Source of the DNA: a virus
Length of the DNA: 64,000 bases
IMG/VR virus record: IMGVR_UViG_3300033149_006612
Coordinates: 16,183-80,182 of that record
Direction: 5' to 3' (one strand)
Under the pieces are notes generated by a model. The model searched no databases. It had not been told where the DNA came from and saw nothing but the letters and a program-made list of their open reading frames with translations. The position numbers were made by a program, and so were the translations under genes. Shown here piece after piece: positions 1-64,000 of this stretch (within the stretch, counting starts at the first letter, position 1; each line of letters opens with the position of its first letter).

Positions 1-202
1 CCCCGGAGGCATCCATACCCACCGCCGTCACCGTCCAAACGCCGTCGCGCCTCTCCAGTAAGACGTGTTCCGCCCCGAACCTGGCCTTAAGCTGGGCCTC
101 GTATGCCCGCCTCTTACATGGACCCACACTCCCGATCCGGAGGACGACGGTCCTCCTGCCGTCCTCCGTGTCCGGTCCACGATCGAATACATTCCCCGTC
201 AC
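1..202 (-). CDS. Hypothetical protein, partial (runs off the left edge)
   Basis: GTG at 202 overlaps the TGA of the upstream gene (GTGA coupling); frame VTGNVFDRGPDTEDGRRTVVLRIG... stays open to position 1. Confidence 0.5.
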   Translation of the reverse strand, partial: MTGNVFDRGPDTEDGRRTVVLRIGSVGPCKRRAYEAQLKARFGAEHVLLERRDGVWTVTAVGMDASG

Positions 203-594
203 GGTATCCCGCCCGTCCTCAGTTTAACGTTATACTCCCAAACCCTACGGCTGGCTATTAACGCGGTCCTACAATCCACCAATCGTGCAAACTGCCGGTC
301 CCGCTCCTTAACGTCGAACCTCGGCCGGGCACCCCCAGATCGAAGCTTCCCCTCCGCCCTGGGGAGATCGAACACGGCAATCATGAGGCATCGTTCATAT
401 AGGTTCATGATGCCCCTCGGCCGCTGGACTATCTGGAACTCCCCGATAAAGTCACCCGGCTTACAGTCGCCCGGTAAACGTGGATCGAGCCTCATATCAT
501 ATGGGTTGCATTGCCGATGTTCCTCCACCGGCGGGTCCTGGGCCGTCATAAGCCCGGTCAGCAGCAGTAAAACCGGGACGATGCCCGCCTTCAT
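199..594 (-). CDS. Hypothetical protein with N-terminal signal peptide
   Basis: Probable ATG at 594 after AGAGGT; N-terminus MKAGIVPVLLLLTGLMTAQD is signal-peptide-like. Confidence 0.6.
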   Translation of the reverse strand: MKAGIVPVLLLLTGLMTAQDPPVEEHRQCNPYDMRLDPRLPGDCKPGDFIGEFQIVQRPRGIMNLYERCLMIAVFDLPRAEGKLRSGGARPRFDVKERDRQFARLVDCRTALIASRRVWEYNVKLRTGGIP

Positions 595-598
595 ACCT

Positions 599-829
599 CT
601 ACCGTATCTCATCCCCCGGTTCCACCTCCTGGATGCGGTCGGCGTCCACCCAGTGGCAGATCCGGGCGTATTCACACTCAATGCCCGCATCGTCAAGTCT
701 ACTCCTCTTTAAGGCGTCGTTGTGCGCCTTGATCACCCGGGCCTTGACGTTCCCGACCCCTTCACCGTGTTCAATACGACCGGCCAATCCGCACGTCTGA
801 CATTGCCAATATCGGATGACGCTCTTCAT
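599..829 (-). CDS. Small hypothetical protein with CxxC motif
   Basis: GGAGG RBS, overlaps the upstream stop; WQCQTCG plus later C/H residues. Confidence 0.6.
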   Translation of the reverse strand: MKSVIRYWQCQTCGLAGRIEHGEGVGNVKARVIKAHNDALKRSRLDDAGIECEYARICHWVDADRIQEVEPGDEIR

Positions 830-1071
830 CCCTCCTTACCTCCATCAACCGAGATCCTGTCCTGGACGGCGTCTACAACCCTGCCGAACTGCCCGGCTAT
901 TACAACCACCGTCTCCAACAGCAGTACGACCGGCCAGAACATCACATGGAGCCCCATCCACGCGGCCTTTTCCATACCGACCGTCAGGGTGTAGAATAAG
1001 GCCCAGCCGACGCCGATCACAAAGTACAGTAGCACAGCCAGGACCCAAAGAACTGATTCCATCTGTCTCAT
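826..1071 (-). CDS. Small membrane protein
   Basis: Two hydrophobic stretches; ATGA coupling with neighbours. Confidence 0.65.
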   Translation of the reverse strand: MRQMESVLWVLAVLLYFVIGVGWALFYTLTVGMEKAAWMGLHVMFWPVVLLLETVVVIAGQFGRVVDAVQDRISVDGGKEG

Positions 1072-1538
1072 CCCTCCATTCTTACCGGATTCTGAATCCA
1101 GAATCTGATACTATAGTACAACCATGCGACGTCATCCCTGTCCTCACCTCTCGACGGTATCATATAGAACCCATCGCCCCCCTCGGGATCGTCAACCGGA
1201 CCGACATCTAAGAGCCCCCCGTCCCGTTCATCTGTAATCGTTCCAAACGGTACAAATAGGAATATCACCTGCCGTCGTCGAAACGGGGGCAGCAGGACGA
1301 CGCCGATCTCGTCCACATCGATGCCGTTCCTGTCTATGATGTCGCAAACGGTCGCTATACCGTCCATACTCCAGACGCAGAAAGGATAATGCCCAACCCT
1401 TCCCTGCAGGTATCCCATCAACCTATTCCTGATGACGTCCTCCCTCACCGGGCCGTTCAAAAATTCGCTCCTGAGCGTCTCGATGATCTTGAGGAACATC
1501 GGATGATTCTGAATCTCTAACGCCTGCTCAACATCCAT
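1068..1538 (-). CDS. Hypothetical protein
   Basis: Tightly packed ORF directly after terL. Confidence 0.65.
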   Translation of the reverse strand: MDVEQALEIQNHPMFLKIIETLRSEFLNGPVREDVIRNRLMGYLQGRVGHYPFCVWSMDGIATVCDIIDRNGIDVDEIGVVLLPPFRRRQVIFLFVPFGTITDERDGGLLDVGPVDDPEGGDGFYMIPSRGEDRDDVAWLYYSIRFWIQNPVRMEG

Positions 1539-1540
1539 AA

Positions 1541-3202
1541 TTAAAACGCAAACGGTCGTCTGCCCTCCCGCCTTGATTCAAACCGGTCTAGGACCGCCAC
1601 AGTCGCATCCGGCGCATCGTCATGTGCACTCGGGTTCGGAAAATCGTCAAATTGACTGAAGTATGTAAACGACAGGTTTTTGTCGAATACCACCCTACTG
1701 TTGATCACCGGCTGAGCCTTCATTATCCGTTGTACCTTGTTTTTACTCTGTGAGAATAGCTTGAGCGGAAGCGCTACCCCACGCTCCTTGGCCCTCTGCT
1801 GGAGGTACGGCCTGATCATCCCCCATCCGCCGTTATCCTCATACCAGAGCTTCGAAACCGGGTATCGTTCCAGGAGGTCCAACGCCGCCTCCACCTGTCC
1901 TTCCGGTTTATCCTTCCTAATATAAGCGGCGCAGACGAAGTACCAACGCCTCATCCCCTCATACGGCTTACGGACGACATCGGTCCAGGCCTTCACCTTC
2001 AGCGCCTTTAACAGTTTGTCTATATGTTCAAACTTGAACTGCCGGGTAGCCACTATCACTATACAGGGGTAGTCCGAATCCCTAACCGCCGTCACCCCCG
2101 GATCGGACGGGTCCCACCATCCCACGACCTGGAATCCCTTAAGGTTTAGCCTCCGGTGGTCAAACCGCATAAAGGCGGAGGAATCGTAGATCACATCCTC
2201 CTCACCTTTGTCAAGGTTTAGAAACTCCAACGCAAAATCACGCTCGGATCCCATCTCCTCCTTCTTCCGGTCAAGTACCTCCTTGGGCCATCTTTCCGGC
2301 CACAACGCCGAGCCGTCCTTCTTGGTGTTACCGATTACAAACTCCAGGCCTTGCGGTCTGGGAAGATTGATCGCCTGATACAGCTTACCGTCCCAGTTGG
2401 GAGATTTCAGCAACTTGGCAATTAGGGATTCTTTGTGCATGAGGTTGCCCACTACAAAGATGTCACAGTTTTCGCCGCCCAGGTTAAGAATCGTCCTCCG
2501 GAATCGACGTGCCAGCTTCTCCCGCCGGAAGAACGTGGCTACATCCTCCTCATCCTGTGGATCGTCGATGATCATGGCATCCGGCCTGTACTGCTTCATC
2601 TTTAAACCTCGGAATTTAGACATGATGCCCCGACATTCGACGGTAGCCCCGGAAACCAGCCTCATCCTATAATCGGTCCAGCTGATGAACTGTCCTTTGA
2701 AATCAAGCATCGGTCTGAGATGCGGAAAATCGCTTAACAGTTTCTCATTGCTGGATTTTACCTCGGTCTCCCCTGGAACGACTTGAGTGTTGGGTTCCAA
2801 CTCATCCTGTAGAGCGGAGTAATGCGGAAAGATGGCGTCATGGGTAGACCCGAACAGGACTATATACCACTTTAACCGGTATGCCAGCCAATATAGGGGG
2901 GCTGCAACGATCATAAAGGTCGACTTGCCGAACTCCCGGGGCTCGGCCCGGACCACCCTTAACCTTCGATTGACCGCTCCACACTCGATCAGCGATATGA
3001 GATCGTGGTGATGCTCCCCGAACGGTTTCGTGAAATGATGCGGTAGGTATTCCTTACAAAACTCCTCGAAGTCCCGACAGCGGTCAATCCGCTTTCGCTG
3101 TCGGACGCTTACCCTGCCCCTTTTTAACCCCTGGACGGCCGGGCTTATACTCAGCGGCGATGAAATCCCGGTCTCCGTTATTAAGACGTCACCGAGCCTC
3201 AT
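1541..3202 (-). CDS. terL: Terminase large subunit
   Basis: Walker A-like EPREFGKST, Walker B IIDDPQ, LWPERW motif, RNase H-like nuclease with WDPS and C-terminal HDDAPDA. Confidence 0.93.
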   Translation of the reverse strand: MRLGDVLITETGISSPLSISPAVQGLKRGRVSVRQRKRIDRCRDFEEFCKEYLPHHFTKPFGEHHHDLISLIECGAVNRRLRVVRAEPREFGKSTFMIVAAPLYWLAYRLKWYIVLFGSTHDAIFPHYSALQDELEPNTQVVPGETEVKSSNEKLLSDFPHLRPMLDFKGQFISWTDYRMRLVSGATVECRGIMSKFRGLKMKQYRPDAMIIDDPQDEEDVATFFRREKLARRFRRTILNLGGENCDIFVVGNLMHKESLIAKLLKSPNWDGKLYQAINLPRPQGLEFVIGNTKKDGSALWPERWPKEVLDRKKEEMGSERDFALEFLNLDKGEEDVIYDSSAFMRFDHRRLNLKGFQVVGWWDPSDPGVTAVRDSDYPCIVIVATRQFKFEHIDKLLKALKVKAWTDVVRKPYEGMRRWYFVCAAYIRKDKPEGQVEAALDLLERYPVSKLWYEDNGGWGMIRPYLQQRAKERGVALPLKLFSQSKNKVQRIMKAQPVINSRVVFDKNLSFTYFSQFDDFPNPSAHDDAPDATVAVLDRFESRREGRRPFAF

Positions 3203-3615
3203 GCCTCGCCTCTATTTACACCACGCGGAATCTCTATCAGTTTGGGCAGGCAGCCCGAGAACCGGATGCATGTGTTGATGTCATCGAGGACCGCCGGTGT
3301 GACCTCCTTCAGCGTTACCACATGGAGGTCAAGATTAATGTCCGGGCGGTTCCTGCAGACGTCCTCCAGTAAAAGGCGTCTCCTATCGACGGTCCGCCAC
3401 GATCCATGGCCCAACAATACGGCCGGTGACGACGATAGATCAAACAGGACGGACAGGCCGTGTATATGATGGAAATCATTCCCGTCGAAGTAATGGACGA
3501 CGTCGTTAATCAGGTAGTATTGGTACCGGGTCAGTCCTCTTTTGTCGGTGGTCCGGTCAATGACGAGATCCTCGCCACCCATTTCGGTCTTACGCGTATC
3601 CATGAATCCCCCCAT
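3199..3615 (-). CDS. Hypothetical protein
   Basis: ORF coupled to the terL start. Confidence 0.6.
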   Translation of the reverse strand: MGGFMDTRKTEMGGEDLVIDRTTDKRGLTRYQYYLINDVVHYFDGNDFHHIHGLSVLFDLSSSPAVLLGHGSWRTVDRRRLLLEDVCRNRPDINLDLHVVTLKEVTPAVLDDINTCIRFSGCLPKLIEIPRGVNRGEA

Positions 3616-3890
3616 ATCGTGAAGTTAAACTTATCCATACCTTGTATTAATTCCTTTAAGTGAGTAAGGACGTAGCATATAAAGGTGAACAGCAACAGCC
3701 AATAGACAAATCCCGCCATCGAAACCGGAAAGGTCCAGGCCCAGAGAAACCAGACGGTCATGAGAAATAGGACGGCGGATGTAAGCAACGCCGCCAGGAA
3801 CACCCACGCCTGGATAAACAGCACTACGCACACCCGTAAGAGCAGCTCCTTATGAGTCTTGATTACGTCTCTCAGCATCGCACCTGTCAC
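3531..3890 (-). CDS. Hypothetical membrane protein
   Basis: Long hydrophobic segments (VCVVLFIQAWVFLAALL, GFVYWLLLFTFICY). Confidence 0.6.
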   Translation of the reverse strand: MTGAMLRDVIKTHKELLLRVCVVLFIQAWVFLAALLTSAVLFLMTVWFLWAWTFPVSMAGFVYWLLLFTFICYVLTHLKELIQGMDKFNFTIWGDSWIRVRPKWVARISSLTGPPTKED

Positions 3891-4293
3891 ACTCCCCTGG
3901 ACGTGGATCCCGCCGCTCGGGCTCCGGCGATTCCTCCGCCCCTATAATACGGCCCCTGACGTCGTACACGGTCTCCTCGTCGCAGGCATGATCCGCCTCA
4001 AACGCCAGCCTCCGGTAGTCAAATCCGTTCAACTCCCTCCTGTCCTCCTCTCCTCCGTCGTTACCCGGGGTCTCTACATTTTCGGTCAATGCCAGTACGG
4101 CTCCGGCCGTGCCGGGCATCTCCGATTTCAAATCCTCCTCCGATTCAAAGACCAGGCACACACCGACGGCCTTGGTCCTCTTGATGAAGCATTTTAGCCC
4201 CCTGAGCTCGCCCGGAGGTATGGGACCGGCTCCCCAGGTCTCCCAGGCCGCAGACAGCTTATCCCATCCATATATTTTTAATCCTAAAATCAT
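3850..4293 (-). CDS. Hypothetical protein
   Basis: ORF in operon orientation. Confidence 0.5.
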   Translation of the reverse strand: MILGLKIYGWDKLSAAWETWGAGPIPPGELRGLKCFIKRTKAVGVCLVFESEEDLKSEMPGTAGAVLALTENVETPGNDGGEEDRRELNGFDYRRLAFEADHACDEETVYDVRGRIIGAEESPEPERRDPRPGECDRCDAERRNQDS

Positions 4294-4330
4294 ACCACAT
4301 CAGATCCGGGAGGTTAAACCCGCTTTCTAT

Positions 4331-4585
4331 CTACGATGATTTCGGTAGGTGGTCCGTGGTCATCACCAACGGTGGTTTCTCGATCCTCTTCCTCAGGGAT
4401 TCGTGCCTGTACGGGTATGCACGGATGATCAGTTTACACCTCTTACATTGATCGATGATCAACCCGATCTCAGGTCCGAGGACGCCCTTACTCTCCGTCC
4501 TCCAGAGGTAGGAGACGCAACCGCAGACCAGTTTGGTAGGTGGCTCGTCCGGCTTTTTGTGTGGGTCTAGTTTATGTGTTTCGAT
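4331..4585 (-). CDS. Putative small Cys-containing protein with a non-canonical ATC start
   Basis: 84-codon open frame filling the gap (CGC and CKRC motifs); no ATG/GTG/TTG near its 5' end, but GGAGGA lies 6 nt before ATC at 4585. Confidence 0.35.
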   Translation of the reverse strand: METHKLDPHKKPDEPPTKLVCGCVSYLWRTESKGVLGPEIGLIIDQCKRCKLIIRAYPYRHESLRKRIEKPPLVMTTDHLPKSS

Positions 4586-5304
4586 GAGGATTCCTCCACG
4601 ATCTTGTTAACATGCGAATCGTCGATCTGGATGCCGTCCCAATCCGCTTCGATCTTAACCAGGACGGCTTCGTCCTTGACGTGTTTGGCTACGACCAACC
4701 CCACCTGCTCCATGATCCGTTTAAACGTCGCCAGGGATATGGTCCTCTGCTGCCGGTGCTTCTGGATCTTATCCACAATGTCGGCGATGGTCCGAATTAT
4801 CCTAGAGGCATCGGCGATGTCCACGATCTTATGCGGCTTCCTACTCGGGTTCGGGGTCCCCCAAGAGGCGTGCCAGGCAATCAGGGCTTCCGAGAACTCG
4901 TCGTATCGCTCGATGAAATCGATCAGGATGGCCCGTTGGAGCTCCAGTTCAGGGATGAGGTCCAGGGGGTCCCGGTCCTCGGCATGCTTGATCACGTCGA
5001 TCAGTTCCCTGAACCTGGCTCTATCGATTACGCTGTATCGGCCGGTTATCCGTGGTGTGCTCCCGCCGTGGAGCTTACATCGGCCCTGGCCCAGATGGTC
5101 GGTCCCCCAACCTGCCTCATGTTGGCAGTATTTAGTGTGGTAGATGTTCCTGGCGTTACATTTAGTATCGGGCGGTTTAAGAGGTAGATTGCCCATCTTC
5201 CTCTTGCGTTTAGTATCCTTAAACCTGACGAACTTTTCGTCGCTCTTATCCTTCTTCGGTCTGTATGGGTGACTCCCCGTGTCACCTGGTTTTAGCTTAC
5301 CCAT
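4567..5304 (-). CDS. Putative terminase small subunit (HGGxSTG-type motif)
   Basis: C-x-A...C...GRCKLHGGSTP motif followed by a helical region; upstream of terL; start uncertain (5331, 5304 or later). Confidence 0.65.
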   Translation of the reverse strand: MGKLKPGDTGSHPYRPKKDKSDEKFVRFKDTKRKRKMGNLPLKPPDTKCNARNIYHTKYCQHEAGWGTDHLGQGRCKLHGGSTPRITGRYSVIDRARFRELIDVIKHAEDRDPLDLIPELELQRAILIDFIERYDEFSEALIAWHASWGTPNPSRKPHKIVDIADASRIIRTIADIVDKIQKHRQQRTISLATFKRIMEQVGLVVAKHVKDEAVLVKIEADWDGIQIDDSHVNKIVEESSSKHIN

Positions 5305-5461
5305 AGCAAGATCAATGATAAACCGGAACACCCCATCCAGAAATGGAACCTATAAAAGAGATCCTCGCTTTCAATACGTACGCTGATCTTAAGATTTCGG
5401 AACGCGCACAAGGACGAGACTGAAAGCAACAATACCTCCAATATCTGCATAGGCTCAACCC

Positions 5462-5923
5462 CTAAGGCCCCACCACCTTGGTCGGGGTAGTGGACATCCT
5501 TTCCAGCTGTTTAACCCGCTCCCCCCCGGGCACCGGCATCGATGGAGTATTCGGTTTCACCGACCCATACGACTCACCGGCATTCACCTCGGCCACCCAA
5601 TCATTAACGTTCCTGACGAAGTCCCGTATATAGTCGACCACCTGCTCATCCTCGGTCGGCATCCGAAATTTCAACATCGGGAGATCCCATCGTCGAGAAC
5701 CGTTACCCCGTCCCGGTCTGACCTCGGCCCCGTCCTTTAACTCCTCGACCAACTTTTTAGACGGCTTAACGGAACCGGGCTCCATGACCCATACCAAGGC
5801 TACGGTGGCCCCCATCAGAGCATAATAGGTGGGAGATGTCTCCGGGACGATGGCCTTGATTATTTCGAGAACTTCCAACTCCCGCTTCATGTCGACGATT
5901 TCTGGAATGCGAGATTTATTCAT
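5462..5923 (-). CDS. Hypothetical protein
   Basis: ORF with purine-rich leader. Confidence 0.6.
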   Translation of the reverse strand: MNKSRIPEIVDMKRELEVLEIIKAIVPETSPTYYALMGATVALVWVMEPGSVKPSKKLVEELKDGAEVRPGRGNGSRRWDLPMLKFRMPTEDEQVVDYIRDFVRNVNDWVAEVNAGESYGSVKPNTPSMPVPGGERVKQLERMSTTPTKVVGP

Positions 5924-6022
5924 ATCGGCCCTACCTTCCTCAGTGACGGGACGTTCTACGCCGTCGGCGGTTCATATATGAACAGGTCCGTTTCCCAGGG
6001 CTGCCCTGCCAGTTAGACCGGG

Positions 6023-6307
6023 TCAGATTTGATGTACCGTGATGCCCCAGTCCCTCAACACCGAGAGTGATTCCGGCCTGATGACGCCCGTTACCGCGTC
6101 GGCACCCTGGCTTTCAACCCGGACAAAATGTTTCTGTAGGATTTCTGCATGCCTCGGCTGGGATAGATTGGCCGTGACTCGGACGGTTTTATGGCTACTC
6201 CGAATGCGGACCGACCTTGAACCACAGGCTCTGCAGGGCACCCCGGTAGCCTTCTGCCGGTGCCCACACTCCAGACAGATTAAATACGGACCGTCGGTAA
6301 TGGCCAT
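6023..6307 (-). CDS. Zinc-ribbon protein
   Basis: CLECG...CRACGS; AGGAGG upstream. Confidence 0.65.
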   Translation of the reverse strand: MAITDGPYLICLECGHRQKATGVPCRACGSRSVRIRSSHKTVRVTANLSQPRHAEILQKHFVRVESQGADAVTGVIRPESLSVLRDWGITVHQI

Positions 6308-6315
6308 AGATCCTC

Positions 6316-6690
6316 CTACCGACCATTACGTCCGTTCTGGGCACTCAGATTCCTGAGAGCTTGTCGGATCTCCCCGATCTGCTCATTCATCTGGGCCTCT
6401 ACCTGCTTGATGGAGGCCTGCAACTTGTCGTCAAATCGGGCGGACAACCTCCGTTCAACGGCCTGTTGAACCTCGGTCATGTAGGCCTGTTCACGCCGTT
6501 CCATCCCCTTGACGGACTGACCCACGGAGCGTAGGATATCCCTCTTTACCTCCTGGATATATTCCGAGGTATCGGAGATCTTACCGAGCAGCCTGACTTC
6601 CAGCGCCCTGATCGTCTCATCAAGATTGTCCGCCATCAGCACTCTCCCCATTGCTACCAGTGAATTTCCTATTTTTGCTAGCATGGGCAT
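6316..6690 (-). CDS. Coiled-coil hypothetical protein
   Basis: AAGGAGGT RBS; heptad-rich sequence. Confidence 0.7.
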   Translation of the reverse strand: MPMLAKIGNSLVAMGRVLMADNLDETIRALEVRLLGKISDTSEYIQEVKRDILRSVGQSVKGMERREQAYMTEVQQAVERRLSARFDDKLQASIKQVEAQMNEQIGEIRQALRNLSAQNGRNGR

Positions 6691-6925
6691 ACCTCCTTAA
6701 CTGTGCCTTCGGCGTACCTATGGCGGATTGAACGGCACAACCGATCGTACCCCTCTTATCGAGAGCCAACATCACCTGGTGACTGATCGACCGTGTACGG
6801 CTTAGCTTTCCCTCATCCAGGAAAGGAATCACTTCCTCCTCTAGGTCATATTCCTTGGCCCTACACCAGTCCAACACATCTCCAACCGTGATGGAGCATA
6901 TCACCCTGTCCCGATCGACGTCCAA
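6620..6925 (-). CDS. Hypothetical protein
   Basis: GAGGAG upstream of a TTG start. Confidence 0.5.
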   Translation of the reverse strand: MDVDRDRVICSITVGDVLDWCRAKEYDLEEEVIPFLDEGKLSRTRSISHQVMLALDKRGTIGCAVQSAIGTPKAQLRRYAHASKNRKFTGSNGESADGGQS

Positions 6926-6949
6926 TTTCCAAATCTCCTCTTGTATTTC

Positions 6950-8848
6950 TTACGCACGCCGAGCGTAAATCCGGCTGTACCCATCGGCGTAGACTATTTT
7001 GAGTATATTTGGAATCCTGGACGTCAACGCCGAATTATGGGAGATCGCAAAGACCGTCCCCCTCCTCCTCGCCTCCCCCTCAAGTAGATCTACAAACGTA
7101 GAGATCCCGGCTTCGTCCAATGAAGCATCGATCTCATCAAAAACGGATATGTTCGAACCTCCCCACATGGTCTCAACCAGGGACTGGAATGAGAGTGCCA
7201 CACAGAGGTCAATCCGCTTTGACTGTCCACCCGAGGAGGCCAGGTAGGAACCGGCCCTCTTCGGTATGTCCACAACCACATCGATACGGTCCTTGGCGGA
7301 TTTCTGAAACTTAACCGATATCTCCCCCCCGGTCAGGATTCCGGAGAAGTATTCGAGCTTCAGATTTAGGAAATCCACCACCTGTGAATAGCAGTACTCC
7401 TTAATTCCCCTTTCCGAAAAACCCGTCATCCAGAAACGCAGGTACCACAAGAGGTTCTGAATCTCCTCGATCCTGTCATCCATCTCATCGATCCCGTCCA
7501 TCTTCGCCTTAATCTGGGTCGATACCGTCTTCCTGTCCTCCTCCAACTGCCGTTTAACGGTCCGGTTCCCCTTGATCCGGTTATCCAGTTCGGTTATCTC
7601 GGCGTTCAGCTGGGCTTGCCGCCGCTGAAGACCGGCCAGGACGTTCAACGACCCAACGTCGTCCCGGTCACACTCGGCCATCCCGGCTTCCAATTCCGCC
7701 CTCTCCGCCAGAAGTACGTCCAGTTCCTGTAACTCCTCCCTCAACCTGTCGATCTTGTACGCGATGGCCTTCCGATCGTTCTTGAGCCCCTTGATCACAT
7801 CACCCATTAACGATCTCTGCTGCTTGATGTGTTCCTCGGTAAACGGACGTTTACACTCCTTACACACCCGCCCCGGTTTAATCTTTACCAACTCCTCCTG
7901 CTTCGCTTCCAACGATCCGTCAACGGTCTCCAGCTTCGTTTCAAACCTTGAAATCTCACGCTCCAGCTCGATTTTGTTCTCCGGACCGGCTATGATTTCC
8001 TTTAACCGATTATCCAACTCCCGTTTCCGTCTGAGATTGTCGTCCCGCCGTGCGGTCTCCGTCTCGATGTCCCGGTTTACCGCGTCTAACTCCTCCCGTC
8101 TGTCCTCCCGTTCCCGTTCCAGCTTAGCCGTCGTCCTAAGCACCGATTCCTGTTCCTTCAACTTTCCGTCTATATCCTCCTGCCACGCCCGAAGACCGGC
8201 AAGCTCGGACTCCTCGTTCTCCCGCCGCCGCTTCAAATCTTCAAGTTCGGACTCCAACCCGTCCTTGTCCGCCTTAACGCGTTCCCGTGCCTTGGTAAAT
8301 CTATCCAGCCTAAGGAAGGATTCAAGGACCTTCCTCCGTTCTGCGTCCGTACATTGGGTGAACCGCTTAACGGCCCCCTGCCCGAAGATCATCGAATTGA
8401 TCAGCGACTGATAGTTCAGACCGAGCAACTCCACTACCTTAGTCTCGGTCTCCTTGATGCTTTCACCGGATAGGTCCTCGGACCCCCGTTTCAGGATGAG
8501 GCCGTTCCCGTGCTCCGAATCCCTCCTATACCTGATGACCGAATAGGACCTGCCGTCGACCTCAAGATCGACCTGGACCATACAGTCGGCTTTGGTCTGC
8601 CGGTTGACCACGTCGTCCATCTTAAACTCCGCGGAGTCCCTACCGAATACGACCTGCCGGGCGGTCATCCCGAACAGGCACCACGGGATCGCATCGGTCA
8701 GCAATGCCGATTTTCCAGAACCGTTCGAATCTGCGCTTGGGGAATCGTAATTCTTACCGACCACCAGTACCAGCCCCCGGTCGGCCAGGTCAAGTTCGGC
8801 CTCCCTGAAGCTGAAAAAATTCCTCACTGTAAGACGGGTGAACCTCAT
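6950..8848 (-). CDS. SbcC/Rad50/gp46-like SMC ATPase (recombination nuclease subunit)
   Basis: Walker A NGSGKS, Q-loop FGQG, long coiled coil with zinc hook CKEC, signature SSGGQ, Walker B VFDE, H-loop ISH. Confidence 0.93.
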   Translation of the reverse strand: MRFTRLTVRNFFSFREAELDLADRGLVLVVGKNYDSPSADSNGSGKSALLTDAIPWCLFGMTARQVVFGRDSAEFKMDDVVNRQTKADCMVQVDLEVDGRSYSVIRYRRDSEHGNGLILKRGSEDLSGESIKETETKVVELLGLNYQSLINSMIFGQGAVKRFTQCTDAERRKVLESFLRLDRFTKARERVKADKDGLESELEDLKRRRENEESELAGLRAWQEDIDGKLKEQESVLRTTAKLEREREDRREELDAVNRDIETETARRDDNLRRKRELDNRLKEIIAGPENKIELEREISRFETKLETVDGSLEAKQEELVKIKPGRVCKECKRPFTEEHIKQQRSLMGDVIKGLKNDRKAIAYKIDRLREELQELDVLLAERAELEAGMAECDRDDVGSLNVLAGLQRRQAQLNAEITELDNRIKGNRTVKRQLEEDRKTVSTQIKAKMDGIDEMDDRIEEIQNLLWYLRFWMTGFSERGIKEYCYSQVVDFLNLKLEYFSGILTGGEISVKFQKSAKDRIDVVVDIPKRAGSYLASSGGQSKRIDLCVALSFQSLVETMWGGSNISVFDEIDASLDEAGISTFVDLLEGEARRRGTVFAISHNSALTSRIPNILKIVYADGYSRIYARRA

Positions 8849-9954
8849 ACCTCCTCCAGGTAGTACAGTCCGATTTCAAGGACGCCCCTTGCCGTTTCTT
8901 CATCCTCGACATGACCGGCCACATATTCAGCCAGGATGGTCGATTCGTCCCAGGCCCCGACCTCGACCGTCCTGCCGTCATCCTCCTCCCGGTATTCGAT
9001 CAGGATGTTGGTGTATCTCTCCTTCAACTTTTGTGCCTCGGCCACCCTGGCCGGGTCCCGCAGCCTGAACCGGACAAAGACGTCCCAGGTCGCCCGACCG
9101 GCATCGAATATATCCTTCATCAATCCTACCGTCTCATCGAAGTTCTCATCCGTGGCGGTCATATAGATCGGGCCGTCCTCGTACCAGACCGGTTCCGATA
9201 CCCCGGTATCGGTATCAAACTTCCACACCCCCCGGTTCTGACCGGCGTCACCGAAGTTAAATCCATACGGCGCACCGACCATTATGATCTCCGGTTCCGC
9301 CCGATTCAGTGCCCGTGGTATGTGGATGTCCCCACAGAAACAGACGGTATAGCGGTGCTGCCTCATCCATTCCCGGAGGTCCCGTTCAACGATCCCCTTT
9401 TCAGCCCTCTTACCTGACTCGAACTTAGCACCGACGATGTTCTCATGGATCATTAAAATCCGCCGTGCCAGGCCCCCGGTGTTGCGGTCGATGCCGCTCC
9501 CACCTTTAATTGCCTCGGCCGCAACACCGGCCGGGATCCCCGAGATGATCAGGTCCTCATCCCCCGCCGTGAGGTTAAAATGGGTAATCGGCGTGCCGTC
9601 CAGTACCTTCAGATTATCCAACGCCTGGCCCAGGACATAGATACTGTGGATCGAATCGTTCGACCTGGAATACCTGTCGTGGTTGCCCGGGATTACAAGC
9701 ATAATCCGGCCTTCCAGGAACCTGCTTAACTCATCCAACGTTCGGTTATACAGCGGAATCGAAATGGCGGTCCTCTGATCGAAGAGGTCGCCGCAATGGA
9801 GGATCACGCTCGAATCCCATCGCGCCATCTGCCGGTCAAGCCAGTTTAGGAATTCAAACCCGGCTTCCGCAGCCGTGGTCAGCCCGTCCGATAGGGGTCG
9901 GCTGAACATGCCGGTGGTCCTGAAATGCCAGTCGCCGGTCACGGTTATGATCAC
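8845..9954 (-). CDS. SbcD/Mre11/gp47-like metallophosphoesterase nuclease
   Basis: GDWH, GDLFD, GNHD, GDIH motifs; adjacent to the SbcC-like gene. Confidence 0.92.
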   Translation of the reverse strand: MIITVTGDWHFRTTGMFSRPLSDGLTTAAEAGFEFLNWLDRQMARWDSSVILHCGDLFDQRTAISIPLYNRTLDELSRFLEGRIMLVIPGNHDRYSRSNDSIHSIYVLGQALDNLKVLDGTPITHFNLTAGDEDLIISGIPAGVAAEAIKGGSGIDRNTGGLARRILMIHENIVGAKFESGKRAEKGIVERDLREWMRQHRYTVCFCGDIHIPRALNRAEPEIIMVGAPYGFNFGDAGQNRGVWKFDTDTGVSEPVWYEDGPIYMTATDENFDETVGLMKDIFDAGRATWDVFVRFRLRDPARVAEAQKLKERYTNILIEYREEDDGRTVEVGAWDESTILAEYVAGHVEDEETARGVLEIGLYYLEEV

Positions 9955-10598
9955 TGTATCGTCCTCTTCTTCCTGTCGATCAAGGTCTTCTCCAACCGAT
10001 CGATGACGTCTTCCCGGAGTACATTACCCCTCTTTTCGATGAATTCGACCAACCAATCCTCATCCTGATAGGCCAGCCATGTCGGGCTGATGTCCCCGCT
10101 GTTAACGTGCAGCGCTATGACGTCAAAATAATCGTCGGAATCCCTCCGGATCAGGCCGTGTGTAACCATCAGCCGGTCTACCATGGCGTCGGAGGCCTCA
10201 ACGGCCTTCCTCTCCAGCTTTTCGGCGTTGATGACGTCCAGGGTGTCCGCCCTGCCGATGTAACTGATGAACCTATCCACCGCTCCCCCGGTCGCCATGG
10301 CTCCCGGCGGTGGATACGGCAGGTGGAACAACTTGAGACAGGTACTCCGGTTCAACAACTGGAACTGGACCTTAATCCAGTAGTCCGGCTGTACGTCCAG
10401 TTCCAGCACGATGTCCGCGGTCTCCAGGAAGGCGGATCGCTGTCTCTCCACCCAGTTGATCCGGAATTTAGCGTCCGGGACCCTCTTCGACAGATGCCTC
10501 ATATAGGCATACCTCAACCTGTTGGCCATGATCGGTCTTTTAAACTTCTCCATCGCTTTCACGGTATGGCAGATCCCGGGGGGGTGACCGGCTTTCAC
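9951..10598 (-). CDS. Hypothetical protein
   Basis: ORF coupled to the SbcD-like start; start uncertain. Confidence 0.6.
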   Translation of the reverse strand: MKAGHPPGICHTVKAMEKFKRPIMANRLRYAYMRHLSKRVPDAKFRINWVERQRSAFLETADIVLELDVQPDYWIKVQFQLLNRSTCLKLFHLPYPPPGAMATGGAVDRFISYIGRADTLDVINAEKLERKAVEASDAMVDRLMVTHGLIRRDSDDYFDVIALHVNSGDISPTWLAYQDEDWLVEFIEKRGNVLREDVIDRLEKTLIDRKKRTIQ

Positions 10599-10874
10599 GC
10601 GAGGTCGTCCGCGATTTCTCTTTAATCTGACAAATGGCGTCCAATACCTGTCGATGCGTACCTTGCTGTTGTCTCAGCACGGAACAACGCTTAGCGACAG
10701 CAAGACGTGACGGGTCCCTACCCTTCTTCGAAGCCTCCCCCGAAATTCTCCGGGTATACCCTTCTCGTTTAGAGAAGGGTACCCCCCGAGTCAAATTCCC
10801 ATCATTCCGTCCCCCCCACTGCTCCATCCCGTCTCCGGATGAAAGTCGGTCCTCCCCCCGGGATCCGTCGTTGT

Positions 10875-11270
10875 ATGCGTGTATATATAGATTTTGACGG
10901 TACCCTTTTTCAAAGTTTAGACTTCCCGGACCCGGGGAAGCCCGTTCCCGGAGCCGCTGCATTTTTAAAGCGGCTCCGGAGGGAAGGTCACCATATCGTC
11001 ATATATTCAACCAGAGCGACCAAATGCGGCATCAACACCGAAAGGCAACGCCTCAAGCTGCTTAGACTTATGAAGGACGCCCTTGACGAATACGGCATGG
11101 TTTACGATGAGATCTCCGAGGATAAACCCCCGTGGGACATCCTCATCGACGATCGGTGTATCCGGTTTAAAGGTTCCTATGCCGACGTAGCCGATGAGAT
11201 GAAGGAATTTCGCCCCTTGGACTGGTCGGCCTGCGACGGATCGATGGATGACACGTTCAATGTGAGGTAG
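10875..11270 (+). CDS. Minimal HAD-superfamily phosphatase
   Basis: Motif I IDFDGT, motif II IYSTR, C-terminal KP..DILIDDR. Confidence 0.8.
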   Translation: MRVYIDFDGTLFQSLDFPDPGKPVPGAAAFLKRLRREGHHIVIYSTRATKCGINTERQRLKLLRLMKDALDEYGMVYDEISEDKPPWDILIDDRCIRFKGSYADVADEMKEFRPLDWSACDGSMDDTFNVR

Positions 11271-11276
11271 GAAGAG

Positions 11277-12290
11277 ATGGTAAAAAAGGTTACCGATTCG
11301 AAGACCGTCAAGGACATCATGGCCCGGATTGAAAAGAAGTATGGCTCCGGGACGATCTCAACCGGGATGAACTGGAGCATCGATCGGATCTCTACCGGGA
11401 TACTGGCCGTCGATCTCATCACCGGTGGCGGTATCCCGGTTTCGAGGATTACCGAGGTCTTCGGAGATCCGTCAACCGGTAAAACCCTCCTCGCCCTACA
11501 GTGGCTCTCGGTGGTACAGAAGTCCCAAGGGACCGCCGTTTACATCGCTACCGAGGATGACCCGGACCCGGACTGGGCAGCCGGTACCGGTCTTGACGTT
11601 AAAGATCTGATATACATCCGTACGAAATTTCTGGAGGAGATCTACGACATCATCCAACTGATCTGCGAATCCCACCAGAAGGAAAACCCGGATCGATATC
11701 TCGGGATCGTCCTTGACAGCATAGCCAACGCCGAATCGAAGGAGATGATCGATACCGACGTGGCCGACATCGGGAGGACGATGAACCTGGCCCGTGCCAA
11801 GGTCAACGCGGACGGTATGCGCCGGATAGCCAGAATCCTCCCAAAAACCAGAATAGCCGTCTGGATGGTCAACCACATGCAGAAATCGATCGATCCTTAT
11901 GCGTCCATGTTCAACACCCCCGGTGGAACTATGGTTAAGTATAATGCGGCACTCCGGCTGGCCCTATATGGAATCAAACCGGAGGACGCCGGAATCAGGA
12001 TGAGGGTCAAGGTTATAAAATCCAAGATCTGCCCACCCGGTGGAAAGGTTGAAATCATCCAGCTGAGATCGTCCAAGGTCAATTGGTACTCCGGCTTACT
12101 CCCACTGCTCGTCCGGTATGGACACGTTAAGGCATTGGCCGGTGGTTGGTATGAGATGGATGGAAATAGGTTCCAGGCTGGTAAGGCCGACGATCATCTC
12201 GGCTTCGAACGCTTCCTCGGTGATCATCCGGAGATCCTACGGAAGATCTTAAACCTGAAATATATAGAGGGGAGGATGGATGATGACTAA
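11277..12290 (+). CDS. recA: RecA/UvsX-like recombinase
   Basis: ISTGILAVDLITGGGIP, Walker A GDPSTGKT, Walker B VLDSIA, TPGG..KY.A..R. Confidence 0.92.
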   Translation: MVKKVTDSKTVKDIMARIEKKYGSGTISTGMNWSIDRISTGILAVDLITGGGIPVSRITEVFGDPSTGKTLLALQWLSVVQKSQGTAVYIATEDDPDPDWAAGTGLDVKDLIYIRTKFLEEIYDIIQLICESHQKENPDRYLGIVLDSIANAESKEMIDTDVADIGRTMNLARAKVNADGMRRIARILPKTRIAVWMVNHMQKSIDPYASMFNTPGGTMVKYNAALRLALYGIKPEDAGIRMRVKVIKSKICPPGGKVEIIQLRSSKVNWYSGLLPLLVRYGHVKALAGGWYEMDGNRFQAGKADDHLGFERFLGDHPEILRKILNLKYIEGRMDDD

Positions 12291-12765
12291 AAGGAGTACC
12301 CGGAAGGGGGCGAACTTCGAACGGAGGATAGCAAAGATCCTCCGCAACGTGTGGGGAATACCCCTGGAGCGGACGCCGCAGTCCGGCGCATGGGGGAAGA
12401 TGCGGACCAAAGGAGATCTGGTCGCCCCGCCGGAGATGGATTTTAGCCTACACGTCGAGTGTAAAAACCAGGAGGGGTGGAACCTCGATATGCTCTTCAC
12501 CGACAGGGGGAAGATCCTCCAAGACTGGTGGAGGCAATGCACGACACAGGCCGAGGAGGAAAGACGGGAGCCGCTGTTGATCTTCAGTAGGAATCTACGC
12601 CCGGTTTACGTCCGCCTCCTCCCCTCAAGGCCGGACTGGACGGAGGCGATACTCAAGACCGGGGAGACGGTGATGGTGCTGCCGGACGGGTCCTACGTTA
12701 TGACCCTGACGGCGTTCCTCAAGGCGTTCCCGGAAGCCCCGACGGATACTCGACACGACACCTAG
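12280..12765 (+). CDS. Holliday junction resolvase (PD-(D/E)XK, Hjc-like)
   Basis: KGANFER, SGA, GDL, VECKNQE motifs. Confidence 0.8.
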   Translation: MMTKRSTRKGANFERRIAKILRNVWGIPLERTPQSGAWGKMRTKGDLVAPPEMDFSLHVECKNQEGWNLDMLFTDRGKILQDWWRQCTTQAEEERREPLLIFSRNLRPVYVRLLPSRPDWTEAILKTGETVMVLPDGSYVMTLTAFLKAFPEAPTDTRHDT

Positions 12766-12785
12766 GGTGTGTTATACTAAAGGAG

Positions 12786-13394
12786 ATGGAAACCGAGGAG
12801 ATGGTCGGGCTGATAAGGGAGTATAGGGAGAGCGGCTCAAACGAGACCCTGGGTCGACTTTTACTCTACGTCGAAAATCTCTCCAAAAGCATAATCCGGA
12901 AGAAAAAGTGGTATAGGTATGAGGAGGACATGGTACAGGACGTCATGGTCCATTTCATCGAGAAGGATGCCTTTAACTTCATACGCATCGACACGGAGGC
13001 CGAGAGGAAGACCGTACAGCAGGTCATATATAGGATAACTTTCAACCGGATGGTCTCCTACCTCCGGTTGATGCGGCCGCACCAACATCTGAACATTTCC
13101 GACATCTCCTCCGGTCCAAACCGATTTTACTCCCGCACCGACGACAACATCCGCCTAATAGAGCACAGCTTTCTCGACTATCACAAGCTAGACCGGGAGG
13201 AGATGGCAATCGTTAAGTTCTGCTTCGACTGGCTGGACGATCACCACTCCTATATAGGGATGAAGACCGCCCTGGCCGAGTATCTGGGGGTCTCCAAGAC
13301 CAAGGCCAGGCAGATCCTCTACGGCATATTCAGCAAGATGATCCCGGACCCGAATGAAAGTAGACTGAAACGGCGGAATCCGTTTTCAAGATGA
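12786..13394 (+). CDS. Putative phage sigma-70-like factor
   Basis: Region 2-like EEDMVQDVMVHFI...RITFNRMVSYLR and C-terminal HTH ALAEYLGVSKTKARQIL. Confidence 0.65.
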   Translation: METEEMVGLIREYRESGSNETLGRLLLYVENLSKSIIRKKKWYRYEEDMVQDVMVHFIEKDAFNFIRIDTEAERKTVQQVIYRITFNRMVSYLRLMRPHQHLNISDISSGPNRFYSRTDDNIRLIEHSFLDYHKLDREEMAIVKFCFDWLDDHHSYIGMKTALAEYLGVSKTKARQILYGIFSKMIPDPNESRLKRRNPFSR

Positions 13395-14161
13395 AAGCTA
13401 TGGGGAAGGACGTGCCGTCACCGATGAGGATTGTGAGGAAGATCACATGGACGCCGGGTGGGACTACATATGATAGTTGCCCGGAGTGTGGTGGTAGATG
13501 GGCCTCATCCTGTGGATGCCCCATCTTGGAGAAGCAATGTGAAAACGGACACCGGTTTCACCTGTGCGTCATCCACGCCAAGATCGTCTCCGGCCAAGCC
13601 CCCAACCACGGTACGGCATTTAGCTGTCAATGCAAACCTTTAACCGAAGAGGAGACTAAACAGATGGCAGAGAAACATGGCGTCGAGACTAAGAAACTAT
13701 CGTTACAGGAACTCCGGAAGAAGGCTCGGAGAGCGGGGCTCCCCGTATCCGGCGGTAGGGAGACGGTGGAACGTAGATCGGTTGAACATGAACCGAGGAG
13801 GGAAACCTCGCTCCGAAAACCCCCAACTCTTCCCAAACGGGTCACCAGGGATATGATGAGGCCTTACATACCGAAGCTGTCCAAGGCTCAACGGGAGGCG
13901 GTGTCTAAGTTCAGCGTGGTCCTAGATAAGCCCGCCAAGGCGCTTCGGAAATATGAGGTCAGCGATTATCTCGCCCTATACCTCCATCGGGACGTTCAGA
14001 CCAGAAAACAGGTCGGTGCCATAGCCAAAAAGATCGGCCTGGATGCGGAAAAGATCGAGCGGTATCTTGCGCTTGAGGATGAAGGACTGGCCAGGATGAA
14101 TTTTGCCAATACGCTTCGGAAGATCCTCACCGACAAGGCCGAGGATGAGGGTATTGATTAG
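13391..14161 (+). CDS. Hypothetical protein: Cys-rich N-terminal domain plus basic C-terminal region
   Basis: CPECG..SCGC..CENGH.FHLC..H..CQC; in-frame internal GAGGAG/ATG at 13664. Confidence 0.6.
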   Translation: MKAMGKDVPSPMRIVRKITWTPGGTTYDSCPECGGRWASSCGCPILEKQCENGHRFHLCVIHAKIVSGQAPNHGTAFSCQCKPLTEEETKQMAEKHGVETKKLSLQELRKKARRAGLPVSGGRETVERRSVEHEPRRETSLRKPPTLPKRVTRDMMRPYIPKLSKAQREAVSKFSVVLDKPAKALRKYEVSDYLALYLHRDVQTRKQVGAIAKKIGLDAEKIERYLALEDEGLARMNFANTLRKILTDKAEDEGID

Positions 14162-16744
14162 ATGAAGTACTGTAAATCATGCCCCAGGGCGGATGACCCC
14201 CTGGTCAATCCGGTACCTGGATTCCATCTACAACCGTCCAGCCGGGAGACTGCCAGAGTTATGATAATTCTGGAGTCTCCCACCCATATCCAAGTCGAAC
14301 ACGGTGATCCCCTGATGGACCGGGACTCGATCGATGACCCGGAAGCCGTCGAGGATATAGGTGCCATAATAGTTCAGCTGGAACGATGGAAGATCGACCC
14401 CTCCGAGGTTTTCATCACCTACCTTCAACGCTGTAAACCGCCTAAGTTCTCAAAAATCCAGGCCACCGAGTGTTATAAAACCCACGTCATGCCCGAGATT
14501 GAAACGGTCCGACCGGAGATCCTGATGCTGATCGGGAACAACGTCCTGTATACCATAACGGGTAGTAGAGGGATCCTGGCCAAACACGGTACTGTAATCA
14601 GGGTCGAAGGCTCCGACACCGTCCTCCTGCCCTGTATAGCTCCGAGTTACGTCCGTGCCATGGACGGCAGGCGACGGGAGGATGCCCAGCGGATGTGGGT
14701 CCAGGCGTTCCAGAGGTTGGCCGGTCTCCTCTCCGGGAGCGACGACGATGTAAATCAGAACTATCATATAGTCACGGGTCGCGACCGATCCCAATTGAAA
14801 GAACTGGAACGATACCTACTCGATCATGACTTCCATATGTTCGACCTGGAAACCTGGCCGTTGAAGCCTTGGGCTGAAGGGGCTCAGATACTGACCGCCG
14901 CCTGGTCCGCCTTTGAAGGTGAAGGTTGGGCAGTGGCATATGATCATCCCGAGGCCACCTGGACCTCCAAGGACAGGCGGTGGCTTAAGGACATGATCAA
15001 GGCATGGGCATCGGACAGGGATAAATTAAAAGGCGCAGCCAACGCCAAGTTTGAAATCATCTGGGTTCGGGAGATCCTCGGGGTAGAGCTGGAATCGGTC
15101 GTCGTTGACCCGATCGTGCTGGACTATCTTGATGATGAGAATCGCGACCACGACGTCGGAGCTATGGCCTGGAGGTATACCGATCTCGGCGGATACGACG
15201 CCTGCATGCGGGACTTTCGATATAGGGGTAAGGACGGCAGGGAGCAGCCCGACTACAGGAGAGCCCCGCTCGATCTGCTGGCCCGATATAACGTCACCGA
15301 TACGGACGTCGAGATCCGATCCATGAATGTCTTGATAGACAGGCTGGATGCCACATTAAAGAGAGTTCACGATGAGATACTGATCCCGGTTGCCTACACC
15401 CTGGCTACGGTAGAGAAGAACGGCTGGACCGTGGACATAGATCAGGCAATCAAGATATATGAGAAGTATGATCAGAAGTTGAAGGATCTACATGAGGAGC
15501 TCCGGGAAGACCCGGTCTTCCGACAGTTCGAGGAGGACCAGGGTAAACCGTTCAACTTTGACTCCTTCCCGCAAAAGGTGAAGCTCTTTTTCGGATGGGA
15601 CCCGAAGAAACACAGGAAATTCGATGACGCACAGAACCGGTATTTCGATTTCCCGATCGACTTTAACTTCATGACTAAAGCCCGGCATCCGTCCACCGAT
15701 AAGAACTGGCGTGCCGCCAACAAACACCACCAATTCGTGTCCGTCTATGATAGGTACATGAAGGCCTGGGGGCTGATGAAAGGATTCCTTAAGCCTCTGC
15801 CGGACTACATCGACAACAAGGACCGGCGGATCCACACCGACTACAACGCCGCGAAGGTGGTCTCCGGGAGACTGTCCTCCACCAACCCCAACACGCAGAA
15901 CTTCCCCGATGATAAGGAATTCTGGAGCATATTTATCTCTCGGTGGGGAAAACGAGGTGGAAGGTTCGTTAAAGCCGACTATTCCCAGGTGGAACTCCGC
16001 GTATTGGCCTGGCTGTCCAACGATCAGCCGATGATCCAGACGTTCAAAAACGGGATAGACATCCACATCCAAACCACGAAGGAATTCTTGGTTATCTCCG
16101 ACGAACAGTGGAACGCCTGGGACGATAAAACCCGGCACTATAAGCGGCAATGGGGGAAGAGGATGAACTTTGCCGTGGCCAATGACCGTGGCGCACATCA
16201 CCTGGCCCTGGATCTCACCTCCCTTCAGAGGGAGGTATCCGGAGATTGGAGCCTGGTCGTTACGGATGAGGAGGCCCAGGAATATATCGATCGCTGGTAT
16301 GCCCCCCATGAAGCCATCCTCGCCTGGAAGGAGGCCGAAATCGCTAAAGCCAGGGAGGTCGGCTACGTTGAATCCCCTCAAGGTTACCGGCGACGGGCAC
16401 CGGACGTCAATAACAGGTATGACAGCCATAAACGACTGGCTGCCGAACGCACCCTGATCTCGTTCCTCATGCAGAGCACGGCCGGGGTGATTACGCTGAT
16501 CGCCAAAACCCGAATCCAAGAGCTGATCACGGAAGGAAACTTTAAATCCAAGATCTGTGGGAGTGTGTACGACAGCATCATCCTCGATATAAGGATGGAC
16601 GAACTGGACGTCCTGTGCAGTCAAATCCCCGACCTGATGCGCCAGGTCGGTGTTGACTACGGCTGCCCGGTTCCGCTGGCCGTGGATCTGGAGATAGGCG
16701 AAGACGGGGGGAGCCTGGTGGCATATGATGAGGTCCCGTTTTAA
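14162..16744 (+). CDS. Family A DNA polymerase with N-terminal UDG-like domain and 3'-5' exonuclease
   Basis: N-terminal CxxC...VMIILESP...RCKPP...C (family-4 UDG-like); exo motifs DLET, NAKFE, YNVTD; SGRLSSTNPNTQNFP, motif A DYSQVELR, motif B RQWGKRMNF, motif C VYDS. Confidence 0.93.
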   Translation: MKYCKSCPRADDPLVNPVPGFHLQPSSRETARVMIILESPTHIQVEHGDPLMDRDSIDDPEAVEDIGAIIVQLERWKIDPSEVFITYLQRCKPPKFSKIQATECYKTHVMPEIETVRPEILMLIGNNVLYTITGSRGILAKHGTVIRVEGSDTVLLPCIAPSYVRAMDGRRREDAQRMWVQAFQRLAGLLSGSDDDVNQNYHIVTGRDRSQLKELERYLLDHDFHMFDLETWPLKPWAEGAQILTAAWSAFEGEGWAVAYDHPEATWTSKDRRWLKDMIKAWASDRDKLKGAANAKFEIIWVREILGVELESVVVDPIVLDYLDDENRDHDVGAMAWRYTDLGGYDACMRDFRYRGKDGREQPDYRRAPLDLLARYNVTDTDVEIRSMNVLIDRLDATLKRVHDEILIPVAYTLATVEKNGWTVDIDQAIKIYEKYDQKLKDLHEELREDPVFRQFEEDQGKPFNFDSFPQKVKLFFGWDPKKHRKFDDAQNRYFDFPIDFNFMTKARHPSTDKNWRAANKHHQFVSVYDRYMKAWGLMKGFLKPLPDYIDNKDRRIHTDYNAAKVVSGRLSSTNPNTQNFPDDKEFWSIFISRWGKRGGRFVKADYSQVELRVLAWLSNDQPMIQTFKNGIDIHIQTTKEFLVISDEQWNAWDDKTRHYKRQWGKRMNFAVANDRGAHHLALDLTSLQREVSGDWSLVVTDEEAQEYIDRWYAPHEAILAWKEAEIAKAREVGYVESPQGYRRRAPDVNNRYDSHKRLAAERTLISFLMQSTAGVITLIAKTRIQELITEGNFKSKICGSVYDSIILDIRMDELDVLCSQIPDLMRQVGVDYGCPVPLAVDLEIGEDGGSLVAYDEVPF

Positions 16745-16821
16745 CCGTGGAGGAGACGCTAAATTTATATACCCTCCCGTACACGGGAGGGCATCTTCCG
16801 AGGCAAAAGGAGCTATACGAG

Positions 16822-17073
16822 ATGACATCAGAGAACAAAGATGAGGTACGGAGACAGTCTACACTACCCGATCGGGCGTGGTTTTCCTTCGGTCTAACCG
16901 CCAAGATGGGTGATCCGGGCGATCCCGACACCCGGAACTACTGCAGGATAGATGCCGGGTACGCCAGGGATCTGAAGCCCGGGGAGACGTTCCAAAAGGC
17001 GGTGGACGACATCAGTCGCGACGTGGTGGCCGAGATCTTGTCCTCATTGGACGGTCTGGGGGTCAAACTATGA
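16822..17073 (+). CDS. Hypothetical protein
   Basis: AAGGAG before ATG 16822. Confidence 0.6.
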   Translation: MTSENKDEVRRQSTLPDRAWFSFGLTAKMGDPGDPDTRNYCRIDAGYARDLKPGETFQKAVDDISRDVVAEILSSLDGLGVKL

Positions 17074-17519
17074 ACATCATGAAGATTGAAATCTCCCTCG
17101 ACGGCGATACGGTTGAGCGGGACCTGAATCGGGAGATGGACATCATACCGGAGAACCTGGACGACGAGATGCGGGCATTCCCCGGTTTACTGTGTTGGTG
17201 GAGTCTCCTGGCCGCCCGGGCCAAGGCCGAGCGGGAGACGATCGAAAAGGAGATCAAGGCCCTGGAGGCCGATCTTGATCTGGAACTCAGGAATCCACGC
17301 CACGTCAAGATGCTCCAGGATGAAGGTTACCGGGTTACCGAGAGTATGATTGCCAGCAGGATTCGATCCTCCGAATCGTGGCGAGCTTTAAATAAGAGAT
17401 GGTCCGATGCCCGATCGAGGGAATTAAAGCTTGACGGGGTAGTAAGGTCTCTGGAGGCCAAACACACCCTGATCATCCAGATGAACGCCGACAGACGGCA
17501 GGAACGGAGGATCGGTTAA
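17070..17519 (+). CDS. UvsY-like recombination mediator (helical)
   Basis: All-helical, RVTESMIASRI motif, located between polymerase and SSB. Confidence 0.55.
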   Translation: MNIMKIEISLDGDTVERDLNREMDIIPENLDDEMRAFPGLLCWWSLLAARAKAERETIEKEIKALEADLDLELRNPRHVKMLQDEGYRVTESMIASRIRSSESWRALNKRWSDARSRELKLDGVVRSLEAKHTLIIQMNADRRQERRIG

Positions 17520-17578
17520 CAGGGATGGAGGAAAAACCTGAACTCAGTACCGAGATCGATACAGCGGTTAAGAGTTAA

Positions 17579-17710
17579 GACGGCACCGGCATCCGCGACG
17601 GGTAGGAGTCCGGGACGGTTACGGCGAAAGCCGGTCACCCCCCCGGGATCCGTCGATGGAGGCAGACCCGGCGTATGCCCATAATGCGGTGCGGCCGCCG
17701 CTGCCGACGT
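17579..17710 (+). ncRNA. Candidate structured RNA in the SSB leader
   Basis: Nested helices CGGCA/TGCCG, CGGC/GCCG, CGACGG/CCGTCG, CCGGG/CCCGG and a GGC-GAAA-GCC tetraloop hairpin in a non-coding gap. Confidence 0.45.
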
Positions 17711-17747
17711 TTAAACGTTAACAGACAAACGGAAAAGGAGAAGGAAA

Positions 17748-18950
17748 ATGGTAGATATGGCCGCCATCCGTCGTCGCTACGACGAGATGCAGAGGAAACA
17801 ACGCGCGTCTTCAATCTGGAGACCGGCAGAAGGTGAGAATCTGATAAGGATCATCCCGTGGACCCATAAAGGGGTAGAATTCTTCTACCTTCAGTCGGCT
17901 CAGCATTTCTACGTCCGGCCGGATAAGGTGCCGGTCGAATGCCGGACGGGTCTTCTCGGTGAAGACTGCCCGATCTGCACCAGGCTGGAAATGGACCTTG
18001 AAGATCCGGAGACGGGGGAATCCGAACTCACCCGCATCAAGCGGATGCTGGCACGCGACGTCTATTACTTCAACATCTTCGACTGGCTCGCCTGGGAGGA
18101 ATGGCAAAAACTCAGCAGGAGTGAAAGGAGCAACGAAACCAAACCCGGATGTGAAATCTTCCCATGCCCCCCCGGCCTGGCCAGGGACATCTTCCAGAAA
18201 ATCCAGAATGAGAGGCTGTACCCGAATTTCTTCGATCTAGAAGACGGCTGTGATCTGTACATCCAGAACAGCGGTGAAGGATTCAACCGCTACACCCTGG
18301 ACATCCCACCGCAGCGAACCGCGGTTCCCAAACACGTCCTCGGGGAGGCGAAAAACCTGTTCACCTATGTTAAAGCTCCGTCTGAAGCCTGGGTGGAGGA
18401 ATTGATCACCAGGAACATCCGGGACATCAAGGATCTGAAGGAGGAATACCGCGGCGTTAACCGGATCGAGGTTCTGGGTGACATCGATGAAAGACCCGAA
18501 AACTGGCTCCTCTATTACTCCCCCGAAGAATCCACAAAATCCGCTGAGGGAAAGGCCGTCAATAAGGGGAGGAAAAAGAAAAAGGACAAAGGGAAGAGTG
18601 GCCTGGCCGCGCTCCGCTCAAAGATGGAGGGGAAGGAAGAAGGCGGAGGGAAAAAGCCTAAAAAGGAGGGATTTAAACGATCACCGATGACCGAGGATGA
18701 TGAAGACGTCCCCCGTTGCTGTGGGACCGATGAGACACCCGGTCACTGGGAGGAGGGATGTTCAGACTGCATCGCCTGTGTGGCCGAGGATGTCTGCCGC
18801 CATTTCACCGAGGGTCACAGGACCGTTACCAGGATCGCGAATGAGACGGAAACGAAGGCTGAGGAGGACAGCCCCCACCTCCGTGGCGTACAGGAACCCA
18901 CACCTGAGGAGAGTCCCCTAGACAGGCTTCGTAGGTTTAAACGGAAATGA
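17748..18950 (+). CDS. Single-stranded DNA-binding protein (T4 gp32-like)
   Basis: WRPAEGENLIRIIP, H...C...CPIC zinc motif, YYFNI, DLEDGCDLYI; charged C-terminal tail. Confidence 0.75.
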   Translation: MVDMAAIRRRYDEMQRKQRASSIWRPAEGENLIRIIPWTHKGVEFFYLQSAQHFYVRPDKVPVECRTGLLGEDCPICTRLEMDLEDPETGESELTRIKRMLARDVYYFNIFDWLAWEEWQKLSRSERSNETKPGCEIFPCPPGLARDIFQKIQNERLYPNFFDLEDGCDLYIQNSGEGFNRYTLDIPPQRTAVPKHVLGEAKNLFTYVKAPSEAWVEELITRNIRDIKDLKEEYRGVNRIEVLGDIDERPENWLLYYSPEESTKSAEGKAVNKGRKKKKDKGKSGLAALRSKMEGKEEGGGKKPKKEGFKRSPMTEDDEDVPRCCGTDETPGHWEEGCSDCIACVAEDVCRHFTEGHRTVTRIANETETKAEEDSPHLRGVQEPTPEESPLDRLRRFKRK

Positions 18951-19001
18951 GCGACAGCACCGGCAACGGAAGGTTAAAACAAATCGTCAAGGAGATTAAA
19001 A

Positions 19002-20117
19002 GTGAAGCGAGGAAAACTCAACGTGCTGATTGACGGACAGTGGGGCAGCACCGGAAAGGGGAAAATTGCTGCCTATCTCGCCAACAAGTTCCGGATCGAC
19101 CTGGCCATTTCGAACAACATGAGCAACGCCGGTCACACCTTCTACGTGGACGGCCGGAAGTATGTGGCCTTCCACGTCCCGGCTGCGGTAGCCCGGCCGG
19201 ACTGTGAAGTCCTGCTGGGTCCGACCACGGCCATCACGCTGGACCTGTTCGAGAAGGAATTGGACTGTATGGAACGGTTAAACGTTCGAAAGCGGATGAG
19301 CATCCATCCCCATGCAACAATCATCACCGAACGGCATCGGGAGATCGAGGCCGGGTCCGTTGAACGGATTTCGTCCACCGTCAAAGGCTGTGGAGCCGCC
19401 CTAGCCGAGAAGGTGTCCCGGAGTAAAAACGTCCGACTGGCCGGTGAAGTTAAGGAACTAAGGCCCTATATCGCCGATACGGTCGAGATACTGCATACCG
19501 CCTTGGAGAATGGAGCCATCTGTTTAGCGGAGGTAGCGCAGGGATTCGATCTATCGTTAAACCACGGCATGCAGTATCCGTTCGTCACCAGCCGGGACGT
19601 CACGGTCTGTTCCTGCCTCAATGATTGTGGTGTCCCGCCCGCTGCGTTAGGTGACGTTTACGCCTCCCTCCGCTGCCATCCCATCCGGGTAGGGAATGTG
19701 GTCAGGGAGGGGAAGACGGTAGGTTGGTCCGGTCCTCATTACCCCGATCAGGAGGAATTGAGCTGGGACACCGTCACCAGGCAGTCCGGGAGTGAGAAAC
19801 CGTTGATCGAGAGAACCACCGTTACCGATAAGGTTCGCCGGGTCTTCAGCTGGTCCGACATCCAGTACAACAAATTCGTCAAGATGTGCGATCCGGATTT
19901 TGTATTCCTGAACTTCATCAACTACCTTGACGCCGATTTGTACGGTGTCAGTTCAGATGATGAATCCGGAATGCAGAGAGTCCTGGACTCCGAAAAGGTC
20001 GTCGAATGGCTCGACCGCCATTCCAAAGGTAACCCTAACTGGGTACCGGTCGCATACGTCGGGACCGGGCCGGATGAACGTCACATGGTCGATATGGGAA
20101 TCGACGACATCCGCTGA
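19002..20117 (+). CDS. purZ: PurZ, N6-succino-2-amino-2'-deoxyadenylate synthase (adenylosuccinate synthetase paralogue)
   Basis: GQWGSTGKG (Ser in place of the PurA catalytic Asp of GDEGKG), NAGHT, AQGFDLS..G.QYPFVTSR, PIRVG, ERTTVT..RRV, NFINY in place of PurA TKLD. Confidence 0.9.
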   Translation: MKRGKLNVLIDGQWGSTGKGKIAAYLANKFRIDLAISNNMSNAGHTFYVDGRKYVAFHVPAAVARPDCEVLLGPTTAITLDLFEKELDCMERLNVRKRMSIHPHATIITERHREIEAGSVERISSTVKGCGAALAEKVSRSKNVRLAGEVKELRPYIADTVEILHTALENGAICLAEVAQGFDLSLNHGMQYPFVTSRDVTVCSCLNDCGVPPAALGDVYASLRCHPIRVGNVVREGKTVGWSGPHYPDQEELSWDTVTRQSGSEKPLIERTTVTDKVRRVFSWSDIQYNKFVKMCDPDFVFLNFINYLDADLYGVSSDDESGMQRVLDSEKVVEWLDRHSKGNPNWVPVAYVGTGPDERHMVDMGIDDIR

Positions 20118-20169
20118 AACCCGGCCTTCCCGTGGGAATCCGCCTATCATATAGGATCGGTATATTGCT

Positions 20170-20655
20170 ATGAGAAAAGATGAGGATAGCCGCCCCCGTC
20201 GTCATAGATACGACCCCGACGGGGAAGAACCGAACGACGAGGCCCCTCCGCCGGTAAACCGAGACGGATACATCGAGTTCAAGACCGGGGCGACCCGCCA
20301 ATGCATTAAGCCCCGGTTTGATCTAATCCCGCGAGACTGCCTCGTCAGACTTGCCACCGTCTACCTCGAAGGTATGAGGAAATATGGGGTCGATAACTGG
20401 AAAAAAGGCATGCCCTGGTCGGATACCCTTAACCACGCCATCGACCACCTGCTGGCCTGGAAGGAGGGCAGACGGGATGAAGATCATCTCGGCCACGCCG
20501 CCTGGGGAATTTTTACCCTGATGTTCTTTGAGATGAACGATTATAGGGAGGACTGCGATCTGCCCTTACTGACCGAAACATTAGGAGTGAAACCGGATGA
20601 ACAAACTGCAGGTAAAGCGCCTGAAGGGACATCCTCACAGGCACCCGGAACTTAA
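20170..20655 (+). CDS. DUF5664 / dATP-dGTP diphosphohydrolase-like protein
   Basis: KPRFDLIP...G..KYG..NWKKG.....HAIDHL..W..G..DEDHLGHAAW pattern; directly after purZ. Confidence 0.8.
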   Translation: MRKDEDSRPRRHRYDPDGEEPNDEAPPPVNRDGYIEFKTGATRQCIKPRFDLIPRDCLVRLATVYLEGMRKYGVDNWKKGMPWSDTLNHAIDHLLAWKEGRRDEDHLGHAAWGIFTLMFFEMNDYREDCDLPLLTETLGVKPDEQTAGKAPEGTSSQAPGT

Positions 20656-21070
20656 GTATTGCTACGACGGTGATGTCGGGATGGACCTGATCGTCAACGT
20701 TGAAGATCAGGTCGTGATCCAACCGGGGGAGTTCGCGGACATCCCAACCGGCATCGCGATAAAGCTACCTGAAGGAACTTGGGCCGCCATCCGTCCCCGG
20801 AGTTCGACCTTTTTCCGACGAAGGTTAATCGTCTATGACGGTACGATCGACAACGGGTATACGGGACCCCTCTATATCGGGGTGTTTAACCCGGGACCGG
20901 ACGTTCAGATCATCCCGGAAAAGGCAAAACTGGCTCAACTGGTCATATTTAACCGAGTACCGATAGAGGAGGTTGAATACGTCGACAGCCTTCCCGAAAC
21001 CCAACGCGGGGAAGCCGGTATGGGGAGTTCTGACGCGGACGTAGATGGACGATGGACACGTACAACCTAG
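20597..21070 (+). CDS. dut: Trimeric dUTPase
   Basis: Five motifs: VGMDL, PRSS, GTIDNGYTG, AQLV, RGEAGMGSS. Confidence 0.88.
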   Translation: MNKLQVKRLKGHPHRHPELKYCYDGDVGMDLIVNVEDQVVIQPGEFADIPTGIAIKLPEGTWAAIRPRSSTFFRRRLIVYDGTIDNGYTGPLYIGVFNPGPDVQIIPEKAKLAQLVIFNRVPIEEVEYVDSLPETQRGEAGMGSSDADVDGRWTRTT

Positions 21071-22326
21071 ACTTCGAGACCCAGGTCAAGATCCTGGCGA
21101 TGGCCTGCCAGGATCCATCCTTCCTGTTGCAATACCGAGAATGTATAAATGCCGATTTCTTCACCCAAGAATCCTTAGTTCGAATCGCAGCCGTCATCCT
21201 TGACCATTTTGACCGTTATGACGACGCCCCGGATCGGACGGTAATCCGGCAGATGATCAAGGATCGTCATAACGATTTCGACGAAAACGAGCTTGAAGCC
21301 CTGATCGATGCCCTGTTCCACCCTCAGTATGACGCCGGTTTCGTCAGGGATGCCGTGATCGAATTTGCTAAGCGGGCAGCCTGGAAAGAACACTCCCTGA
21401 GATCCATCGATTTAATCGAATCCGGGGAATGGGAGGAGAAATGGGCCGACATCGAAAAAGGGGCTATGGACGCCCTATCTATAGGAGATCCCCAGCTTTC
21501 GATCGGCTATGAATGGAGGTCCGATCTCCGGGAAAGAATCCTAAACCTAAATAAGAAGGTACCGCGGGTCCCGACCATGATTAGAGGTCTGGATGAAGCC
21601 ATCAACGGCGGTCTGGCCGAGGGTGAACTCGGGATAGTGATAGCCCCCACCTCCGGATTTAAATCTACCCTCCTGATGAACTTCGCCGCCACGGCCCTTC
21701 TACAGAATAAAAGCGTTTACGTCTCCACCCACGAAATCCGAGACGTGTTCTGGGGGAGACGGCTGGACTGCCGTCTGACCGGCATGAACTTTGCCGCCAT
21801 GAACCGGAATCCGAGCATGGCGATCAAGAGGATGGAAACCATCCTCAAGAAATACCGGGCCAAGATAATCATTAAGGAATTCCCATCCGGGCAGGCAACA
21901 TGGCAGCAGGTCAAGAGGAACATTAACCTGTGGAGACGTCGAGGTTATCATTTCGACCTGATAATAGTCGACTATCTCGAAGAATTGAGAACTACGATCT
22001 CCACCAGGGACCGGCATGATCTAAGCCTGAAGAGTATAGCACAGGGGCTTCGAGCGATCGGTCAGGAATTGAAAGTCCCTGTCTGGACGGCCCAGCAGGC
22101 CCGTTGGCAGGCCGAAAACAGGGACCGGGCTGACTGGACATATGCAGCGAATTCCAAAGGCACCGTCCACGTCTCGGATGTAACGCTTACCATCAACCAG
22201 ACCAGGGATGAGAAGGAGGCGAATGAGGCCCGGTTATACGTGACCAAGAACCGCGAAGGTAGGAACCATGTGACCATTCCGGTCTCCATTAACCCGGACT
22301 ATTTCAGAATCAGCGAAAATCCCTGA
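21052..22326 (+). CDS. dnaB: Replicative DNA helicase (DnaB/gp41-like)
   Basis: GGLAEGEL, Walker A APTSGFKST, IIVDY, PVWTAQQ, KNREG. Confidence 0.9.
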   Translation: MDTYNLDFETQVKILAMACQDPSFLLQYRECINADFFTQESLVRIAAVILDHFDRYDDAPDRTVIRQMIKDRHNDFDENELEALIDALFHPQYDAGFVRDAVIEFAKRAAWKEHSLRSIDLIESGEWEEKWADIEKGAMDALSIGDPQLSIGYEWRSDLRERILNLNKKVPRVPTMIRGLDEAINGGLAEGELGIVIAPTSGFKSTLLMNFAATALLQNKSVYVSTHEIRDVFWGRRLDCRLTGMNFAAMNRNPSMAIKRMETILKKYRAKIIIKEFPSGQATWQQVKRNINLWRRRGYHFDLIIVDYLEELRTTISTRDRHDLSLKSIAQGLRAIGQELKVPVWTAQQARWQAENRDRADWTYAANSKGTVHVSDVTLTINQTRDEKEANEARLYVTKNREGRNHVTIPVSINPDYFRISENP

Positions 22327-22332
22327 AGCACT

Positions 22333-23247
22333 ATGGATTATTCAAGGCAGCAGCAACGGATCATCCGGTCCCTTGAAGCCAAACTGGGCTCCGGTAGGAA
22401 ATCCGGGTGGAACATCTATTTTGACTGCCCGTTCTGCAACGATACCCGGCGGAGGATGGGAGTTGAGATCCGGAAGCAGATCTTCGGCTGTTTTAACTGT
22501 AATGCCGGTGGGACCCTCTCGGCGTTGTTTCGGGAGATCGGGGTCGAACGACGGGCAAGGATCGTTCCGGAGAGGGTCATCGGGGAGCCCGAATTCCAGT
22601 CGGGTCTAAACAGGATAGATCTGCCGGAGCACTACACGCCGATCGGAAATCCGGTGCGTGGATTCCTCATGCGCCGAGCGGTTACCTATCTTCAAAATAG
22701 GGGTCTCGGGATGGATTGGATCGTTAAGCACAATGTCGGTTACTGCCCGGACGGACCTTATATCGATCGGGTCATCTTCCCCATGTTTCACCACGGTGAC
22801 TGTGTATACTGGGTGGCGAGGTCCATCATTCCCGACGTCAAACCTAAGACCAAACATCCGGCCGGGGTACGAAGGCCCGTCTGGACATTCGAACCGCCAC
22901 GCAAGTCGGCCCGAAGACTGATTATCGTTGAGGGTCTGTTCGACGCCATCCCGTGCCCCGACTCCGTGGCACTCCTGGGATCGACGGCCAGCCGGTCTCA
23001 GCTGGATTTCCTGCTTAAGCTCAGACCTAAGGAATACATCCTGATGTTTGACGGCGATAAAGCCGGGATCGACGGTGCCGTCAAGCTCGGAACCCGGCTA
23101 CAGGAGCGGACGGAAGCCCCGGTTACGGTGGTAGAACTCCCGGACGGTCTAGATCCGGCCGATCTCAGGACGGAGGAGAACCTCCGCCCCTTCATCGAAA
23201 ACCGGAGAAGACTGGATCTCCGGTATGTGTTCTCCAGGAGACTCTAA
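22333..23247 (+). CDS. dnaG: DNA primase (zinc finger + TOPRIM)
   Basis: CPFC...CFNC zinc finger, DRVIFP, IVEGLFDA, FDGDKAG, DPAD. Confidence 0.9.
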   Translation: MDYSRQQQRIIRSLEAKLGSGRKSGWNIYFDCPFCNDTRRRMGVEIRKQIFGCFNCNAGGTLSALFREIGVERRARIVPERVIGEPEFQSGLNRIDLPEHYTPIGNPVRGFLMRRAVTYLQNRGLGMDWIVKHNVGYCPDGPYIDRVIFPMFHHGDCVYWVARSIIPDVKPKTKHPAGVRRPVWTFEPPRKSARRLIIVEGLFDAIPCPDSVALLGSTASRSQLDFLLKLRPKEYILMFDGDKAGIDGAVKLGTRLQERTEAPVTVVELPDGLDPADLRTEENLRPFIENRRRLDLRYVFSRRL

Positions 23248-23255
23248 AAGATTTC

Positions 23256-24029
23256 CTAGAACTCCTTCCTTATTTCGGCCATCCGACGTGAAACCGTGGC
23301 CGATGAGACGCCCAGAGCCTGGAACTCCTTCCTTATTTCGGCCATCCGACGTGAAACCGTGGCCGATGAGACGCCCAGAGCCTGGGCATAATGCTTATTG
23401 TGAATCTTTAATTCATTCAGACCCATTACCAGTTCCCCACGTTCCCTTCGGGCCTGTTTTTCCCTAAACTCGGCTTCCGCCTTCATCCGGATCTCCTCCG
23501 GTGGCTCAAGGATCAAATCCAGAAGCCGCTTAGCTTTGGGATTCAACCGTTCTCGCAGCTGCGACATCTTGCGGTTGAAATCGATCCTGTTGATCGGATC
23601 TTCCGTCGAGTTTTTACCTCTAAACTCCATCAACATCTTCGGCGGTCTGCCCGATTTAGCGGCGACCTCCTCAAGCTTTTGGATTGAATAAACCGGACTG
23701 CGTTTACACCGCTCACCCATATTCGGATTCAGCCCCTGGAGGCCTCCTTGTTTGAACTTCTTCCGGATTTCCTTCCATAACGCATTGCGGAAATAGCGGT
23801 CGACGTCGTCATATTCGATCTCTTTCCCATCCATCAGCATGGGCCTCAGTTCCACGCTACCGTCAGGACGAATCCGGGCCTTCCGTTTCCGGATGATCTC
23901 ACACCAGAGCAGCAACCCCTCCTGTCTGAGATCCTCAAACGTGGCCTCATCATCCGAGAATTGACTAGCCAGCTTATTAATGTACCGTTCCTTTGACTTC
24001 CATCCGTCGATATCCGTTTTGTGTTCCAT
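23256..24029 (-). CDS. Putative sigma-70-like factor with duplicated C-terminal HTH segment
   Basis: FEDLRQEGLL region 2-like motif; C-terminal AQALGVSSATVSRR HTH; GGAGGT RBS. Confidence 0.7.
   Translation of the reverse strand: MEHKTDIDGWKSKERYINKLASQFSDDEATFEDLRQEGLLLWCEIIRKRKARIRPDGSVELRPMLMDGKEIEYDDVDRYFRNALWKEIRKKFKQGGLQGLNPNMGERCKRSPVYSIQKLEEVAAKSGRPPKMLMEFRGKNSTEDPINRIDFNRKMSQLRERLNPKAKRLLDLILEPPEEIRMKAEAEFREKQARRERGELVMGLNELKIHNKHYAQALGVSSATVSRRMAEIRKEFQALGVSSATVSRRMAEIRKEF
23259..23384. repeat. Perfect 63-bp tandem duplication
   Basis: 23259-23321 is identical to 23322-23384; encodes QALGVSSATVSRRMAEIRKEF twice. Confidence 0.97.
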
Positions 24030-24085
24030 CCTGGTAATGACCTCCTTCCATATGTTTGATTCTCCGAATCCATCTCACCTGCTTT

Positions 24086-24580
24086 TTATTGGCCAGCTTT
24101 GGAACGATCTTCCCTTGTAACCGCCTCGATCTCGAACGATCGACCCAATGGTGGTGTTGTCTCCTCGGATGGGGTGGAATATGTTTGTATGTATTCCCAG
24201 CGGTTGCCACCGATTCGCCGGGTGGCAACCGGGTCGATCTTGGACTCGGGATTGAAGGGATACTTCCATGCCAGAACGATTGTATCGTCCTGGCAGCCAC
24301 TGCGGAATTTGCGATAGGCTTCTCGTTTTGCGCCTAACTCTGTCCGGGCTTGACACCGATATACGGGGCTTGGGCTGGCGTTTGGTGTCTCCACCCAAGC
24401 AATCCACGGCCTATTTTTAGCGAGACGATCCCTGGCCGCGATCAGCTGATCTGCGGAAAGACCTGAGATGTCTGCCAGCAACAGGCACCACGCGTCTGGA
24501 CTTTCGGCGGATATGATATACCCGCCAACCCATAAAACGTTTCTGACACCGTTATATCTTACGACGCTTTCTTCTTTCAT
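24086..24580 (-). CDS. Hypothetical protein
   Basis: ORF downstream of the DHH-like gene with purine-rich leader. Confidence 0.6.
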   Translation of the reverse strand: MKEESVVRYNGVRNVLWVGGYIISAESPDAWCLLLADISGLSADQLIAARDRLAKNRPWIAWVETPNASPSPVYRCQARTELGAKREAYRKFRSGCQDDTIVLAWKYPFNPESKIDPVATRRIGGNRWEYIQTYSTPSEETTPPLGRSFEIEAVTREDRSKAGQ

Positions 24581-24595
24581 GACTTTTCCCTTTTT

Positions 24596-25636
24596 TTATA
24601 AATAGCCCCCGGCGAAACCCCGAGCAGGATCGCCGTACTTGTCGATCACCGGACAATGATCGAGGAACCATCGCACCTGCTTCGGTGAAGCCGACTGTAG
24701 GACCACCTTTTCCCGACCACCTCTGTCCCGTAATGACGCGATAAATGCACGCCCTTCACGGGCTGCCGCCTCCGGGAGTTCCGGAATGTGGTACCGCTGT
24801 TGGAGCAGATTGGCGATCCCCCAAGGGGCGGATACCGCGTCATATAGGCCACGGGCAGTCCCGATCAGTCTTCCTTGATAGATTCTCACCGCCTGGAGAT
24901 TACGGGCATGGCGCACGATCTTTCGCGCCGCTTCGACATCGGCCAATAACTCTTCAACTTCCCGTCCCTGGAAGAGGGCTCTCCTCTTCGCCCGCCAGGC
25001 CATCAGGCGATCGGGATCGACACCGGGACACTTGCCCCGATAGGCAGCTCCAAGGCAATGATCCGCCGCAGCTGTGAAGACCGCGGTATCGGGAATATGG
25101 ACCGCCTTCGACCGGAATCCTGGTAACGCCGCGTAGACCAACCACTCCCCGTTCTCAAAGTGAATCGTGCCGGAGCGTTCCCGGTTAGATGTGCCGCCGT
25201 CGACCTCTTTGAACCCGTCCGGCCAGACGATGAGGTTGTCACCCTCACTACGACCAAACCAACAAAAGGATGTAAGCCCGGCTACTTCAGACGCGAGCTG
25301 GGAAATCACCTGGCCCAAGCTGGATGCTTGAAGAAATTTTTCGGGCGTTTGCCCATACCCGGGATCACCCGGGCGGTGGTGGTCGATCCGGGTAATCGGT
25401 GTGTAATTCTCCGCCTCGAATTCCAGTTGGAGGTCGAGACAGAAACCACACTCGACCAAGACGATTAAATCCGGTCGATCAGGTCCACCTATCCAGCCGT
25501 CCGCCTCGTAGGCGTTGCCGGGGTGGACCCAATTGGCCCCCACCGAGGCATAGGCGACTGTCTCGCCTACCCCCCGGAGGAGGCGTTCGATCTCATAGAT
25601 TTCGGGATCTGATGCCCCGAGTATCCACAGTCTCAT
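24596..25636 (-). CDS. Putative DHH-like phosphoesterase
   Basis: LGASDPE, IDHH, AAADH and C-terminal GFAGGY; GGAGGTG RBS and its own promoter. Confidence 0.55.
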   Translation of the reverse strand: MRLWILGASDPEIYEIERLLRGVGETVAYASVGANWVHPGNAYEADGWIGGPDRPDLIVLVECGFCLDLQLEFEAENYTPITRIDHHRPGDPGYGQTPEKFLQASSLGQVISQLASEVAGLTSFCWFGRSEGDNLIVWPDGFKEVDGGTSNRERSGTIHFENGEWLVYAALPGFRSKAVHIPDTAVFTAAADHCLGAAYRGKCPGVDPDRLMAWRAKRRALFQGREVEELLADVEAARKIVRHARNLQAVRIYQGRLIGTARGLYDAVSAPWGIANLLQQRYHIPELPEAAAREGRAFIASLRDRGGREKVVLQSASPKQVRWFLDHCPVIDKYGDPARGFAGGYL

Positions 25637-25664
25637 CGTAGCTCACCTCCTGTAGTTTTCAACT

Positions 25665-25694
25665 ATTATAACACAGGGCTATGACGTTCATCAA
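25665..25694 (-). promoter_or_regulatory. Leftward sigma70-type early promoter
   Basis: TTGATG-18 nt-TATAAT with extended -10 TG on the minus strand. Confidence 0.75.
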
Positions 25695-25794
25695 GTGATT
25701 TTCGTCACATAACGGATGGACTCTAGCCGGGCAATAATGGTTCACCTTAAAAATCGAAATTTAAACTGAACCATACTTGGAGCCCATTTACTAC

Positions 25795-25824
25795 TTGACA
25801 AAACCTATCCATCTGTGGTATAAT
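25795..25824 (+). promoter_or_regulatory. Rightward consensus sigma70 early promoter
   Basis: TTGACA (25795-25800)-18 nt-TATAAT (25819-25824) with extended -10 TG. Confidence 0.88.
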
Positions 25825-25849
25825 AAAAAGTATGGAAAGGAGAAACACG

Positions 25850-25981
25850 ATGAACAAAGACCCACCGAGGACAATACAGCCCCTGTCGCAAGGCAAGCCA
25901 CAGGAATCCTACGCTCCCACGATGGAGACAGGCAGGGGGTCACGAAGAGGTCGAGCCAGTACGGGTCTGCCAGGACGCTAG
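25850..25981 (+). CDS. Short leader ORF (43 aa) or gene remnant
   Basis: AAAGGAGAAACACGATGAACAA start context identical to the gene at 26947; product is not recognisable. Confidence 0.35.
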   Translation: MNKDPPRTIQPLSQGKPQESYAPTMETGRGSRRGRASTGLPGR

Positions 25982-26116
25982 AGGCCGAGGCAACGGATGA
26001 CGCCGAGCAGAGCCACCCGGAGAGCGATGAAGACCTCGATTGAACGTGAGCGAATCGGGTAAGCCCACACCATGTGGCCGCCACCCGACCGAGCACCAGG
26101 TGCCGGTATAGTAAAT

Positions 26117-26183
26117 GACCTGTCCGGACATACCGATTGAGTCCGCTGATGAGGATGGGGGTAGGGTCCCATCGAAACAGGTC
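26117..26183 (+). ncRNA. Hammerhead ribozyme, type III (HHR1)
   Basis: Stem III GACCTGT/ACAGGTC, GTC site (cut after 26124), stem I CGGAC/GTCCG, core CTGATGA 26146-26152, stem II GATGGG/CCCATC, GAAA 26174-26177; loop I TACC complementary to loop II GGTA. Confidence 0.9.
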
Positions 26184-26195
26184 TTGGAGGTTACC

Positions 26196-26483
26196 ATGGC
26201 AGAGCGTTATACTCCTCAAGTTGGAGATCATTTAGTCCCCGACGGCTGGGGGTTTGGTGAGAATCTGGAAGCCGATGACGGGTATAGTGACGGCAGTTTC
26301 CCCGGATGTGAATTCCGGCTTCCGGCGGGCCTTGACCGTGTATACCGGCTTGCAGTCAACGTGAAGGTCACCGGCGGTGACCACATCGTGAACTTCGGCA
26401 GGTATCGGTCCCGCTGCAGGATCGAGTTTGTCGGTGACGGTGAACCGAGCACCTTCACCGGTGGATGGATCTACCACTCCTAA
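26196..26483 (+). CDS. Small early hypothetical protein (95 aa)
   Basis: GGAGG at 26186 then ATG 26196; lies between HHR1 and HHR2. Confidence 0.75.
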   Translation: MAERYTPQVGDHLVPDGWGFGENLEADDGYSDGSFPGCEFRLPAGLDRVYRLAVNVKVTGGDHIVNFGRYRSRCRIEFVGDGEPSTFTGGWIYHS

Positions 26484-26484
26484 A

Positions 26485-26548
26485 GCCGAAACCAGCCGAA
26501 AGGCTGGTCTGCTGGAGATAACCTCCCAGCACTGATGATGGCAGGTTA
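26485..26548 (+). ncRNA. Hammerhead ribozyme, type II with pseudoknot (HHR2)
   Basis: GCC-GAAA, stem III CCAGCC/GGCTGG, GTC (cut after 26509), stem I TGCTGG/CCAGCA, CTGATGA 26532-26538, GGC closing stem II, 3' AGGTTA pairs with loop I TAACCT. Confidence 0.92.
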
Positions 26549-26568
26549 CCATCGAGGAGGTTTTTACC

Positions 26569-26841
26569 ATGGAATGCCCACTTTGCGGTTCCCGCGGTTC
26601 TCGTTTCCTTAAGCCCCATCCGAGCGTTTTCGGCGTTTACGAATGCCGAAAATGCCGAGCATTGTTCGGCGAATGCTACCTGGGAGATAGCTATTCGCTA
26701 GTGTCTCCCATGTGGTCCCGGCAGGACGTCGAGGATACCGAATGCCGGTACTTCGATTTCATCTGTGTGGGATCCGGTGGGATCACACGCAGGCATGGTT
26801 GGTTCAATCCGGCTGACGGTCGGATCGTTCAAACCGGTTGA
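26569..26841 (+). CDS. Small early zinc-finger protein
   Basis: CPLCG...CRKC; GAGGAGG RBS; lies between HHR2 and HHR3. Confidence 0.8.
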   Translation: MECPLCGSRGSRFLKPHPSVFGVYECRKCRALFGECYLGDSYSLVSPMWSRQDVEDTECRYFDFICVGSGGITRRHGWFNPADGRIVQTG

Positions 26842-26845
26842 GTAA

Positions 26846-26911
26846 GCCGAAACCGGCTAGAGATAGCCGGTCTAGCCGGGATGACCTCCGGCTACTGATG
26901 ATGGTAGGTCA
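26846..26911 (+). ncRNA. Hammerhead ribozyme, type II with pseudoknot (HHR3)
   Basis: GCC-GAAA, stem III CCGGCTA/TAGCCGG, GTC (cut after 26872), stem I TAGCCGG/CCGGCTA, CTGATGA 26895-26901, GGT, 3' AGGTCA pairs with loop I TGACCT. Confidence 0.92.
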
Positions 26912-26946
26912 CTCTAACGTTAAAAGAAAATAAAAGGAGAAACACG

Positions 26947-27354
26947 ATGAACAACGAGGTAATCGAAATCCAAGTCGCTTGCACTGACAACATCACGGCT
27001 AAATGGGCCGTGATTAAACTGATGGTTAAGACGTCGGTCATCGACGTCTTAAGCAGATGCGATAACGGCGTCTACAAACCGCAGGTCAAGACCGGAGAGG
27101 AGATGTTCGCAATCCGTCCGGTAGTGGATGCGGTCGACATCGAGATGATCTGCCCCACCGGGGTGGTCAAGTGGGTCGCCAAACCCGGGGAGGAGATGTT
27201 CGCATTGGTCCGCCCGATAGTGGAGGCGATCGACATCGAGCTGGGTTGCCCCACCGGGCAGATCAAGTGGGTCGTCAAAACCGACGGGATCGTCTCCATC
27301 CACGCCGTCGATGACCAGGGAATGGAGACGGTATCAATCATCAACCTGTGCTGA
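26947..27354 (+). CDS. Small early protein with internal tandem repeat
   Basis: AAGGAG RBS; two copies of KxGEEMFA..RP.V.A.DIE..CPTG..KWV. Confidence 0.8.
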   Translation: MNNEVIEIQVACTDNITAKWAVIKLMVKTSVIDVLSRCDNGVYKPQVKTGEEMFAIRPVVDAVDIEMICPTGVVKWVAKPGEEMFALVRPIVEAIDIELGCPTGQIKWVVKTDGIVSIHAVDDQGMETVSIINLC

Positions 27355-27356
27355 CA

Positions 27357-27425
27357 GCCGAAATGCCGGGGGACCTCCCCCGGCATCTGCCGGAGATGAC
27401 CTCCCGGCACTGATGAGGCAGGTCA
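27357..27425 (+). ncRNA. Hammerhead ribozyme, type II with pseudoknot (HHR4)
   Basis: GCC-GAAA, stem III TGCCGGGGG/CCCCCGGCA, ATC (cut after 27387), stem I TGCCGG/CCGGCA, CTGATGA 27410-27416, GGC, 3' AGGTCA pairs with loop I TGACCT. Confidence 0.93.
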
Positions 27426-27457
27426 AATAATTCACCAAATCAGAAAGGAGAAAACAG

Positions 27458-27652
27458 ATGAAGGAAACGGGCATAGACGGAAACTGCCCCAGCTGGCCCG
27501 GTGCCAGCGAAGTTTACTCCAAGGCATACCGCTATATGGAGAAACATGGAGCAGACCACGCATTAATCAAAGCCCTGGAAAAGGGTAATGAAGAGGAGGT
27601 CAAAGCAAATATGCTCAGGATAAACACCGAATCGCTCCTGAGCATGGAATGA
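27458..27652 (+). CDS. Small early hypothetical protein
   Basis: AAAGGAG RBS; follows HHR4. Confidence 0.7.
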   Translation: MKETGIDGNCPSWPGASEVYSKAYRYMEKHGADHALIKALEKGNEEEVKANMLRINTESLLSME

Positions 27653-27687
27653 AAGCCAATTAATAATCGTGAATCTGTTACCTATTA

Positions 27688-27713
27688 GTGCGCCGGGGGT
27701 GCCCCCGGCGCAC
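27688..27713. repeat. Perfect 12-bp inverted repeat (GC hairpin)
   Basis: GTGCGCCGGGGG-TG-CCCCCGGCGCAC; no U-tract. Confidence 0.85.
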
Positions 27714-27742
27714 AGGAGAAACGCACACACAGGAGGAACACG

Positions 27743-28861
27743 ATGGACACCAGACAGAAAATTAAAAAGATATACACCACCCTTAACGATCAACTGGTAG
27801 AGAGGTCCGAAGTCCTACAAGGGTCGATAATAGCGATCCTTGCTCGGAAACACCTCTTCATGATCGGGCCTCCGGGTACGGCCAAATCACTCGGAATCGA
27901 GAAGTTCTGCGAGTCAATCTCCGGCATGACATACTTCGAGGAACTGATGACCCAGCAGACAAAGCCCGAGGACCTCTTCGGTCCGATCAAAGTCTCAGCG
28001 TATAGAGAAGATCGATATGAGCGGAACGTCGAAGGATTCCTACCGACTGCCGACATCGCCTTTCTCGACGAGATCTTTAAGGCCGGTGGACCAAATCTTA
28101 ATCCGCTGCTGAGGCTGACGGATGAAACGCGCAAATTCCGGAACGGCAAACCCCAGATGGAGCGATGTCCGCTGAACAGCCTGTTTGCCGCCAGTAATGA
28201 ATTCCCCGAGAACGCAGCCGAACTCAGCGCTCTTTGGGACCGGCTGCTACTCCGATATGTGGTGGACGACATCGTCGATGATTCCAACTTCGAAGCCATG
28301 ATGGCCTTGGAGGAAATCAAAATCGAGCACACCATCACCAAGGAGGAGCTCCGGCAAGCCCAGGAGGAGGTCGACCGGGTAAAGATCACACCAGAAATCA
28401 TCCATGTGCTGACCGAACTCCGCTCGAAGCTCCGGAAGGAAGGATATATATTTTCTCCCCGGAGATGGCGGGAGTCAAAGCAGGTCCTCAGGGCTCATGC
28501 CTGGTTCCACGGCCGGGACGAGGTCTCCGAGGATGATCTTGAAATCCTGGCCGCGGTCCTCTGGGACAGGCCCGAGCAACGGCGCGAGGTACTTCGCATC
28601 TTGATGTCCACCACCAATCCCGACACTGCCACAGCCCTAGCGTTGTTCGACGACATCCAAGAGATCATTGATGACATCGAAAAGCAGCCGGACGAATCGG
28701 CCAAACTCGCTGCCAGTCAGGAGGCCGTAGTCAAACTCCGGGATATGATCCCGCTGTTTGACAACTTCCGGCCCCACGCTAAGATTTTTGAATTAAAAAA
28801 TCAGGCCATAGAGATGCAACGTGCCGTCGTCCGGAGGTATTTCGGAATTAACATTAACTGA
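27743..28861 (+). CDS. MoxR/RavA-family AAA+ ATPase
   Basis: GPPGTAKS, EDLFGP, GFLPTADIAFLDEIFKA, ASNEFP, ALWDRL, SPRRW. Confidence 0.9.
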   Translation: MDTRQKIKKIYTTLNDQLVERSEVLQGSIIAILARKHLFMIGPPGTAKSLGIEKFCESISGMTYFEELMTQQTKPEDLFGPIKVSAYREDRYERNVEGFLPTADIAFLDEIFKAGGPNLNPLLRLTDETRKFRNGKPQMERCPLNSLFAASNEFPENAAELSALWDRLLLRYVVDDIVDDSNFEAMMALEEIKIEHTITKEELRQAQEEVDRVKITPEIIHVLTELRSKLRKEGYIFSPRRWRESKQVLRAHAWFHGRDEVSEDDLEILAAVLWDRPEQRREVLRILMSTTNPDTATALALFDDIQEIIDDIEKQPDESAKLAASQEAVVKLRDMIPLFDNFRPHAKIFELKNQAIEMQRAVVRRYFGININ

Positions 28862-28871
28862 GGAGGCAGTC

Positions 28872-30308
28872 ATGTTCGTAACCAATGTTGACGCATTCGA
28901 CCGGAGGACATTCGAGGACATCGCTCCCCGGTCCAGCAAGGTGGAGGACATCCGGTCCTCCGCCGAATATTCCGAATACGGAGACCTGCTAGAGGATCTC
29001 ATGGTTGACGGCTTCGGCTCCCTGTACAAATACGCCCCCCGGGTTCTGGAAGACGTCCCACCGGAACGGATTCTCTCCAAGCGGGTCATTGAACAGTGGC
29101 AACAGTTACCGGAATGGCAGCAGTTCCGGAAGTTCACCGTAGGTGACGAGATCGTCAGTATGGGAGCCGTAGACGCCGTGTACCGGGTGTTCAAGGAGAT
29201 GCCGGTCGAGGTTAAACGACGCCAACGGGAACTCCAGGACTTCTCGGATCGGCTGACCGAAATGTTGAATTCCGACGATACTGATTTTGGTAGTGACGAA
29301 TTCAAGGATGCGGTAACCGACATGGTCGAAGCCGGTAATAGGGTGGATCAAGCCCTGGATGCCGACGAGGACCGGATACGAAAATTGTGCCGGGTGGCAC
29401 TTCGAGAGGCCGCGGATGAGGCAGAGATCGAGGGAAAGGCAATGCTGGCACTCGGTTTTGATGACTCTACCGGGGAACTTAACGGTTCCCACAAGGACGA
29501 TCGAATCAAAATAGCCAGCATGCTGCAGAACAATCCCAAGCTTCGAGAAATCGTTAAACTCGCCGGTCGATTCTGCTATGTGGCGGATAAAAAGCAGCGG
29601 GAGAAATCCGAATACGCCCGGTCCCAGGTATCCGGTATTGAATTCGGAGACGACCTGCAGCGGGTAACCCCCTCCGATATGGCCCTCCTGTCCGATAAAG
29701 ACTTAGAGGAATTGTTCTGGCTGAAGTACATCGAATCAGGACTCCAGCTCTACAAGATCACCGGCACCGAGACCCTAGGTAAAGGACCCGTCGTGATAAT
29801 GGTCGACTGTTCCGGTAGTATGGCGGGTCAGAAGGATATATGGGCAAAAGCCATGGCCCTAGCGGGTTATTCCATAGCCCGGAAGCAAAACCGGGACTTC
29901 GCCTTTCTGTTATACAACACCGAGGTCAGGAAACAGATCTACCTTAAATCCGGCACCGGCAAACGGAACATGACCGGTCTGGCCGAGATTCTATCATCCG
30001 GCGTCGGCGGTGGTACCGATTTCGAAGTTCCCATCACATACGCCATGCGGGAGGTCCTAACCAGGTCCGAATTTACCAAGGCCGACATCATCTTCATCTC
30101 GGACGGTTACTACATGATCGGTGACGACTGGTTCCGGGATTATCAAACCCGAAAGGACGGTATGGAATTCGCGTTCTGGGGAATTCAAATCGGCCCCAGG
30201 CTGAGAGGTATGGACGCGTTGGATAGACTGAGCGACGACGTGGTTTACCTGGACGGTGACATCCTGGCCAATCAGGACCGGGCTTTTGACATGGCCTTTA
30301 CCATCTAA
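28872..30308 (+). CDS. VWA-domain protein (ViaA-like partner of the AAA+ ATPase)
   Basis: KGPVVIMVDCSGSM MIDAS motif, GGGTDF, ADIIFISDG; GAGGAGG RBS before 28872. Confidence 0.9.
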   Translation: MFVTNVDAFDRRTFEDIAPRSSKVEDIRSSAEYSEYGDLLEDLMVDGFGSLYKYAPRVLEDVPPERILSKRVIEQWQQLPEWQQFRKFTVGDEIVSMGAVDAVYRVFKEMPVEVKRRQRELQDFSDRLTEMLNSDDTDFGSDEFKDAVTDMVEAGNRVDQALDADEDRIRKLCRVALREAADEAEIEGKAMLALGFDDSTGELNGSHKDDRIKIASMLQNNPKLREIVKLAGRFCYVADKKQREKSEYARSQVSGIEFGDDLQRVTPSDMALLSDKDLEELFWLKYIESGLQLYKITGTETLGKGPVVIMVDCSGSMAGQKDIWAKAMALAGYSIARKQNRDFAFLLYNTEVRKQIYLKSGTGKRNMTGLAEILSSGVGGGTDFEVPITYAMREVLTRSEFTKADIIFISDGYYMIGDDWFRDYQTRKDGMEFAFWGIQIGPRLRGMDALDRLSDDVVYLDGDILANQDRAFDMAFTI

Positions 30309-30400
30309 CCCGTCAATGAAAACAAATCTCAACCATGGAATCCGTTAATGAAGCCGGGGAAGGATGTCCCCGGCAAAGCCCATCATCGAGGAGAAAGACG

Positions 30401-31633
30401 ATGAAACAAAAAGAGGAAATCAAGCGAACAATCGCAGAACAGGCGAACGGCCTCCCCATACTGGGCCACCTGGTCTGGTGGACCGTCCACAAGGTGGAAA
30501 TCCCCAGACTGGACTTGGAAGACCTGCTCGCGAAGACCGTCGGCATTCAATACATGCCCACCGAGCACCGGAAGGCTAAAGCTCTCAAGAGGGGCTTAGA
30601 ATCGATGAGGGAAGCTGGCCTGCTGGACCTCATCCGTGATGACAAGGTCATGACGGCTTATCAGATCACCGATAAGATGATCGACGTCAAGGAGGTCAAG
30701 GCCGACTACCGCCGCAAGGCCGCGGTCCAATTCGTGAAGCGGGGAGACGGGGTCCCGATGGGTGGGGAAATCCGGGTATACGGTGATGTGGACAGGAAGG
30801 AGGTCCAAGAACGGTTGGACCACTACCTGCAGGTGTACACCGCCGATGACATCCGAATGATCCTCAAGGCATATGTCAGAGACAATGCCGGGATCAACCT
30901 GAATGAGAACGGCCTCCTCTACTTCGTCCCCGAGCCTGAGGTAGTTGACGTCATGAAGGTTTTCCTGGAAGCCGTCGGTGGTGACCTTGGGCTCTCCCCG
31001 GTTACCGACACCGAATACGTCAAGACCAACATGGTCACTCGGATTCGTGATGAACTGGAGGCCGAAATCGAATCGGCCGCCGAGGAGGTCAAGAGGATGA
31101 GCAGCAGCAAGTTCACCAGAGGACTGACCTTCAAAGCCCGGTTAAAGGAATTCGCCGCTCTCAAGAACAGATGTGAGACGTACAGCGAGCTACTGAAGTT
31201 GGATGCCGAGACCATGATTCAGAAGGTGTCCGAGCTCCAGGAATCGGTAGAGGATTCCCTAATGGGAATCCACGTGGATTACCCCCAGATGAAGGAGTTC
31301 CCCTATGGCACCCGGGTCAGATACACCGGCGACGCCCCTAAACTGCTCATCAACCTTAACGGCAGCACTACCGGAACGGTAATCGGGTATCTCAATTCCA
31401 AGACCGGGAAACAATACGTCAAAGTTCGGTTCGATACTAAAGATATCAAGGTCATCCGGCCGATTGCACCGGGCAACCTGGAGATCACCGAACGCGCCGT
31501 GGAAACCGATCTGACGGAGATGGATGAGGATCAATTGCTGGCCAGGTTCGAAGTCTCCCCCGGCTGGTACCAGATCCCCGGTCACACCAAAAAAGTCCGG
31601 AAGGCGGAAGCCGTTCAATTACTGAAAGCGTAA
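30401..31633 (+). CDS. Hypothetical protein (possibly DUF6744-like)
   Basis: LGHLVWW, G.LYFVP and coiled-coil C-terminal half; family recalled from memory only. Confidence 0.55.
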   Translation: MKQKEEIKRTIAEQANGLPILGHLVWWTVHKVEIPRLDLEDLLAKTVGIQYMPTEHRKAKALKRGLESMREAGLLDLIRDDKVMTAYQITDKMIDVKEVKADYRRKAAVQFVKRGDGVPMGGEIRVYGDVDRKEVQERLDHYLQVYTADDIRMILKAYVRDNAGINLNENGLLYFVPEPEVVDVMKVFLEAVGGDLGLSPVTDTEYVKTNMVTRIRDELEAEIESAAEEVKRMSSSKFTRGLTFKARLKEFAALKNRCETYSELLKLDAETMIQKVSELQESVEDSLMGIHVDYPQMKEFPYGTRVRYTGDAPKLLINLNGSTTGTVIGYLNSKTGKQYVKVRFDTKDIKVIRPIAPGNLEITERAVETDLTEMDEDQLLARFEVSPGWYQIPGHTKKVRKAEAVQLLKA

Positions 31634-31765
31634 AAGGGATGTGTTTCTTCCTGGTAATGCGGAGGAAGGTCGGTCGTCCAAGAGCGGCCGACCTTCCGAA
31701 TTCGTGGGAGCACAACGAAGAATCAAGGCCGCCTTTCCCTCCCAAGAGAAATCAAGGAGATCGAA

Positions 31766-31867
31766 ATGGAAATCGTAATCGCTACGTTAATAGCAACTGC
31801 AGTGGTAATACCGATCTGGGCATCGGTAAGCAAGATCAGAGACATTATGGAGGACATTAAACGTTAA
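31766..31867 (+). CDS. 33-aa single-pass membrane peptide
   Basis: AAGGAG RBS; MEIVIATLIATAVVIPIWASVSKIRDIMEDIKR; below the ORF-track cutoff. Confidence 0.65.
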   Translation: MEIVIATLIATAVVIPIWASVSKIRDIMEDIKR

Positions 31868-31873
31868 AAGAGA

Positions 31874-31901
31874 AAGAGGGGGGCGTCATGGCCCCCCTCT
31901 T
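31874..31901. terminator. Intrinsic terminator between the convergent early and late operons
   Basis: AAGAGGGGGGC-GTCATG-GCCCCCCTCTT; T-rich tail on the minus strand. Confidence 0.8.
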
Positions 31902-31902
31902 A

Positions 31903-32778
31903 CTAAAACAGCAGCTTTTTGATTAATCCCAAGTCCCAGCCGATCATGACGGCCACACCCGGTCCAAGCTTCCCGTCCCCCCCTAACACCATACCTCCAC
32001 CGACCATGACGTCCGGCACCACCCGCTCCCAGAATAGTTTCCTTTCATAGGATGAAATAAGCTCAGCCTGAACCCTGCTCTCAATCCGACCGGCCATAAA
32101 CGCGTCTTCCCAACCCCGGCTGGAGCTCTTCCACCGATCCTTCAATTTGACCATGTCCTTGAAGCTTCGATCCTTCAAAATCATCTCACGGGTTTGATTC
32201 TCAACGATCAGGTTGAGATCGGCTATCCTCCCCTGAAATAGACCGACCTGGTCACGGAGGTTGGTCGTTTCCTCCAACGAGAAGACGAAACCACGCATGG
32301 CCGGTTCATTCGCCCTATAGACGTCGTCGGTCACAGAATAGTTAACTTCGGACCCGGCCTGCTGTGGATACAGTTGAACTACCAAGGTTTCAGCCGTCCG
32401 GGCGAGGTCGTCCGGCATCATCTCCTCAACTTTTCCCACGGCATCTGCCAAGGCGGTCTGCAACCGGTTGACGTCCGTCTGTAGCCGTCGAATCCGGTCC
32501 AAGGCCCCCCTCCTTTCGGCCCGAAGACCGGCTATCACCTCCTCACGCGCAGCCAGATCAAGTATAAATCTCCTCTCGGCCTCCCCGGCTGCCCGCTTCT
32601 GCCGATCGGCCTCCTCTACCGCCGATCGGACCGCCTCCCGCTGCGCCTTCAATCTATCTTTCAGATCTGCTATCTGTCTGTCGGTGAAATATCTGACGGA
32701 GAAATAAGTCCCGGCCACGGCCAGGACCGCTCCCAGTATAAAGACCGACAGATAACCCCGAAATTGCTTGCTTACCAT
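31903..32778 (-). CDS. Putative spanin-like protein (N-terminal TM + coiled coil)
   Basis: N-terminal TM, long coiled coil, directly after the endolysin. Confidence 0.55.
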   Translation of the reverse strand: MVSKQFRGYLSVFILGAVLAVAGTYFSVRYFTDRQIADLKDRLKAQREAVRSAVEEADRQKRAAGEAERRFILDLAAREEVIAGLRAERRGALDRIRRLQTDVNRLQTALADAVGKVEEMMPDDLARTAETLVVQLYPQQAGSEVNYSVTDDVYRANEPAMRGFVFSLEETTNLRDQVGLFQGRIADLNLIVENQTREMILKDRSFKDMVKLKDRWKSSSRGWEDAFMAGRIESRVQAELISSYERKLFWERVVPDVMVGGGMVLGGDGKLGPGVAVMIGWDLGLIKKLLF

Positions 32779-33437
32779 TTAACCGTCTTCCAAAGCTTAA
32801 AGATCTTATGGACGTAATCCCGGTTTTCCCGGAACGCCTCCTCACCCCGGTTCGAGCACTCCTCCACACAGCCGAACCACATATCCCTTTCACAATGCCT
32901 CAGCCTGGGTTCATGACGTTTCCTCCCATCGAGCAACTGCTGATCCTTCCGAACCCAACCCAAACCCCCGTTGTAAGAGGAATAGACGAATGCCCAATGG
33001 TGATCTGTATCTGCCCCCACGGTTCTCTCCCATAACCACCTGTCATAGAGGATAATCGCCCGGATGGACCAGACCGGATTGAACCTCGGATCCGGATCTT
33101 CGAATCCCTGAAGGGAGGGGAACAGTTCGATGATCCAGTCCCGGGTCTTCGGCATAAACTGACCCAGGCCCGCTGCGCCGATACGGTTCTCGGCATCCGA
33201 CTTAAACCAGGATTCCTGTTGGATCTGAGGAGGAAATCTCGTGGTATCCACCTGCAAGCCCCAGTTGGTGTAGGCCTCGGCCTTAATGATCCGGGCATAC
33301 TTCCAATAATCTCTCGGAGGCTCTTCCTTGGCCTCAGGTTGCCCTATGGCTATTATATTCGCCACCCATGCGCTCAAGGCCAAGGAGAGTACCATCCTGC
33401 GTCCGGATGATATGTGTGAGATCGTAGATGTGGCCAT
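32772..33437 (-). CDS. Endolysin, SLT-type lytic transglycosylase
   Basis: QQES catalytic Glu, GAAGLGQFMPKT, YNGGLG, ENRDYV; hydrophobic N-terminus (signal or SAR). Confidence 0.88.
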   Translation of the reverse strand: MATSTISHISSGRRMVLSLALSAWVANIIAIGQPEAKEEPPRDYWKYARIIKAEAYTNWGLQVDTTRFPPQIQQESWFKSDAENRIGAAGLGQFMPKTRDWIIELFPSLQGFEDPDPRFNPVWSIRAIILYDRWLWERTVGADTDHHWAFVYSSYNGGLGWVRKDQQLLDGRKRHEPRLRHCERDMWFGCVEECSNRGEEAFRENRDYVHKIFKLWKTVKW

Positions 33438-33525
33438 CTTGTACCGTCCAGGATTCTACCGATACGCCTTCTACCCACTCCGGATGTTTCAGCGTCGGGT
33501 TTTGCGTGTTTTATGGTCCTATGTG

Positions 33526-33849
33526 TTAAGGTCCACCGATATTGGCCATAACTCCGAGGATTAAAGCCCCATAGATAAACGCCCTCAGTACACATACCCC
33601 GGCAATGATGACCGCATCCGGAAGGCTGTTATCGTCCCGTTCAATCATCGCCTTGACGTCTATATACCCGAATGCTGATTTCCACAGTATGTGTGCCAGC
33701 ACAAACGCCAACGTGCCGAGAAACAGCCTCCAGCCCCCGGCTAAAACCAGTCTGAAGTCGAAAAAGAAAATCGACGCAGCCAGGATCAGCCATACCGGCC
33801 AAAGCCTAATCAGTTCACGCTTTACCCTGTCAAGTAACTCCTTCACCAT
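33526..33849 (-). CDS. Putative holin
   Basis: About 107 aa with 3 TM segments, upstream of the endolysin. Confidence 0.7.
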   Translation of the reverse strand: MVKELLDRVKRELIRLWPVWLILAASIFFFDFRLVLAGGWRLFLGTLAFVLAHILWKSAFGYIDVKAMIERDDNSLPDAVIIAGVCVLRAFIYGALILGVMANIGGP

Positions 33850-33850
33850 C

Positions 33851-34189
33851 CTACTCTCCTTTTTCATGTCGAATAATGATTTCAATCCGCTGGCAGGATG
33901 CTGGAACGCTGACCACCACCTCTCGGCATCCGTCGTCCGGCGGTGACGGTTTTGATCCTTTAGGTTTTTTCGGCCGTTTTGGCTTCTTGGGTGGTTCCGG
34001 CATACCCAGAATCCCCCTGGCTTCGGCCATGGTACCTCCGAATTCATACCACTCCGGCTTAGCCACACCCCCGGTGCCGAGCCCGATCGGCATTCCTACT
34101 TTAAATTTAAACCGGTCATCATCCTTCAGGATGTCACCGTTACCCTCATAGACGATGTCTCCGTCGGAGCATCTGATCTTATACTTCAT
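33851..34189 (-). CDS. Hypothetical protein
   Basis: Strong RBS; Pro/Lys-rich linker. Confidence 0.65.
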   Translation of the reverse strand: MKYKIRCSDGDIVYEGNGDILKDDDRFKFKVGMPIGLGTGGVAKPEWYEFGGTMAEARGILGMPEPPKKPKRPKKPKGSKPSPPDDGCREVVVSVPASCQRIEIIIRHEKGE

Positions 34190-34240
34190 CTCCTTCTACC
34201 TCCTTGAGGCCTATTCGACCACAACATATAAAAGTTCAAA

Positions 34241-35452
34241 TCAGTCACCCCCCGTTACAATCGGTGTGGGTGGCGTTTTCCGTACCATGTTCTCAATCAT
34301 AAACGCCATGCGACGTCTTCTGACTTCTTCGATGGGTGCTTCCTCATCCGGCGTATCGATGAACGGTTCCTCATCCCCCTGCAGCAACAGTACCGTCGTA
34401 CCGCCGGAGCCGGGGCACGGACCCGCTTCATTCGTTATTCCACACCTTACCGACACCGACGTCGACGGTGTAAAATTACCTGTAATGCCACCGTCTCCGC
34501 CGTTTATAATGTGGACTTCGTCAACCTCTCCGATGAGAAAATTCCCCGGATCGTCAGCATCCTCGGCCCCCACCAGTACAGCGTTTGCACCCGTGTTGTT
34601 CGTCGTCCCTGCAAAGGTTCCGCTGTCCTCCGCTATACCGTCGATGTATAGCGTTACCGTATTATCGCCGGTCCGCACAACCGCGACATGGTGCCATTCA
34701 CCGTCTGCTATGTTCGTCGTCCCTGTAAGTTCAAACGCTGTCGTCGTTCCATCCGTCGAGGCTCTAAATACGGCCACGCCGTCTTCAATCACCAGTTCCC
34801 AGCCGAGATCGCCTGCCGTCCAATTCGTAATCAGTGCTCCGTCACCTTCGGTCTTACACCACAGCATGATCACAAAATCGCCGTCAAACTGAAAATCGGT
34901 TGACGGCGACGGCGTTACCTCTATATAGCTGGCACCGTCGAACACAATCGAACCGTCACCCGTCTTCGGCGTCGACGTGTTCTGGCTGACGGAGCCTGCC
35001 GAAGTATCGATCTCTTCCGGGGTAAACGAATCCGACGTATACCTCGCCGTTCCGTTTATGATCCGTGCCTGCGTTATCCATCCATCGATACCATAGTCAC
35101 CACCGGCACCGTCGAGATGGAACAGTCGAAGTAGCCCTGAGTAATCCCCGATAGACTGCGCACTTACTACCTCCGCTACTTTGTTCCCATCTATGTACAT
35201 CCGCCATGTATTCACGGATCTGGTCACCGCGAAGTGATACCATGTGTCCAGCGATACACCGGCTGACGTTTTACTTATTATCGACACCCCATCAACATAA
35301 AAATGCCACGCATCAGCCGAACTGTCATACATGCACCCCCACCAGTTGCCGGAGTCCTGCCGCTGGGTCCAGAAATAATTCTCATCATTACCGTTCCAGG
35401 CATTGAACCTCACGTAACATTCAATCGTGAAATCGCCGGATCCTCCGCCCAA
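34241..35452 (-). CDS. LamG-like (concanavalin A) domain tail protein, C-terminal part
   Basis: GDFTIEC..., WYHFAVTR, WHHVAVVR repeats; frame is open from 35506, probably continuous with the upstream ORF. Confidence 0.8.
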   Translation of the reverse strand: MGGGSGDFTIECYVRFNAWNGNDENYFWTQRQDSGNWWGCMYDSSADAWHFYVDGVSIISKTSAGVSLDTWYHFAVTRSVNTWRMYIDGNKVAEVVSAQSIGDYSGLLRLFHLDGAGGDYGIDGWITQARIINGTARYTSDSFTPEEIDTSAGSVSQNTSTPKTGDGSIVFDGASYIEVTPSPSTDFQFDGDFVIMLWCKTEGDGALITNWTAGDLGWELVIEDGVAVFRASTDGTTTAFELTGTTNIADGEWHHVAVVRTGDNTVTLYIDGIAEDSGTFAGTTNNTGANAVLVGAEDADDPGNFLIGEVDEVHIINGGDGGITGNFTPSTSVSVRCGITNEAGPCPGSGGTTVLLLQGDEEPFIDTPDEEAPIEEVRRRRMAFMIENMVRKTPPTPIVTGGD

Positions 35453-35459
35453 CTGCCAG

Positions 35460-38276
35460 TCATCCTGATCGGCCCAAGCTAACCCCGGTCCCTTCAGAGG
35501 ATTTACTCACCTCTCCAGACTGTTCTTCCGCTTCGTAATTCAAGTCTCCATGTATTAACACCTGCGTGTTGGGATCCATCTCGAACGGTTCAGTGGGTGG
35601 CGTGAAGTTAGACGTATAACGAGCATTACTGCTTATCCTTATCTCATCAAAACTACCTACTCCCGGAGATCCGCTCACAATCCCTCTAGCCCAAAACGTC
35701 TGCGACTTTTGAGGTAGATCCACTGAATTCGTTGAGGTAGAGCCGACTTGATTTCCATTAACAAACATACGGGTCGATCCACCGCTTCTACATACCGCCA
35801 GGTGATACCAGGTATCGGTTGCCGGAGTCCAGTTAACCTCTATCAACCAATTGTACGAACCTTCATACCGCCCGACCCTGAGAACCGGACTCGCCCCCGA
35901 TCTATCGAAGAACCAGTGCCACCTGCTTGACGTAGAATTCGCATGGGTGAAAATCGGAAACTTATTGATGCCTGCAGCCAGACCGCTGAACGACGTCGGC
36001 GTCTTCCACCAGCACTCCCATGTGAAATCCCCGGTGCCGGGTGCAGTATAACTGTCTATTTCGAGACCGGCAGTAGACGGCGGTGCCTCGCTTCCCCTCG
36101 TCCAAAACAGAGCGCCCGATCCAAATTTTTCTTCGAGTCCGTCATGGTCCGTCGCCCTCACACGCTGATTAAGAGTCACCGTATACGGAGACCCTCCGTT
36201 TTGAACCTCATCGGTAACTGTACTTCCATCTCCGTGTATCAAACTCAACGTATCTTCGTCGACGGTAAATGCAGCATCAGGCGGTGTAAACTCTGACGTA
36301 TACCTGGCTACGTTGCTGATTCTTATCTCATCGAATTCACCTACAAGAGCGTCGATCTGTGTCCCATCCGATAGGTTTCCCTCCCTGCCGAACCACATCG
36401 TGTTGTAATCCGCCAGGGATATGGAGTTCGTTGCCGTCCCCTTCGACACACCGTCTACAAAAAACTCCCACGCGTTGCCGTTCCTAACCAGCGCTATGTG
36501 ATACCAGGTATTATCTTCCGGCTGCCATGCCTTGTTGATGACGTTCGTCCAGTTCCCAGAACTCACCTCTACACGGAAGTCAAGAGCCGGTCCATCGTGT
36601 GCCGGTCCCCGCCACGCCATTATCCATCTGTGATCGTTGTCGGTATGGTAACTGAGGAACGTTTGGATCTTCTTCGAATCCATATCGTTACCGGTCTTCC
36701 ACCAGAACTCTACCGTGAAATCGCCGGTTCCGAGCGCAAATCCGGGCCTGTCCTGCAGAGTCAGATATCCGTCGTCACTTGCCGATCCGGTATATTGGTC
36801 TCCATAAAAATGTATCGCACCCGTCCCAAACTTTTTCGTCGTCAATGCCTGTATCTTCGTCGGTGTCAACGTTACGGCAGTCCCGCCCTCAATGGCCTCC
36901 GACTTCCGGGCATTTACGCTGCTCTCCGTCACCTTGTCTTCAGCATCAATCTCCTCGTCGCCCGTAAGTACAAAGTCTCCGATCTGAACGCCTTTCGAAG
37001 ATACGGTCGGCTGCGTCTGGTCACCGACCTCCATGACGATTTCAAGACTCGGGGTAAACAGATTGTCCCCATCGGTTATCTCGACGGCATAACGACGCCC
37101 GTCCTCCATAGGCGTCGTCCCGTTCAATGCTGACGACAGCTGCACGTCACCACGGTTCTCCGATCCGACGGCAGGTGTAACCTCTGCAGTAGCCTTGAAC
37201 CACACGTTCCCACCGGAATCCATGTCATTCCAGCCGTTATCTACTCTAACGGCTACCTTGTATTTCCCGGTCCCGGCATTCTTATATCCGATGGAGCGGA
37301 GATACGCCACTTGATCTGCAGCTACCCCGTCTCCCCATCTGCTTGCCGTATATAGAAATCTCCCGTCAGTTACGTCAGGTTGCTCAACGGCAGGCGGTTG
37401 ACGGAACGGAATCGGTATCCTGACGCCTTCGACCAGCGAAAGCCGCATCCACAATCGCGCCGAGTACAGCGCCATATCGGCCGCCCCACCGTTCCAATAC
37501 TTCACCTCGAACGATTCACCGTCGGTGAAGTTTTCTGCATCATCGGCGAAGTCTGCCTGGAACGCCTGCACATCAGTCCCGGTATTCGTAGTGGGTCCTA
37601 CTTCGCTGCCCGCAACCTTGCCCCCATTTGAATTGAACAATGCCGCCCGCGTCCCACCGGGATCCACATCACCGCCCAGATTACAATCCAGCGTCCATCC
37701 GTCAATGACGGCGTTCCCATGCCAGAAATCCTTGTCCTTCTTCCATAGTACGAAGTTCCCCGCCGATACTTGGCTCGGCGATGTACTGCCGGGCGATGAA
37801 ATCAGTTCGGGTGTCTGCCCCCAATCGGCCGTGTGATTCGATGGGGCACTGTAAAAATCCATCAGGTTGAACGGGATAGCAAGCTTCGTGGCATTCGTCA
37901 GCACCACCACAACAAAGCACTGCAGGCACGGCCCGAGCACATCACCTTCGTCGGCTGGCATACTGAGATAATAGTTACGCGCCGTCACCATATCCAGCGA
38001 CAGACCGGTCGCCCGCTGCCTCCCGTAACTGCGGTTACCGGCAGGTAGCGACACCGTGTCCTGCTGCGTTCCGTCATCCCTATATATCCTAATCGTGTGG
38101 CTGTTTTGAGCGGTCTTATCGATCGAAAAAAACTCAAGCTCCATCGATATACTGTCCGCTTCAAACCAGCTCGGGTTGAAATGGAACATGTTCCGTTTAA
38201 ACCGCTTCGTTGTGAGCGAGTCGGCCTTGAACGAACCATTCCCAACGGGTATGTAAACCTCGCAATTGACGCCCAT
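35460..38276 (-). CDS. Multi-LamG tail/receptor-binding protein
   Basis: Repeated KFG.GA, GTGDFT.E.WWK, WYH.A..R.G, FDEIRIS..ARYTS.FTPP. Confidence 0.85.
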   Translation of the reverse strand: MGVNCEVYIPVGNGSFKADSLTTKRFKRNMFHFNPSWFEADSISMELEFFSIDKTAQNSHTIRIYRDDGTQQDTVSLPAGNRSYGRQRATGLSLDMVTARNYYLSMPADEGDVLGPCLQCFVVVVLTNATKLAIPFNLMDFYSAPSNHTADWGQTPELISSPGSTSPSQVSAGNFVLWKKDKDFWHGNAVIDGWTLDCNLGGDVDPGGTRAALFNSNGGKVAGSEVGPTTNTGTDVQAFQADFADDAENFTDGESFEVKYWNGGAADMALYSARLWMRLSLVEGVRIPIPFRQPPAVEQPDVTDGRFLYTASRWGDGVAADQVAYLRSIGYKNAGTGKYKVAVRVDNGWNDMDSGGNVWFKATAEVTPAVGSENRGDVQLSSALNGTTPMEDGRRYAVEITDGDNLFTPSLEIVMEVGDQTQPTVSSKGVQIGDFVLTGDEEIDAEDKVTESSVNARKSEAIEGGTAVTLTPTKIQALTTKKFGTGAIHFYGDQYTGSASDDGYLTLQDRPGFALGTGDFTVEFWWKTGNDMDSKKIQTFLSYHTDNDHRWIMAWRGPAHDGPALDFRVEVSSGNWTNVINKAWQPEDNTWYHIALVRNGNAWEFFVDGVSKGTATNSISLADYNTMWFGREGNLSDGTQIDALVGEFDEIRISNVARYTSEFTPPDAAFTVDEDTLSLIHGDGSTVTDEVQNGGSPYTVTLNQRVRATDHDGLEEKFGSGALFWTRGSEAPPSTAGLEIDSYTAPGTGDFTWECWWKTPTSFSGLAAGINKFPIFTHANSTSSRWHWFFDRSGASPVLRVGRYEGSYNWLIEVNWTPATDTWYHLAVCRSGGSTRMFVNGNQVGSTSTNSVDLPQKSQTFWARGIVSGSPGVGSFDEIRISSNARYTSNFTPPTEPFEMDPNTQVLIHGDLNYEAEEQSGEVSKSSEGTGVSLGRSG

Positions 38277-38286
38277 TGCCGCGACC

Positions 38287-38592
38287 TCATTTCACAGGAT
38301 GGATATACAGGGATCCGTCATCCTCTCCGGTATCCTTAATCGCAGCAATCCGTGCCCCCTTACTGACCGGGAATCTGTAAGTCGCATTCGCCACCATGAA
38401 ATAGCTAGTGCCGACTACCGCTGTAGGAGTACCGGTACTGGCGATCCGGATCCATACATTGACGGTGGATACCAGATCCACAAATACGTCCTCCGCATCG
38501 GCAGCCAGGAGTTCGGTGTTAGCCGAAGTTCCGGTTACCGACAAAACCTTCCCGGTCAAATCCTCCGGGGTCTTGAAGCCTTTCTCAATCAT
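38287..38592 (-). CDS. Small virion-associated protein
   Basis: Beta-rich ORF in the tail module. Confidence 0.6.
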   Translation of the reverse strand: MIEKGFKTPEDLTGKVLSVTGTSANTELLAADAEDVFVDLVSTVNVWIRIASTGTPTAVVGTSYFMVANATYRFPVSKGARIAAIKDTGEDDGSLYIHPVK

Positions 38593-38593
38593 C

Positions 38594-39619
38594 CTACAAC
38601 CTCTCTAAGAGTAGATTCATGTTATAAACGGTCAGATTCTGTACAGGTCCCGAAGCGTCTTGGACCTGCAACGTCAGTATATCGCCGGAGTCCAGGTCAA
38701 CGAAGCTGACGTGGGTGGCGACTCCGGTGTCGGAACTGCCCGTAGTCCTCCGCATCCGGGTCTTATAGGCCGGTGCCGCCCCGTTGATGCTCAACCCAAA
38801 TATATAATCGCCACCGGAACCGCCGGAAAAGCTGACATGATAAGTTAAGCGGTAATTGCCGCCTACCTCTACTAACAGCGAATAGTTGCCGGATTTCTGC
38901 ATACCGGCAGTCGGACCCAACGACAGCTGACCGCCGTTGCCGGTGATGTCGGTCCAGACACCGGCACCGGAGGGAGACACCGTAAAGCTGCTGGAATCCT
39001 CATACAGCTCACCGTAGACCTTATCGACGAGGGTACAACGGATGTTGTCATCCACGTCCACCACGGCCAGGAAGATGATCCGCCTTCCGGGATAGATGGT
39101 ATCCGGCTCATTGTCAAAGATCCACTTAGACTCAAAGTCGATGCTGTGGGCACTGTCAGTACCGGCCACGCCCGTTACATCGATCATGAACATGACGCCC
39201 CGTGGCAGTACTGACGGATCCTTCATCGTAATCGTATCGATCACGGCTATCCGGTGATAGAGGCCCTGCCCGAGATCTATGGTGAAATCGCCGGACTGGT
39301 TCCCCCAGTCCTTAAAGCCCTGTATCGGAGCGTCCACCAGACCGGCTCCGGCCTGTCTGGCTTTCCATACCTGGTCGGCATTGTCCCATCGCAACCTTGG
39401 TTTTTCCCCGGCTCCGTCGGCGGTCTGAGCCTCGATCGTTTTATCGCTGTCGGTGCCGTCCCCAAGATGGATGGTATCCTCATGATGTCCGGTTGATGGA
39501 TCGTGGTCGACTTCATGCTGCTGCTTATTATACTCCGTGTTCTCGATCAGATCGTTGACGTCCTGATAGAATAGAGGATCCCCCAAAGTCTTATCCGTTA
39601 TCGCGTTCCAATCTGCCAT
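38594..39619 (-). CDS. Tail fibre-like protein with C1q/BclA-like C-terminal domain
   Basis: G.YRLTYHVSF...L..GD.LTL pattern at the C-terminus; tail-module position. Confidence 0.6.
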   Translation of the reverse strand: MADWNAITDKTLGDPLFYQDVNDLIENTEYNKQQHEVDHDPSTGHHEDTIHLGDGTDSDKTIEAQTADGAGEKPRLRWDNADQVWKARQAGAGLVDAPIQGFKDWGNQSGDFTIDLGQGLYHRIAVIDTITMKDPSVLPRGVMFMIDVTGVAGTDSAHSIDFESKWIFDNEPDTIYPGRRIIFLAVVDVDDNIRCTLVDKVYGELYEDSSSFTVSPSGAGVWTDITGNGGQLSLGPTAGMQKSGNYSLLVEVGGNYRLTYHVSFSGGSGGDYIFGLSINGAAPAYKTRMRRTTGSSDTGVATHVSFVDLDSGDILTLQVQDASGPVQNLTVYNMNLLLERL

Positions 39620-39636
39620 GATAGTCTACCTCCGTT

Positions 39637-41358
39637 TTACGAGCAAAATGTATGAGGATCGGAACCGTCTCCGAACTTTCCGGTGATCTCATCGGCCAGA
39701 TACCACCACGTTTCCTTTTCAGCATCGGTAGCAGACGGGTAGTCGGATGGCGGGTTATCCCGATCAGCCAAAACGTGGCATTCCACCAGATTGGTCCTGA
39801 TCCCCGTGACGCTGTATTTCAGTTTGTCAAAGTCGAACTTGAGCCCGGAAATCCAGATCGGCTCTTCCGTCGGACCGGCTCGCTGGTAATGGGTCACATT
39901 GATGTACTCACCGATTTCCAGGTTCGACATCGTCTCCGGTGCCGGTACCTCAAATTCGACTATATCGGATACCGTCCTCCGTAGGAACAACCGCTTCTGC
40001 GCCACGTCCAACGCAGTAGTGGCGTCACCCACAAACCAGAAGAACGGTGAATCCTCGTACACCCGCCCCAGCACGGACAGGCCCTGGGCATCTTCAACCG
40101 ACCCGAAACCGCGCCAGTTCTTCGCCAACCAGTCCCGGTCGTACTGGTAGCTTACCTTATTCTTAACGTTCCCCTGTTCGGCCTGGGAGAACGTGTTCAT
40201 CAGGATTAGTTGGGTCTCGTCATACGTCTCCGGGTCCGCCGCGATCGCCTCAAAGATCTTGATGTCCAGCCTACCTCTGGTATTGACGAACATGAACATG
40301 TTGAATGAACTCAGGAACCGTGCTACCACGTCCTCGATGCTGGTCAATTCCAGCACGGCCCCGTTACACAGCCAGCCCCGGCTAAGGACGAACTGATTGG
40401 CCGTGTTCCATGATGATTTTTCGAACTTGGAAAAGGTTATGCCCACATGATTGACCAGGAAATCGCGCAGGCATTCGATCGGGGAGGTCGCCAAGGCCCC
40501 CCCGGCTCCGCCGGACAGGGTAGCGCCCCTAACGTTGGCCGTAACCGTATCAAACCGGATGAAGGTGTGGTCTACCCCGTCCACCGTCGTGGTGTCGATG
40601 AAATAATCCGTATTAAGGACCATCCCGAGGTCATCCTCCACGTGCTGTCCGTACAGGTAGACGTCGTCCACCGAGTGAACCGCGGTCTGTGCTACCAGGT
40701 GTCGATGTGCCACGGTATCCACGTATGGGCAGGGAACCGCCCCTCCGGTCGCACTCAGGTTACCGTAGATGATCGGTTTGAAGGTCCACGGCTCCCGCTT
40801 CTCCGGCAGGTTCGGGAACTGCTCCTCGGTAATGACCCCGGAGACGTCCCGGTTAAAGAGGTCATAGGTATAATCCCGGAGGGTAATGAGGAAGGACTGG
40901 TCCTCCATGATCCTGCCGGTGTACACCGTCCCCTCGAATATCTTCGAGAAATCGTTGGAGAAGGATCCGCCCTCCGGACCGATGTACAGGGTCCCGGTTC
41001 CACCCCGGATCGTGTCCGTCGTCTTCCAGGTCGTGAAGTGGCCGTCCGCGTTACTGAGCTTAATGCTGACGTTACCTACGATCGGCATGCCGGGCGGATT
41101 AGGAATCGATCTGACGCCTACACCGTATGAAAGGATTCGAGGGTCATACCACCTGGTAGGATGCTTGACGGCCACGCTGGAGTAATACCGGGTCTCGTTA
41201 TTACTGGAGAGTTCCAGCAACAGCAGTTCCCCCTGCAGGCTCGGCAGTTCGTCGCTGGGACCCGGCCACCAGTTGATGTGCCAGTACGAGGGGTCACCGC
41301 TCCCTATCTGACCGGCAAACCAACTGGCATCAAAATACCCCTCTCCGCCTTCAGGCAT
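39637..41358 (-). CDS. Tail tip/hub protein
   Basis: SIKLSNADG, KPIIYG, LEIGEYINVTH; downstream of the tape measure. Confidence 0.6.
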   Translation of the reverse strand: MPEGGEGYFDASWFAGQIGSGDPSYWHINWWPGPSDELPSLQGELLLLELSSNNETRYYSSVAVKHPTRWYDPRILSYGVGVRSIPNPPGMPIVGNVSIKLSNADGHFTTWKTTDTIRGGTGTLYIGPEGGSFSNDFSKIFEGTVYTGRIMEDQSFLITLRDYTYDLFNRDVSGVITEEQFPNLPEKREPWTFKPIIYGNLSATGGAVPCPYVDTVAHRHLVAQTAVHSVDDVYLYGQHVEDDLGMVLNTDYFIDTTTVDGVDHTFIRFDTVTANVRGATLSGGAGGALATSPIECLRDFLVNHVGITFSKFEKSSWNTANQFVLSRGWLCNGAVLELTSIEDVVARFLSSFNMFMFVNTRGRLDIKIFEAIAADPETYDETQLILMNTFSQAEQGNVKNKVSYQYDRDWLAKNWRGFGSVEDAQGLSVLGRVYEDSPFFWFVGDATTALDVAQKRLFLRRTVSDIVEFEVPAPETMSNLEIGEYINVTHYQRAGPTEEPIWISGLKFDFDKLKYSVTGIRTNLVECHVLADRDNPPSDYPSATDAEKETWWYLADEITGKFGDGSDPHTFCS

Positions 41359-41447
41359 CTTATCTCATCCCTCTCATATATCGTCCTGCGTCTCCTCTAC
41401 GCAGAAAGGCCATGGTGGTTATATATATATAGCCACCCCACATCAAA

Positions 41448-41473
41448 AGCCGAGGAAGATACCTTCCTCGGCT
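41448..41473 (-). terminator. Intrinsic terminator
   Basis: AGCCGAGGAAG-GTAT-CTTCCTCGGCT followed by TTT on the minus strand. Confidence 0.7.
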
Positions 41474-42053
41474 AAGATGAAGGTGACAGCGTTATGGCCG
41501 TCCTCTCATCGAACGCGTTTACAACACCGATGATGCGGACCGCGTTTCCGTTCGGGGTCTTAAAAGTCGATCCCTGATCCGTGGTTACCCCGGCCAAGGC
41601 TGCCAGGATGATCGACTCGGCCTGCTGCCGGGTGATGCTCCCCTCCGATTCGATCACCGAATCGTCCACTCCCGCCGTCACCAGTGAGACGAACGCGTCA
41701 TCCGTGATGTTCCGGTTTCGGGCGTGCTGCCCGTCACTGTTACCGTAGAAGGTTATGTTTATCTGTTGATCCTCCCACGCCTTGGGATCGGTCTGGTCTA
41801 TGATCAGGACGGTTAACCTCTTACATTGAGTCTCGGCATCGGTGAGCACCAATCGAAACGTCCCCTTCTCCACATGGGACGGTAAATTTGTCGCATCCCC
41901 GGTCGTGGGACCCCCGGTCTCATTCGTATATTTATGCAGGCGGACGTCCCCCGTGACGAATGAAGGAGGGTCATCGTTAAAATTCATCTCACCCGTCCGG
42001 AGGAGGGGGAATTCAACCTGCGTGCTCACTCCATATTGACGTTCAAACTCCAT
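41472..42053 (-). CDS. Virion structural protein (hypothetical)
   Basis: ORF in the tail module. Confidence 0.65.
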   Translation of the reverse strand: MEFERQYGVSTQVEFPLLRTGEMNFNDDPPSFVTGDVRLHKYTNETGGPTTGDATNLPSHVEKGTFRLVLTDAETQCKRLTVLIIDQTDPKAWEDQQINITFYGNSDGQHARNRNITDDAFVSLVTAGVDDSVIESEGSITRQQAESIILAALAGVTTDQGSTFKTPNGNAVRIIGVVNAFDERTAITLSPSS

Positions 42054-42065
42054 ACCTTACATCTC

Positions 42066-43211
42066 CTAAAAGCCACGGCTTATACCCCGGTTGCCCCCCC
42101 TGAATATCCCACGCTCCCTAACCCCGACACCGGTCGGTATCTCGATCAGTACTTCGACCGGCAGCTGGGTCAATCTCGCCGGGTTTACATTTGAATTAAG
42201 CACCGCTTCTAGCGCCACCTGCGTCACCCGGACCTGTGCATCCGTCGGGGTAACCAGGACCTCGGCCCCGGCCTGGGTCACCTGCGCCTCGTCGTCGAGC
42301 GAATCGGTGCCGAAGCAGAAATAATGATAGGTGTCCCCGCTTCGATTTACATTCGAGCTGTTCCCCAGCGAAAAGCCGGTGGCGGAAAGCGTGATGCCGT
42401 TACTGAATCCGCTACCGGTCTCCACCGTCCTTCCCTGGGTGGTTGAGGTACCCGATTGATAGGTGTCGTAGTAGGACATCTCGACCCGGTCCCGGAAAGA
42501 GAAGCTGCCACCTATGGTCGAATTCCCCTTAATGAAAACCATCATCGGGGCAAATCCGACGTCGACGCTCTGACTCGATCCGTTCCCGGTATAGCTGCCC
42601 TCCGCGAAGTTCCCGGTAAAGGTATCCAATATACCCCAGTAATAATAGGTCTGATCGATCTGATTGACGTTGTTCGCGTTTCCTATCTGGAACCCGTTCG
42701 TGATGAAGGCCTGGATGTGGTTGGCAGCCAGGCCGGAACTCATGTCGTAATAAGAATTGTCACCGGCAATCGTGGCGATCCTCCAGACGCATTCATAACT
42801 GGAACTGGCCGGTATGATCATCAGCATTTGAGGGTCGGACGACAGCCCGACGATGTTCCGGTTGTCCGTGCCGTCCCCGACATAACTACCGGTGAAAAAA
42901 TCCGTCCCCCACATCGCACACCAACCGTAGGCAGACGGAATCGATTGTGCAGAGGTTATAGTGGGTGCGGCGTTAAAGTTATCGCTGTCCCCGATGGTGA
43001 AGCCCTGGCTGTCCAGGCTGATGATACGGTCCGCCCCGCCGAGCCTGGCGTCGTAGTAATGGGTGTCAAGCAGCATCTCGGGAGTTTTGACGGCCAGACC
43101 CCGGCCTGAAAACCAGTAATGCAGGATAACCGGTTGGCCCCCGATCCTCCTGATCTGCTTCGTGGCCGATCCGTCCCCGAGATGGACGCCGTTAACGCAG
43201 TATAGGCTCAT
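42066..43211 (-). CDS. Tail-associated protein with three GSY.G.G repeats
   Basis: Repeats GSYVGDG/GSYTGNG...GF.IG...N.N....Y.Y. Confidence 0.65.
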   Translation of the reverse strand: MSLYCVNGVHLGDGSATKQIRRIGGQPVILHYWFSGRGLAVKTPEMLLDTHYYDARLGGADRIISLDSQGFTIGDSDNFNAAPTITSAQSIPSAYGWCAMWGTDFFTGSYVGDGTDNRNIVGLSSDPQMLMIIPASSSYECVWRIATIAGDNSYYDMSSGLAANHIQAFITNGFQIGNANNVNQIDQTYYYWGILDTFTGNFAEGSYTGNGSSQSVDVGFAPMMVFIKGNSTIGGSFSFRDRVEMSYYDTYQSGTSTTQGRTVETGSGFSNGITLSATGFSLGNSSNVNRSGDTYHYFCFGTDSLDDEAQVTQAGAEVLVTPTDAQVRVTQVALEAVLNSNVNPARLTQLPVEVLIEIPTGVGVRERGIFRGGNRGISRGF

Positions 43212-44251
43212 ATCCTGACCTCACACCCGAATTCACAATTGTTCACCTTATCTATAGTCCAGGCCGCCGAATTCGGATCTACGTCTTCGAACAGCTGGTC
43301 GTACATCCAATCGGCATTAATCGCCTTAACGTCCGTGGTCTGGCCTTCCCCGGAGTATGGACCGGTCAGGACCGCGTATCCCCCCAACTTCCGGACCCCT
43401 GGGTGCTCCTTCATCCCCCTTATATTCCAAGCTACGGTATGTACATCCCCCACCGTGCTGACCAGATCGGCATATGTATATGTATCCTTGTTACCCACGG
43501 CCGTGGTATGGACGTAGCTCGTGGCGTCGTCCGGGTCTGCCTCATCGACGGCCTGATAATTGCTGGCCGCCCCGGAGACCGACCAGGTCGTGTAGGTCCC
43601 GGTTCCGATCGGAAGGATCGATTCCACCCGGCAGTTACCCTTCGGCGTGTTACCGTCCAGGATGTAGACGTCATCCCAGTGAAAATTGACTCCAACCGTA
43701 CCGCCGAAGCCCTCGAAGCTACCCAGTATACTCATGTCGATGAAGGCGTTGGCCGAATTCTGGGTATCCTGCCCGGTTAGATTAAACTCCTGGACCCTGT
43801 TGCCAGCGCTGTCGGTCAGCCACATGTTGAACACACCGGCCGTGTTGTCGATGGTGACCGCAATCTCTATGTAGTACCATTCGTTAGCGTTTATCACCGA
43901 ACTGGTACCCAGCAGGATCCCGCCGTGCCTATATGCCCTCAACGATCGATCGGTATGGATGGTTAGGTATACCTGCCGGGTATAGTTCTCCCGGCATTCC
44001 CAGATCGTCCTAGCCGCGGACGGGGTCCCGGTGACCTCAAATCCGAATCCGACTACATGTGTAGTCAGCTGGGGAAGCGCAACTCCGGCCCCCTGGTTTT
44101 CCCGACTGTCGGAATAAAGATGCTGATTGCCGGTCCTCGGGTTCGTGGTCCTGATCTCAAAGGTGTTGCTGAACACCCTCTCCACCCGGTCATACTTATC
44201 CGTGATTTCGCTGTAATGATCGAAGCTGTCGATAAACTTGAAATCAGACAT
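43208..44251 (-). CDS. Virion protein, paralogue 3 (LamG-like)
   Basis: DSFDHY, WYYIE, DDVYI, NYQAVDE shared with the two neighbours. Confidence 0.7.
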   Translation of the reverse strand: MSDFKFIDSFDHYSEITDKYDRVERVFSNTFEIRTTNPRTGNQHLYSDSRENQGAGVALPQLTTHVVGFGFEVTGTPSAARTIWECRENYTRQVYLTIHTDRSLRAYRHGGILLGTSSVINANEWYYIEIAVTIDNTAGVFNMWLTDSAGNRVQEFNLTGQDTQNSANAFIDMSILGSFEGFGGTVGVNFHWDDVYILDGNTPKGNCRVESILPIGTGTYTTWSVSGAASNYQAVDEADPDDATSYVHTTAVGNKDTYTYADLVSTVGDVHTVAWNIRGMKEHPGVRKLGGYAVLTGPYSGEGQTTDVKAINADWMYDQLFEDVDPNSAAWTIDKVNNCEFGCEVRI

Positions 44252-44260
44252 ATCTAAAGT

Positions 44261-45307
44261 CTAGGCCGTCAGGATGTATCCGGCCTCCATCGCGTTAACC
44301 CCGGCTACGGTCCACGCCGTCGCCGTGTCGGGATCGGTCTCCCAGATATGCCAGTAATGCTTATAATACGGATCCAGGTTCTCATCGTTGCCGGATGCCT
44401 CGGCAGTACCGGATCTTATCCTTAAAGCGATGGTCCTCGTGGCGTCCAACGCGTTCCTATCCCGAGCCCAGATCCAAGGTTTAACCGCGTGTACCGTCCC
44501 GGCCGTGGTAGACAGGTTCTGTTGGGCAAACGTATCCTGATCGGTAACCGTAGCTGAGTAATTGAACGTCCCATCCTGGTCTATCTGATCGGTCTCATCT
44601 ACTTCGAGGTAATTCGATCCCCCACCGATGCCGGTCCAATCGGCGTTCGTCCCGGCCCCGCTGGGTCTGATCGTCTCCACGAGCGGGTCACCCAGTTTAG
44701 TCCCTGCGCCGGTCATGATATACAGATCGTCAATGCGCCACGGGTCCCAGTTGCTCTGTAGGGTCTGGGATCCACCTATATAGACGGTATCGACCCCGTC
44801 GAGAGAGGCATGAGCGTTAAAGTCGATGCCGGTTCGGTCAATCTTCTGTACCCCGTTGATCCAAACCTGAATCTCCCCGTTCGGCGACTCCCGGCAAACC
44901 GCCCTTAACTCTACATAATTCCAAGTTCCGATCTTGAGCGCCCCGCCGGTAAACCGGTCCACCTCTCCGGCGGTCTGCCAGATCTGCAGGCCCCCTCCAC
45001 GAATTAAGCGTAGTGAGAATTGAAGGGTAGTATTCCGGTAGCATTGTGCCAGGATCTGTTCCTGGCCGGTCCCCGAACCGTCACGATCGTTCTCAAGCCA
45101 GACGGCGAACCCGAATATGACCGTTTGATCCGCCGTGAAGGTATATTTATGGTACGCCCGGGAGTTCTCATGCCGTTTGGAATATCCGCCGAATCTGCCG
45201 GTGGCCCGGCGGAATTGAGCGACCGCGATACCGTCGGTGGTTAAGTTCTGGGCCTTGTGCCACCACCAGCTCGAAAAATCGTACCCCTCCATCGCTTCGA
45301 GCGCCAT
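44261..45307 (-). CDS. Virion protein, paralogue 2 (LamG-like)
   Basis: EGYDF, WNYVE, DDLYI, NYLEVDE. Confidence 0.7.
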   Translation of the reverse strand: MALEAMEGYDFSSWWWHKAQNLTTDGIAVAQFRRATGRFGGYSKRHENSRAYHKYTFTADQTVIFGFAVWLENDRDGSGTGQEQILAQCYRNTTLQFSLRLIRGGGLQIWQTAGEVDRFTGGALKIGTWNYVELRAVCRESPNGEIQVWINGVQKIDRTGIDFNAHASLDGVDTVYIGGSQTLQSNWDPWRIDDLYIMTGAGTKLGDPLVETIRPSGAGTNADWTGIGGGSNYLEVDETDQIDQDGTFNYSATVTDQDTFAQQNLSTTAGTVHAVKPWIWARDRNALDATRTIALRIRSGTAEASGNDENLDPYYKHYWHIWETDPDTATAWTVAGVNAMEAGYILTA

Positions 45308-46344
45308 TATGCGTCCATCTCCATCCCGAATTCGGTATTAAGTAGATTGGCCAGCGTCCAACCTGCCCCGGTGGGGTCAAGTTCGAAGATGTGCTGTAGG
45401 TTGTTGTACTCGTCGCTGAACACCGGCAGTTGGTCGCTTAAATCGTCCGTAGCGGCCCTCCTCTGAAGTGCTTTTAGATACCTATGACCGCCGCTGTCCT
45501 TCTTCGACATCAGGTTGACAGCCGCGGCGAACACCGTACCGCCGGTCGGCGTCGGACTGTCAAAGGTGTAGGAGTCCAGCTGCCCGGCCGTGGCGCTATA
45601 TACATAGCTGGTATCGTCGTCCGGAGGATTTTCATCTACCATCTCATAGTTATTCGATCCTCCGGATCGACTCCACTGACTGTAATTCCCGGCCCCGTTC
45701 GGTAGCAGGCCCTCCACCCGGACGTCGGCCAACCGGGTAACATTCCCAACAGCGTCGTTCGGGTCCATGATGTAGACATCGTCCACCCACTGCTTATCCA
45801 AATTCGTAGTGAGCGCAGACCACCTGTCGGAGAAGGCTAAAACGCAGATATTCGAACTATCGGATCCACCCTTGGTATCCTGCCCGGTCAGGTTCAAGAC
45901 CTGTACGTCGTCCACCCAGACGATGGAGGTACCGACCGTATTATCAACCTTAATCCGCCATTCAATATAGCACCAACCACCGGCTTTACAGATCGGGGTC
46001 CCGGTTCCTCCGATCTTGGTACCGGGCGATCCACCATAAGCGTTAATGTGCATGGCCGGAGTAATTTTCAGTGAGGCGTGGAAATCAAACGACCCCCAGA
46101 CCTGACAGATGGTCTGTTCCAACATCGGTGCCTGATCAATCTTCCAGGCAAATCCGATGATCAGATCGTTACTGTCCTCGATCCTCATCTCCCAGTAGTC
46201 ACGCGGCGTGTCCCAACTGACCGCTCCTCCCCCCCATCTGCCCTCACCGTTGATCACGGGAGGACCGCTGAGACTATAATAGTCATCCAGTTTATCCAGG
46301 ATGACCGTGTAATGATCGAATCCGTCTACCCTAATCAGGCTCAC
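45307..46344 (-). CDS. Virion protein, paralogue 1 (LamG-like)
   Basis: DGFDHY, WCYIE, DDVYI, NYEMVDE. Confidence 0.7.
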   Translation of the reverse strand: MSLIRVDGFDHYTVILDKLDDYYSLSGPPVINGEGRWGGGAVSWDTPRDYWEMRIEDSNDLIIGFAWKIDQAPMLEQTICQVWGSFDFHASLKITPAMHINAYGGSPGTKIGGTGTPICKAGGWCYIEWRIKVDNTVGTSIVWVDDVQVLNLTGQDTKGGSDSSNICVLAFSDRWSALTTNLDKQWVDDVYIMDPNDAVGNVTRLADVRVEGLLPNGAGNYSQWSRSGGSNNYEMVDENPPDDDTSYVYSATAGQLDSYTFDSPTPTGGTVFAAAVNLMSKKDSGGHRYLKALQRRAATDDLSDQLPVFSDEYNNLQHIFELDPTGAGWTLANLLNTEFGMEMDA

Positions 46345-47108
46345 AGCTCAATCCTTACTCCCTTGCTCTCTTCCACCATGGTGATGTCGGCGCTGAACCG
46401 ACACGGCGCTATCGATCTGACGTTCCAATCGGGATTCTTCCTACCGTAGATCAGGAAAGGTCGCGCCAGAATCGGTACGAAGAGAAACGGCCTACCGTCC
46501 CCCCTGACGGCATCATGCATGTTGAATACGTCGTCCCGCTCCGATTCGGTCAACGGTTCAAACCGATACGATCTACTCTCCAGGTTATACATGTCATAGG
46601 TGTGTCTCACCCCGCGCTGCGTCTGATGCCTGACCTTGACCTCCTCCATCGCTTCGCCATGACCGATCTCGAACATCACCGGCAATTCGACCATCAGGCC
46701 GATGATCAGTTCCCCGATCTCGGTATTTTCACTGTTCGCGTCCGTAATCTGGATGTATATGTCCCTCGATTGCTCCGGCGTGTCCAACCTCCAGTACATG
46801 TCCTTCAACCGATAAGTCGGGCTTCCACCGACCGGAACCGGAGACCCGGTTCCGGCAATGTCGGCCAGCACCACGATCGACACCGAAGGATGGAAGTTAT
46901 GACCGATGAAAGCTATGGTGTCCCACGTCTTAACCTCCCCCATATCGATGTTGATATTTCCCCCGGTGGTCACGGTAAACCTGAACGGTTTCGCCGGATT
47001 CCTGTTATAGAGGTTCTCCTTAGGATAACCGGCGTCCTCGGTGGAAACCGATACCGTGGAATCCTCCAGGTAATTCGTCACTACATAACCGGGGTATTTA
47101 CTGCCCAT
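46341..47108 (-). CDS. Putative distal tail protein
   Basis: Immediately after the tape measure; YPKENL, IGELIIG, G..RPFLF. Confidence 0.6.
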   Translation of the reverse strand: MGSKYPGYVVTNYLEDSTVSVSTEDAGYPKENLYNRNPAKPFRFTVTTGGNINIDMGEVKTWDTIAFIGHNFHPSVSIVVLADIAGTGSPVPVGGSPTYRLKDMYWRLDTPEQSRDIYIQITDANSENTEIGELIIGLMVELPVMFEIGHGEAMEEVKVRHQTQRGVRHTYDMYNLESRSYRFEPLTESERDDVFNMHDAVRGDGRPFLFVPILARPFLIYGRKNPDWNVRSIAPCRFSADITMVEESKGVRIEL

Positions 47109-50100
47109 TTAAGGTCCCCTGTATCCTTCTAATGCGTTCGGCCGTCCGTTCCGCAATCTGAGCGGCGTTCCGCTCCATTAACTCGTTAATCCTCATAGCC
47201 AACGCTTCATCATCCTGCACATCACCTTCTACCGTGATGGGAGAATTTACATTTACACTGACGTTAACCGACCGGCCCCCGGCAGGCATCCTGCTGACCG
47301 GTTCCCCGCCACGCCTGGCATTAAAGACGTCGGCGAACGACTGCTGCAGCCGGGACATGGCCGCCGATTGCCTCCTGTTTATTATCTCCTCACCGGCGTG
47401 TACAAAAGCCAGGCCGGATCTCTCAACGAATCCCCCGATTTGACCACCGGGCGGTCTTATTCCGGGTGGAGACCCGATCTGCGCATACCGTGCATCAACA
47501 TCACCGAACGGGATACCGGTTATGCTGTTTATCGCGTCCACCGCGCTACCGGTGTCATCCCTGATGTCGGCCAGATCGGAATTGATTGAGGCTGCCGTGT
47601 CCGACGACGCCGCTTTAACATTCGCCAAAGCGTCGATCAATCGTTCAATCGCCACCTCAAACCGTTTCGTCATATCCTCGATGGCCGATGCCAGGGTATC
47701 CTGCAGCCCCTCTACCTCGCCCATCACATCCTGCACGACTGCCTGTGCCTTTTCATTGTCGGCAATGAATTCGGCCAACGACAGCCCGGCCGCCTGTGCC
47801 TCCTGAACGATCCGGGTAAAGGCCTCAAACTTAGACACATCCCCGCCGAGTTCATTGATCTTCTTTCGTATCTCGTCGGTGAGCTCTCCGGTCTCCAGGA
47901 ACTGGGCAACCCAACCCTGGGTCGCCGGTAACAGTTCTTCCAACTCGTTCCTCAAGGTGCCGAACTCATTCTGCAGTTCCTTGGTGGCTCGGAGTTCTGC
48001 GTTCAGACCCTCCACGGACGCAGCCAGGACCGGATCGACGGCTTCAAACTTAGCCTTCAACTCATCGGTCAGCCGCCCGGTCTCAAGGAAATCGGTCACC
48101 AGGTCTTGAAGCTCCTCATCCAGCCTCTCAAAACTGCTGGCAGCCTGGTCAACCCCTCCGGCCATCTCGATCACCTGGTCTATCAATCCCCGGTAATCGA
48201 CCCCGATGGCCTGTTGGAATCCGGGTCCCGCACTGTCCAGCAGGATCTTCAACTGTCTCCCAAATTCCTCCATATTGCCTTCTTCAACCGCCTGTCTGGC
48301 CGCATCGCTGAGGTCGAAGAAAACCGATCCGCCCTCCCGGGTGTACTTCAATCCGGCCGCTACCGCCTTGGCCCCCGCCTCCGCACTGAAGGCAATCCGG
48401 GACATGTTCTTAATAAAGACGTCGGCCGTGGTTTTACCGGTTAAACCCTGCAGGGCTGCAAAGAGGGTGGTGGTCTCCTTCCTGTGATGCTCCAACGCCT
48501 TAGCCGTGGTCTTCAAGGTCTCGGTGATGAATTGATTCACGTTACCTAGACCGGAGAAATCCCGGACGGTTTCTTCATCGAATTTTTCCTTGGCCGTTTT
48601 CTTGAACAACCCGACGAGCGCACCGACACCCTTGGTGATGAGCCCCGGTAACATCGCCAGACCACCGCTCACCAGGCCGCTCACCAGGCCGCCCGCCAGG
48701 CCGCCGAACAACCCGCCGAGATTTAGACCGCCGAGCTTCAGACCGCCGAACAGGCCACTGATTCCGCCGCCGATTTTATCGCTCAGCTTACTGAACGCAC
48801 CCGCTAACGGCTGCATCAGACCGACGGTTGTGGTCTGGAGCAATGAAGAGCCCAACTGTTTAAACATACCCTTCATCGTCTCGCCGAAGCTCTTACCTTC
48901 GAAGATGATGTCGGACAGGCCCTGGGCGAAGTTGGATGTTATATTCCCCATGGCCGTACTCCAGACCTTCTCCCACTTTTCGGCCTCCTCCTGATTTCTC
49001 TGTAACTCCTCGGTGAACTCGATGGCCGCCCTGACCTCGTCGCTGAGTTCGATCCCGAGCTTGTCAGCCTGGTCCTTCATCTTGGCGAGTGCACCGCCGT
49101 CCCTGCCGATCATGACGAGGATGTCCTCCAGGTCGAAACCCCGCTGGGTCAATTCCTGGAAGACCGTGTTGACATCTTCGATTTCCTGAGCCAGTTCTCG
49201 CTTTCTCTTAAAGACGTCCAGCGTAACGTCGGAGAGAACGCCGAATTCGTCGGACAGCTTGACTGTCTGTGGGACCTCGGCCATAATCAACGCCGTACCC
49301 TCTCTAATACTCCTGTTTAACTTTTTCTTTTCGGCCTCGACGATCTTCAATGCGTTCTTGTGGCCCTCGGCCTTCCTGGCTGCCTCCTCAAGACCGGTGA
49401 TGAATTCCGGTAACTCCTTGTTCGATTCACCCAGGGCGGTATTCAATTCACGCTGTTTCTTAGCCGCATCGATTATCTGTTTGCCATAGGCCGCTATCAG
49501 TTCTTCCTTACTGAACCCCTCCTTGTTCAGTTTAATCAACATCTCCTCCAGGTTGGCTGCCGGGTTTAACAGGTCCCTGGTCCTGCTCTTCAGAGCCTCA
49601 AGTGCCTTGGCCTCCCTCTCGATCTCATCTGTACTCCTCCCGACGACCTTACCTAGACCGGTCTCGATCTTATCCAACTGTTCGAGAGTCCTACCGGCGT
49701 CCTCAGCCTCGTCCGAAACGGTCCCCAGCTCCTCACCCTGGTCTGCAAGCTCCTCGGTCACGGCCTTGAAACTGTCGGCCGCAGCGTCGGCGTCCTTCCC
49801 GGCCACACCGAGCCATTCGCCAAATGCCCGTATCCTGTCGGCCACCCAGCCCAGGGTATCCGCGATCTTCTGCAGCCAGAAATTGATCGCCACCTTAAGA
49901 ATATCGGCAAACCAACTGAGGATCGGACCTACTACGTCCTTAACCGCCGAAGCGAGGGTCAGGAACGCCGGACCCAACCCCTCCTTGATCCATTTCCAGA
50001 TGCCCCGGAACAGGTCCATCAGGGCAGACCCGACATCGGATAGGGCATCCCACACCGCCCCCAACGCCTCAGAGTCCGCGGCCAGGCCTACCAGCAGGCC

Positions 50101-51678
50101 CGTTAAAACCGTGATCCCCGCTATCCATCCAGCCGGACCGCTGATGACCGCCAATACCGACGACGCCGCCGTGCCCAGGGTGCCTAAAAACCCGGTAACC
50201 GAGGTCATGGTTACGCCCAGGGTGCCTAACGCACTACCGATTCCTCCAACTGCCGTAACCAGCTGGCCGACGATTACCAGGATGGGTCCTATCGCCGCCA
50301 GTAAAGCGGCAAAGGCAAGGACGGCGTTCTGCAGGGAGCCCGGCAGCTTGCTGAACCATTCGACACCGGTCTTGATCCAATCCACGAGGGTCATTAATGC
50401 CGGTATGATCTTCTCGTTAACGACCGGTAATAAGGCCTGCCCCATCTGAACGGCTGCCGCCCGCATGGAGGCCACGAATTGGTTCCACATGGCCGTGGTA
50501 GTCTTTTGAGATTCCTCAAACGTCCCATTCACATCCAGTAGGCTTTCGTTCATATCCCGGGAGATCCGGATGAACTCCTCGGCCTGTGATCCGGTAACAC
50601 CCAGGACGCCCGACAAAGCCCGGATGTTGGGAATCAACTTGGCCAACCGTTCCTCGGCCTCAGACTGGCTGGCCGACATCTCGCGCACCCTCCTGACTAT
50701 GTCAACCAAGGCCTGCGCGAATCCCCGCTCCCTGATCTGATCCTTGAATTCCTCGGCAGTGGTGCCCAGAGCAGCGAAGGTCTCCACCGTCTGATTGGCC
50801 GGTTTGATGAGAGTAGCCAGCGTCCCCCGGAGTGCCGTTACCGCTTCAGCCGAGTCCACACCCAATCGGGTAAAGGTGGCCACGAAAGAACCGACCTCCC
50901 CGAAGGATACCCCGACCTGAGAAGCCACACCCAATACCCGGCCGAGAGAACCGGCGAGGTCTGAAGCCTCTAGGTTACCCTCCCGGACGGTCTGGATGAG
51001 GACGGCCGTGGCCTTTTCGGCGTTCAGGTTCTCGGACCCGTACGCCTGCACCGCCGCCGTAACCGACCTGGCAATCTCGGCGGTCTCACCCAGTCCGATG
51101 GCCGACGCTTTAGCGGCGTTCTCAAGGATCTGCATGGCATCGGCACCGCGAGCACCGGCGGAGGTAACGACGAACAGCGCCTCCGCCAGTTCCTGCGGTC
51201 CCTTACCGACCTTAGGCCCAAGCTCAAGGATCGCGTCCCCCCATTCATCAACCTGCTCCTGGTTGATCCCGACCAGGGTATTGATGGTCTTCATCTGCTC
51301 TTCAAAATCAGCAGCGAATTTGACGGAGGCAACCCCGGCTGCGGCTAGAGGGAGGGTAAAGGCAGCGGTCATCCGACCGCCGATGGCGGTCATCTCCCCA
51401 CCTACCGTCTTAAGCTTTTCACCCGCAGATTTGAGGTCCCCGGCCGAAGTACCGAGCTTTTTACTGAACTGCTCCCAGGCAGTGGTAGTCTGCTTAACCT
51501 CTCTTTGCTGGTCGTCCAGGGATTTACTTAACTCGTCGGACGCCTTCTTGGTCTTCTTCAGGCTCCCGGCACCCTTCTCCAACTTCTTCATCTCCCTGTC
51601 GATCTCGGCAGAGAGTTTCCTAAAGAGTTTTTTGAGAGCCTTAGGATCGGCTGTTAATTGGAATCTGATCTCCGGCAA
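47098..51678 (-). CDS. Tape measure protein (TP901-type core)
   Basis: 1526 aa, helical and Ala-rich, TLPLAAAG..SVKFAADFE, central hydrophobic segments, GG.V..SGLAFVHAGEEI. Confidence 0.92.
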   Translation of the reverse strand: MPEIRFQLTADPKALKKLFRKLSAEIDREMKKLEKGAGSLKKTKKASDELSKSLDDQQREVKQTTTAWEQFSKKLGTSAGDLKSAGEKLKTVGGEMTAIGGRMTAAFTLPLAAAGVASVKFAADFEEQMKTINTLVGINQEQVDEWGDAILELGPKVGKGPQELAEALFVVTSAGARGADAMQILENAAKASAIGLGETAEIARSVTAAVQAYGSENLNAEKATAVLIQTVREGNLEASDLAGSLGRVLGVASQVGVSFGEVGSFVATFTRLGVDSAEAVTALRGTLATLIKPANQTVETFAALGTTAEEFKDQIRERGFAQALVDIVRRVREMSASQSEAEERLAKLIPNIRALSGVLGVTGSQAEEFIRISRDMNESLLDVNGTFEESQKTTTAMWNQFVASMRAAAVQMGQALLPVVNEKIIPALMTLVDWIKTGVEWFSKLPGSLQNAVLAFAALLAAIGPILVIVGQLVTAVGGIGSALGTLGVTMTSVTGFLGTLGTAASSVLAVISGPAGWIAGITVLTGLLVGLAADSEALGAVWDALSDVGSALMDLFRGIWKWIKEGLGPAFLTLASAVKDVVGPILSWFADILKVAINFWLQKIADTLGWVADRIRAFGEWLGVAGKDADAAADSFKAVTEELADQGEELGTVSDEAEDAGRTLEQLDKIETGLGKVVGRSTDEIEREAKALEALKSRTRDLLNPAANLEEMLIKLNKEGFSKEELIAAYGKQIIDAAKKQRELNTALGESNKELPEFITGLEEAARKAEGHKNALKIVEAEKKKLNRSIREGTALIMAEVPQTVKLSDEFGVLSDVTLDVFKRKRELAQEIEDVNTVFQELTQRGFDLEDILVMIGRDGGALAKMKDQADKLGIELSDEVRAAIEFTEELQRNQEEAEKWEKVWSTAMGNITSNFAQGLSDIIFEGKSFGETMKGMFKQLGSSLLQTTTVGLMQPLAGAFSKLSDKIGGGISGLFGGLKLGGLNLGGLFGGLAGGLVSGLVSGGLAMLPGLITKGVGALVGLFKKTAKEKFDEETVRDFSGLGNVNQFITETLKTTAKALEHHRKETTTLFAALQGLTGKTTADVFIKNMSRIAFSAEAGAKAVAAGLKYTREGGSVFFDLSDAARQAVEEGNMEEFGRQLKILLDSAGPGFQQAIGVDYRGLIDQVIEMAGGVDQAASSFERLDEELQDLVTDFLETGRLTDELKAKFEAVDPVLAASVEGLNAELRATKELQNEFGTLRNELEELLPATQGWVAQFLETGELTDEIRKKINELGGDVSKFEAFTRIVQEAQAAGLSLAEFIADNEKAQAVVQDVMGEVEGLQDTLASAIEDMTKRFEVAIERLIDALANVKAASSDTAASINSDLADIRDDTGSAVDAINSITGIPFGDVDARYAQIGSPPGIRPPGGQIGGFVERSGLAFVHAGEEIINRRQSAAMSRLQQSFADVFNARRGGEPVSRMPAGGRSVNVSVNVNSPITVEGDVQDDEALAMRINELMERNAAQIAERTAERIRRIQGTLNGQ

Positions 51679-51680
51679 AG

Positions 51681-52199
51681 CTAGTCTCCGGATGGCTTAT
51701 CCCCACCACCAAAAATCATGGCGAGCAGATCCGCGAGGTGATGCTTGAGGATTAGAGCATCACGTTCAGCGTCAAGAGCCCGCTTAAATTCGAAACCCAT
51801 CCTACAAAGGACCGCCTCTTCCGGGTACAGGTCCCTGGGTCCATAACGGACCCCCATCCGTAGGTCATCGACGATGTCGAAGATGTGGGTGGTGGCCTGC
51901 TGCCACTCTTCTATAAAATCGGGATCTAGCTCTACCCCCTCCCTCCTCAGATTCTTCCACTTCCTATATGGGTTATTCTTGCAACCGTCACATGCCATGG
52001 CGGAGGTCCGGAGCTTAAGGCAATGTACGGCATCCGGATTATCGTCCCGTATCTGCTGCTGCCGGGCTTCATCCCCGAGTGCTTCATACATCTCAAAGAA
52101 ATCGGCCTCCTCCGGGCAACCCTCTCGATAATCCTTCTCGGCGAGTCGTCGTAGATTTTGGAGGACGACTTTAAATTCGTCCTCTACTACGCGTTTTTT
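51681..52199 (-). CDS. Tail assembly chaperone, -1 frameshift extension (gpT-like)
   Basis: Open -1 frame reached through slippery A AAA AAC at 52199-52193; ends 2 nt before the tape measure start. Confidence 0.75.
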   Translation of the reverse strand, partial: KKRVVEDEFKVVLQNLRRLAEKDYREGCPEEADFFEMYEALGDEARQQQIRDDNPDAVHCLKLRTSAMACDGCKNNPYRKWKNLRREGVELDPDFIEEWQQATTHIFDIVDDLRMGVRYGPRDLYPEEAVLCRMGFEFKRALDAERDALILKHHLADLLAMIFGGGDKPSGD

Positions 52200-53044
52200 A
52201 TCATCACCCCCTTGAACAGCTCGGCAAGGACGAAATGTTTCCACCAGAACGGGATCGACCCCACCCACCTGTCCTTGTTGTCCAGGGTACATTCGACGCC
52301 GCCCAGGGTAACCCCGGTGACCTCCTGTATCATATCGTCATAGATATGTTCCACGACCGTGTAATCCTCGACCCTCATCCATTCGGATTTCCTGGTCTTC
52401 ATCCTGCTCTGACCGGTGGCCATGGTGTGCCTCCGGGTATCAAATTCGGTCTCCCTCCGGAACCTGTGAACGATCTCGATTGAATCAATCCTCTCCCTGT
52501 CCGGATTCCAGAGTTCAAAGGTAGTCCTGATCTTCCGATCCCTGGCCTTCCCGATGATAAACCTGGCCTGGGCCGGAGCCTCCACGGTCTGGATCGCCAC
52601 GTTACCGTACCCGTTCATGACGATCCTCTCCTCGATCTTAAGCCGAGGATTGTCTTTGATCCATTCTACCTGTTCCTCCACCGGCGGATCGTACGGTTCC
52701 CCCGACTCGTCCACCGCTTCGACTCCCGACATACGGATGAAGTACTTCCAGAAAAACTGATAGGCAGGACTGGCATCCGGTTTAAGTGTGAGCTCGTCCT
52801 TCCCCAGTTTAACCTTGGTGCTCGAGTCCTCAAGGAACTTTTTGATGTCCTTGGCCGTATACGGCCGCATATGAATGAGGATCATATACTCCGTCCCATC
52901 GTCGTCAATGGTTATCGGAAATATGAGCTCCTCGGCTTCGAGCTCGTACTTAGGGTCGTCCTCGATGACCAGCTGGCCTTCTAGGTTGAGTTCGGAAACC
53001 GTTCCGGCCGCCGATTCCTTCTCCGGGGCTTGATTCTTTACCAT
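52187..53044 (-). CDS. Tail assembly chaperone (gpG-like)
   Basis: Between the major tail protein and tape measure; ends ATA AAA AAC GCG TAG. Confidence 0.75.
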   Translation of the reverse strand: MVKNQAPEKESAAGTVSELNLEGQLVIEDDPKYELEAEELIFPITIDDDGTEYMILIHMRPYTAKDIKKFLEDSSTKVKLGKDELTLKPDASPAYQFFWKYFIRMSGVEAVDESGEPYDPPVEEQVEWIKDNPRLKIEERIVMNGYGNVAIQTVEAPAQARFIIGKARDRKIRTTFELWNPDRERIDSIEIVHRFRRETEFDTRRHTMATGQSRMKTRKSEWMRVEDYTVVEHIYDDMIQEVTGVTLGGVECTLDNKDRWVGSIPFWWKHFVLAELFKGVMIKNA

Positions 53045-53126
53045 TTTACCTTACTCCTTTTTCCATCTACCTCGTGATCCAGCTTCAGGGATTAATTTTT
53101 GATCACGATAACCGCCAGGGTAAAAA

Positions 53127-53477
53127 CTAACTCGGGTTATATGGGCAACCGTCACATGCCATCGATGATGCCTGGAGCATGTTGCAGATTAAACCCAGCT
53201 CCCGTAATGCCTTCATATCTCCTATACGTTTTTGAATTTCCGGATAACGATGGGCCTCGGGGCAATGATCACCCTCAACCACCAGGTTGAAATCCAGCAC
53301 CGTAATTACCACCGCTCCACGTTTCCCCTTCCATTCCAGCCTGATGTCCTCCAGTTCCCCTCCGATCTTACCGATCAGCCGATCTTCGAAATAAAGCCGG
53401 GACTGGTACTTCTGGGTGGTGTCTATAACGACTGTAAGCTTACTGGCCTGTGCTCTGCCGGATCCTCTTTTAACCAT
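53127..53477 (-). CDS. Hypothetical protein with four-Cys motif
   Basis: CPE...C-x8-CDGC..NP shared with the chaperone extension. Confidence 0.65.
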   Translation of the reverse strand: MVKRGSGRAQASKLTVVIDTTQKYQSRLYFEDRLIGKIGGELEDIRLEWKGKRGAVVITVLDFNLVVEGDHCPEAHRYPEIQKRIGDMKALRELGLICNMLQASSMACDGCPYNPS

Positions 53478-54001
53478 GCCATCGAAATCCCCGCTTTATA
53501 TACCTGCCAACTGAAATAGATGTCGTGCCCCCCATATGGCCTGTCCTCCTCCTGGAGTGTCACCCTCCATGCACCGGCTGAACCGCTGTGAACCAATTTA
53601 CATCTAACGTCGGTCTTGAACCACGGATCCTCGATCCGATCAAATACCCCCCGGCGTACCAACGTACAGCCGAGGCCCACCCAGGTGAAATCCAGTACCA
53701 CCCCCCCGCAGAGGGTCTTCCCGTCCTTCCGGAGCGGGTATCCGACCCCGACTACCTCGGATGGGCAGCTGAGCATCCTGGCCAGGGTCCCGGGTCGGGG
53801 TATTACGTCTTCCTCCACGAACCATAGGTGGGTGGCCCCGGAGTCTAACCCCCGCCGGGTTAACCACGTACAGCAGTCTGGAATGGGTCTGTTATGGGAA
53901 AACAATAATTCGTGGGGGTACTCCCGAACCTCCCGGTATACCGCCTCCAGCGTCCGGGATCTCAGGAGCCCACGTGTAGGGAAAAGGACCGCTACGAGCA
54001 T
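53423..54001 (-). CDS. GT-A fold glycosyltransferase-like protein
   Basis: THLWFVEED, GLGCTLVRRGVF, PWF, GGHDIYF. Confidence 0.75.
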   Translation of the reverse strand: MLVAVLFPTRGLLRSRTLEAVYREVREYPHELLFSHNRPIPDCCTWLTRRGLDSGATHLWFVEEDVIPRPGTLARMLSCPSEVVGVGYPLRKDGKTLCGGVVLDFTWVGLGCTLVRRGVFDRIEDPWFKTDVRCKLVHSGSAGAWRVTLQEEDRPYGGHDIYFSWQVYKAGISMAWLKEDPAEHRPVSLQSL

Positions 54002-54099
54002 GTATCCCCTGTCCTTCCTCATAGTACAATGACTGTATCTATACCTCCAAACTTCGCATCTGAGAGGAGGCAAAGGAAACAACCCACAGCGGTCTCAGC

Positions 54100-55143
54100 T
54101 TAAGCCGCTACCAACAACTCCGAGGTAAAGTCCGTAGTCAGGATTTCGATCTGAAGGTGTTCATCCGACCCGGATTTCAACACTGACTCCTCCGAGAACG
54201 TCAGCGTGTACGAGACGGTTTGACCCTCCTCACCGAACGATTCCTCAGCAATGACCAGATTCGGAATCTTGATCGTCATCGAATGTAGGTTGGTGTTGAT
54301 CGTACTGCCCGGTGCATAGGCAATCAGCCAGAGTTCCGATACGACCTCATCCTGAAATCGGACGGCCTCCGCGGCGTCTACCTTGATGGTGATGCTGCCG
54401 GTCACCGTCTGATCACCGATCAGGACCTCCGACAGGTAATTGGAATCCGCACAATCGGTTTCGATCAGCCAGAGTTGGTCCGGATTCTGGTTGGCTGTGA
54501 TGTTCCAGTTCAACACCTTGGCTGTGATGTCGAGCGGGTTATCGGCGTCCCCTAGCTTGACCTGTCCACAAAGCGTCTTGAAGAACACCGCCGAGCTGAT
54601 GCCGGGGCTGGTAATTACGGCATCCTCCCTCTTCCGGGCTGCCCCATCGAAGCTCAGGACGACATGGTCATCCCTAGCACCGGTTAAGGTGAATGAGTTC
54701 AGGTAGACGCCGCTTAAACGCTTAGTCCACTCGGCACCCATCTTTTCATACATCGTGGTGTACAGGACCTCCTTGTTGACGGACAGATCCTGCCAGGTTA
54801 TGGTGTACAGGTACTCATCCGGTGCACCGGCTGAATCCGGCTGGGTAGTAACGACGCTCCCCATGACGTAGGCAGCGGCGTACAGGGTCTCCAGATTGGT
54901 AGCCGAACGTTCTTGAGCATCGATGGCATAGAACCGCTGTACCACGTCATAAAACGTCGGATGGCTATGTCCTTTACCGTACCACGCCCGGTCAGACACG
55001 ATGGCTGGCCTCTGCTCCGTGGAGGGGGAGAACCCCCTTAATGACCTCTGCTTGTTAACCTGGCCCACGGCCACGGGAGTCTTGATGTCAGCCTGTTTGT
55101 TCAAGCTAAATATCTGTTCATATTCTCTCGCGTGAACAGTCAT
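54100..55143 (-). CDS. Major tail (tube) protein
   Basis: 347 aa, beta-rich, after the neck genes and before the chaperones; GAGGAGG RBS. Confidence 0.7.
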   Translation of the reverse strand: MTVHAREYEQIFSLNKQADIKTPVAVGQVNKQRSLRGFSPSTEQRPAIVSDRAWYGKGHSHPTFYDVVQRFYAIDAQERSATNLETLYAAAYVMGSVVTTQPDSAGAPDEYLYTITWQDLSVNKEVLYTTMYEKMGAEWTKRLSGVYLNSFTLTGARDDHVVLSFDGAARKREDAVITSPGISSAVFFKTLCGQVKLGDADNPLDITAKVLNWNITANQNPDQLWLIETDCADSNYLSEVLIGDQTVTGSITIKVDAAEAVRFQDEVVSELWLIAYAPGSTINTNLHSMTIKIPNLVIAEESFGEEGQTVSYTLTFSEESVLKSGSDEHLQIEILTTDFTSELLVAA

Positions 55144-55155
55144 CCTGCCTCCTCA

Positions 55156-55554
55156 CTACTTCTTAATTAATTCGAATAACCCGGTACGCGCCAGATTTGT
55201 GTCATACTCCTCTTTAGTCACCGTGATCGGGTTATCGACCTCCATGAATTTTCTACTATAGCCGCTACTCCCACTTTTGATCTCCACCCACGGTACTTTA
55301 ACCATGACTTTAACCGTCGGGTCAGGCTGTAAATCTGGAGTGACTGTCGCCTTTACCATCTCCGGAACCGGTTCCATGACTTTATATACTTCTTCAGGCT
55401 CGATCTCCTCGATTTCAGGTTGATCATTGTACTGCTCCAGAGCACGGATCAAATCTACCTTAAGAACCGCTCCGTTTACCCCGGTCCCCTTGACTGTCAG
55501 GCCCAGGGAATCCACCATATACTGAAGTTCCGATTTCGTCATCCTGTCATACAT
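55156..55554 (-). CDS. Small protein with HeH/E3-binding-like N-terminal motif
   Basis: MTKSELQYM...GL.VKGTGVNGAVLKVDLIRAL. Confidence 0.55.
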   Translation of the reverse strand: MYDRMTKSELQYMVDSLGLTVKGTGVNGAVLKVDLIRALEQYNDQPEIEEIEPEEVYKVMEPVPEMVKATVTPDLQPDPTVKVMVKVPWVEIKSGSSGYSRKFMEVDNPITVTKEEYDTNLARTGLFELIKK

Positions 55555-56002
55555 AAGCCGTTGCCCTTAAGACTATCCTTGCGTGTGCATAAGGACTTCC
55601 CTCCGAATAGTGGTACCGAGCCTCAGTCATGGTTATCGCAAAGCCAACATCACCGTCATCACAATATACGTTGTCCCGGGTATCGATCTTGATTTGACTC
55701 CTGATCCTAAGAACCAGCTCTCGGATGTACGTCCTAAGAATCCAACCATCAGGGACCATATCCTCGTGGATCGTAATAAAGACGGTCAGAAATCCGGTAC
55801 TTGAGGTCGGATCATCGATCGAAGTCTGCCCGACATACCCATAATCAAACGCCTCGTCGGACACCTCCATATAGGTACCGACCCGGCTGAACGGATTATC
55901 CGGGATCGGGTTTATAACCCTCCCGTCCCCGTTCTCGAACGGGAGTCCGACTACCTTCTCCAACGTCTCCGTTACCTTCGTCTCCACCGTGTTTATCGAC
56001 AT
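55547..56002 (-). CDS. Putative tail terminator protein
   Basis: Size and position. Confidence 0.5.
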   Translation of the reverse strand: MSINTVETKVTETLEKVVGLPFENGDGRVINPIPDNPFSRVGTYMEVSDEAFDYGYVGQTSIDDPTSSTGFLTVFITIHEDMVPDGWILRTYIRELVLRIRSQIKIDTRDNVYCDDGDVGFAITMTEARYHYSEGSPYAHARIVLRATAYV

Positions 56003-56466
56003 TACATCACCCTGACCTTAACCTCTATCCTCGGATTGGCTCTCCTAATCGCGTCCTCTACCTCCTCCCCGAGCCTATCTACCGCCATCTTCCTGGTATC
56101 GTCAAGTGCCTTTCCGATGAAGGACCTGGCCGCGAATCTCTTGGCCGGAATCCTGACCTTCTTCGCGAAAACCGTCTTACCGCCGACCTTGAAGGCTAAC
56201 GCCTTCTTATTCTTAGGAACTATCGTGAGTCCCGGCCTAGTGAATCCCTTCTCCCAAGCTATACCGTAGATGACGTTCGTCCCGACTACGATCGTATCAC
56301 CGGTAATCCGGGAGAAGGCTCCGGTACGCGCACGCAGTATCCCGGTTTGGACTTTCAGGACTCTGCCGGTCAGGTTCTCCAGGATTTCATCCTTTAACTC
56401 GACGAAATACCAGAGCTGCCACTGCTTGATCCCCTCATCTACCGCCGAGGACAGATCTAACGGCAT
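56002..56466 (-). CDS. Neck/tail completion protein (HK97 gp10-like)
   Basis: TG.LR, VGTNVIY...E.G, IVPKNKKALAF, ARSFI. Confidence 0.7.
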   Translation of the reverse strand: MPLDLSSAVDEGIKQWQLWYFVELKDEILENLTGRVLKVQTGILRARTGAFSRITGDTIVVGTNVIYGIAWEKGFTRPGLTIVPKNKKALAFKVGGKTVFAKKVRIPAKRFAARSFIGKALDDTRKMAVDRLGEEVEDAIRRANPRIEVKVRVM

Positions 56467-57159
56467 CTACCATTCCCCCACGGCACCGGACAGATGGGCC
56501 AGCCTGAACGGTCGTAACAACGACCTCTCCTCCATCGTCAACCTGACCCTAAGGGGCAGCTGGACCCCGAAATCCGTCTGGATGTTTCCCAATTCGAGTT
56601 TGTCCTCCTTCATCAACTTATATAGCCTGCCGACGATCATCAAAACCGCCTCAACCAGGTCATCCGGCATATCATCCGCCGCATACCCGCCGACATAGCT
56701 CAGCATAACCCCGCCGGGCTTATCGGTCAGGTAGGCCGCCGATTCTCCGGATAGATATGCATTCCAGTCCCTGCCGTAGAAATCCGTCAGGTGAATCCAT
56801 CCGGTAGCGCTGTCGACAAAATAGGCCTTCCGGTCCACCAGGTACACTCCGTCCTCGTCCGGCGTACCGTCTTCATTGGTGGTGGTCTCATTCTCCAGCT
56901 TGATCCATGTAATGATCGGAGGATTGTTGACCCGCACCTTTAAAGGTTGCTTCTGGATGACTCCACCGTAGGTGATTAAGCTAGGCAGGGTATGTCGCTC
57001 CCGGTCGTAGGTCTGCTGATCAAACCTACGACAACAGTACCTCTCTACGGCCCGCTCTGCCGCCAGAATCGCCCTCCTCTCCGTCGTTCCTATGGAACCG
57101 ATCGAACGGAGATTGGCAATAACCTCCTCATCCGTAACGATTCTACCCGTATCCGCCAT
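56467..57159 (-). CDS. Head-tail adaptor protein
   Basis: AAE..VERYC.R.F, YVGGY...P.DL..AVL, LL.PFR. Confidence 0.75.
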   Translation of the reverse strand: MADTGRIVTDEEVIANLRSIGSIGTTERRAILAAERAVERYCCRRFDQQTYDRERHTLPSLITYGGVIQKQPLKVRVNNPPIITWIKLENETTTNEDGTPDEDGVYLVDRKAYFVDSATGWIHLTDFYGRDWNAYLSGESAAYLTDKPGGVMLSYVGGYAADDMPDDLVEAVLMIVGRLYKLMKEDKLELGNIQTDFGVQLPLRVRLTMEERSLLRPFRLAHLSGAVGEW

Positions 57160-57168
57160 TCCCCTTCC

Positions 57169-57669
57169 TCACTTAATCGGAAACATTTCTACCTCTAGGA
57201 AAAACGCGTCCTTTCCCTGTTTTACGCTCCTCCTCGGACCTACTCTCCACGGCTTATACCCGTAGGATCTGCCATAATTTTTATATGTGAAATGATTACC
57301 GTCCCAATAGTCAAAGGAACCGTCACAAAAATATCGACGATGGGTAGGGTCCCGGAACGCCCCCCACGGCCATCTAACCGCGTCCGGAACTCGAATCCAG
57401 AATACACCCCCTACACGCATTACCCGGTGCGCCTCATTTAACACGTGCATCAGGATGTCCTTACCGTCGTTCCCCCAGCCGATATGCTCCAGCAGATTGT
57501 CCGCCCGGATCGCCGCCACTGAGTTCTCCCGGATCTTCCTGCCGTCGATGCACCACGGCGTATCGGTAATGTCCCAGAGTACATCCGGCATGCAGGACTG
57601 CCGGTTATCCAGGTTAACCCAGCCCTCCATATGGAACTTTTTAACTCCGCACCCCCAATTGAGCTTCAT
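57169..57669 (-). CDS. Class I SAM-dependent methyltransferase (short)
   Basis: KLNWGCG, GWVNLD, LEH, E.HRVM..GG...VP, DPTH. Confidence 0.8.
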   Translation of the reverse strand: MKLNWGCGVKKFHMEGWVNLDNRQSCMPDVLWDITDTPWCIDGRKIRENSVAAIRADNLLEHIGWGNDGKDILMHVLNEAHRVMRVGGVFWIRVPDAVRWPWGAFRDPTHRRYFCDGSFDYWDGNHFTYKNYGRSYGYKPWRVGPRRSVKQGKDAFFLEVEMFPIK

Positions 57670-58460
57670 CCGGTCAATATCTCCTTAAAGAAATCCATAT
57701 GCCTGTCCGCCCACTGTTTCCACGTCGGAGGATGGACCAATTTATACATGACCCCCCGCAGGCTGTCCCAGTCGTTAATCCTAAACCTGATGACCGGGAA
57801 ATCCCAGCACCACCCGACGTTCGGCGCTATAACCGGAATCCCACGTGCTATAGCCTCAATCACCGGCACAGGCCCGCCCTCGTTGGTGCTGGTAACCAGT
57901 AGATAATTAATCTTACTCCAGAAAAACTCTTGGTGGTCCGGATCGTCACCCAATCGATTCTCCTCCGGGACCGGCCAACCCCTACCCCAGGCCAGGATTT
58001 CATACCCCTCTTCAACCGCCTTTTCTATCATCCACTCGCCCTTTCGACCGCTCGGGTAGGTCCTGCCGCATACGCCGAATCTGACCTTGTGAGGTTCATC
58101 CGGCTTGAACGAATGGCCGTATGGGATCTTTCGAATCCGGTGCTCCCCCACACCCATACTCAGCAGTATATCCCGTGTTTTGTCACAGGTCACGGTCATA
58201 TAATCGCAGATTCGAGCGTGGTCGATGAAGACTTGACGCCATGGAGGACCCTCCTCAAGATGGGTGAAATGCCCGACCTTGATCCCCGGTCTCCGAGACT
58301 GCGACTTGGTCATCACGGCGTAGTTGACGAAATAGGTTAACTCCCGCCGCTCCGGACGATTGATCGTCACGCCCGGATAATGATTCTTGATCTCCATCGC
58401 AGCCCGGCGTAGGATCCATGGGTTCTGTTTCTCCGTCATTATAGCGATTTTTTCATCCAT
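57666..58460 (-). CDS. GT-B (GT4-like) glycosyltransferase
   Basis: RKG, TSTNEGGPVPVIEAIARGIPVIAPNVG. Confidence 0.8.
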   Translation of the reverse strand: MDEKIAIMTEKQNPWILRRAAMEIKNHYPGVTINRPERRELTYFVNYAVMTKSQSRRPGIKVGHFTHLEEGPPWRQVFIDHARICDYMTVTCDKTRDILLSMGVGEHRIRKIPYGHSFKPDEPHKVRFGVCGRTYPSGRKGEWMIEKAVEEGYEILAWGRGWPVPEENRLGDDPDHQEFFWSKINYLLVTSTNEGGPVPVIEAIARGIPVIAPNVGWCWDFPVIRFRINDWDSLRGVMYKLVHPPTWKQWADRHMDFFKEILTG

Positions 58461-59362
58461 TCGACCGTTCTCCTCACACCGTCGTACACGCCGACCGTCG
58501 GTTCCCAGCCCAGTTCGTTCTTGATGTGACGGAGGTCTGAAATGTAGGTCGGCTGATCGCCCATCCTGGCGTCACCAAATCTCCAGTTTGCCGTCAGCCC
58601 CGTTACATCCTCGATTACCTTGATCATATCCAGTAGATTGATGACCTGTCTTACTCCACCGCCGACGTTGAACACCCGGCCCCCGACGTCGACGCCTAAT
58701 ATGACCTCCATCAACTCACACCAATCGTCCACATAAAGGACGTCCCGCTGCTGCCTACCGTCGCCGAATACGGTCAACATCTCCCGTCCCATGATCCGCT
58801 CGATAAACCAGGATACCCAACCCTGGCCCAGCATCGGGCGCTGCCACGGACCGTAGATGCATGACTGCCTCAGCACCACGGTACTTACACCCAACCTGCT
58901 ATATAGCTGGGTGTATAGGTCCGCCGCCGTCTTACTGATCCCATACGGGCACTCCGGGCCTACCCTGTGTTCGATGTCGGTCGGCGTCGTCTGTGGATAA
59001 CTCGGGTAGACCTTGTTGGTGCTGGCCAGGATAAACCTGATACCGGTATACTTGATGTCTTGAAGGATTCTTAACGTCTGGACGGCATTTTCCTCCAGAT
59101 CGGTCACCGGGTCATCCAAGCTCCCGGTAACCGTCACCTGACCGGCGAGATGGACGATGGCATCATGATCCTTCCAATCTTGATAGGTGCGGACATCGCA
59201 TTCCAATATCCGGATATCCTGATAGTTCCTCAGAACGTTTCGATTCTTCCTGCTGCCCGGCCTGGACAGGTTATCTATCAGGGTAATTTCAGCCTTCTCA
59301 TACATATGCCTGGCCAGGTTCGTCCCGAGAAAACCGCACCCCCCCGTTATAGCTAGTCTCAT
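58439..59362 (-). CDS. NAD-dependent nucleotide-sugar epimerase (CDP-paratose 2-epimerase-like)
   Basis: ITGGCGFLG, DNLSRPG, HLAGQV, STNKVY, YGISK, RQSCIYG, QGWV.WF, GDG.Q.RDVLYVDD. Confidence 0.88.
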   Translation of the reverse strand: MRLAITGGCGFLGTNLARHMYEKAEITLIDNLSRPGSRKNRNVLRNYQDIRILECDVRTYQDWKDHDAIVHLAGQVTVTGSLDDPVTDLEENAVQTLRILQDIKYTGIRFILASTNKVYPSYPQTTPTDIEHRVGPECPYGISKTAADLYTQLYSRLGVSTVVLRQSCIYGPWQRPMLGQGWVSWFIERIMGREMLTVFGDGRQQRDVLYVDDWCELMEVILGVDVGGRVFNVGGGVRQVINLLDMIKVIEDVTGLTANWRFGDARMGDQPTYISDLRHIKNELGWEPTVGVYDGVRRTVEWMKKSL

Positions 59363-59949
59363 CTCTTCCTTACCACCTCTACCATATTTATGCTCAACCC
59401 GTTTGGAAAACAATCCCTAGGCTCCAGTATCCGCCAGTCCCACCGGTCAGGCAGACTGTGAACCAAGGTCTTACAGCCGATGTCGTCCCGGTCAAAGTAA
59501 TAATCATCCAACAGGATCACTCCATCCTCATGTAGGTGCCGGTCAGCCCAGTAGAAATCGTTGTCGATGGTCTCAAGGCTGTGTCCGCCGTCGATGAATA
59601 TAAAGTCGCATTCCGGGCCTGTGTACTGTTCAAGGGTATGCCTGGTATTGCCCACGATCAACATAACCTCCACATTCCGGCTGATGGAGTCTAATCGATC
59701 CGCCACGTTCCGGGCCGACCGTACCCCCTTTTTGGAACCCTCATACTCCGGCGGTTCCTCGAACAGGTCAAATCCGACATAGACGCGTTTACCGCCGAAT
59801 TCAGCCATCCTCCGGATCATGACTTCCGCCGTATCCCCCCGAAGGACTCCTATCTCCATCACGACCTCGGGCCTCAACTCATCGATACAGTTGAGCACGT
59901 TGATATACCTGGGTGCCGTCAATCCTTCCATATCCCGTCTTCCATCCAA
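59359..59949 (-). CDS. Class I SAM-dependent O-methyltransferase
   Basis: EIGVLRG, GFDLF, DFIFIDGGHS, ILLDDY. Confidence 0.82.
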   Translation of the reverse strand: MDGRRDMEGLTAPRYINVLNCIDELRPEVVMEIGVLRGDTAEVMIRRMAEFGGKRVYVGFDLFEEPPEYEGSKKGVRSARNVADRLDSISRNVEVMLIVGNTRHTLEQYTGPECDFIFIDGGHSLETIDNDFYWADRHLHEDGVILLDDYYFDRDDIGCKTLVHSLPDRWDWRILEPRDCFPNGLSINMVEVVRKR

Positions 59950-60734
59950 AGCTTAATCAACCGCCGTACCACGCCTCCCCAGCTGAATTCCGCCATCGGG
60001 TCTTCAAAGAAATTTCGGAGATCGCGTTCATCCTTGACTACTATACAGCGGTCCAGGAACGGTTCACAGTTTACACCGTTGGTGACCACGGTTACCCCGG
60101 ATGCTATGGCCTCGGCCGCCATGTTGCACCAGCCCTGCCGGTGCTCCCAGGTCACGAAATAATTGATCCGGTTGAACAGGTCCACCACTCCATCGTTATC
60201 CAGGTCCCGGAACGGTACCAGCGTTACCCCCTCCAGGCCCTCCAACGCCCTCTCTATGACCTCTTCACCCTTCAGCCCTCCCCTGCCCTTATAGTACCCC
60301 ACCAACCGGATGAGACGACCGCATTTGAAATGCTCAGTATTTACCCCGCCCTCAATCAAGGCTGCATCCGGATAGTCCTGCAGGAAGACCCGGCTATTGA
60401 CCATCATTCGCGCCTTGCCGGATTCATACATCTTTCGGTATGCCGGTCTATACTCGCCACCGGCGATTACCCAGACATATTTAGGACAGGTGAACCGGTC
60501 AAGACGTTTGAAGCTGGGTGGATCGCCTATCATTACCACATCCGGTTCATCCTCCACGTCGGTCCAAACGTCGATCCTCCCGGTGAAGTCGATCCAATCC
60601 GGACGGCAGGCGTGCCGGTGGTCGGTGTAGACGGTGTAGTCATGGCCCCTGGACACGAACTCGTTCCCTACCTCGATGAATCTGCGTACACCACCGAACT
60701 TTAATAGATGCGGTAATATGGCTCCAATCTTCAT
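59919..60734 (-). CDS. GT-B (GT4-like) glycosyltransferase
   Basis: FGGVRRFIEVGNE...RGHD, KG, GW....AEAIASG. Confidence 0.8.
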   Translation of the reverse strand: MKIGAILPHLLKFGGVRRFIEVGNEFVSRGHDYTVYTDHRHACRPDWIDFTGRIDVWTDVEDEPDVVMIGDPPSFKRLDRFTCPKYVWVIAGGEYRPAYRKMYESGKARMMVNSRVFLQDYPDAALIEGGVNTEHFKCGRLIRLVGYYKGRGGLKGEEVIERALEGLEGVTLVPFRDLDNDGVVDLFNRINYFVTWEHRQGWCNMAAEAIASGVTVVTNGVNCEPFLDRCIVVKDERDLRNFFEDPMAEFSWGGVVRRLIKLWMEDGIWKD

Positions 60735-61306
60735 CTGTCCCTCATTAGCGGAGTCCTCAGCCGAACCGGTTCCACCCCTAAAAATTCGGTCAGCCTCCTC
60801 ATTACCCCCTCCGGGCAAAACTCCACGTCCTTCCCACCGTCGGTTAACTCCTCATAGGTGACGGTCAAAATCGGCCTACGGTATGTCCTCAGCAATCTGG
60901 ACATCCGCTTCTGTCTACCTTTAATGTGTGCGGTTCTCCGGTTAACCGTATCCATATCGACCTGAATATCGGGCTTAGGATCGCCCCCCCGGATTCGATG
61001 TGCGTTATGTCCCGCCCCGGTCCGTTTCCTTAACGCGCTGTTTTTAACGGCGGAGACGGCGGTCATCCTCGGGTTCCTGATCAGATGGATGAACCTATCC
61101 GGGACTTGGCTTTTTAAAAACCCGACTCGATTATACATCAGGATACCGCCCCGGTACTTACAGCCCTGCATTACACTCCACGGATCGTCGATCCCAATCT
61201 CACCCAGGCAGTTAATCTCCGGATGCGAGTCTAGAAACGTCTGCAACAGATGGGACCCCGACCGTTGATGACAGACGATCAAAAAATCGAACTCGGCCTC
61301 TATCAT
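60731..61306 (-). CDS. Sulfotransferase (Stf0-like)
   Basis: 5'-PSB loop QRSGSHLL, LDSHP.I.C.GE, 3'-PB IHLIRNP, YEEL. Confidence 0.78.
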   Translation of the reverse strand: MIEAEFDFLIVCHQRSGSHLLQTFLDSHPEINCLGEIGIDDPWSVMQGCKYRGGILMYNRVGFLKSQVPDRFIHLIRNPRMTAVSAVKNSALRKRTGAGHNAHRIRGGDPKPDIQVDMDTVNRRTAHIKGRQKRMSRLLRTYRRPILTVTYEELTDGGKDVEFCPEGVMRRLTEFLGVEPVRLRTPLMRDR

Positions 61307-62841
61307 TATAGGAACCCCCAGAAATTATCCCCTCGGTTTAACGATTGTATCATGTTGAGCAGCCGGAACGATACGGTATGTCGCGCCTGCTGCAACCTCC
61401 AGGCATTCTTTCGAATCCTCTCCAACTCCTCCTCCACCTCTACCCCTCTCCGCCGTATATAGATCTGGGCATCCCTGGCGCATCGGAACCCTAGATAATG
61501 CTTACCCTCCTGAAACATGTCCTGCAGACCTGGAAACCTCCTGATCAACGGTAACCCGCCGTACGCCATGACGTTGTACATCCTAAGGCTGTTATAACCA
61601 TGAACCTCCGGGCTGATGATCGGGCAAAACCGGTATAGCCTGTATAAGAACCGGGAGTTCCTCTCTATCCTCATCCTGCTGCTTCGACCGGTGGCGTTAA
61701 CTATCCTTGACTGGAGGGATTTCAGTATCGGGAGTCTGTCAAAATGCCACTCACTCTGATCCACGGACCCGATGAAGATGACATCCCCCTGCGGATATTC
61801 ACCGTCCTTAGGATTGTACAGCATCGGATTGACGACCGAACCCTGCGGCATATATTTGACCTCGCTACCTACGGTAGCTTTCCAAATGCCGTGGGCATAC
61901 TTACCCTTCTGGTCTCTCCAACATAGGAAAACCTGATGGAAGATCCCGGCCATGATGCCCTTGTCGTGGCCGGTCCGAAGATCGTTGAACCATAAAGCCT
62001 TCAACCCCGGCAGCCGGTCGATGTACGCCTTCAACCGGCCTACATGGACGTGTTTGTTGGTCACCATTATGACGTGGGTCGGATCGTGTTCCAACCAATC
62101 CTGCGGCTCATCAATCGGTACATGACGACAATACATCCCCTGTCGTCCGAACTCGACCATGGCCTGATCGATTCCGCGCCATAAGGGGAATTCGTTATTG
62201 GGGGAACTCCCAATTACGAGCAACCGGGTACCGTGCCAGTCAATCTCCCGATTCTTGAGGTAAACGTCGGTATACCCCCGCTCCTCCGCCCTGCCCTCAG
62301 CCAGGAGGGACCCCCCGGCTTCATGATGGACGAACACGTCCCGCCTGAGAACCTTCAGATTAAATCGATCCATCAGGTTCGATTCCTGACCGTAGAACGG
62401 AAAGTCCTCCCGGAAACCGCCTGCACGGTGCCACGACGATCGTCTAATCAATACACAGAACCCCGACAGGGTAGGGACCGACCTGATCGCCTTGGACTTC
62501 GTCACATGCCCCATCTGGAATGCAATCCCGCATTTGTCGGTCATAGGACCCACGGCATCCGCCCCCGTCTCCTCCGCCGTGGCTATCAGCTTATCCAGCC
62601 AGCCCGGTTCCACTACGGTATCCGAGTTCAGCAGCATGACGTAGGTCGTGGTGACTCCGGCGATTAGATCGTTCCACAACGCCCCGAGGTTCTTATCCGT
62701 CTTGGAGTTATCGGCGACTAAAAATCTGTGAACGTTTAGATCGGTATGTCGTTTAACCGACTCGATGCACCGGTTCTCCATCTCCGGCTGCCGGTACCTG
62801 ACCATGATTATGGTAGCCCTGGGTTCACAGATATCTGTCAC
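61306..62841 (-). CDS. Bifunctional glycosyltransferase (N-terminal GT2 + C-terminal GT-B/CgeB-like)
   Basis: LLNSDT..PGWL, LSGFCVLIR, GGF.E.F..YGQE; C-terminal DVIFIGS, S.R.YNVMAYGG, HT...R. Confidence 0.8.
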   Translation of the reverse strand: MTDICEPRATIIMVRYRQPEMENRCIESVKRHTDLNVHRFLVADNSKTDKNLGALWNDLIAGVTTTYVMLLNSDTVVEPGWLDKLIATAEETGADAVGPMTDKCGIAFQMGHVTKSKAIRSVPTLSGFCVLIRRSSWHRAGGFREDFPFYGQESNLMDRFNLKVLRRDVFVHHEAGGSLLAEGRAEERGYTDVYLKNREIDWHGTRLLVIGSSPNNEFPLWRGIDQAMVEFGRQGMYCRHVPIDEPQDWLEHDPTHVIMVTNKHVHVGRLKAYIDRLPGLKALWFNDLRTGHDKGIMAGIFHQVFLCWRDQKGKYAHGIWKATVGSEVKYMPQGSVVNPMLYNPKDGEYPQGDVIFIGSVDQSEWHFDRLPILKSLQSRIVNATGRSSRMRIERNSRFLYRLYRFCPIISPEVHGYNSLRMYNVMAYGGLPLIRRFPGLQDMFQEGKHYLGFRCARDAQIYIRRRGVEVEEELERIRKNAWRLQQARHTVSFRLLNMIQSLNRGDNFWGFL

Positions 62842-63505
62842 CGATCAACTTCCTCCATCGCGCCCAATGGTCATGCCCCGCGGTACTGACGTCCCCCCTC
62901 CGGTAATGGGCCTTAAACCCCTTCACCGGGACGTAGTGGCCGGAACTCCCATCCTTCATCATCCTCAACCAGAGGCTCCAGTCCTGCAGCCGCTCTTCAT
63001 CCTCCACGAACGGTTTCGCCGGGAGCTTTCCCGTCCGGATCACCGTGTTCATGTCGATGTAATTCATCCGCTTCAGCCGTTCCGGATTCCAGGGACACGC
63101 CATCCACGGTGTATTTATCTCCCCGGTTCGATCGAAATCACAGTAGCAAAAATCGGCTTCCGGGTGCCCGTCCAACTCCTCCACCAACAGATCCAACCTG
63201 CCCGGGTACCATATCTTGTCGGCGTCATTAAACAGGACGAATTCCGGGAGTTCTTCCTCCCGGGAGATCCGGCTCCATCCATAGTTCCGGACCCACTGTA
63301 CACCCATATTCCGATTTAATCGTTGAATCTTCAATCGCCCGTGGGTATTTAAGGCCTGGAGGGACGATAGAACGTCCGGTAGATCGGAACAGTCATCGAT
63401 TAGAAAGATCTCTCTGACCGAATTACTGTTTAGGAGTGCATTGATACATTCCTCTAATGTATCGCCGTTATAATAGTAAGGTACTACAACCGTTAACCGG
63501 CCCAC
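62825..63505 (-). CDS. GT2 glycosyltransferase
   Basis: VVVPYY, IDDCS, N.GV...RN.G, FNDAD, QDWSLWLR. Confidence 0.85.
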   Translation of the reverse strand: MGRLTVVVPYYYNGDTLEECINALLNSNSVREIFLIDDCSDLPDVLSSLQALNTHGRLKIQRLNRNMGVQWVRNYGWSRISREEELPEFVLFNDADKIWYPGRLDLLVEELDGHPEADFCYCDFDRTGEINTPWMACPWNPERLKRMNYIDMNTVIRTGKLPAKPFVEDEERLQDWSLWLRMMKDGSSGHYVPVKGFKAHYRRGDVSTAGHDHWARWRKLIGDRYL

Positions 63506-63534
63506 ACCGCTCTACCTCTGCTACAGGTTGTCAC

Positions 63535-63984
63535 CTAGCTGAATTTAGCCACCCTGGTTACGATCTTCTCCGCCGTCTTCTTCCCGATCCCGTTGACTTT
63601 AACCAGGGATTCCACCGTTTCACCGACTAGGCTTTCAACCGTCTCAAATCCGGCGTGCCTGAGTATATTGCTGACATTGACGGGGAGCTCCAGATCGTCG
63701 ATCGACACCGGCTCCTCAACCAGATCGTCGATCGACACCGGCTCCTCCTCTATCTCCTCAACCGGGGGAGCTTCAACGGCCGTGTCGTAAACGATTATCC
63801 TCTCCTCTGCCGGAGGAACTTCAACGGCATCGACCTCCTCAACCATCCTCATTGCCCGGAGCGCCTTAGCCTCGGATGTCGTGCAGAGGACATAGGGTCT
63901 CCCGTCTACGTCAACCTGTACCGATCGAATCGGACCACCTGCAACTACCTCTCTGTAATTTTCCTTCAGGAATACCTTCATCAT
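63535..63984 (-). CDS. Protein with C-terminal RNA polymerase alpha-CTD-like/HhH domain
   Basis: IDDLELPVNVSNILRHAG..TV..L.....L.KVNGIGKKTAEKI. Confidence 0.7.
   Translation of the reverse strand: MMKVFLKENYREVVAGGPIRSVQVDVDGRPYVLCTTSEAKALRAMRMVEEVDAVEVPPAEERIIVYDTAVEAPPVEEIEEEPVSIDDLVEEPVSIDDLELPVNVSNILRHAGFETVESLVGETVESLVKVNGIGKKTAEKIVTRVAKFS
63691..63747. repeat. 27-bp direct repeat with 30-bp period
   Basis: CAGATCGTCGATCGACACCGGCTCCTC at 63691 and 63721; encodes EEPVSIDDL twice. Confidence 0.9.
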
Positions 63985-64000
63985 AAGTCTTACCCTACCT

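Follow-up and report, generated by a model that had tools for sequence, protein, structure and literature searches.

The sole DNA polymerase of an uncultured phage that carries purZ combines a full set of catalytic residues with a remodelled nascent-base-pair pocket, and its substitutions are conserved in its own small clade, rare elsewhere and partly parallel to those of DpoZ, the polymerase of known Z-genome phages. Our preferred reading, to which we give a probability of about one half, is that this enzyme is the only replicase of a dZTP-making phage and belongs to a PurZ-linked subclade whose pocket changes are linked to a preference for dZTP. In sequence, the polymerase falls within the UDG-fused family A assemblage (SPO1/SP-10-like) and belongs to neither of the published DpoZ clades. 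The gene lies in a 64,000-nucleotide stretch of the IMG/VR virus record IMGVR_UViG_3300033149_006612 (positions 16,183 to 80,182; the window), and the features discussed are listed in Table 1.

Table 1 Features of the polymerase gene and its replication neighbourhood (window coordinates).
Feature	Position	Strand	Details
RecA-like recombinase (11277-12290), PDDEXK nuclease (12280-12765)	11277..12765	+	Same replication module, upstream; syntenic in L002
DNA polymerase gene	14162..16744	+	860 aa; UDG-like domain, 3'-5' exonuclease, family A polymerase
Family-4 UDG-like domain, catalytic motifs decayed	14162..14746	+	Cys4, Cys7, Cys91, Cys104 intact
Exonuclease motifs	14843..15304	+	Exo I DLET 14843-14854; Exo II NAKFE 15041-15055; Exo III YNVTDT 15287-15304
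TGR-motif region RLSS	15869..15880	+	R570 = Klenow R668
Motif A ADYSQVELR	15974..16000	+	D606 = D705; E611 = E710, steric gate
Motif B / O-helix RQWGKRMNFAVAND	16145..16186 (aa 662-675)	+	R662, K666, F670 unchanged; A671, N674, D675 altered
Motif 6 ERTLISFLMQ	16445..16474	+	R763, Q771 unchanged; S767 = Klenow N845
Motif C VYDS	16565..16576 (aa 802-805)	+	D804 catalytic; Y803 rare; S805 lineage-typical
gp32-like single-strand DNA-binding protein	17748..18950	+	PF08804; syntenic in L002, L143
PurZ (2-amino-adenylosuccinate synthetase homologue)	19002..20117	+	PF00709, E 7e-34; GSTGKGK
DUF5664-type dATP/dGTP diphosphohydrolase homologue	20170..20655	+	PF18909, E 1.4e-19
dUTPase-like gene	20597..21070	+	PF00692, E 2.7e-17
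DnaB-like helicase (21052-22326), DnaG-type primase (22333-23247)	21052..23247	+	

Fold and catalytic residues

The assignment to family A draws on both profile and structure. PF00476 matched the protein at 192 bits, against a curated cut-off of 34.3 (matches to the exonuclease were weak), and Klenow structures aligned to the ORF in HMMER with an E-value of 1.4e-36. An AlphaFold2 model (pLDDT 92.9) returned Klenow and Bst as its top Foldseek matches, with TM scores of 0.85–0.90 on the target, and this Klenow-type fold is accompanied by the catalytic aspartates D606 and D804 (D705 and D882 in Klenow) and by R662 and K666 (R754 and K758); Klenow R668, Q849 and E710 are conserved as well. What is missing is the family hallmark of an O-helix Tyr followed by Gly, whose positions are taken by N674 and D675. 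In agreement with the preliminary description of this DNA, motif A, the catalytic aspartates and the exonuclease motifs are all retained (Exo I D228 and E230; Exo II N294; Exo III Y376 and D380), with the refinement that Exo II has Glu298 at the position of Klenow D424, where 82/94 relatives have D and 12/94 have E. The ORF is the only PolA in the complete 80-kb direct-terminal-repeat genome, and neither a PolB nor a PrimPol nor any other second polymerase was found in that genome.

Substitutions in the active site

The frame translation of positions 16142–16576 reads K-RQWGKRMNFAVANDRGA ... GSVYDS. Departures of motifs B and C from the family A consensus had been noticed here from the letters alone, and they proved to be real in the HMMER alignment to Klenow, in the AlphaFold2 model and on three independent contigs. 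According to the alignment, F670 in motif B is the counterpart of Klenow F762, and A671, N674 and D675 correspond to G763, Y766 and G767, respectively (G763A, Y766N and G767D). In the model, N674 lies at the C-terminal end of a helix (residues 655–673), where Y766 closes the O-helix. In motif C, Y803 and S805 flank the catalytic aspartate at the positions of H881 and E883 (H881Y and E883S). A substitution in motif 6 had escaped the preliminary description: Ser767 occupies the N845 column, which is N in 138/147 relatives and in 117/117 Pol I sequences, and S in 4/4 sequences of the window clade.

These departures differ in how unusual they are. The O-helix Tyr is present in 117/117 bacterial Pol I proteins and in 126/147 UDG-PolA representatives; seven of the latter have Phe, and just one, P0158, has Asn, which also makes it the only other Asn-Asp case. 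The Ser of VYDS, by comparison, had been presented as a notable departure and is nothing of the kind, since S stands at the E883 position in 117/147 UDG-PolA relatives. As HDS is the norm across the lineage, E883S is not special and is uninformative about Z. The phiVC8 DpoZ also has HDS in motif C, and so, according to PMC8599892, does phage T5. We therefore rejected the VYDS/HDS motif as a Z adaptation. As to whether H881Y offsets the lost Tyr, four relatives have H881Y together with a canonical motif B, which weakens this idea.

A small clade shares the remodelled pocket

The set A/N/D/S/Y at these pocket positions is shared by the window protein, P0002, P0003 and the polymerase of the viral contig L002, which represent three independent lineages at 42–58% identity, and is absent from the 117 bacterial Pol I proteins and from nearly all of the 147 UDG-PolA relatives. 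Within the clade, each of the six departures varies little or not at all, with Asp or Asn at the G767 position. Since identical departures occur on three independent contigs at this level of divergence, they are not due to chance or sequencing error. In the tree, the clade has a support of 100 and lies inside the UDG-PolA set on a long stem branch (1.05).

That several near-invariant residues are altered together could also indicate a decaying or inactive polymerase, or errors of assembly behind the odd residues. We consider this very improbable, as the 860-aa frame is open, D606, D804, R662, K666, R570, Q771 and E611 are conserved, the structure model is confident and identical residues appear in three independent assemblies; moreover, the complete genome encodes a helicase, a primase and an SSB but no other polymerase.

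The clade is also tied to purZ, which adjoins the polymerase gene in two of its three lineages and very probably in the third. In L002, purZ lies 2.7 kb downstream of the polymerase. P0002 and the nearest PurZ homologue, P0272, come from the same source (JGI), and each of the two is on a contig of 10,647 bp. A purZ in the same genome, one of the marks expected of a DpoZ in the functional sense (a Z-selective replicase), is present for the window and L002 and is probable for P0002.

Close relatives are scarce: HMMER, run exhaustively against 1.84 billion representatives, gave only two. Searches of viral contigs for related loci, each with one protein (the window polymerase, P0158, P0186, P0190 or P0196), returned nothing, and the clade alignment found no relative among metagenome contigs and genome contigs. 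In IMG/VR, the back-translated DNA pattern for K-R-x-N-F-A-V-A-N recovered L002 plus a single chance match, L004, and in the metagenome collection the 80 matches listed of 117 were all due to chance. No close relative of P0158 or P0129 was found among cultured phages using tblastn, and no public sequencing runs were listed over the polymerase-to-purZ stretch.

PurZ and the nucleotide pool

The assignment of the polymerase to a UDG-fused family A lineage was borne out, and purZ is located 2.3 kb downstream of its gene. Two features were taken to define PurZ, following bioRxiv 10.1101/2025.10.22.683976: an adenylosuccinate-synthetase fold and a Ser (S14 in phiVC8 PurZ) where PurA has its catalytic Asp. 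The window gene has both. Its product is 42–43% identical to phiVC8-type PurZ, and the Ser of GSTGKGK (Asp in PurA) is invariant in an alignment with the PurZ proteins of phiVC8, Wayne and vB_BpsS-140. The gene is followed by a homologue of the DUF5664 family, for which dATP/dGTP hydrolase activity has been reported (PMC12884076), and by a dUTPase-like gene. The genome gave no HD_3 or YfbR-like match that would indicate DatZ. We propose that the phage makes dZTP by means of PurZ, the DUF5664 dATP/dGTP hydrolase and the dUTPase-like enzyme, without DatZ, in which case its virion DNA would contain Z. With DatZ absent, there would be a role left for a selective polymerase.

Alternatively, the pocket may serve a purpose other than Z, such as a second base modification (compare hydroxymethyluracil in SPO1 and SP-10) or a low-fidelity, strand-displacing or lesion-tolerant mode of synthesis. 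The nearest named relatives do come from modified-pyrimidine phages, Y766 substitutions alter the fidelity of Klenow and the genome has the dUTPase-like gene. However, no thymidylate-synthase-like (hydroxymethylase-type) gene was found in the genome, the UDG catalytic motifs are decayed and the Tyr is retained in SPO1, SP-10 and Nachito, while intact proofreading motifs in a sole replicase argue against a dedicated error-prone role. We regard such a purpose as improbable.

Comparison with related and Z-linked polymerases

The best named matches are the polymerases of the Bacillus phages SPO1, SP-10 and Nachito (23–27% identity over ~95% of the length, with E-values down to 6e-73 for SP-10), which are unclustered UDG-PolAs in Czernecki et al. 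2023 (PMC10201439). They have the same architecture of a family-4 UDG-like domain, 3'-5' exonuclease and PolA, share HDS-type motif C with the window lineage and group with it in the tree. Unlike the window clade, they retain the motif B Tyr, N845 and H881; their genomes have reported modified uracil and no known link to PurZ, and the window clade is <30% identical to them on a long separate branch. The Z reading had been made conditional on these residues being uncommon in purZ-negative relatives, and the relatives examined agree with this: KimJongPhill, which was checked and lacks purZ, has a canonical motif B, as do SPO1, SP-10 and Nachito (counted as PurZ-negative from their reported modified uracil, KimJongPhill alone having been checked for purZ).

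We then compared the enzyme with the two DpoZ clades. The phiVC8-like DpoZ (PolA cluster 18, DpoZ-2; PDB 7PBK) is, like the window polymerase, a family A enzyme encoded near purZ, and it departs from the consensus at the same pocket sites, with Tyr replaced by Phe (..IFN..), the next Gly by Asn and N845 of motif 6 by Gly. However, BLASTP gives no meaningful relationship between the two (E about 0.1). The phiVC8 enzyme is without a UDG domain; in its O-helix, the F762 position (B3) is Leu, B4 is Phe and there is a loop insertion. F670, N674 and the normal R-x3-K spacing place the window polymerase outside cluster 18; in addition, phiVC8-like phages encode DatZ, which the window genome lacks. 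The Wayne-like DpoZ (PolA cluster 19, DpoZ-1) is also PurZ-linked and has the Tyr to Phe change in motif B (..IFG..), and Wayne-like phages resemble the window genome in having DUF5664 and dUTPase-type pool enzymes instead of DatZ. The similarity of Wayne DpoZ to the window polymerase is weak and does not extend beyond the core of the polymerase (249 residues, E 1e-9). Wayne DpoZ has no UDG domain and a separate tree branch, and Wayne PurZ is of the PurZ0 type, about 28–31% identical to the window PurZ; the window polymerase does not belong to cluster 19 either.

Tyr to Phe is the sole change common to both DpoZ clades (PMC8599892). Exonuclease-deficient DpoZ mutants have the same A/Z ratio as before, so that selectivity should lie with the polymerase domain (PMC8599892), but the authors of the DpoZ structure considered Tyr to Phe an unlikely cause of A/Z discrimination. 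A PurZ-linked UDG-PolA is also found on the IMG/VR contigs L143/L144. This polymerase (P0129) is 26% identical to that of the window, the PurZ proteins are 37% identical, and the gene order matches (RecA, nucleases, UDG-PolA, a small ORF, gp32-like, PurZ, dUTPase-like, DnaB and primase). P0129 nevertheless keeps the Tyr, the following Gly, Asn845 and His881, with G763A as its only shared pocket change, and the PurZ-positive phage Hiyaa apparently keeps the O-helix Tyr too. The canonical residues of L143 and Hiyaa indicate that the substitutions are not needed for replication in a PurZ phage.

The idea that the pocket is a Z adaptation therefore stands in part. It is supported by the PurZ-linked clade and by the change of the same Tyr in DpoZ; it is weakened by the lineage-wide HDS and by the canonical pocket of PurZ-positive L143. 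We consider Z-selectivity of the polymerase plausible but unproven.

Selective or non-selective replication

The enzyme could instead be an ordinary non-selective replicase whose pocket reflects lineage-specific drift, compensated internally (for example, with Tyr803 or Ala671 making up for the lost Tyr at 674), and A would then be excluded solely by pool editing through DUF5664 and the dUTPase-like enzyme, much as S-2L does with DatZ. We take this possibility seriously and yet hold it to be somewhat doubtful. There is precedent in cyanophage S-2L, which achieves complete A-to-Z replacement with a non-selective PrimPol and a dATPase (PMC10201439). The canonical pockets of P0129 and Hiyaa, the doubts of the DpoZ authors about the Tyr position and the DUF5664 gene in the genome point the same way, as does the long stem of the clade, along which many changes accumulated, and the pocket positions are more variable in phage UDG-PolAs than in Pol I. 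Against drift, the six positions have stayed fixed in three lineages at 42–58% identity, which argues for selection. Published work describes the O-helix Tyr as universal in the family, and Klenow without it is a mutator, with T-dGTP errors in the Y766A form. Furthermore, the Tyr site is changed in 3/5 PurZ-linked PolA lineages examined, a small sample in which the change looks concentrated.

Under our preferred reading, a link to dZTP preference, the subclade would have rebuilt the floor of the pocket (Y766 to Asn, G763 to Ala, G767 to Asp or Asn, N845 to Ser and H881 to Tyr) with all of the catalytic and triphosphate-binding residues preserved. Such a change may have been tolerated or selected because the enzyme would meet solely pairs with three hydrogen bonds (Z:T and G:C). 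In Klenow, the Y766A enzyme shows poor closure on A:T and T:A and almost normal closure on G:C (PMC3715850); against this reading, Y766F behaves as wild type. The bulky Tyr would normally stabilize the closed complex, and without it closure may become more sensitive to pair strength, so that dZTP would be favoured over dATP opposite T. In this specific form, in which the Tyr 'gate' was given up in an all-three-hydrogen-bond genome and dATP is rejected intrinsically by closure that senses pair strength, we consider the proposal speculative and rather unlikely. If true, Z-selectivity would have been reached by a new route with a distinct structural basis, and loss of the O-helix Tyr (to Phe or Asn) would be a recurrent signature of Z-genome polymerases.

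The two published groups of Z-genome polymerases share a change at the O-helix Tyr. The window clade, a PolA lineage unrelated to either and likewise tied to purZ, shows a much more drastic change (Tyr to Asn) and has three neighbouring pocket residues altered. This remodelled clade and its syntenic canonical sister (L143) offer a natural comparison for the determinants of A/Z discrimination, and enzymes of this kind are also of applied interest, for Z-DNA production and polymerase engineering.

The UDG-like N-terminal domain

This clade further connects the UDG-fused polymerases, an enigmatic group, with Z-DNA, in agreement with a metagenomic association in which the UDG Pfam domain is enriched on dZ-modified contigs (preprint, bioRxiv 10.1101/2025.10.22.683976). 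A Pfam search of the window protein gave no UDG match, whereas PF03167 matches the L002 polymerase at 92 bits. Its N-terminus is homologous to the UDG domains of the L002 and L143 polymerases (BLASTP E 5e-9 and 4e-14, respectively) and has the four Fe-S cysteines, which identify it as a UDG-PolA with altered catalytic motifs. The decay of these motifs was another feature absent from the preliminary description: LESPT replaces GEAPG, and APS replaces HPS (HPS/HPA in intact domains), with loss of the histidine, while GEAPG and HPS-type motifs are intact in the L002 and L143 polymerases.

Active site and fold of the polymerase

The window covers bases 16183-80182 of a virus contig from IMG/VR that is 80,182 bp long, has direct terminal repeats and was judged to be complete. 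Among solved structures, its family A polymerase is closest to those of Klenow fragment, Taq and Bst Pol I, with E values between 1e-36 and 1e-28. A confident AlphaFold2 model built from 98 relatives (mean pLDDT 92.9, pTM 0.91) has Klenow and Bst complexes as its top structural matches (TM 0.85-0.90, target-normalised). Residue equivalences with Klenow were taken from a HMMER residue-level alignment. This confirmed the active-site departures claimed in a preliminary description, whose translation of 16142-16576 was correct, and extended them by one in motif 6, where Ser767 stands for Klenow N845. Motif A D606 and E611, R570 (= R668) and Q771 (= Q849) are all retained. In the model, a short loop (674-677) connects two helices (655-673 and 678-693); this predicted arrangement matches O-helix/O1-helix geometry, with N674 in the position of Y766, the residue that closes the O-helix. 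Of the exonuclease motifs, Exo I (D228/E230) and Exo III (Y376/D380) are present, and Exo II has N294 together with Glu298 at the Klenow D424 position, a Glu variant found in 12/94 relatives.

We aligned the polymerase domains of the four clade sequences (the window protein, P0002, P0003 and the polymerase of the related contig L002) with those of 147 UDG-PolA representatives (polymerases fused to a family-4 UDG-like domain), which were the best-ranked sequences of an exhaustive HMMER search over 1.84 billion proteins, and of 117 bacterial Pol I from a word-based search.

Active-site residues of the window polymerase, with residue counts at the equivalent positions in the three aligned sets
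Klenow	Window	State	Bacterial Pol I (of 117)	UDG-PolA (of 147)	Clade (of 4)
R754	R662	kept
K758	K666	kept
F762	F670	kept
G763	A671	changed	G 117	G 108, A 13	A 4
Y766	N674	changed	Y 117	Y 126, F 7, N 1 (P0158)	N 4
G767	D675	changed	G 117	G 109, D 2	D 3, N 1
N845	S767	changed	N 117	N 138, S 2	S 4
H881	Y803	changed	H 117	H 137, Y 4	Y 4
D882	D804	kept
E883	S805	changed	E 117	S 117, E 11, A 11	S 3, A 1

P0158 was the sole other Asn-Asp case among the 147 representatives. The motif C change from Glu to Ser had also been counted as a departure of the pocket, but Ser is the usual residue in the UDG-PolA relatives, and motif C reads HDS in SPO1, SP-10 and Nachito, as well as in phiVC8 DpoZ and phage T5 (PMC8599892). 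As HDS is a lineage rule in UDG-PolA, E883S was dropped from the argument for 2-aminoadenine (Z). The set formed by A671, N674 and D675 with Ser767 and Tyr803 is clade-specific.

Among the 1.84 billion representatives, the only close clusters were P0002 (48%) and P0003 (51%), all others being at most 34% identical. P0003 and P0268, the L002 polymerase of 854 aa, share a 90% cluster, so that the clade comprises three independent lineages with mutual identity of 42-58%. All three carry NFAVAN[DN]RGA, ISF[LM]MQ and YD[SA]; at this identity, such conservation excludes sequencing error and points to purifying selection. Separately, the polymerase sequence of P0002 (a JGI metagenome protein, 1091 aa) is interrupted between RLSSTDP and NTQN by an insert of ~230 aa, which starts with Cys, ends with His-Asn followed by Thr and includes an HNH_3 endonuclease domain. 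This insert resembles an intein located in a conserved active-site motif.

Relation to known Z polymerases

By BLASTP, the window protein matched the polymerases of SP-10 (E 6e-73), Nachito (6e-71) and SPO1 (2e-50), and among the Z-specific polymerases (DpoZ) matched Wayne at only 1e-9 and phiVC8 at about 0.1. A maximum-likelihood tree recovered the clade as monophyletic, with SH-aLRT 100 and a long stem, and placed it within the UDG-PolA set (support 94) and apart from both DpoZ groups, the two recognised in the literature (PMC10201439; PMC12884076). The window polymerase thus represents a family A lineage that is linked to PurZ and belongs to neither of the published DpoZ clades, and its pocket is conserved and very unusual. 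A PurZ-linked UDG-PolA would fit a 2025 preprint that associates the UDG Pfam domain with dZ-modified contigs and leaves the association unexplained (bioRxiv 10.1101/2025.10.22.683976).

The UDG-like N-terminal domain shows homology to bona fide family-4 UDG domains; the window protein has lost the signatures GEAPG and HPS, both of which the L002 and L143 enzymes keep. The window has LESPT for GEAPG and APS for HPS, P0002 has Ser for the HPS His, and the four cysteines persist.

Genomic context

Features of the window and of the related contigs L002 and L143
Feature	Coordinates	Strand	Details
SbcC-like (AAA_23/SMC_N) and SbcD-like (Metallophos) nuclease pair	6950-9954	-	upstream of replication module
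Polymerase ORF	14162-16744	+	860 aa; Pfam DNA_pol_A 192 bits; weak 3'-5' exonuclease matches
UDG domain, window	14162-14746
UDG domain, L002	L002:4464-5078
UDG domain, L143	L143:10001-10570
gp32-like SSB			downstream of polymerase
PurZ homologue	19002-20117		42-43% identity to phiVC8-type PurZ; GSTGKGK
PurZ with DUF5664 and dUTPase-like enzymes	19002-21070
MoxR-type AAA+ ATPase (bpMoxR, AAA_5), then VWA-domain protein	27743-30308
Kinase-like/dUTPase-like gene, then putative ribonucleotide reductase (large ORF)	L143:15597-18803		after purZ

RecA and a PDDEXK nuclease lie upstream of the polymerase. The Ser of the PurZ GSTGKGK motif sits in the PurZ-defining column of the alignment, and PurZ is followed by a DUF5664-type dATP/dGTP diphosphohydrolase, a dUTPase-like gene, DnaB and primase. 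Searches of the genome for other replicases found neither PolB nor PrimPol, so the window polymerase must replicate the genome; no thymidylate-synthase-like gene was found in it either. The phiVC8-type PurZ is paired here with pool enzymes described for Wayne-like phages, and a genome-wide search for DatZ (HD_3 or YfbR-like) found none despite this PurZ type.

L002 is syntenic with the window and encodes a PurZ (52% identity) 2.7 kb past its polymerase. In the large protein collection, P0272 (55%, GSTGKGK) is the nearest PurZ homologue. It comes from one JGI contig, 10,647 bp long, and P0002, likewise from JGI, is on a contig of the same length. All three clade lineages are therefore PurZ-linked, that of P0002 by inference. 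The matches listed for a protein search with 19002-20114 include more than 120 PurZ homologues that are 42-55% identical, and many of them lie on contigs of 40-66 kb; set against three polymerase lineages, this PurZ type must travel with several different polymerases.

Possible Z selectivity and its basis

Exonuclease-deficient DpoZ mutants have an unchanged A/Z ratio, which places the determinant in the polymerase domain, and the two DpoZ clades have a single mutation in common, Tyr to Phe, at a Tyr described as "otherwise strictly conserved" (PMC8599892). The phiVC8, Acinetobacter 2AB-P and Burkholderia BCSR129 polymerases read N-L-[GS]-M-[IV]-F-N, with Phe at the Tyr position and Asn next; Wayne reads N-F-S-L-I-F-G, also with Phe. 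Like the clade, phiVC8 DpoZ departs at the N845 position (G548). The DpoZ authors considered the milder Tyr to Phe change unlikely to explain selectivity (PMC8599892; PMC10201439).

In the closed state of Klenow, Y766 is hydrogen-bonded to E710, and these two residues help to form the nascent-pair pocket. The Y766F enzyme resembles wild type, whereas Y766A has a mutator phenotype and shows poor closure on A:T and T:A but almost normal closure on G:C (PMC3715850). From Y766A we infer that an enzyme lacking the aromatic side chain would close efficiently chiefly when the pair is strong. All pairs of a Z genome have three hydrogen bonds, and loss of the Tyr could be tolerated while dATP opposite T would be penalised. 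Z-selectivity of the window polymerase is accordingly proposed only as a testable hypothesis. The main rival is a non-selective polymerase, with adenine excluded through pool editing by the DUF5664 and dUTPase-like enzymes, as DatZ does for cyanophage S-2L.

The suggested adaptation of the pocket to Z is partly supported: the clade is PurZ-linked and changed at the same Tyr site as DpoZ, but at least one other PurZ-positive lineage keeps the Tyr. P0129, the polymerase of contigs L143/L144 and a weakly grouped neighbour of the clade in the tree, retains Tyr, Gly, Asn845 and His881 despite a module syntenic with that of the window, including a PurZ with the Ser hallmark; in PurZ-positive Hiyaa, the Tyr is apparently kept (MAFFT alignment only). 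The substitutions are thus not required in a PurZ phage and arose within a lineage already PurZ-linked. The Phe variants P0190 and P0196 fall in the same weak tree group as the clade. Motif B is canonical in SPO1, SP-10, Nachito and the relative from KimJongPhill, the one of these covered by a purZ check, which found the gene absent.

Elsewhere in these contigs, the SbcC-like/SbcD-like pair recurs in L143, where it adjoins the polymerase. The L143 gene after purZ resembles a putative fusion of a P-loop kinase-like N-half with a dUTPase-like C-half. The MoxR-type ATPase and VWA-domain protein of the window are two parts of MoxR-vWA ternary systems.

Follow-up and report, generated by a model that had tools for sequence, protein, structure and literature searches.

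How does a phage that encodes the synthetase for 2-aminoadenine (Z), but apparently no DatZ, the HD-family dATP triphosphohydrolase, keep dATP out of its DNA? The question is raised by the window analysed here, a stretch of 64,000 nucleotides from an uncultured phage whose source record (80,182 bp) carries direct terminal repeats, with a completeness rating of 100%. Phages with Z-DNA are a model for the swapping of one of the four genome bases, and in the laboratory their enzymes serve to prepare Z-substituted DNA. Work published in 2026 divides these systems into two toolkits, PurZ with DatZ/MazZ as against PurZ0 with DutZ/DmtZ/DUF5664. MazZ and MazZ-2 are MazG-like (d)GTP diphosphohydrolases, DmtZ is an NDT-family dAMP hydrolase/transferase, and DpoZ is the Z-selective family A polymerase. 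As to the phage itself, the cultured relatives of its TerL are just 22-30% identical.

The genes that bear on the question are given below; the last two lie upstream of the window. For purZ, the DUF5664 gene and dut, an ORF check returned all the coordinates given in the preliminary description of this DNA.

19002-20117, plus strand, purZ, ATP-type N6-succino-2-amino-2'-deoxyadenylate synthetase, 371 aa (PF00709, 7e-34; phrog_1211, 2e-65)
20170-20655, plus strand, stand-alone DUF5664 protein (PF18909), probable dNTP diphosphohydrolase, 161 aa (PF18909, 1.4e-19; phrog_801, 7e-18)
20597-21070, plus strand, dut, trimeric dUTPase of the PurZ-linked (DutZ-like) group, 157 aa (PF00692, 2.7e-17; phrog_135, 4e-31)
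14162-16744, plus strand, family A DNA polymerase, SPO1-like UDG-PolA type (PF00476, 1.7e-56)
17748-18950, plus strand, gp32-like single-strand DNA-binding protein, immediately 5' of purZ (PF08804, 2e-6; phrog_1192, 8e-14)
21052-22326, plus strand, DnaB-like replicative helicase, downstream of dut (PF03796, 1.3e-18; phrog_19, 2e-64)
22333-23247, plus strand, DnaG-type primase, final gene of the plus-strand replication block (Toprim_2, 1.8e-9; phrog_47, 8.5e-44)
10839-11270, plus strand, HAD-like small phosphatase, the '10875' protein of the preliminary description (weak HAD, PF13344, 1.4e-3; phrog_1238, 4.7e-19)
G000:C1:11788-12132, minus strand, MazG-like gene (PF03819, 1e-7)
G000:C1:12347-12817, minus strand, NDT-like gene (PF05014, 2.3e-6; PDB 4MCJ, 3.5e-22)

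We consider it likely that the DatZ/MazZ pair has here been replaced by two diphosphohydrolases, in a Z-genome nucleotide core arranged around an ATP-type PurZ, with activities that we infer by homology to the assayed DutZ and DUF5664-1 enzymes. The DutZ-like Dut and the DUF5664 protein would turn dATP into dAMP and PPi, clearing the competitor, and would also turn dGTP into dGMP and PPi, supplying PurZ, which would in turn join dGMP and aspartate with ATP to form dSMP. Host PurB and host kinases would then complete dZTP, and the SPO1-like family A polymerase of the phage would copy the genome with Z. A search of the complete genome found no phage-encoded PurB, and the phage is without the kinase type of its relatives. 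For the enzymes that serve as the reference, the DutZ proteins of both Ghobes and Wayne as well as the DUF5664 protein of Wayne, dATP is hydrolysed about tenfold better than dGTP, and dUTP is hydrolysed too (Poubanne et al., NAR 2026, PMC12884076). DutZ is encoded by PurZ0 genomes, usually with DmtZ or fused to it (PMC12884076). That dATP is excluded without DatZ, by the neighbouring hydrolases, the HAD protein or the polymerase, had already been proposed in the preliminary description, and as regards the hydrolases the sequence supports the proposal in that DatZ is absent and the Dut clusters with DutZ; such a route is not unprecedented, since it was shown in 2026 (PMC12884076).

It is unlikely, although it has to be weighed against each of the genes that follow, that Z is made but the Dut is an ordinary dUTPase, serving uracil exclusion for a UDG-type polymerase, and the DUF5664 protein an NTPase of the general house-cleaning kind. 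In that case the exclusion of dATP, which might be just partial, would fall to the use of (d)ATP by PurZ, to an altered polymerase site, or to the MazG-like or NDT-like proteins.

All five trimeric-dUTPase motifs are found in the window Dut, two of which had been described as altered: RSS in motif 2 is in fact the canonical form, but motif V is indeed GMGS (GFGS in 68 of the 85 compared Duts), so that the base-stacking Phe shared by DutZ and canonical Duts is a Met here. The gene overlaps the 3' end of the DUF5664 gene by 59 nt in another frame, and its ribosome-binding site, GGAG, lies 9 nt 5' of the ATG. Among the 17 IMG/VR loci whose Duts are most similar to it, 15 carry purZ, and such an almost exclusive linkage would be unexpected for a generic Dut; on the other side, the assayed DutZ enzymes still cleave dUTP well and linkage to purZ is no proof of a dATPase role. 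In a tree with the 80 closest IMG/VR loci as background, the window Dut pairs with that of locus L061 (100/85), within a set of nine rows that are all PurZ-linked (96/86). The 29 PurZ-linked Duts, including the DutZ of Ghobes, Wayne, Goodman and Galactica, are all found to one side of a single branch, with the 53 non-linked Duts apart, and identity of the window Dut to assayed DutZ enzymes is 34-40%. On this tree it appears to group with PurZ-linked Duts including DutZ, its join to the assayed DutZ being weakly supported (64/72).

The family of the DUF5664 protein, PF18909, formerly DUF5664, is now dGTP_diPhyd_N, the domain spans about residues 41-126, and the family-conserved R43, G68, N76, W77, G80, H93 and H106 are all kept. 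It is stand-alone, having no DUF550 part but a 35-residue C-terminal tail that is of low confidence and disordered in the AF2 model. This model shows a bundle of helices (mean pLDDT 78) that resembles all-alpha NTP pyrophosphatases weakly; a Foldseek search of the PDB found nothing significant, and the top VIA-align match, 2p06 (AF_0060), has a Z of 7.5, which is below the safe level for helical bundles, so that a MazG-like fold is suggested by the model at most. Identity is 30% to the Wayne protein; the remaining PurZ0-linked copies give 32-36% and those linked to the classical, clade-A PurZ give 26-35%, while more than 150 representatives without known gene context are 45-61% identical and rank above every Z-linked copy. 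Judged by these identity ranks, the protein seems orthologous neither to the DUF5664-1 (Wayne) nor to the DUF5664-2 (Acinetobacter) lineage. This closeness to context-less homologues counts for the house-cleaning alternative, as does the frequent occurrence of the family in phages whose DNA is ordinary, among them those of Cutibacterium. One homologue, P0122 (61% identical), comes from a 2,248-bp contig, as does P0005, a PurZ 53% identical to that of the window; the placing of both on one contig rests only on the equal length.

The polymerase, which is the only one found in the genome, also lends something to the housekeeping alternative. Among cultured phages it is most similar to the SPO1-like polymerases of Bacillus phages (UDG-PolA), at 24-27% identity, and its O-helix reads NFAVAND, the conserved Tyr having become Asn. 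Z-phage polymerases are not found among the 25 polymerase matches listed, and on those matches the enzyme does not appear to be of the DpoZ-1 or DpoZ-2 type. The SPO1-like polymerase also suggested a role for the Dut in T modification, which is ruled out as neither a ThyA-like nor a ThyX thymidylate synthase is present in the complete genome. The HAD protein had been named as another possible means of excluding dATP; it belongs to phrog_1238, nothing ties it to dATP exclusion, and homologues of about 30% identity occur in a few other PurZ loci (L019, L036/37 and L121).

The MazG-like and NDT-like genes lie 23 kb from purZ, and their presence counts for the same alternative. The MazG-like ORF gives an E of 0.74 with the MazZ-2 HMM and, among solved structures, no match to S-2L MazZ. 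The NDT-like ORF scores 23.9 bits against PF05014, under the cut-off, and aligns with DmtZ at 21-24% identity; of the catalytic Glu and Tyr, the Glu aligns with DmtZ E103 and Tyr6 is replaced by Phe; BLAST finds no DmtZ homologue in the genome, and among the PurZ loci examined DmtZ occurs only in those that are PurZ0-like. Against a part for either protein, neither has a homologue in any other PurZ locus examined. Moreover, the position beside purZ is held by Dut, dUTPase_2 domains or DUF5664 across a whole clade of PurZ loci that is uniformly without DatZ, which argues against the housekeeping alternative.

Both of these readings take the synthetase for a PurZ. It is highly improbable that the gene instead serves auxiliary purine synthesis, whether as a PurA-type supply of AMP or as a PurZ0-like GTP-dependent enzyme, in a phage with canonical DNA. 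The protein does match the general PurA family PF00709, and archaeal PurA of Pyrococcus also gives a good score (6e-43). However, the catalytic Asp13 of PurA is replaced by a Ser that is invariant in 30 close homologues, and NFINY is found where PurA has its guanine-binding (N/T)KxD. The Ser16 codon at 19047-19049, within GSTGKG, and the start of NFINY at 19911 are where they had been reported. The best solved relative is phiVC8 PurZ (6FM1, E 8e-57), and in that alignment W14, S16, T272, F305 and Y308 of the window protein correspond to F12, S14, T262, F295 and Y298, with N304-F305-I306-N307-Y308 on phiVC8 NFCNY. In phiVC8, the adenine of ATP is stacked upon by two aromatic residues, F295 and Y298. 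The aromatic W14 is the clade-B consensus and T272 is invariant. A census of motifs gives GDE/TKLD for PurA, GSE/(S,T)xxD for PurZ0 and GST/NFxNY for PurZ clades A and B, GST being present in 29 of the 33 clade-B rows, as against GDE in PurA. Identity of the window protein is 33-43% to classical PurZ and 28-31% to PurZ0.

In a careful IQ-TREE analysis of 75 rows with bacterial PurA as outgroup, the window PurZ falls in clade B (99/95), a metagenome-only branch of PurZ, where its sister is the protein of locus L009 (100/99); the PurZ0-like sequences (98/98) are on a separate side and bacterial PurA lies apart. No PurZ relative was found among the 185,579 prokaryote species genomes scanned, which further disfavours auxiliary purine synthesis and also means that the scan yields no prophage or host clue. 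The preliminary description had recognised a PurZ from its motifs, and comparison by HMM and phylogeny with PurA, PurZ and PurZ0 bears this out, the motifs, the 6FM1 match and the place in clade B all indicating an ATP-type PurZ. At the level of sequence, the product of 19002-20117 is confirmed as a PurZ-type succinoaminodeoxyadenylate synthetase in which every PurZ-defining residue is present. Because the synthetase has all of these residues and branches inside the ATP-type PurZ, a Z-substituted genome is the expected outcome, and it is on this ground that we infer the Z content of the DNA.

The impression that DatZ is missing, first gained from the window, holds for the complete genome, in which no match was found to PF01966, PF12917 or PF13023, the three Pfam HD models, or to a dedicated DatZ HMM. 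Beyond the window, where a search for datZ and mazZ had been advised, there is no datZ but there are the MazG-like and NDT-like genes discussed above. DUF550 (PF04447) is also absent from the complete genome. Very little credence is due to the thought that the genome does encode a dATP triphosphohydrolase like DatZ, unrecognised through divergence or a different fold, and that the cluster is functionally classical: many of the approximately 100 ORFs have no family assignment, and PF01966, in a positive control, recovers phiVC8 DatZ at just 22.8 bits, but with the DatZ HMM the other PurZ loci yield 44 DatZ genes, with E values between 1e-30 and 1e-66, the best E in the six-frame ORFs of this genome being 0.41, and DatZ occurs in none of the 38 clade-B loci, as against 43 of the 47 classical (clade-A) PurZ loci.

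The clade-B loci in IMG/VR (L009-L039, L043-L049 and L053; counts are over 38 loci) place the window in a wider setting. They share with it the order PolA, small ORF, gp32-like SSB, purZ, then DnaB and primase, as well as the absence of DatZ; the polymerase family is conserved beside purZ in 23 loci, the gp32-like SSB is the conserved upstream neighbour in 23 and the DnaB-like helicase is present in 22. A Dut of the window's supported group is found in 13 of the 38; of the 47 clade-A loci, only one has a Dut. Most clade-B loci differ from the window in having a kinase after purZ: an adenylate-kinase-like gene lies directly 3' of purZ in 33 of the 38, in some fused to a dimeric-dUTPase domain (PF08761), while neither the kinase nor the dUTPase_2 domain is found in the window's genome, the phage of which is alone among the 38 in carrying DUF5664. 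In vB_BpsS-140, the closest of the cultured phages with PurZ, a Dut is likewise present and an HD protein absent. We tentatively put forward, as a reading that is quite possible, that clade B is a large uncultured sister lineage of ATP-type PurZ that never uses DatZ and that has placed at least three unrelated pyrophosphatase folds beside purZ: the trimeric Dut, an NMP kinase fusion with a dimeric-dUTPase domain, and, solely in this phage, a DUF5664 whose recruitment was independent of both described lineages.

Among known systems, Wayne (Arthrobacter) and Ghobes (Gordonia), with PurZ0, DutZ, DUF5664-1 and DmtZ, resemble the window in having neither DatZ nor MazZ (PMC12884076). They likewise have a trimeric Dut-family enzyme just downstream of the synthetase, where Wayne also has a stand-alone DUF5664. 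However, their synthetase is a PurZ0 (GSE/TxxD) and that of the window an ATP-type PurZ (GST/NFINY); DmtZ is present in them, whereas the window has no DmtZ orthologue and just the distant NDT-like gene; their polymerase is DpoZ-1 and not SPO1-like; and the window's genome, at 80 kb, is not actinophage-like. The classical clusters of Vibrio phiVC8, cyanophage S-2L and Acinetobacter SH-Ab 15497 combine PurZ and DatZ with MazZ/MazZ-2 or DUF5664-DUF550, with or without DpoZ. Like the window, they have a PurZ with the same specificity residues for dGMP and ATP, and purZ inside the replication module beside a family A polymerase; unlike them, the window's genome has a Dut and is everywhere without DatZ, MazZ-2 and DUF550. 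A DUF5664 domain also follows purZ in the Acinetobacter phages, where it is fused to DUF550, in contrast to the stand-alone protein of the window.

A DatZ-less route through Dut and DUF5664 was reportedly proposed for Wayne-like phages in 2021. The route is already known in kind (PMC12884076), and the cluster combines parts that are known in a way that is new. What appears to be new, going by sequence comparison, is the pairing of known accessory families with an ATP-type PurZ, a DUF5664 outside both described Z-phage lineages, and the loss here of a kinase gene found beside purZ in the majority of clade-B loci.

The window's genome and clade B would thus break the split into two toolkits, because an ATP-type PurZ is apparently accompanied by diphosphohydrolases and not by DatZ. 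If confirmed, this would carry the 'functional convergence' that has been reported over to PurZ phages, and purZ, duf5664 and dut would make a compact three-gene set with which to try Z incorporation in E. coli, where the S-2L purZ/mazZ/datZ triad has been co-expressed (PMC8342488). Related phages would also have, in the kinase-dUTPase_2 protein, an uncharacterised partner of PurZ. Should our reading of clade B be true, the phage of the window would be a natural 'minimal swap', in which the kinase was lost and Dut and DUF5664 were gained, and dATP clearance by diphosphohydrolysis would be sufficient for a PurZ genome and not only for a PurZ0 one.

The window corresponds to positions 16183-80182 of an IMG/VR virus record 80,182 bp long, which begins and ends with the same 114 bases; its class is direct terminal repeats, and it is rated 100% complete. 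Its replication block lies on the + strand and spans ~10.6-23.2 kb of the window, in this order:

10839-11270, +, HAD-like protein (phrog_1238), first in the block
second in the block, +, RecA
between RecA and the polymerase, +, PDDEXK nuclease
14162-16744, +, family A polymerase (PolA), then two small ORFs
17748-18950, +, gp32-like SSB, directly preceding the PurA-like gene
19002-20117, +, PurA-like gene (purZ; PF00709, PHROG of Z-phage synthetases)
20170-20655, +, PF18909/DUF5664 protein, after purZ
20597-21070, +, dUTPase (Dut), after the DUF5664 gene
downstream of dut, +, DnaB helicase, then a primase, last in the block

A GGAG precedes the Dut start codon (ATG, 20597) by 9 nt, and the dut gene overlaps the 3' end of the DUF5664 gene by 59 nt.

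The PurA-like protein matches PF00709 (7e-34) and the Z-phage synthetase PHROG (2e-65), and among solved structures scores best against phiVC8 PurZ (8e-57), whose F295/Y298, aligned with F305/Y308 of the window, stack on the ATP adenine (residue roles per bioRxiv 10.1101/2025.10.22.683976). In a motif census of 85 sequences, bacterial PurA showed GDE/TKLD, PurZ0 GSE/(S,T)xxD and PurZ GST/NFxNY; the window has GST/NFINY, with the Ser codon of GSTGKG (19047-19049) and NFINY (from 19911) exactly where the preliminary description placed them. By these matches and motifs, and by its position in the tree, the synthetase is an ATP-type PurZ, which upholds its earlier identification as PurZ. One Z-phage paper ascribes ATP and GTP preference to PurZ0 and PurZ 'respectively', the opposite order being indicated by the same paper's introduction and by our census ((S/T)xxD in PurZ0, NFxNY in PurZ).

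The window PurZ is 33-43% identical to PurZ of cultured Vibrio, Acinetobacter, Alteromonas, Ochrobactrum and Bacillus phages, 28-31% to actinophage PurZ0 and 42-55% to many metagenomic homologues in a large protein collection, a profile of which retrieved 80 IMG/VR loci. A 75-row tree (LG+C20+F+G4, rooted on bacterial PurA) separates a PurZ0-like group (98/98), Bacillus phage vB_BpsS-140 on its own, and PurZ, inside which the window and its sister locus L009 (100/99) belong to a branch without cultured phages, clade B (99/95). vB_BpsS-140 (L003, MH884512.1), the closest cultured PurZ phage, is a lone branch at the base of PurZ; its dUTPase (47793-48242) lies ~10 kb downstream of purZ, its record has no HD-domain protein, and it could serve to study the DatZ-less arrangement in culture. 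Deep-branching homologues in seven further loci (L102, L104, L105, L107, L121, L122, L133), 33-42% identical to any reference, fall on the PurZ0 side outside the actinophage PurZ0 group. Each has a Dut beside it, joined by a kinase in L102 and L105, and by DUF5664 in three of L104, L121, L122 and L133.

The preliminary description saw PurZ, DUF5664 and dUTPase with no DatZ in view, an observation that stands and extends to the complete genome. Three Pfam HD models found no match in the 80,182 bp, although PF01966 does detect phiVC8 DatZ, and a DatZ HMM built from the sequences of four phages, which picked up 44 DatZ genes among the retrieved loci (E 1e-30 to 1e-66), reached only E 0.41 at best against the six-frame ORFs of the whole genome. 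Within 8 kb of purZ, a DatZ gene is present in 43/47 classical PurZ loci (clade A) and in 0/38 clade-B loci. DatZ is truly missing, and not from this genome alone. DUF550, PurB, ThyA and ThyX were likewise not found in the genome.

The commonest gene directly after purZ in clade B is an adenylate-kinase-like P-loop protein (PF00406/AAA_17; 33 of 38 loci: L010:3271-4299, L018:9134-10687, L015:9089-10193, L027:9056-9586 and 29 more). In the nearest relatives of the window a dimeric-dUTPase domain (PF08761) is joined to this protein or comes after it, and 13/38 loci add a trimeric Dut. Neither kinase nor PF08761 was found in the window's genome, which has DUF5664 and Dut in their place and is the sole locus of the 38 with DUF5664. 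PMC12884076 nowhere uses the word 'kinase', and a kinase/dUTPase_2 partner of PurZ is not described there or in the NEB preprint (bioRxiv 10.1101/2025.10.22.683976).

When IMG/VR dUTPase loci were ranked by similarity to the window Dut, purZ, mostly Galactica-like PurZ0, was present in 15 of the top 17, and the linkage nearly disappeared below that rank. In a tree of 82 Duts a single, weakly supported branch (64/72) has all 29 PurZ-linked sequences on one side, the assayed DutZ enzymes of Ghobes and Wayne among them; 0/500 label shuffles matched this split. The window Dut pairs with that of locus L061 (100/85), both within a nine-row set that is entirely PurZ-linked (96/86). Its motif V is indeed GMGS, as first noted, in place of the GFGS of DutZ and most Duts; some other variant is seen in roughly 10% of the Duts compared.

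The DUF5664 protein belongs to a huge family (9,937 cluster representatives with E no higher than 0.001) and keeps all residues conserved in it. It is 45-61% identical to >150 representatives of unknown context, but shares only 30% with the assayed enzyme of Wayne and 26-36% with other Z-linked copies, a similarity pattern that would place it outside both described Z-phage lineages. One 61%-identical homologue probably adjoins a 53%-identical PurZ, the sole basis being that each comes from a 2,248-bp contig. An AlphaFold model (pLDDT 78) has a three-helix core and no significant Foldseek match; weak rows include PRA-PH, S-2L MazZ, a MazG-related protein and RS21-C6. Because those rows are weak and the best VIA-align match, AF_0060, has Z 7.5, we put a MazG-like all-alpha NTP pyrophosphatase fold forward as a suggestion.

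Outside the window, 3.4-4.4 kb before its start, the minus strand (L172, G000:C1:11788-12817 on the whole record) carries in succession an NDT-like ORF, a 73-aa ORF and a MazG-like ORF:

G000:C1:12347-12817, -, NDT-like ORF (PF05014 2.3e-6, below cut-off; PDB 4MCJ 3.5e-22; phrog_30579)
G000:C1:11788-12132, -, MazG-like pyrophosphatase ORF (PF03819 1e-7; phrog_3301)

The putative catalytic Glu of the former aligns with DmtZ E103 at 21-24% identity. A search beyond the window for datZ and mazZ, then, yields no datZ and this MazG-like ORF. Homologues of either were found in no other PurZ locus examined; both could take part in handling dAMP or dNTPs, and a link to Z metabolism is speculative.

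PolA, the only DNA polymerase found, resembles SPO1-like UDG-PolAs (24-27% identity) and not DpoZ. Its O-helix (16142-16576 region) reads NFAVAND, the near-invariant Tyr being Asn. Pfam detected no UDG domain in it; the copy in sister locus L009 (2709-5273) has a recognisable N-terminal one (PF03167, 4.5e-26). Small HAD-like phosphatases of phrog_1238, at ~30% identity, recur in replication modules of loci from different PurZ clades (L036:2991-3497, L019:10075-10590, L121:1827-2384).

Ghobes and Wayne DutZ and the stand-alone Wayne DUF5664 convert dATP and dGTP to monophosphates, preferring dATP ~tenfold; PurZ0 genomes carry DutZ/DmtZ/DUF5664-1, and PurZ genomes 'mostly' DatZ with MazZ-2 or DUF550 (Poubanne et al., NAR 2026, PMC12884076). 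In the NEB preprint, dZ-enriched contigs are likewise associated with PF00692, NDT and UDG domains. Given those assays and domain links, the different route of dATP exclusion proposed in the preliminary description is already known in kind; sequence and phylogeny back its adjacent hydrolases, and the HAD-like protein, also put forward, has no evident tie to dATP. The window shares Dut and DUF5664 with the PurZ0 toolkit, but its synthetase is ATP-type. Most likely, with every activity inferred from sequence, a DutZ-like Dut and the DUF5664 enzyme would diphosphohydrolyse dATP and dGTP and so feed an ATP-type PurZ. What is new, and not described in PMC12884076 or the NEB preprint, is the use of this putative diphosphohydrolase route by an ATP-type PurZ lineage.

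Follow-up and report, generated by a model that had tools for sequence, protein, structure and literature searches.

Hammerhead arrays in phage and prophage DNA

The closest described counterparts of the locus analyzed here are the clustered hammerhead ribozymes of prophages. Perreault et al. (2011; PLoS Comput Biol, PMC3088659) were the first to report natural type II hammerheads, together with their pseudoknot, and the text of that study also describes clustered prophage hammerheads that flank single genes, for which processing of the transcript into single-gene mRNAs was proposed. For triple arrays of Clostridium scindens, Azorhizobium caulinodans, and Agrobacterium tumefaciens, the expected cleavage was seen in vitro, and for the A. 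tumefaciens array in E. coli as well. Spliced or circular products were also sought, and none were found according to the text (Perreault et al., 2011). In Desulfovibrio vulgaris, in vivo cleavage has been observed for type II hammerheads that neighbor phage-like genes (PMC8782182). A review from 2019 noted that such processing could yield transcripts differing in stability or translation efficiency, and it described the biological roles of bacterial and phage hammerheads as "largely elusive" (PMC6765202). The self-processing of operon RNA into gene-length pieces can be regarded as the standing, still unproven hypothesis of the field.

The array considered here consists of four hammerheads, HHR1 to HHR4. 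It is located in an 80,182-bp IMG/VR virus record that possesses direct terminal repeats and is rated 100% complete. The window that was analyzed is the 64-kb stretch formed by bases 16183-80182 of this record, and all positions given below are positions in the window. As in the arrays treated in the text of Perreault et al. [quoted passage not shown] In contrast to what that text describes, the present array comprises four copies in a complete, uncultivated, and non-integrated phage genome, follows directly upon a consensus promoter, and flanks other genes, none of which is ardA. The array is genuine, well formed, and typical of a widespread family of phage ribozymes. The arrangement itself is not new. 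Because it was published in 2011 (PMC3088659) and is common in IMG/VR, the novelty that was implied in the original prediction is unsupported.

Genome and operon setting

The genome encodes a large terminase, a tape measure protein, baseplate-like proteins, a family A DNA polymerase, a DnaB-type helicase, and an SbcC-like nuclease, a gene set that indicates a tailed phage. Named phages gave no DNA match to 25700-29700 in a blastn search, and because its terminase shares no more than 25% identity with that of any named phage, no host can be inferred. The rightward gene block begins at a divergent intergenic region, and the ribozyme array lies at the head of this block. The same intergenic region contains a sigma-70-type promoter, which is the sole site of the 80-kb genome that deviates from the sigma-70 consensus at no more than one position. 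Downstream of the promoter, the order of the operon is ORF1, HHR1, ORF2, HHR2, ORF3, HHR3, ORF4, HHR4, ORF5, a hairpin, and the genes for the MoxR-type ATPase, the VWA protein, and the DUF6744 protein (Table 1). Four plus-strand hammerheads therefore separate five ORFs of a phage genome, an arrangement of the kind described for clustered phage arrays.

Table 1. Promoter, open reading frames, ribozymes, and neighboring features of the array, in window positions.
Feature	Position	Strand	Remarks
Sigma-70-type promoter	25795..25824	+	TTGACA, 18-nt spacer, TG-TATAAT; 12/12 match, extended -10
ORF1, 43 aa, low complexity	25850..25981	+	On the ~294-nt leader piece; doubtful as a real gene
HHR1, type III hammerhead	26117..26183	+	RF00008, 37.0 bits, full model; predicted cut after C26124
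ORF2, 95 aa, conserved small all-beta protein with IEFVGDGEPSTF motif	26196..26483	+	64 homologues
HHR2, type II hammerhead	26484..26550	+	RF02276, 43.1 bits; predicted cut after C26509
ORF3, 90 aa, N-terminal CxxC...CxxC zinc ribbon and beta domain	26569..26841	+	223 representative clusters
HHR3, type II hammerhead	26845..26913	+	RF02276, 46.5 bits; predicted cut after C26872
ORF4, 135 aa, orphan with ~31-aa internal tandem duplication	26947..27354	+	From the translation
HHR4, type II hammerhead	27356..27427	+	RF02276, 44.0 bits; predicted cut after C27387
ORF5, 64 aa	27458..27652	+	Heads the long downstream piece
G+C-rich hairpin without U tract	27690..27711	+	Between ORF5 and the MoxR gene; not called a terminator
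MoxR-type AAA ATPase, VWA protein, DUF6744 protein	27743..31633	+	Pfam PF20030/PF07728, PF13519, PF20529; PHROG ATPase

All four ribozymes occupy the short gap upstream of a ribosome binding site (RBS), and three of them follow directly upon a stop codon. Specifically, the stop codons of the preceding ORFs end at 26483, 26841, and 27354, and HHR2-4 begin 1, 4, and 2 nt after these. Downstream of every ribozyme come a Shine-Dalgarno (SD) sequence and an ATG (26196, 26569, 26947, and 27458), and the SD sequence that follows HHR1 lies 2 nt beyond its stem III. The predicted cuts would divide the transcript into fragments of 385, 363, and 515 nt, in addition to a leader of ~294 nt. On these points the original prediction, which had placed HHR2-4 1-4 nt after a stop, all four ribozymes before an RBS, and the three fragments at these lengths, agrees with the offsets and the predicted cut positions.

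Detection and structure of the four ribozymes

The ribozymes were sought with a structural descriptor and with the Rfam models. The descriptor accepted all three permutations and called for CUGAUGA, GAAA, an A15.1-U16.1 pair, a residue other than G at H17, and stems with minimum lengths of 4, 3, and 4 pairs. When both strands of the 80,182-bp genome were scanned, exactly four sites were found. These are HHR1-4, the same four sense-strand hammerheads that had been proposed with cuts after 26124, 26509, 26872, and 27387. In 300 dinucleotide-preserving shuffles of the genome, the descriptor gave one match in total, or a chance expectation of 0.003 matches per genome, compared with the four cores observed on one strand within 1.3 kb.

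The outcome of the Rfam check proposed with the original prediction differed between the two types. HHR2-4 each cover the full Hammerhead_II model (RF02276) above its gathering score of 37 bits, and they are the only Rfam matches at gathering score in the window. HHR1, which had been assigned to type III, aligns with the full length of the Hammerhead_3 model (RF00008) and is also a descriptor site, but its 37.0 bits (E = 4e-7 in a search of 121 nt) do not reach the gathering score of 48.5 bits. HHR1 was missed by an Rfam search of 24000-30000 (E <= 10) and by a search of the whole genome with RF00008. Since the match appears only in the 121-nt search, it is evidently hidden by the search filters. 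The membership of HHR1, as judged from sequence, rests on the descriptor scan, on its context within the array, and on homologous type III copies in other viral contigs, which carry compensatory changes in their stems. No ribozyme of another Rfam class (twister, pistol, hatchet, HDV-like) was found at gathering score in the window or at E <= 10 in 24000-30000.

The conserved hammerhead core, consisting of CUGAUGA, GAAA, U16.1, and C17, is present in all four copies, and the minimum free energy fold of each contains the three-way junction. Stems I/II/III comprise 5/7/7 bp in HHR1, 6/3/7 bp in HHR2, 8/3/8 bp in HHR3, and 6/3/10 bp in HHR4. Among HHR2-4, stems I and III differ in sequence at most positions while all of their pairs are canonical. 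Compensatory changes affecting both sides occur at 15.2-15.7 and 1.2-1.5, and the pair 15.4-16.4 is A-U, G-C, and C-G in the three type II copies. In HHR2-4, loop I pairs with the tail that follows stem II in a pseudoknot of 5-6 Watson-Crick pairs, which reads UAACCU/AGGUUA in HHR2 and UGACCU/AGGUCA in HHR3 and HHR4. The RF02276 matches, the compensatory pairs, and the two pseudoknot variants all bear out the earlier assignment of HHR2-4 to type II with covarying stems and pseudoknot. Because their stem II has only 3 bp, the activity of HHR2-4 probably leans on the pseudoknot. For HHR1, a 4-bp UACC/GGUA pairing between loops is possible, as read from the sequence alone.

The four copies resemble RF02276 and RF00008 in core and three-way junction, and HHR2-4 also in the pseudoknot. 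HHR1-3 differ from these models by a nucleotide inserted between A9 and 10.1 of stem II, which is G in HHR1 and U in HHR2 and HHR3. In a comparison set of 119 distinct hammerheads from other viral contigs, including 74 of type II and 41 of type III, an extra U after A9 is present in 40 of the 74 type II and 11 of the 41 type III copies, and an extra G in 3 of the 41 type III copies. Work on the hammerhead of chrysanthemum chlorotic mottle viroid reportedly found that an extra U at this position does no harm or is beneficial and that an extra G is detrimental. The extra G may therefore slow catalysis by HHR1, and given this precedent and the rarity of G at the position, HHR1 may be the slowest of the four ribozymes. 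In a variant of the phage that is 99.3% identical (contig L004/L005), HHR2-4 are unchanged, an identity that is uninformative, since only ~1.5 changes were to be expected.

Genes flanked by the ribozymes

The ORFs separated by the ribozymes differ in conservation. The IEFVGDGEPSTF motif of ORF2 is invariant in an alignment of its homologues (n = 64), and the structural model of the protein has a pLDDT of 90. ORF3, whose representative clusters were counted at E <= 1e-3, possesses the invariant residues C3, C6, C26, and C29, and its model has a pLDDT of 94. ORF2 and ORF3 are thus real conserved proteins, which indicates that the plus strand is coding. ORF4 found no relative except itself among 5.8 billion proteins. 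The context of the RBS and start codon is identical between ORF1 and ORF4.

Searches of ORF1-5 against Pfam and PHROG returned nothing except a weak zinc-ribbon match, and the confident models of ORF2 and ORF3 gave no significant fold match in the PDB with Foldseek. For this reason, the role in host takeover or anti-defense that the original prediction offered for the genes of the array remains a guess. Its description of the transcript as early and as the strongest is unsupported as well.

The ribozyme family in other viral contigs

Sequence patterns derived from the two kinds of ribozyme recovered relatives from many viral contigs. The pattern GCCGAAA...ACCTCC...CTGATGA of the HHR2-4 subfamily was found in 97 IMG/VR stretches, and the pattern GTCCGG...CCGCTGATGA...GAAAC of the HHR1 subfamily in 71. 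When the descriptor was applied to the fetched loci, many pairs of ribozymes and several longer arrays were identified. Contig L043 contains an array of five hammerheads within 2.4 kb. In L149, a type III copy is followed by three of type II, in the order observed in the 80-kb phage, and in L183 a type III copy is followed by four of type II. L172 likewise has type III first and then type II, and L201 has one type III and then three type I copies. Arrays composed of type III copies occur in L179 (four) and L200 (three). In L118, a type III and a type I copy bracket six small ORFs, among them a homologue of ORF2 with 53% identity. Comparable hammerhead arrays thus occur among IMG/VR contigs in L043, L149, L183, L179, L201, and L118. 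With the exception of the ORF2 homologue in L118, the loci with arrays in other contigs have no detectable protein or DNA similarity to the 80-kb phage.

The layout between genes is also shared. Of the 74 distinct type II copies in the comparison set, 58 have a stop triplet ending between -1 and +5 nt of the ribozyme, and in 60 an SD sequence with a start codon follows within 80 nt downstream (median 26 nt). These numbers indicate that the order of stop codon, ribozyme, and RBS is the usual one in a phage ribozyme family that is widespread. The arrays in other contigs resemble that of the 80-kb phage in this spacing, and those in L149, L183, and L172 also in the order of type III before type II. 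The pseudoknot is a property of the family as well: the helices between cognate loops and tails have a mean length of 4.5 bp, compared with 3.1 bp when loops and tails are re-paired, and the maximum mean in 200 re-pairings was 3.53 bp.

The ribozymes do not follow the genes that they adjoin. None of 10 viral contigs that contain a relative of the MoxR gene gave an Rfam match at gathering score. At all 16 loci with MoxR relatives, the descriptor placed a ribozyme beside the gene in none but the 99.3% variant of the 80-kb phage, and a single type II site lies ~4.4 kb downstream in each of contigs L017 and L018. Since MoxR relatives lack adjoining ribozymes, the array does not travel with the MoxR module. 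Similarly, no Rfam match at gathering score was obtained in 12 viral contigs with ORF2 homologues, and in the descriptor scan L118 was the only one of the contigs with ORF2 homologues to contain nearby hammerheads. The absence of ribozymes from the MoxR relatives and from most ORF2 homologues indicates that they are not tied to particular genes.

Proposed mechanism

Based on the current evidence, the reading that we favor, with a probability of about 0.6, is that four constitutive self-cleaving hammerheads cut the operon RNA into hairpin-ended units that behave independently. Transcription would start at the promoter upstream of ORF1, and each ribozyme would fold and cut itself cotranscriptionally. 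The products would be the leader, three RNAs of one gene each, and a long RNA for the distal part that starts at ORF5 and continues into the MoxR-VWA-DUF6744 genes. The analysis establishes the motifs, where they lie, and that they are conserved as a family. Cleavage by HHR1-4 is expected by analogy with tested relatives, and an effect of the ribozymes on RNA stability and expression is purely inferential.

The topology of a hammerhead fixes which product keeps which stems after the cut. The permutation type would therefore determine which product retains which hairpin. Upon cleavage of HHR1, a type III ribozyme, the downstream RNA would carry the whole ribozyme fold at its 5' end, and the leader would keep a tail of only 7 nt. 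After a type II cut, the RNA of the upstream gene would end in the stem III hairpin with a 2',3'-cyclic phosphate, and the next RNA would begin with a 5'-OH, the stem I hairpin, and the pseudoknot just before its RBS. Such a division would suit a function in providing every gene's RNA with definite, structured termini. The RNA of each gene would then likely decay and be translated independently of its neighbors. A comparable principle is used in RiboJ-type insulators, in which a hammerhead placed before the RBS removes variable upstream RNA and leaves a 5'-OH hairpin, so that expression becomes independent of context. These parts are engineered, single, and derived from a plant satellite RNA, whereas the array of the 80-kb phage is natural. 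A 5'-OH end also escapes the 5'-monophosphate-dependent activity of RNase E. The effect of such an end on the mRNAs of the array depends, however, on the RNases of the host. In hosts with RNase J, the 5'-OH end marks the RNA for decay, as documented for glmS (PMC6765202).

Alternative explanations

The glmS ribozyme leads to an unlikely alternative, namely that the ribozymes lower or time expression, either because cleavage exposes the pieces to host decay or because it is tuned by conditions, with the small genes then being expressed briefly. Like the hammerhead array, glmS is a self-cleaving RNA within a bacterial mRNA whose 5'-OH product sets the fate of the message, and it lowers expression through the action of RNase J1 on that product (cited in PMC6765202). 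Regulated cleavage of phage hammerheads is also raised in the text of Perreault et al. (2011), and the extra nucleotide after A9 in HHR1-3 together with the 3-bp stem II could slow cleavage or make it conditional. Unlike the hammerheads, however, glmS depends on a metabolite, has a different fold, and destabilizes its mRNA. The folds of the array are plain hammerheads that lack any visible element for ligand binding or switching, and the stable hairpins that end both products of a type II cut fit protection better than decay.

It is very unlikely that the ribozyme modules serve mainly as DNA-level linkers for the recombinational swapping of small gene cassettes, with RNA cleavage being secondary. 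This explanation would account for near-identical ribozyme subfamilies between unrelated genes in unrelated contigs, for the variety of flanked genes, which is also remarked upon in the text of Perreault et al. (2011), and for the ORF2 homologue of L118, which is part of a differently composed block bounded by ribozymes. However, the shared blocks are short, about 8-10 nt, and most ORF2 homologues are without a nearby ribozyme. Moreover, the covariation of the stems maintains pairing, which is explicable only by selection on the RNA.

Even more improbable is the circularization of the units 26510-26872 and 26873-27387, by a reverse hammerhead reaction or by an RtcB-type ligase, to form circular mRNAs resistant to exonucleases. 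RtcB-type ligases join a 5'-OH to a 2',3'-cyclic phosphate, which is the end chemistry of hammerhead products, and each unit contains an RBS and a complete ORF. In addition, the 5' halves of HHR2-4 are interchangeable, with the same GCC strand of stem II and the same GAAA, so that the two ends of one unit could rebuild a chimeric hammerhead. Such a chimeric junction would nevertheless depend on a 3-bp stem II, and the text of Perreault et al. (2011) reports that no circular products of comparable arrays were found. Finally, chance motifs or inactive, decayed relics are hardly credible: HHR1 does score under the Rfam cut-off, but four full cores on one strand in 1.3 kb far exceed the 0.003 expected per genome, and all stems are intact and contain compensatory changes.

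Order of types in mixed arrays

The comparison of arrays adds one small observation. In all six mixed arrays, those of the 80-kb phage, L149, L183, L172, L201, and L118, a single type III copy precedes the others along the transcript. Under random placement of that copy, the chance of this outcome would be ~1 in 1280, a figure to be read with the fact that L183 and L172 look related. In these two contigs, stem III has the SD sequence itself as its 3' strand, so that the SD would be freed once the ribozyme has cut and the short 5' strand has been lost. The order of type III first is absent from the text of Perreault et al. (2011), figures aside. That the order is functional, with type III discarding the leader and, in some phages, unmasking the RBS, type II capping both neighboring RNAs with hairpins, and units flanked by type II perhaps being circularized by the reverse reaction or by RtcB, is nonetheless distinctly doubtful.

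In conclusion, the locus brings no new principle to the biology of phage hammerheads. It does offer a clean test case for the effects of processing on mRNA life and protein output, owing to its complete phage genome, its single consensus promoter, and its four ribozymes of two permutation types, each located before an RBS. The regular position of type III at the head of mixed arrays hints, in a manner open to testing, that the permutation in use governs on which product the protective hairpins remain.

Predicted Promoter and Boundary of the Small-Gene Block

The sigma-70 match at the head of the following table is the only perfect -35/-10 match in the entire 80-kb genome, the runner-up sites having two mismatches each. 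At the other end, a hairpin marks the boundary between the small-gene block and the MoxR-VWA-DUF6744 genes, where it could stabilise a 3' end or terminate transcription in part. The nearest relatives of the MoxR protein share 45-58% identity with it and are located in other viral and metagenome contigs. Short G+C hairpins that are not ribozymes also separate some of the small ORFs in L118, another IMG/VR contig with a hammerhead array, and these ORFs sit between the two hammerheads of that contig.

Features of the window and of related contigs
Feature	Contig	Positions	Description
Sigma-70 -35/-10 match	window	25795-25824	12/12, extended -10 TG, 18-nt spacer
ORF1 RBS and start context	window	25836-25855	AAAGGAGAAACACGATGAAC
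ORF2	window	26196-26483	~95 aa family
ORF4 RBS and start context	window	26933-26952	AAAGGAGAAACACGATGAAC
ORF4	window	26947-27354	135 aa
G+C-rich hairpin	window	27690-27711	9-10 bp, no U tract; GCGCCGGGGG-TG-CCCCCGGCGC
MoxR-type AAA ATPase (PF20030 bpMoxR), VWA and DUF6744 proteins	window	27743-31633	one rightward unit, shared with the array
G+C hairpins	L118	3470-3510, 3700-3735
Leading type III hammerhead	L183	117-190	stem III 3' strand and start codon: GAAACGAGGAG...ATG
Leading type III hammerhead	L172	5140-5215	stem III 3' strand and start codon: GAAACAAGGAG...ATG

Small Proteins of the Array

The small proteins that make up the ORF2 family share the invariant C-terminal motif IEFVGDGEPSTF(T)GGW. 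The predicted structure of ORF2 is confidently all-beta (pLDDT 90), and comparison of the model with the PDB returned no fold match. ORF4 possesses an internal tandem duplication of ~31 aa, in which the pattern GEEMFA..P.V.A.DIE..CPTG..KWV.K is present twice, and no homologues were found among the 5.8 billion proteins searched. The RBS and start context of ORF4 is identical to that of ORF1, a gene whose reality is doubtful, and this identity hints at duplication of a translation-initiation module.

Type III Hammerheads in Mixed Arrays

In the contigs L183 and L172, the Shine-Dalgarno itself forms the 3' strand of stem III in the type III hammerhead that leads the array. Judging from this arrangement, predicted cleavage by the type III ribozyme would unmask the RBS. 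Both contigs carry mixed arrays, that is, hammerheads of more than one permutation type, as do L149, L201, L118 and the window (26117-27427). The lone type III copy was the 5'-most in all six, with type II or type I copies downstream. This order suggests that the permutation is picked by which cleavage product is to keep hairpins.

Follow-up and report, generated by a model that had tools for sequence, protein, structure and literature searches.

[quoted passage not shown] 2011, PLoS Comput Biol, PMC3088659). Triple arrays from three bacteria cleaved during in vitro transcription in that study, and the authors proposed that such arrays process transcripts into single-gene mRNAs; the genes flanked in this way vary, and the authors also considered circular or spliced products (PMC3088659). 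A 2019 review treats the role of bacterial and phage hammerheads, of which these genomes contain hundreds, as unresolved, with the processing of polycistronic transcripts suggested and unproven (PMC6765202). In viroid-like RNAs and retrozymes, hammerheads release circular RNAs (de la Pena et al. 2020, PMC7761336).

The array described here belongs to an uncultured 80-kb phage whose genome is complete. The window, the whole stretch of 64,000 nucleotides that was analysed, comprises bases 16183–80182 of IMGVR_UViG_3300033149_006612, a virus record that is complete at 80,182 bp and bears direct terminal repeats. Like the arrays of Perreault et al., it places several same-strand hammerheads within ~1.3 kb between the genes of one phage operon, mixes hammerhead types, and is associated with genes whose identities are not constant between genomes. 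It differs from them in its arrangement, with one type III and three type II ribozymes before a MoxR–vWA–DUF6744 module, in coming from a new genome, and in consisting of predicted copies. The layout has been known in phages since 2011, and the present array adds an example rather than a new principle. It is, however, a compact case, in which a single promoter precedes four ribozymes and four small genes; it suits testing whether such punctuation insulates or stabilizes phage messages, and it could help settle the question of circular products raised in 2011. The four ribozymes are as follows.

26117–26183, plus strand: probable type III hammerhead, the fourth ribozyme of the array, predicted cut after C26124 (RF00008, 37 bits, local E 4e-7; sequence reading; minimum-energy fold)
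26484–26550, plus strand: type II hammerhead 1, predicted cut after 26509, triplet GUC (RF02276, 43.1 bits; our own subfamily model R1, 86 bits; descriptor scan)
26845–26913, plus strand: type II hammerhead 2, predicted cut after 26872, triplet GUC (RF02276, 46.5 bits; R1, 76 bits)
27356–27427, plus strand: type II hammerhead 3, predicted cut after 27387, triplet AUC (RF02276, 44.0 bits; R1, 76 bits)

All three type II copies exceed the gathering score of RF02276 (Hammerhead_II; 37), and they share with that family the consensus core, the open stem II, and the pseudoknot between loop I and the 3' tail. Copies 1 and 2 are set apart from it by one additional U, which lies between CUGAUGA and stem II and is also seen in 17 of the 23 distinct sequences of the wider subfamily described below. 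[quoted passage not shown] The cut sites predicted at 26509, 26872, and 27387 agree between a manual count from the sequence and an independent, purpose-written descriptor scan that recovered all of its positive controls. An earlier sequence-only reading had delimited two units between type II cuts, at 26510–26872 and 26873–27387, and these bounds are borne out by the positions at which the triplets end. The anatomy that it gave the units is also correct: the 5' end consists of stem I, CUGAUGA, an optional U, GGC or GGU, and a tail AGGU(C/U)A that pairs with loop I, and the 3' end of GCC, GAAA, the stem III hairpin, and NUC. As that reading held, the pseudoknot lies wholly 3' of the cut, and it covaries (UGACC/GGUCA, UAACC/GGUUA, and CGACC/GGUCG). 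At gathering thresholds, Rfam returned no other match of any kind in the window and no further Hammerhead_II match in the whole 80,182-bp record, and a laxer Rfam scan over 15–40 kb added nothing. A weak R1 match at 5923–5993 on the minus strand was rejected, as it has CUGAGGA where the core belongs.

The type III ribozyme lies outside the coordinates covered by the sequence-only reading, which omitted it. Its 37 bits on RF00008 fall under the gathering score of 48.5, a shortfall that its large loops would explain; the match runs from end to end, with an E value of 4e-7 that applies to the local stretch only, and every core position is intact. Stem III comprises 7 bp (GACCUGU/ACAGGUC) and stem I pairs CGGAC with GUCCG, while CUGAUGA at 26146 is followed by a stem II hairpin and then GAAA. 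The minimum-energy fold of this copy is a three-way junction.

To place the type II copies among other viruses, we used a structured 22-base pattern over IMG/VR, which identified 38 stretches of the same type II subtype and superseded a 14-base ribozyme pattern whose matches were mostly due to chance. The resulting subfamily alignment comprises 23 distinct sequences, the three window copies included. Within it, 94.6% of cells are standard pairs and 12 pairs have changed on both sides; none of 500 shuffles reached as high a value, and slid controls collapse. Two-sided changes affect six of the seven pairs in stem III, four of the seven in stem I, and two of the six in the pseudoknot, where 94.9% of cells are paired. 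Stem II reads GCC/GGC or GCC/GGU in all 23, its sole change being from G-C to G-U. Most members of the subfamily are the lone copy in their phage. By this record of compensatory change, the ribozymes are well maintained.

The ribozymes are embedded in an operon with the following features.

25795–25824, plus strand: predicted promoter of sigma-70 consensus (TTGACA, 18 nt, TG-TATAAT), heading the operon (12/12 hexamer matches, extended -10)
26196–26483, plus strand: ORF1, 95 aa, ATG after GGAGG (ORF call; no known family)
26569–26841, plus strand: ORF2, 90 aa, zinc-ribbon protein of a conserved family (homologues, AlphaFold model)
26947–27354, plus strand: ORF3, 135 aa, orphan with two internal repeats of ~36 aa (1.84 billion representatives searched)
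27458–27652, plus strand: ORF4, 64 aa, opening the long downstream RNA (ORF call; no family match)
27743–31633, plus strand: module of a MoxR AAA ATPase, a vWA protein, and a DUF6744 protein (PF20030, PF07728, PF13519, PF20529)
31874–31901, strand unassigned: strong G+C-rich hairpin with an 11-bp stem and 8 G-C pairs (called as a terminator by the scan on the minus strand only)

The promoter is the sole strong one that the promoter scan places on the plus strand upstream of the array. From it, the transcript runs through a leader of ~300 nt, the type III ribozyme, ORF1, type II ribozyme 1, ORF2, type II ribozyme 2, ORF3, type II ribozyme 3, and ORF4 into the genes of the MoxR ATPase, the vWA protein, and the DUF6744 protein; the four predicted ribozymes thus part ORF1, ORF2, ORF3, and ORF4 within 1.3 kb. 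Scanning the interior of the array revealed no convincing terminator, and the next strong hairpin, at 31874–31901, could terminate the operon on the plus strand. The spacing is tight throughout: each of the three type II ribozymes begins 0–3 nt past the preceding stop codon and finishes a little ahead of the next gene's ribosome-binding site, the trailer from that stop to the cut measures 26–33 nt, and the leader from the cut to the next start codon measures 59–74 nt. Every downstream gene is preceded by a Shine-Dalgarno sequence of its own. A longer ORF1 call, from 26115, begins within the type III ribozyme.

ORF1, ORF3, and ORF4 have no match in Pfam or PHROG. ORF2 has 15 homologues at 47–57% identity with invariant CYLGDSY and RRHGW motifs (RRHGWFN in the window) and, judged by sequence comparison, is a real gene. 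In PHROGs and Pfam it gives only a weak zinc-ribbon hint; its AlphaFold model, predicted with a mean pLDDT of 94, has no significant match among PDB folds and resembles only unnamed or zinc-binding look-alikes in the Atlas. A search of 1.84 billion representatives with ORF3 returned itself plus weak repeat-on-repeat matches only, and cultured phages contain no match. Weak ORF3 matches to proteins of 700 aa were rejected as a repeat-on-repeat coincidence with RING/B-box and LysM proteins. The MoxR–vWA–DUF6744 module lies past the last cut and is conserved in distant phage relatives, with relatives of the MoxR protein in cultured phages at <=37% identity only.

Cleavage at the three type II sites would release two units of unrelated sequence.

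26510–26872 (363 nt), plus strand: unit A, RNA between two type II cuts, carrying ORF2 (sequence, fold, descriptor scan)
26873–27387 (515 nt), plus strand: unit B, RNA between two type II cuts, carrying ORF3 (sequence, fold, descriptor scan)

In their minimum-energy folds, the linear units feature a stem I hairpin at the 5' end and a stem III hairpin at the 3' end, and no long-range helix unites the two ends.

Taking the ribozymes, with their positions and covariation, together with the layout of the operon, we infer that the array probably cleaves itself in vivo, dividing one transcript into separate, hairpin-capped linear mRNAs and thereby insulating the small variable genes and the conserved module. 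A single promoter (25795) of host-type consensus would drive an early-type transcript that carries one type III and then three type II hammerheads, and the ribozymes would cut themselves during transcription. The products would be separate linear mRNAs for ORF1, ORF2, and ORF3, and a long mRNA for ORF4, MoxR, vWA, and DUF6744. Every piece would begin with a 5'-OH on a stem I hairpin and a leader of fixed length, and would end shortly past its stop codon in a stem III hairpin and a 2',3'-cyclic phosphate. The likely effect would be to uncouple the stability and translation of the small variable accessory genes from one another and from the conserved module downstream. Linear processing is favored because one promoter with 12/12 matches, no internal terminators, and a Shine-Dalgarno sequence for each downstream gene occur together, because the cores are intact and stem I, stem III, and the pseudoknot have all undergone compensatory change, and because the linear units fold with hairpins at both termini. 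RiboJ, engineered from a type III satellite ribozyme to which a hairpin was added, is a synthetic insulator of similar design. In both cases a hammerhead before the ribosome-binding site strips the upstream RNA context and leaves a fixed, hairpin-capped leader; by analogy, the natural array may insulate its genes as RiboJ does.

The chemistry of the cut ends bears on what cleavage would do to the messages. A 5'-OH end is not protective in every host; in some it sets off decay, as with glmS and RNase J1 in Bacillus, and the effect could therefore be either stabilizing or destabilizing. It is nevertheless improbable that cleavage serves mainly to destabilize or down-tune the messages, by 5'-OH-dependent decay or by condition-dependent rates. 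Cleavage-triggered decay has a precedent in the glmS ribozyme, and regulation of phage hammerheads is a possibility raised by Perreault et al. (PMC3088659), but neither a ligand-binding extension nor an alternative fold was seen here, the terminal hairpins look protective, and the combination of consensus cores with a stabilizing pseudoknot implies that cleavage would be fast and constitutive. The same ends could instead be joined. RtcB ligates 5'-OH to 2',3'-cyclic phosphate, so the chemistry of a unit's ends suits it, and either host RtcB or the reverse hammerhead reaction would yield exonuclease-resistant circular messages for ORF2 and ORF3, which the ribosome-binding site within each unit could make translatable. 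We consider such circles very unlikely to be the products of the array. The sequence-only reading had argued that joining the ends of a unit rebuilds a complete hybrid hammerhead, and in silico this is so: hybrids that combine the 5' half of one ribozyme with the 3' half of the copy before it (2 with 1, and 3 with 2) fold equivalently to the native ribozymes. As evidence of selection for circles, however, the geometry has no discriminating power, because stem II is invariant across the subfamily, single-copy ribozymes included, and because the first unit of the same operon (26125–26509, from the type III to the type II cut) forms no hammerhead when its ends are joined. On this comparison, the ends are compatible because of type II topology and an invariant 3-bp stem II, and not because compatibility was selected. 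The common denominator of such arrays is cleavage rather than reconstitution, since ribozyme types are mixed here and since in the phage locus L136 a related hammerhead array is followed by a twister ribozyme. Within each unit, moreover, the ends are held in separate terminal hairpins and tied only by the 3-bp helix across 363–515 nt, a contact that would be a poor substrate for self-ligation or RtcB. The complete 80-kb phage genome has no match to RtcB or to the RNA ligase family PF09414; a search with PF09511 (T4 Rnl1-type ligase) was uninformative, as its control matched in no genome. None of the three possible circles contains an endless frame, and with stops in every frame a circle therefore adds no coding capacity over the linear RNA. 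Neither of the two back-joined junctions was found as an exact pattern in viral contigs, which is a weak test in a collection of mostly DNA, and Perreault et al., who sought circular or spliced products of such arrays, detected none (PMC3088659). The resemblance to viroid-like RNAs and retrozymes is that of a unit bounded by hammerhead cuts, with a 5'-OH and a cyclic phosphate that a tRNA-ligase or RtcB-type enzyme could join. Those elements, however, repeat a single non-coding sequence in tandem, use type I or III ribozymes, and pass through a cycle of replication or retrotransposition, whereas here the units are unrelated and protein-coding, lie in a DNA phage, and show neither a unit repeat nor a reverse transcriptase. 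The absence of a reverse transcriptase, claimed earlier for the window, extends to the complete 80-kb genome, which has no RVT_1 match. Nothing in the present analysis speaks positively for circular mRNAs, which could arise, with little likelihood, only via a host ligase. The combined proposal, in which host RtcB or, slowly, the hybrid hammerhead closes the units of ORF2 and ORF3 into circles while the ribozyme edges double as joints for exchange, is more improbable still; if true, it would mean translatable, exonuclease-resistant circular mRNAs from a DNA phage.

At the level of DNA, the ribozymes might act as conserved joints for the gain, loss, and swap of small genes between phages, which we regard as possible though rather unlikely. 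In its strong form, in which an ORF travels with its ribozyme, this proposal of the sequence-only reading fails. Pattern scans found ORF2 relatives at 72 further loci, and 71 of these lack a hammerhead; ORF2 therefore moves between phages without a ribozyme. Model R1 detects no hammerhead at these loci save a weak match in one, L220, which is also the only locus positive in the descriptor scan, and fourteen large loci of the ORF2 family searched against all Rfam families contain no ribozyme. The exception in L220 is a type II hammerhead of another subtype, directly after the stop codon. No other gene is common to the window and any of the 72 loci. Phages that carry MoxR–vWA–DUF6744 relatives (31–48% identity) have no hammerhead within 8 kb and no relatives of ORF1–4. 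A MoxR pattern scan of viral contigs yielded a single near-identical sibling record (99.3%), which is identical to the window throughout 26510–27387 and hence across both units. The exact runs common to the three type II copies, at 10–11 nt only, are short for homologous recombination. Mosaic joints in phages coincide with gene boundaries in any case, and with a ribozyme that starts at the stop codon such a boundary is unspecific. On the side of exchange, ORF2 is promiscuous and occurs in many unrelated contexts, and the remaining support comes from other phages. A weaker form of the proposal finds partial support in other phage families with this ribozyme, where the ribozyme edge is a recurrent exchange boundary and the number of units varies between relatives.

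Among phages of ~20–40 kb with a single ribozyme copy, 122 pairwise alignments, between pairs that are not phylogenetically independent, start between -25 and +24 of the ribozyme start. In the same group, the slot between a conserved promoter and leader and the ribozyme is occupied by one of three unrelated ORFs, each of which ends in a TAG that overlaps the ribozyme, and homology resumes at the first bases of the ribozyme. Two of these phages, L129 and L069, carry two slot ORFs in tandem; in L129, which was aligned, they are parted by a truncated ribozyme remnant, its first ~15 bases, to which a second copy of the leader is fused, an arrangement that favors exchange at this joint. In Mu-like phages, conservation sets in at the first base of the last ribozyme and takes in the transposase, and the region upstream differs. 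The number of upstream ribozyme-bounded units in these phages also varies, with one in L124 and L128, two in L136, and three in L147, again as the gain and loss of cassettes would produce. These boundary data fit equally a 5'-leader element with a hot spot of turnover upstream and a ribozyme that serves as a homology arm. Across these other families, the type II hammerhead stays with the conserved gene downstream while the gene upstream is swapped, with the boundary at the first bases of the ribozyme, as is expected of a 5'-leader element under linear processing.

The array is headed by a type III hammerhead, which lies upstream of the ribozyme-bounded units at 26510-27387:

26117-26183, plus strand, cut after 26124: type III hammerhead, first of the array (Rfam, 37 bits)

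The 37-bit score was obtained when this stretch was searched alone, and the motif is not reported by Rfam at gathering level. The promoter and the type III cut are separated by a leader of ~300 nt, possibly a non-coding RNA. One 22-nt block (AAAGGAGAAACACGATGAACAA), comprising a ribosome-binding site, the ATG and the first two codons, occurs in two identical copies: at 25836-25857 ahead of a 43-aa ORF in the leader, and at 26933-26954 ahead of ORF3.

Both ribozyme-bounded units, 26510-26872 carrying ORF2 and 26873-27387 carrying ORF3, show no difference between the window and its near-identical sibling record L149 (IMGVR_UViG_3300033148_009348; 99.3% identity). The two sequences differ around the ORF4 start: over 27437-27514, 2 bp are deleted and 9 bp inserted in L149, which also has five clustered substitutions there.

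More distant loci offer a possible trace of unit movement. In two phages of ~20-40 kb with a single ribozyme copy, L129 and L069, the ribozyme is preceded by a tandem pair of ORFs, with the site ~250 nt upstream of the hammerhead. In L129, the locus covered by the alignment, a truncated ribozyme remnant (TAGCCGAAACGGTCA) sits between these two unrelated small ORFs, joined to another copy of the operon leader. This remnant-leader fusion resembles a scar left by the insertion of a unit, the joint falling within the ribozyme.

Outside the window, the sole hammerhead to follow an ORF2 relative was found in locus L220 (917-991), positioned straight after the stop codon and ahead of a ribosome-binding site. 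It is a type II hammerhead with a long stem III and a GAUC/GAUC stem II, and the pseudoknot is absent.

Other structured RNAs occur in further loci. In the Mu-like phages L136 and L128, which possess the type II hammerhead subtype of the window, a twister-P1 ribozyme and RAGATH-28 RNAs lie downstream on the same strand, at the following sites:

L136 8151-8211, minus strand: twister-P1 or RAGATH-28 RNA
L136 2686-2772, minus strand: twister-P1 or RAGATH-28 RNA
L128 4358-4441, minus strand: twister-P1 or RAGATH-28 RNA

An ORF2 relative on an unrelated viral contig (L178) has a HEARO RNA (8333-8553; 90.9 bits) 3 kb away.

Elsewhere in the window, a 257-aa HTH protein encoded on the minus strand has at its C-terminus (23256-23390) 21 residues (ALGVSSATVSRRMAEIRKEF and one linker residue) that are perfectly duplicated in tandem, which corresponds to a 63-bp direct repeat at the 3' end of the gene. 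Across the whole window the CTGATGA motif occurs 18 times against 8.9 expected, a count reached in 0 of 100 shuffles; the plus strand holds 16 of them, of which only four are hammerhead-associated.
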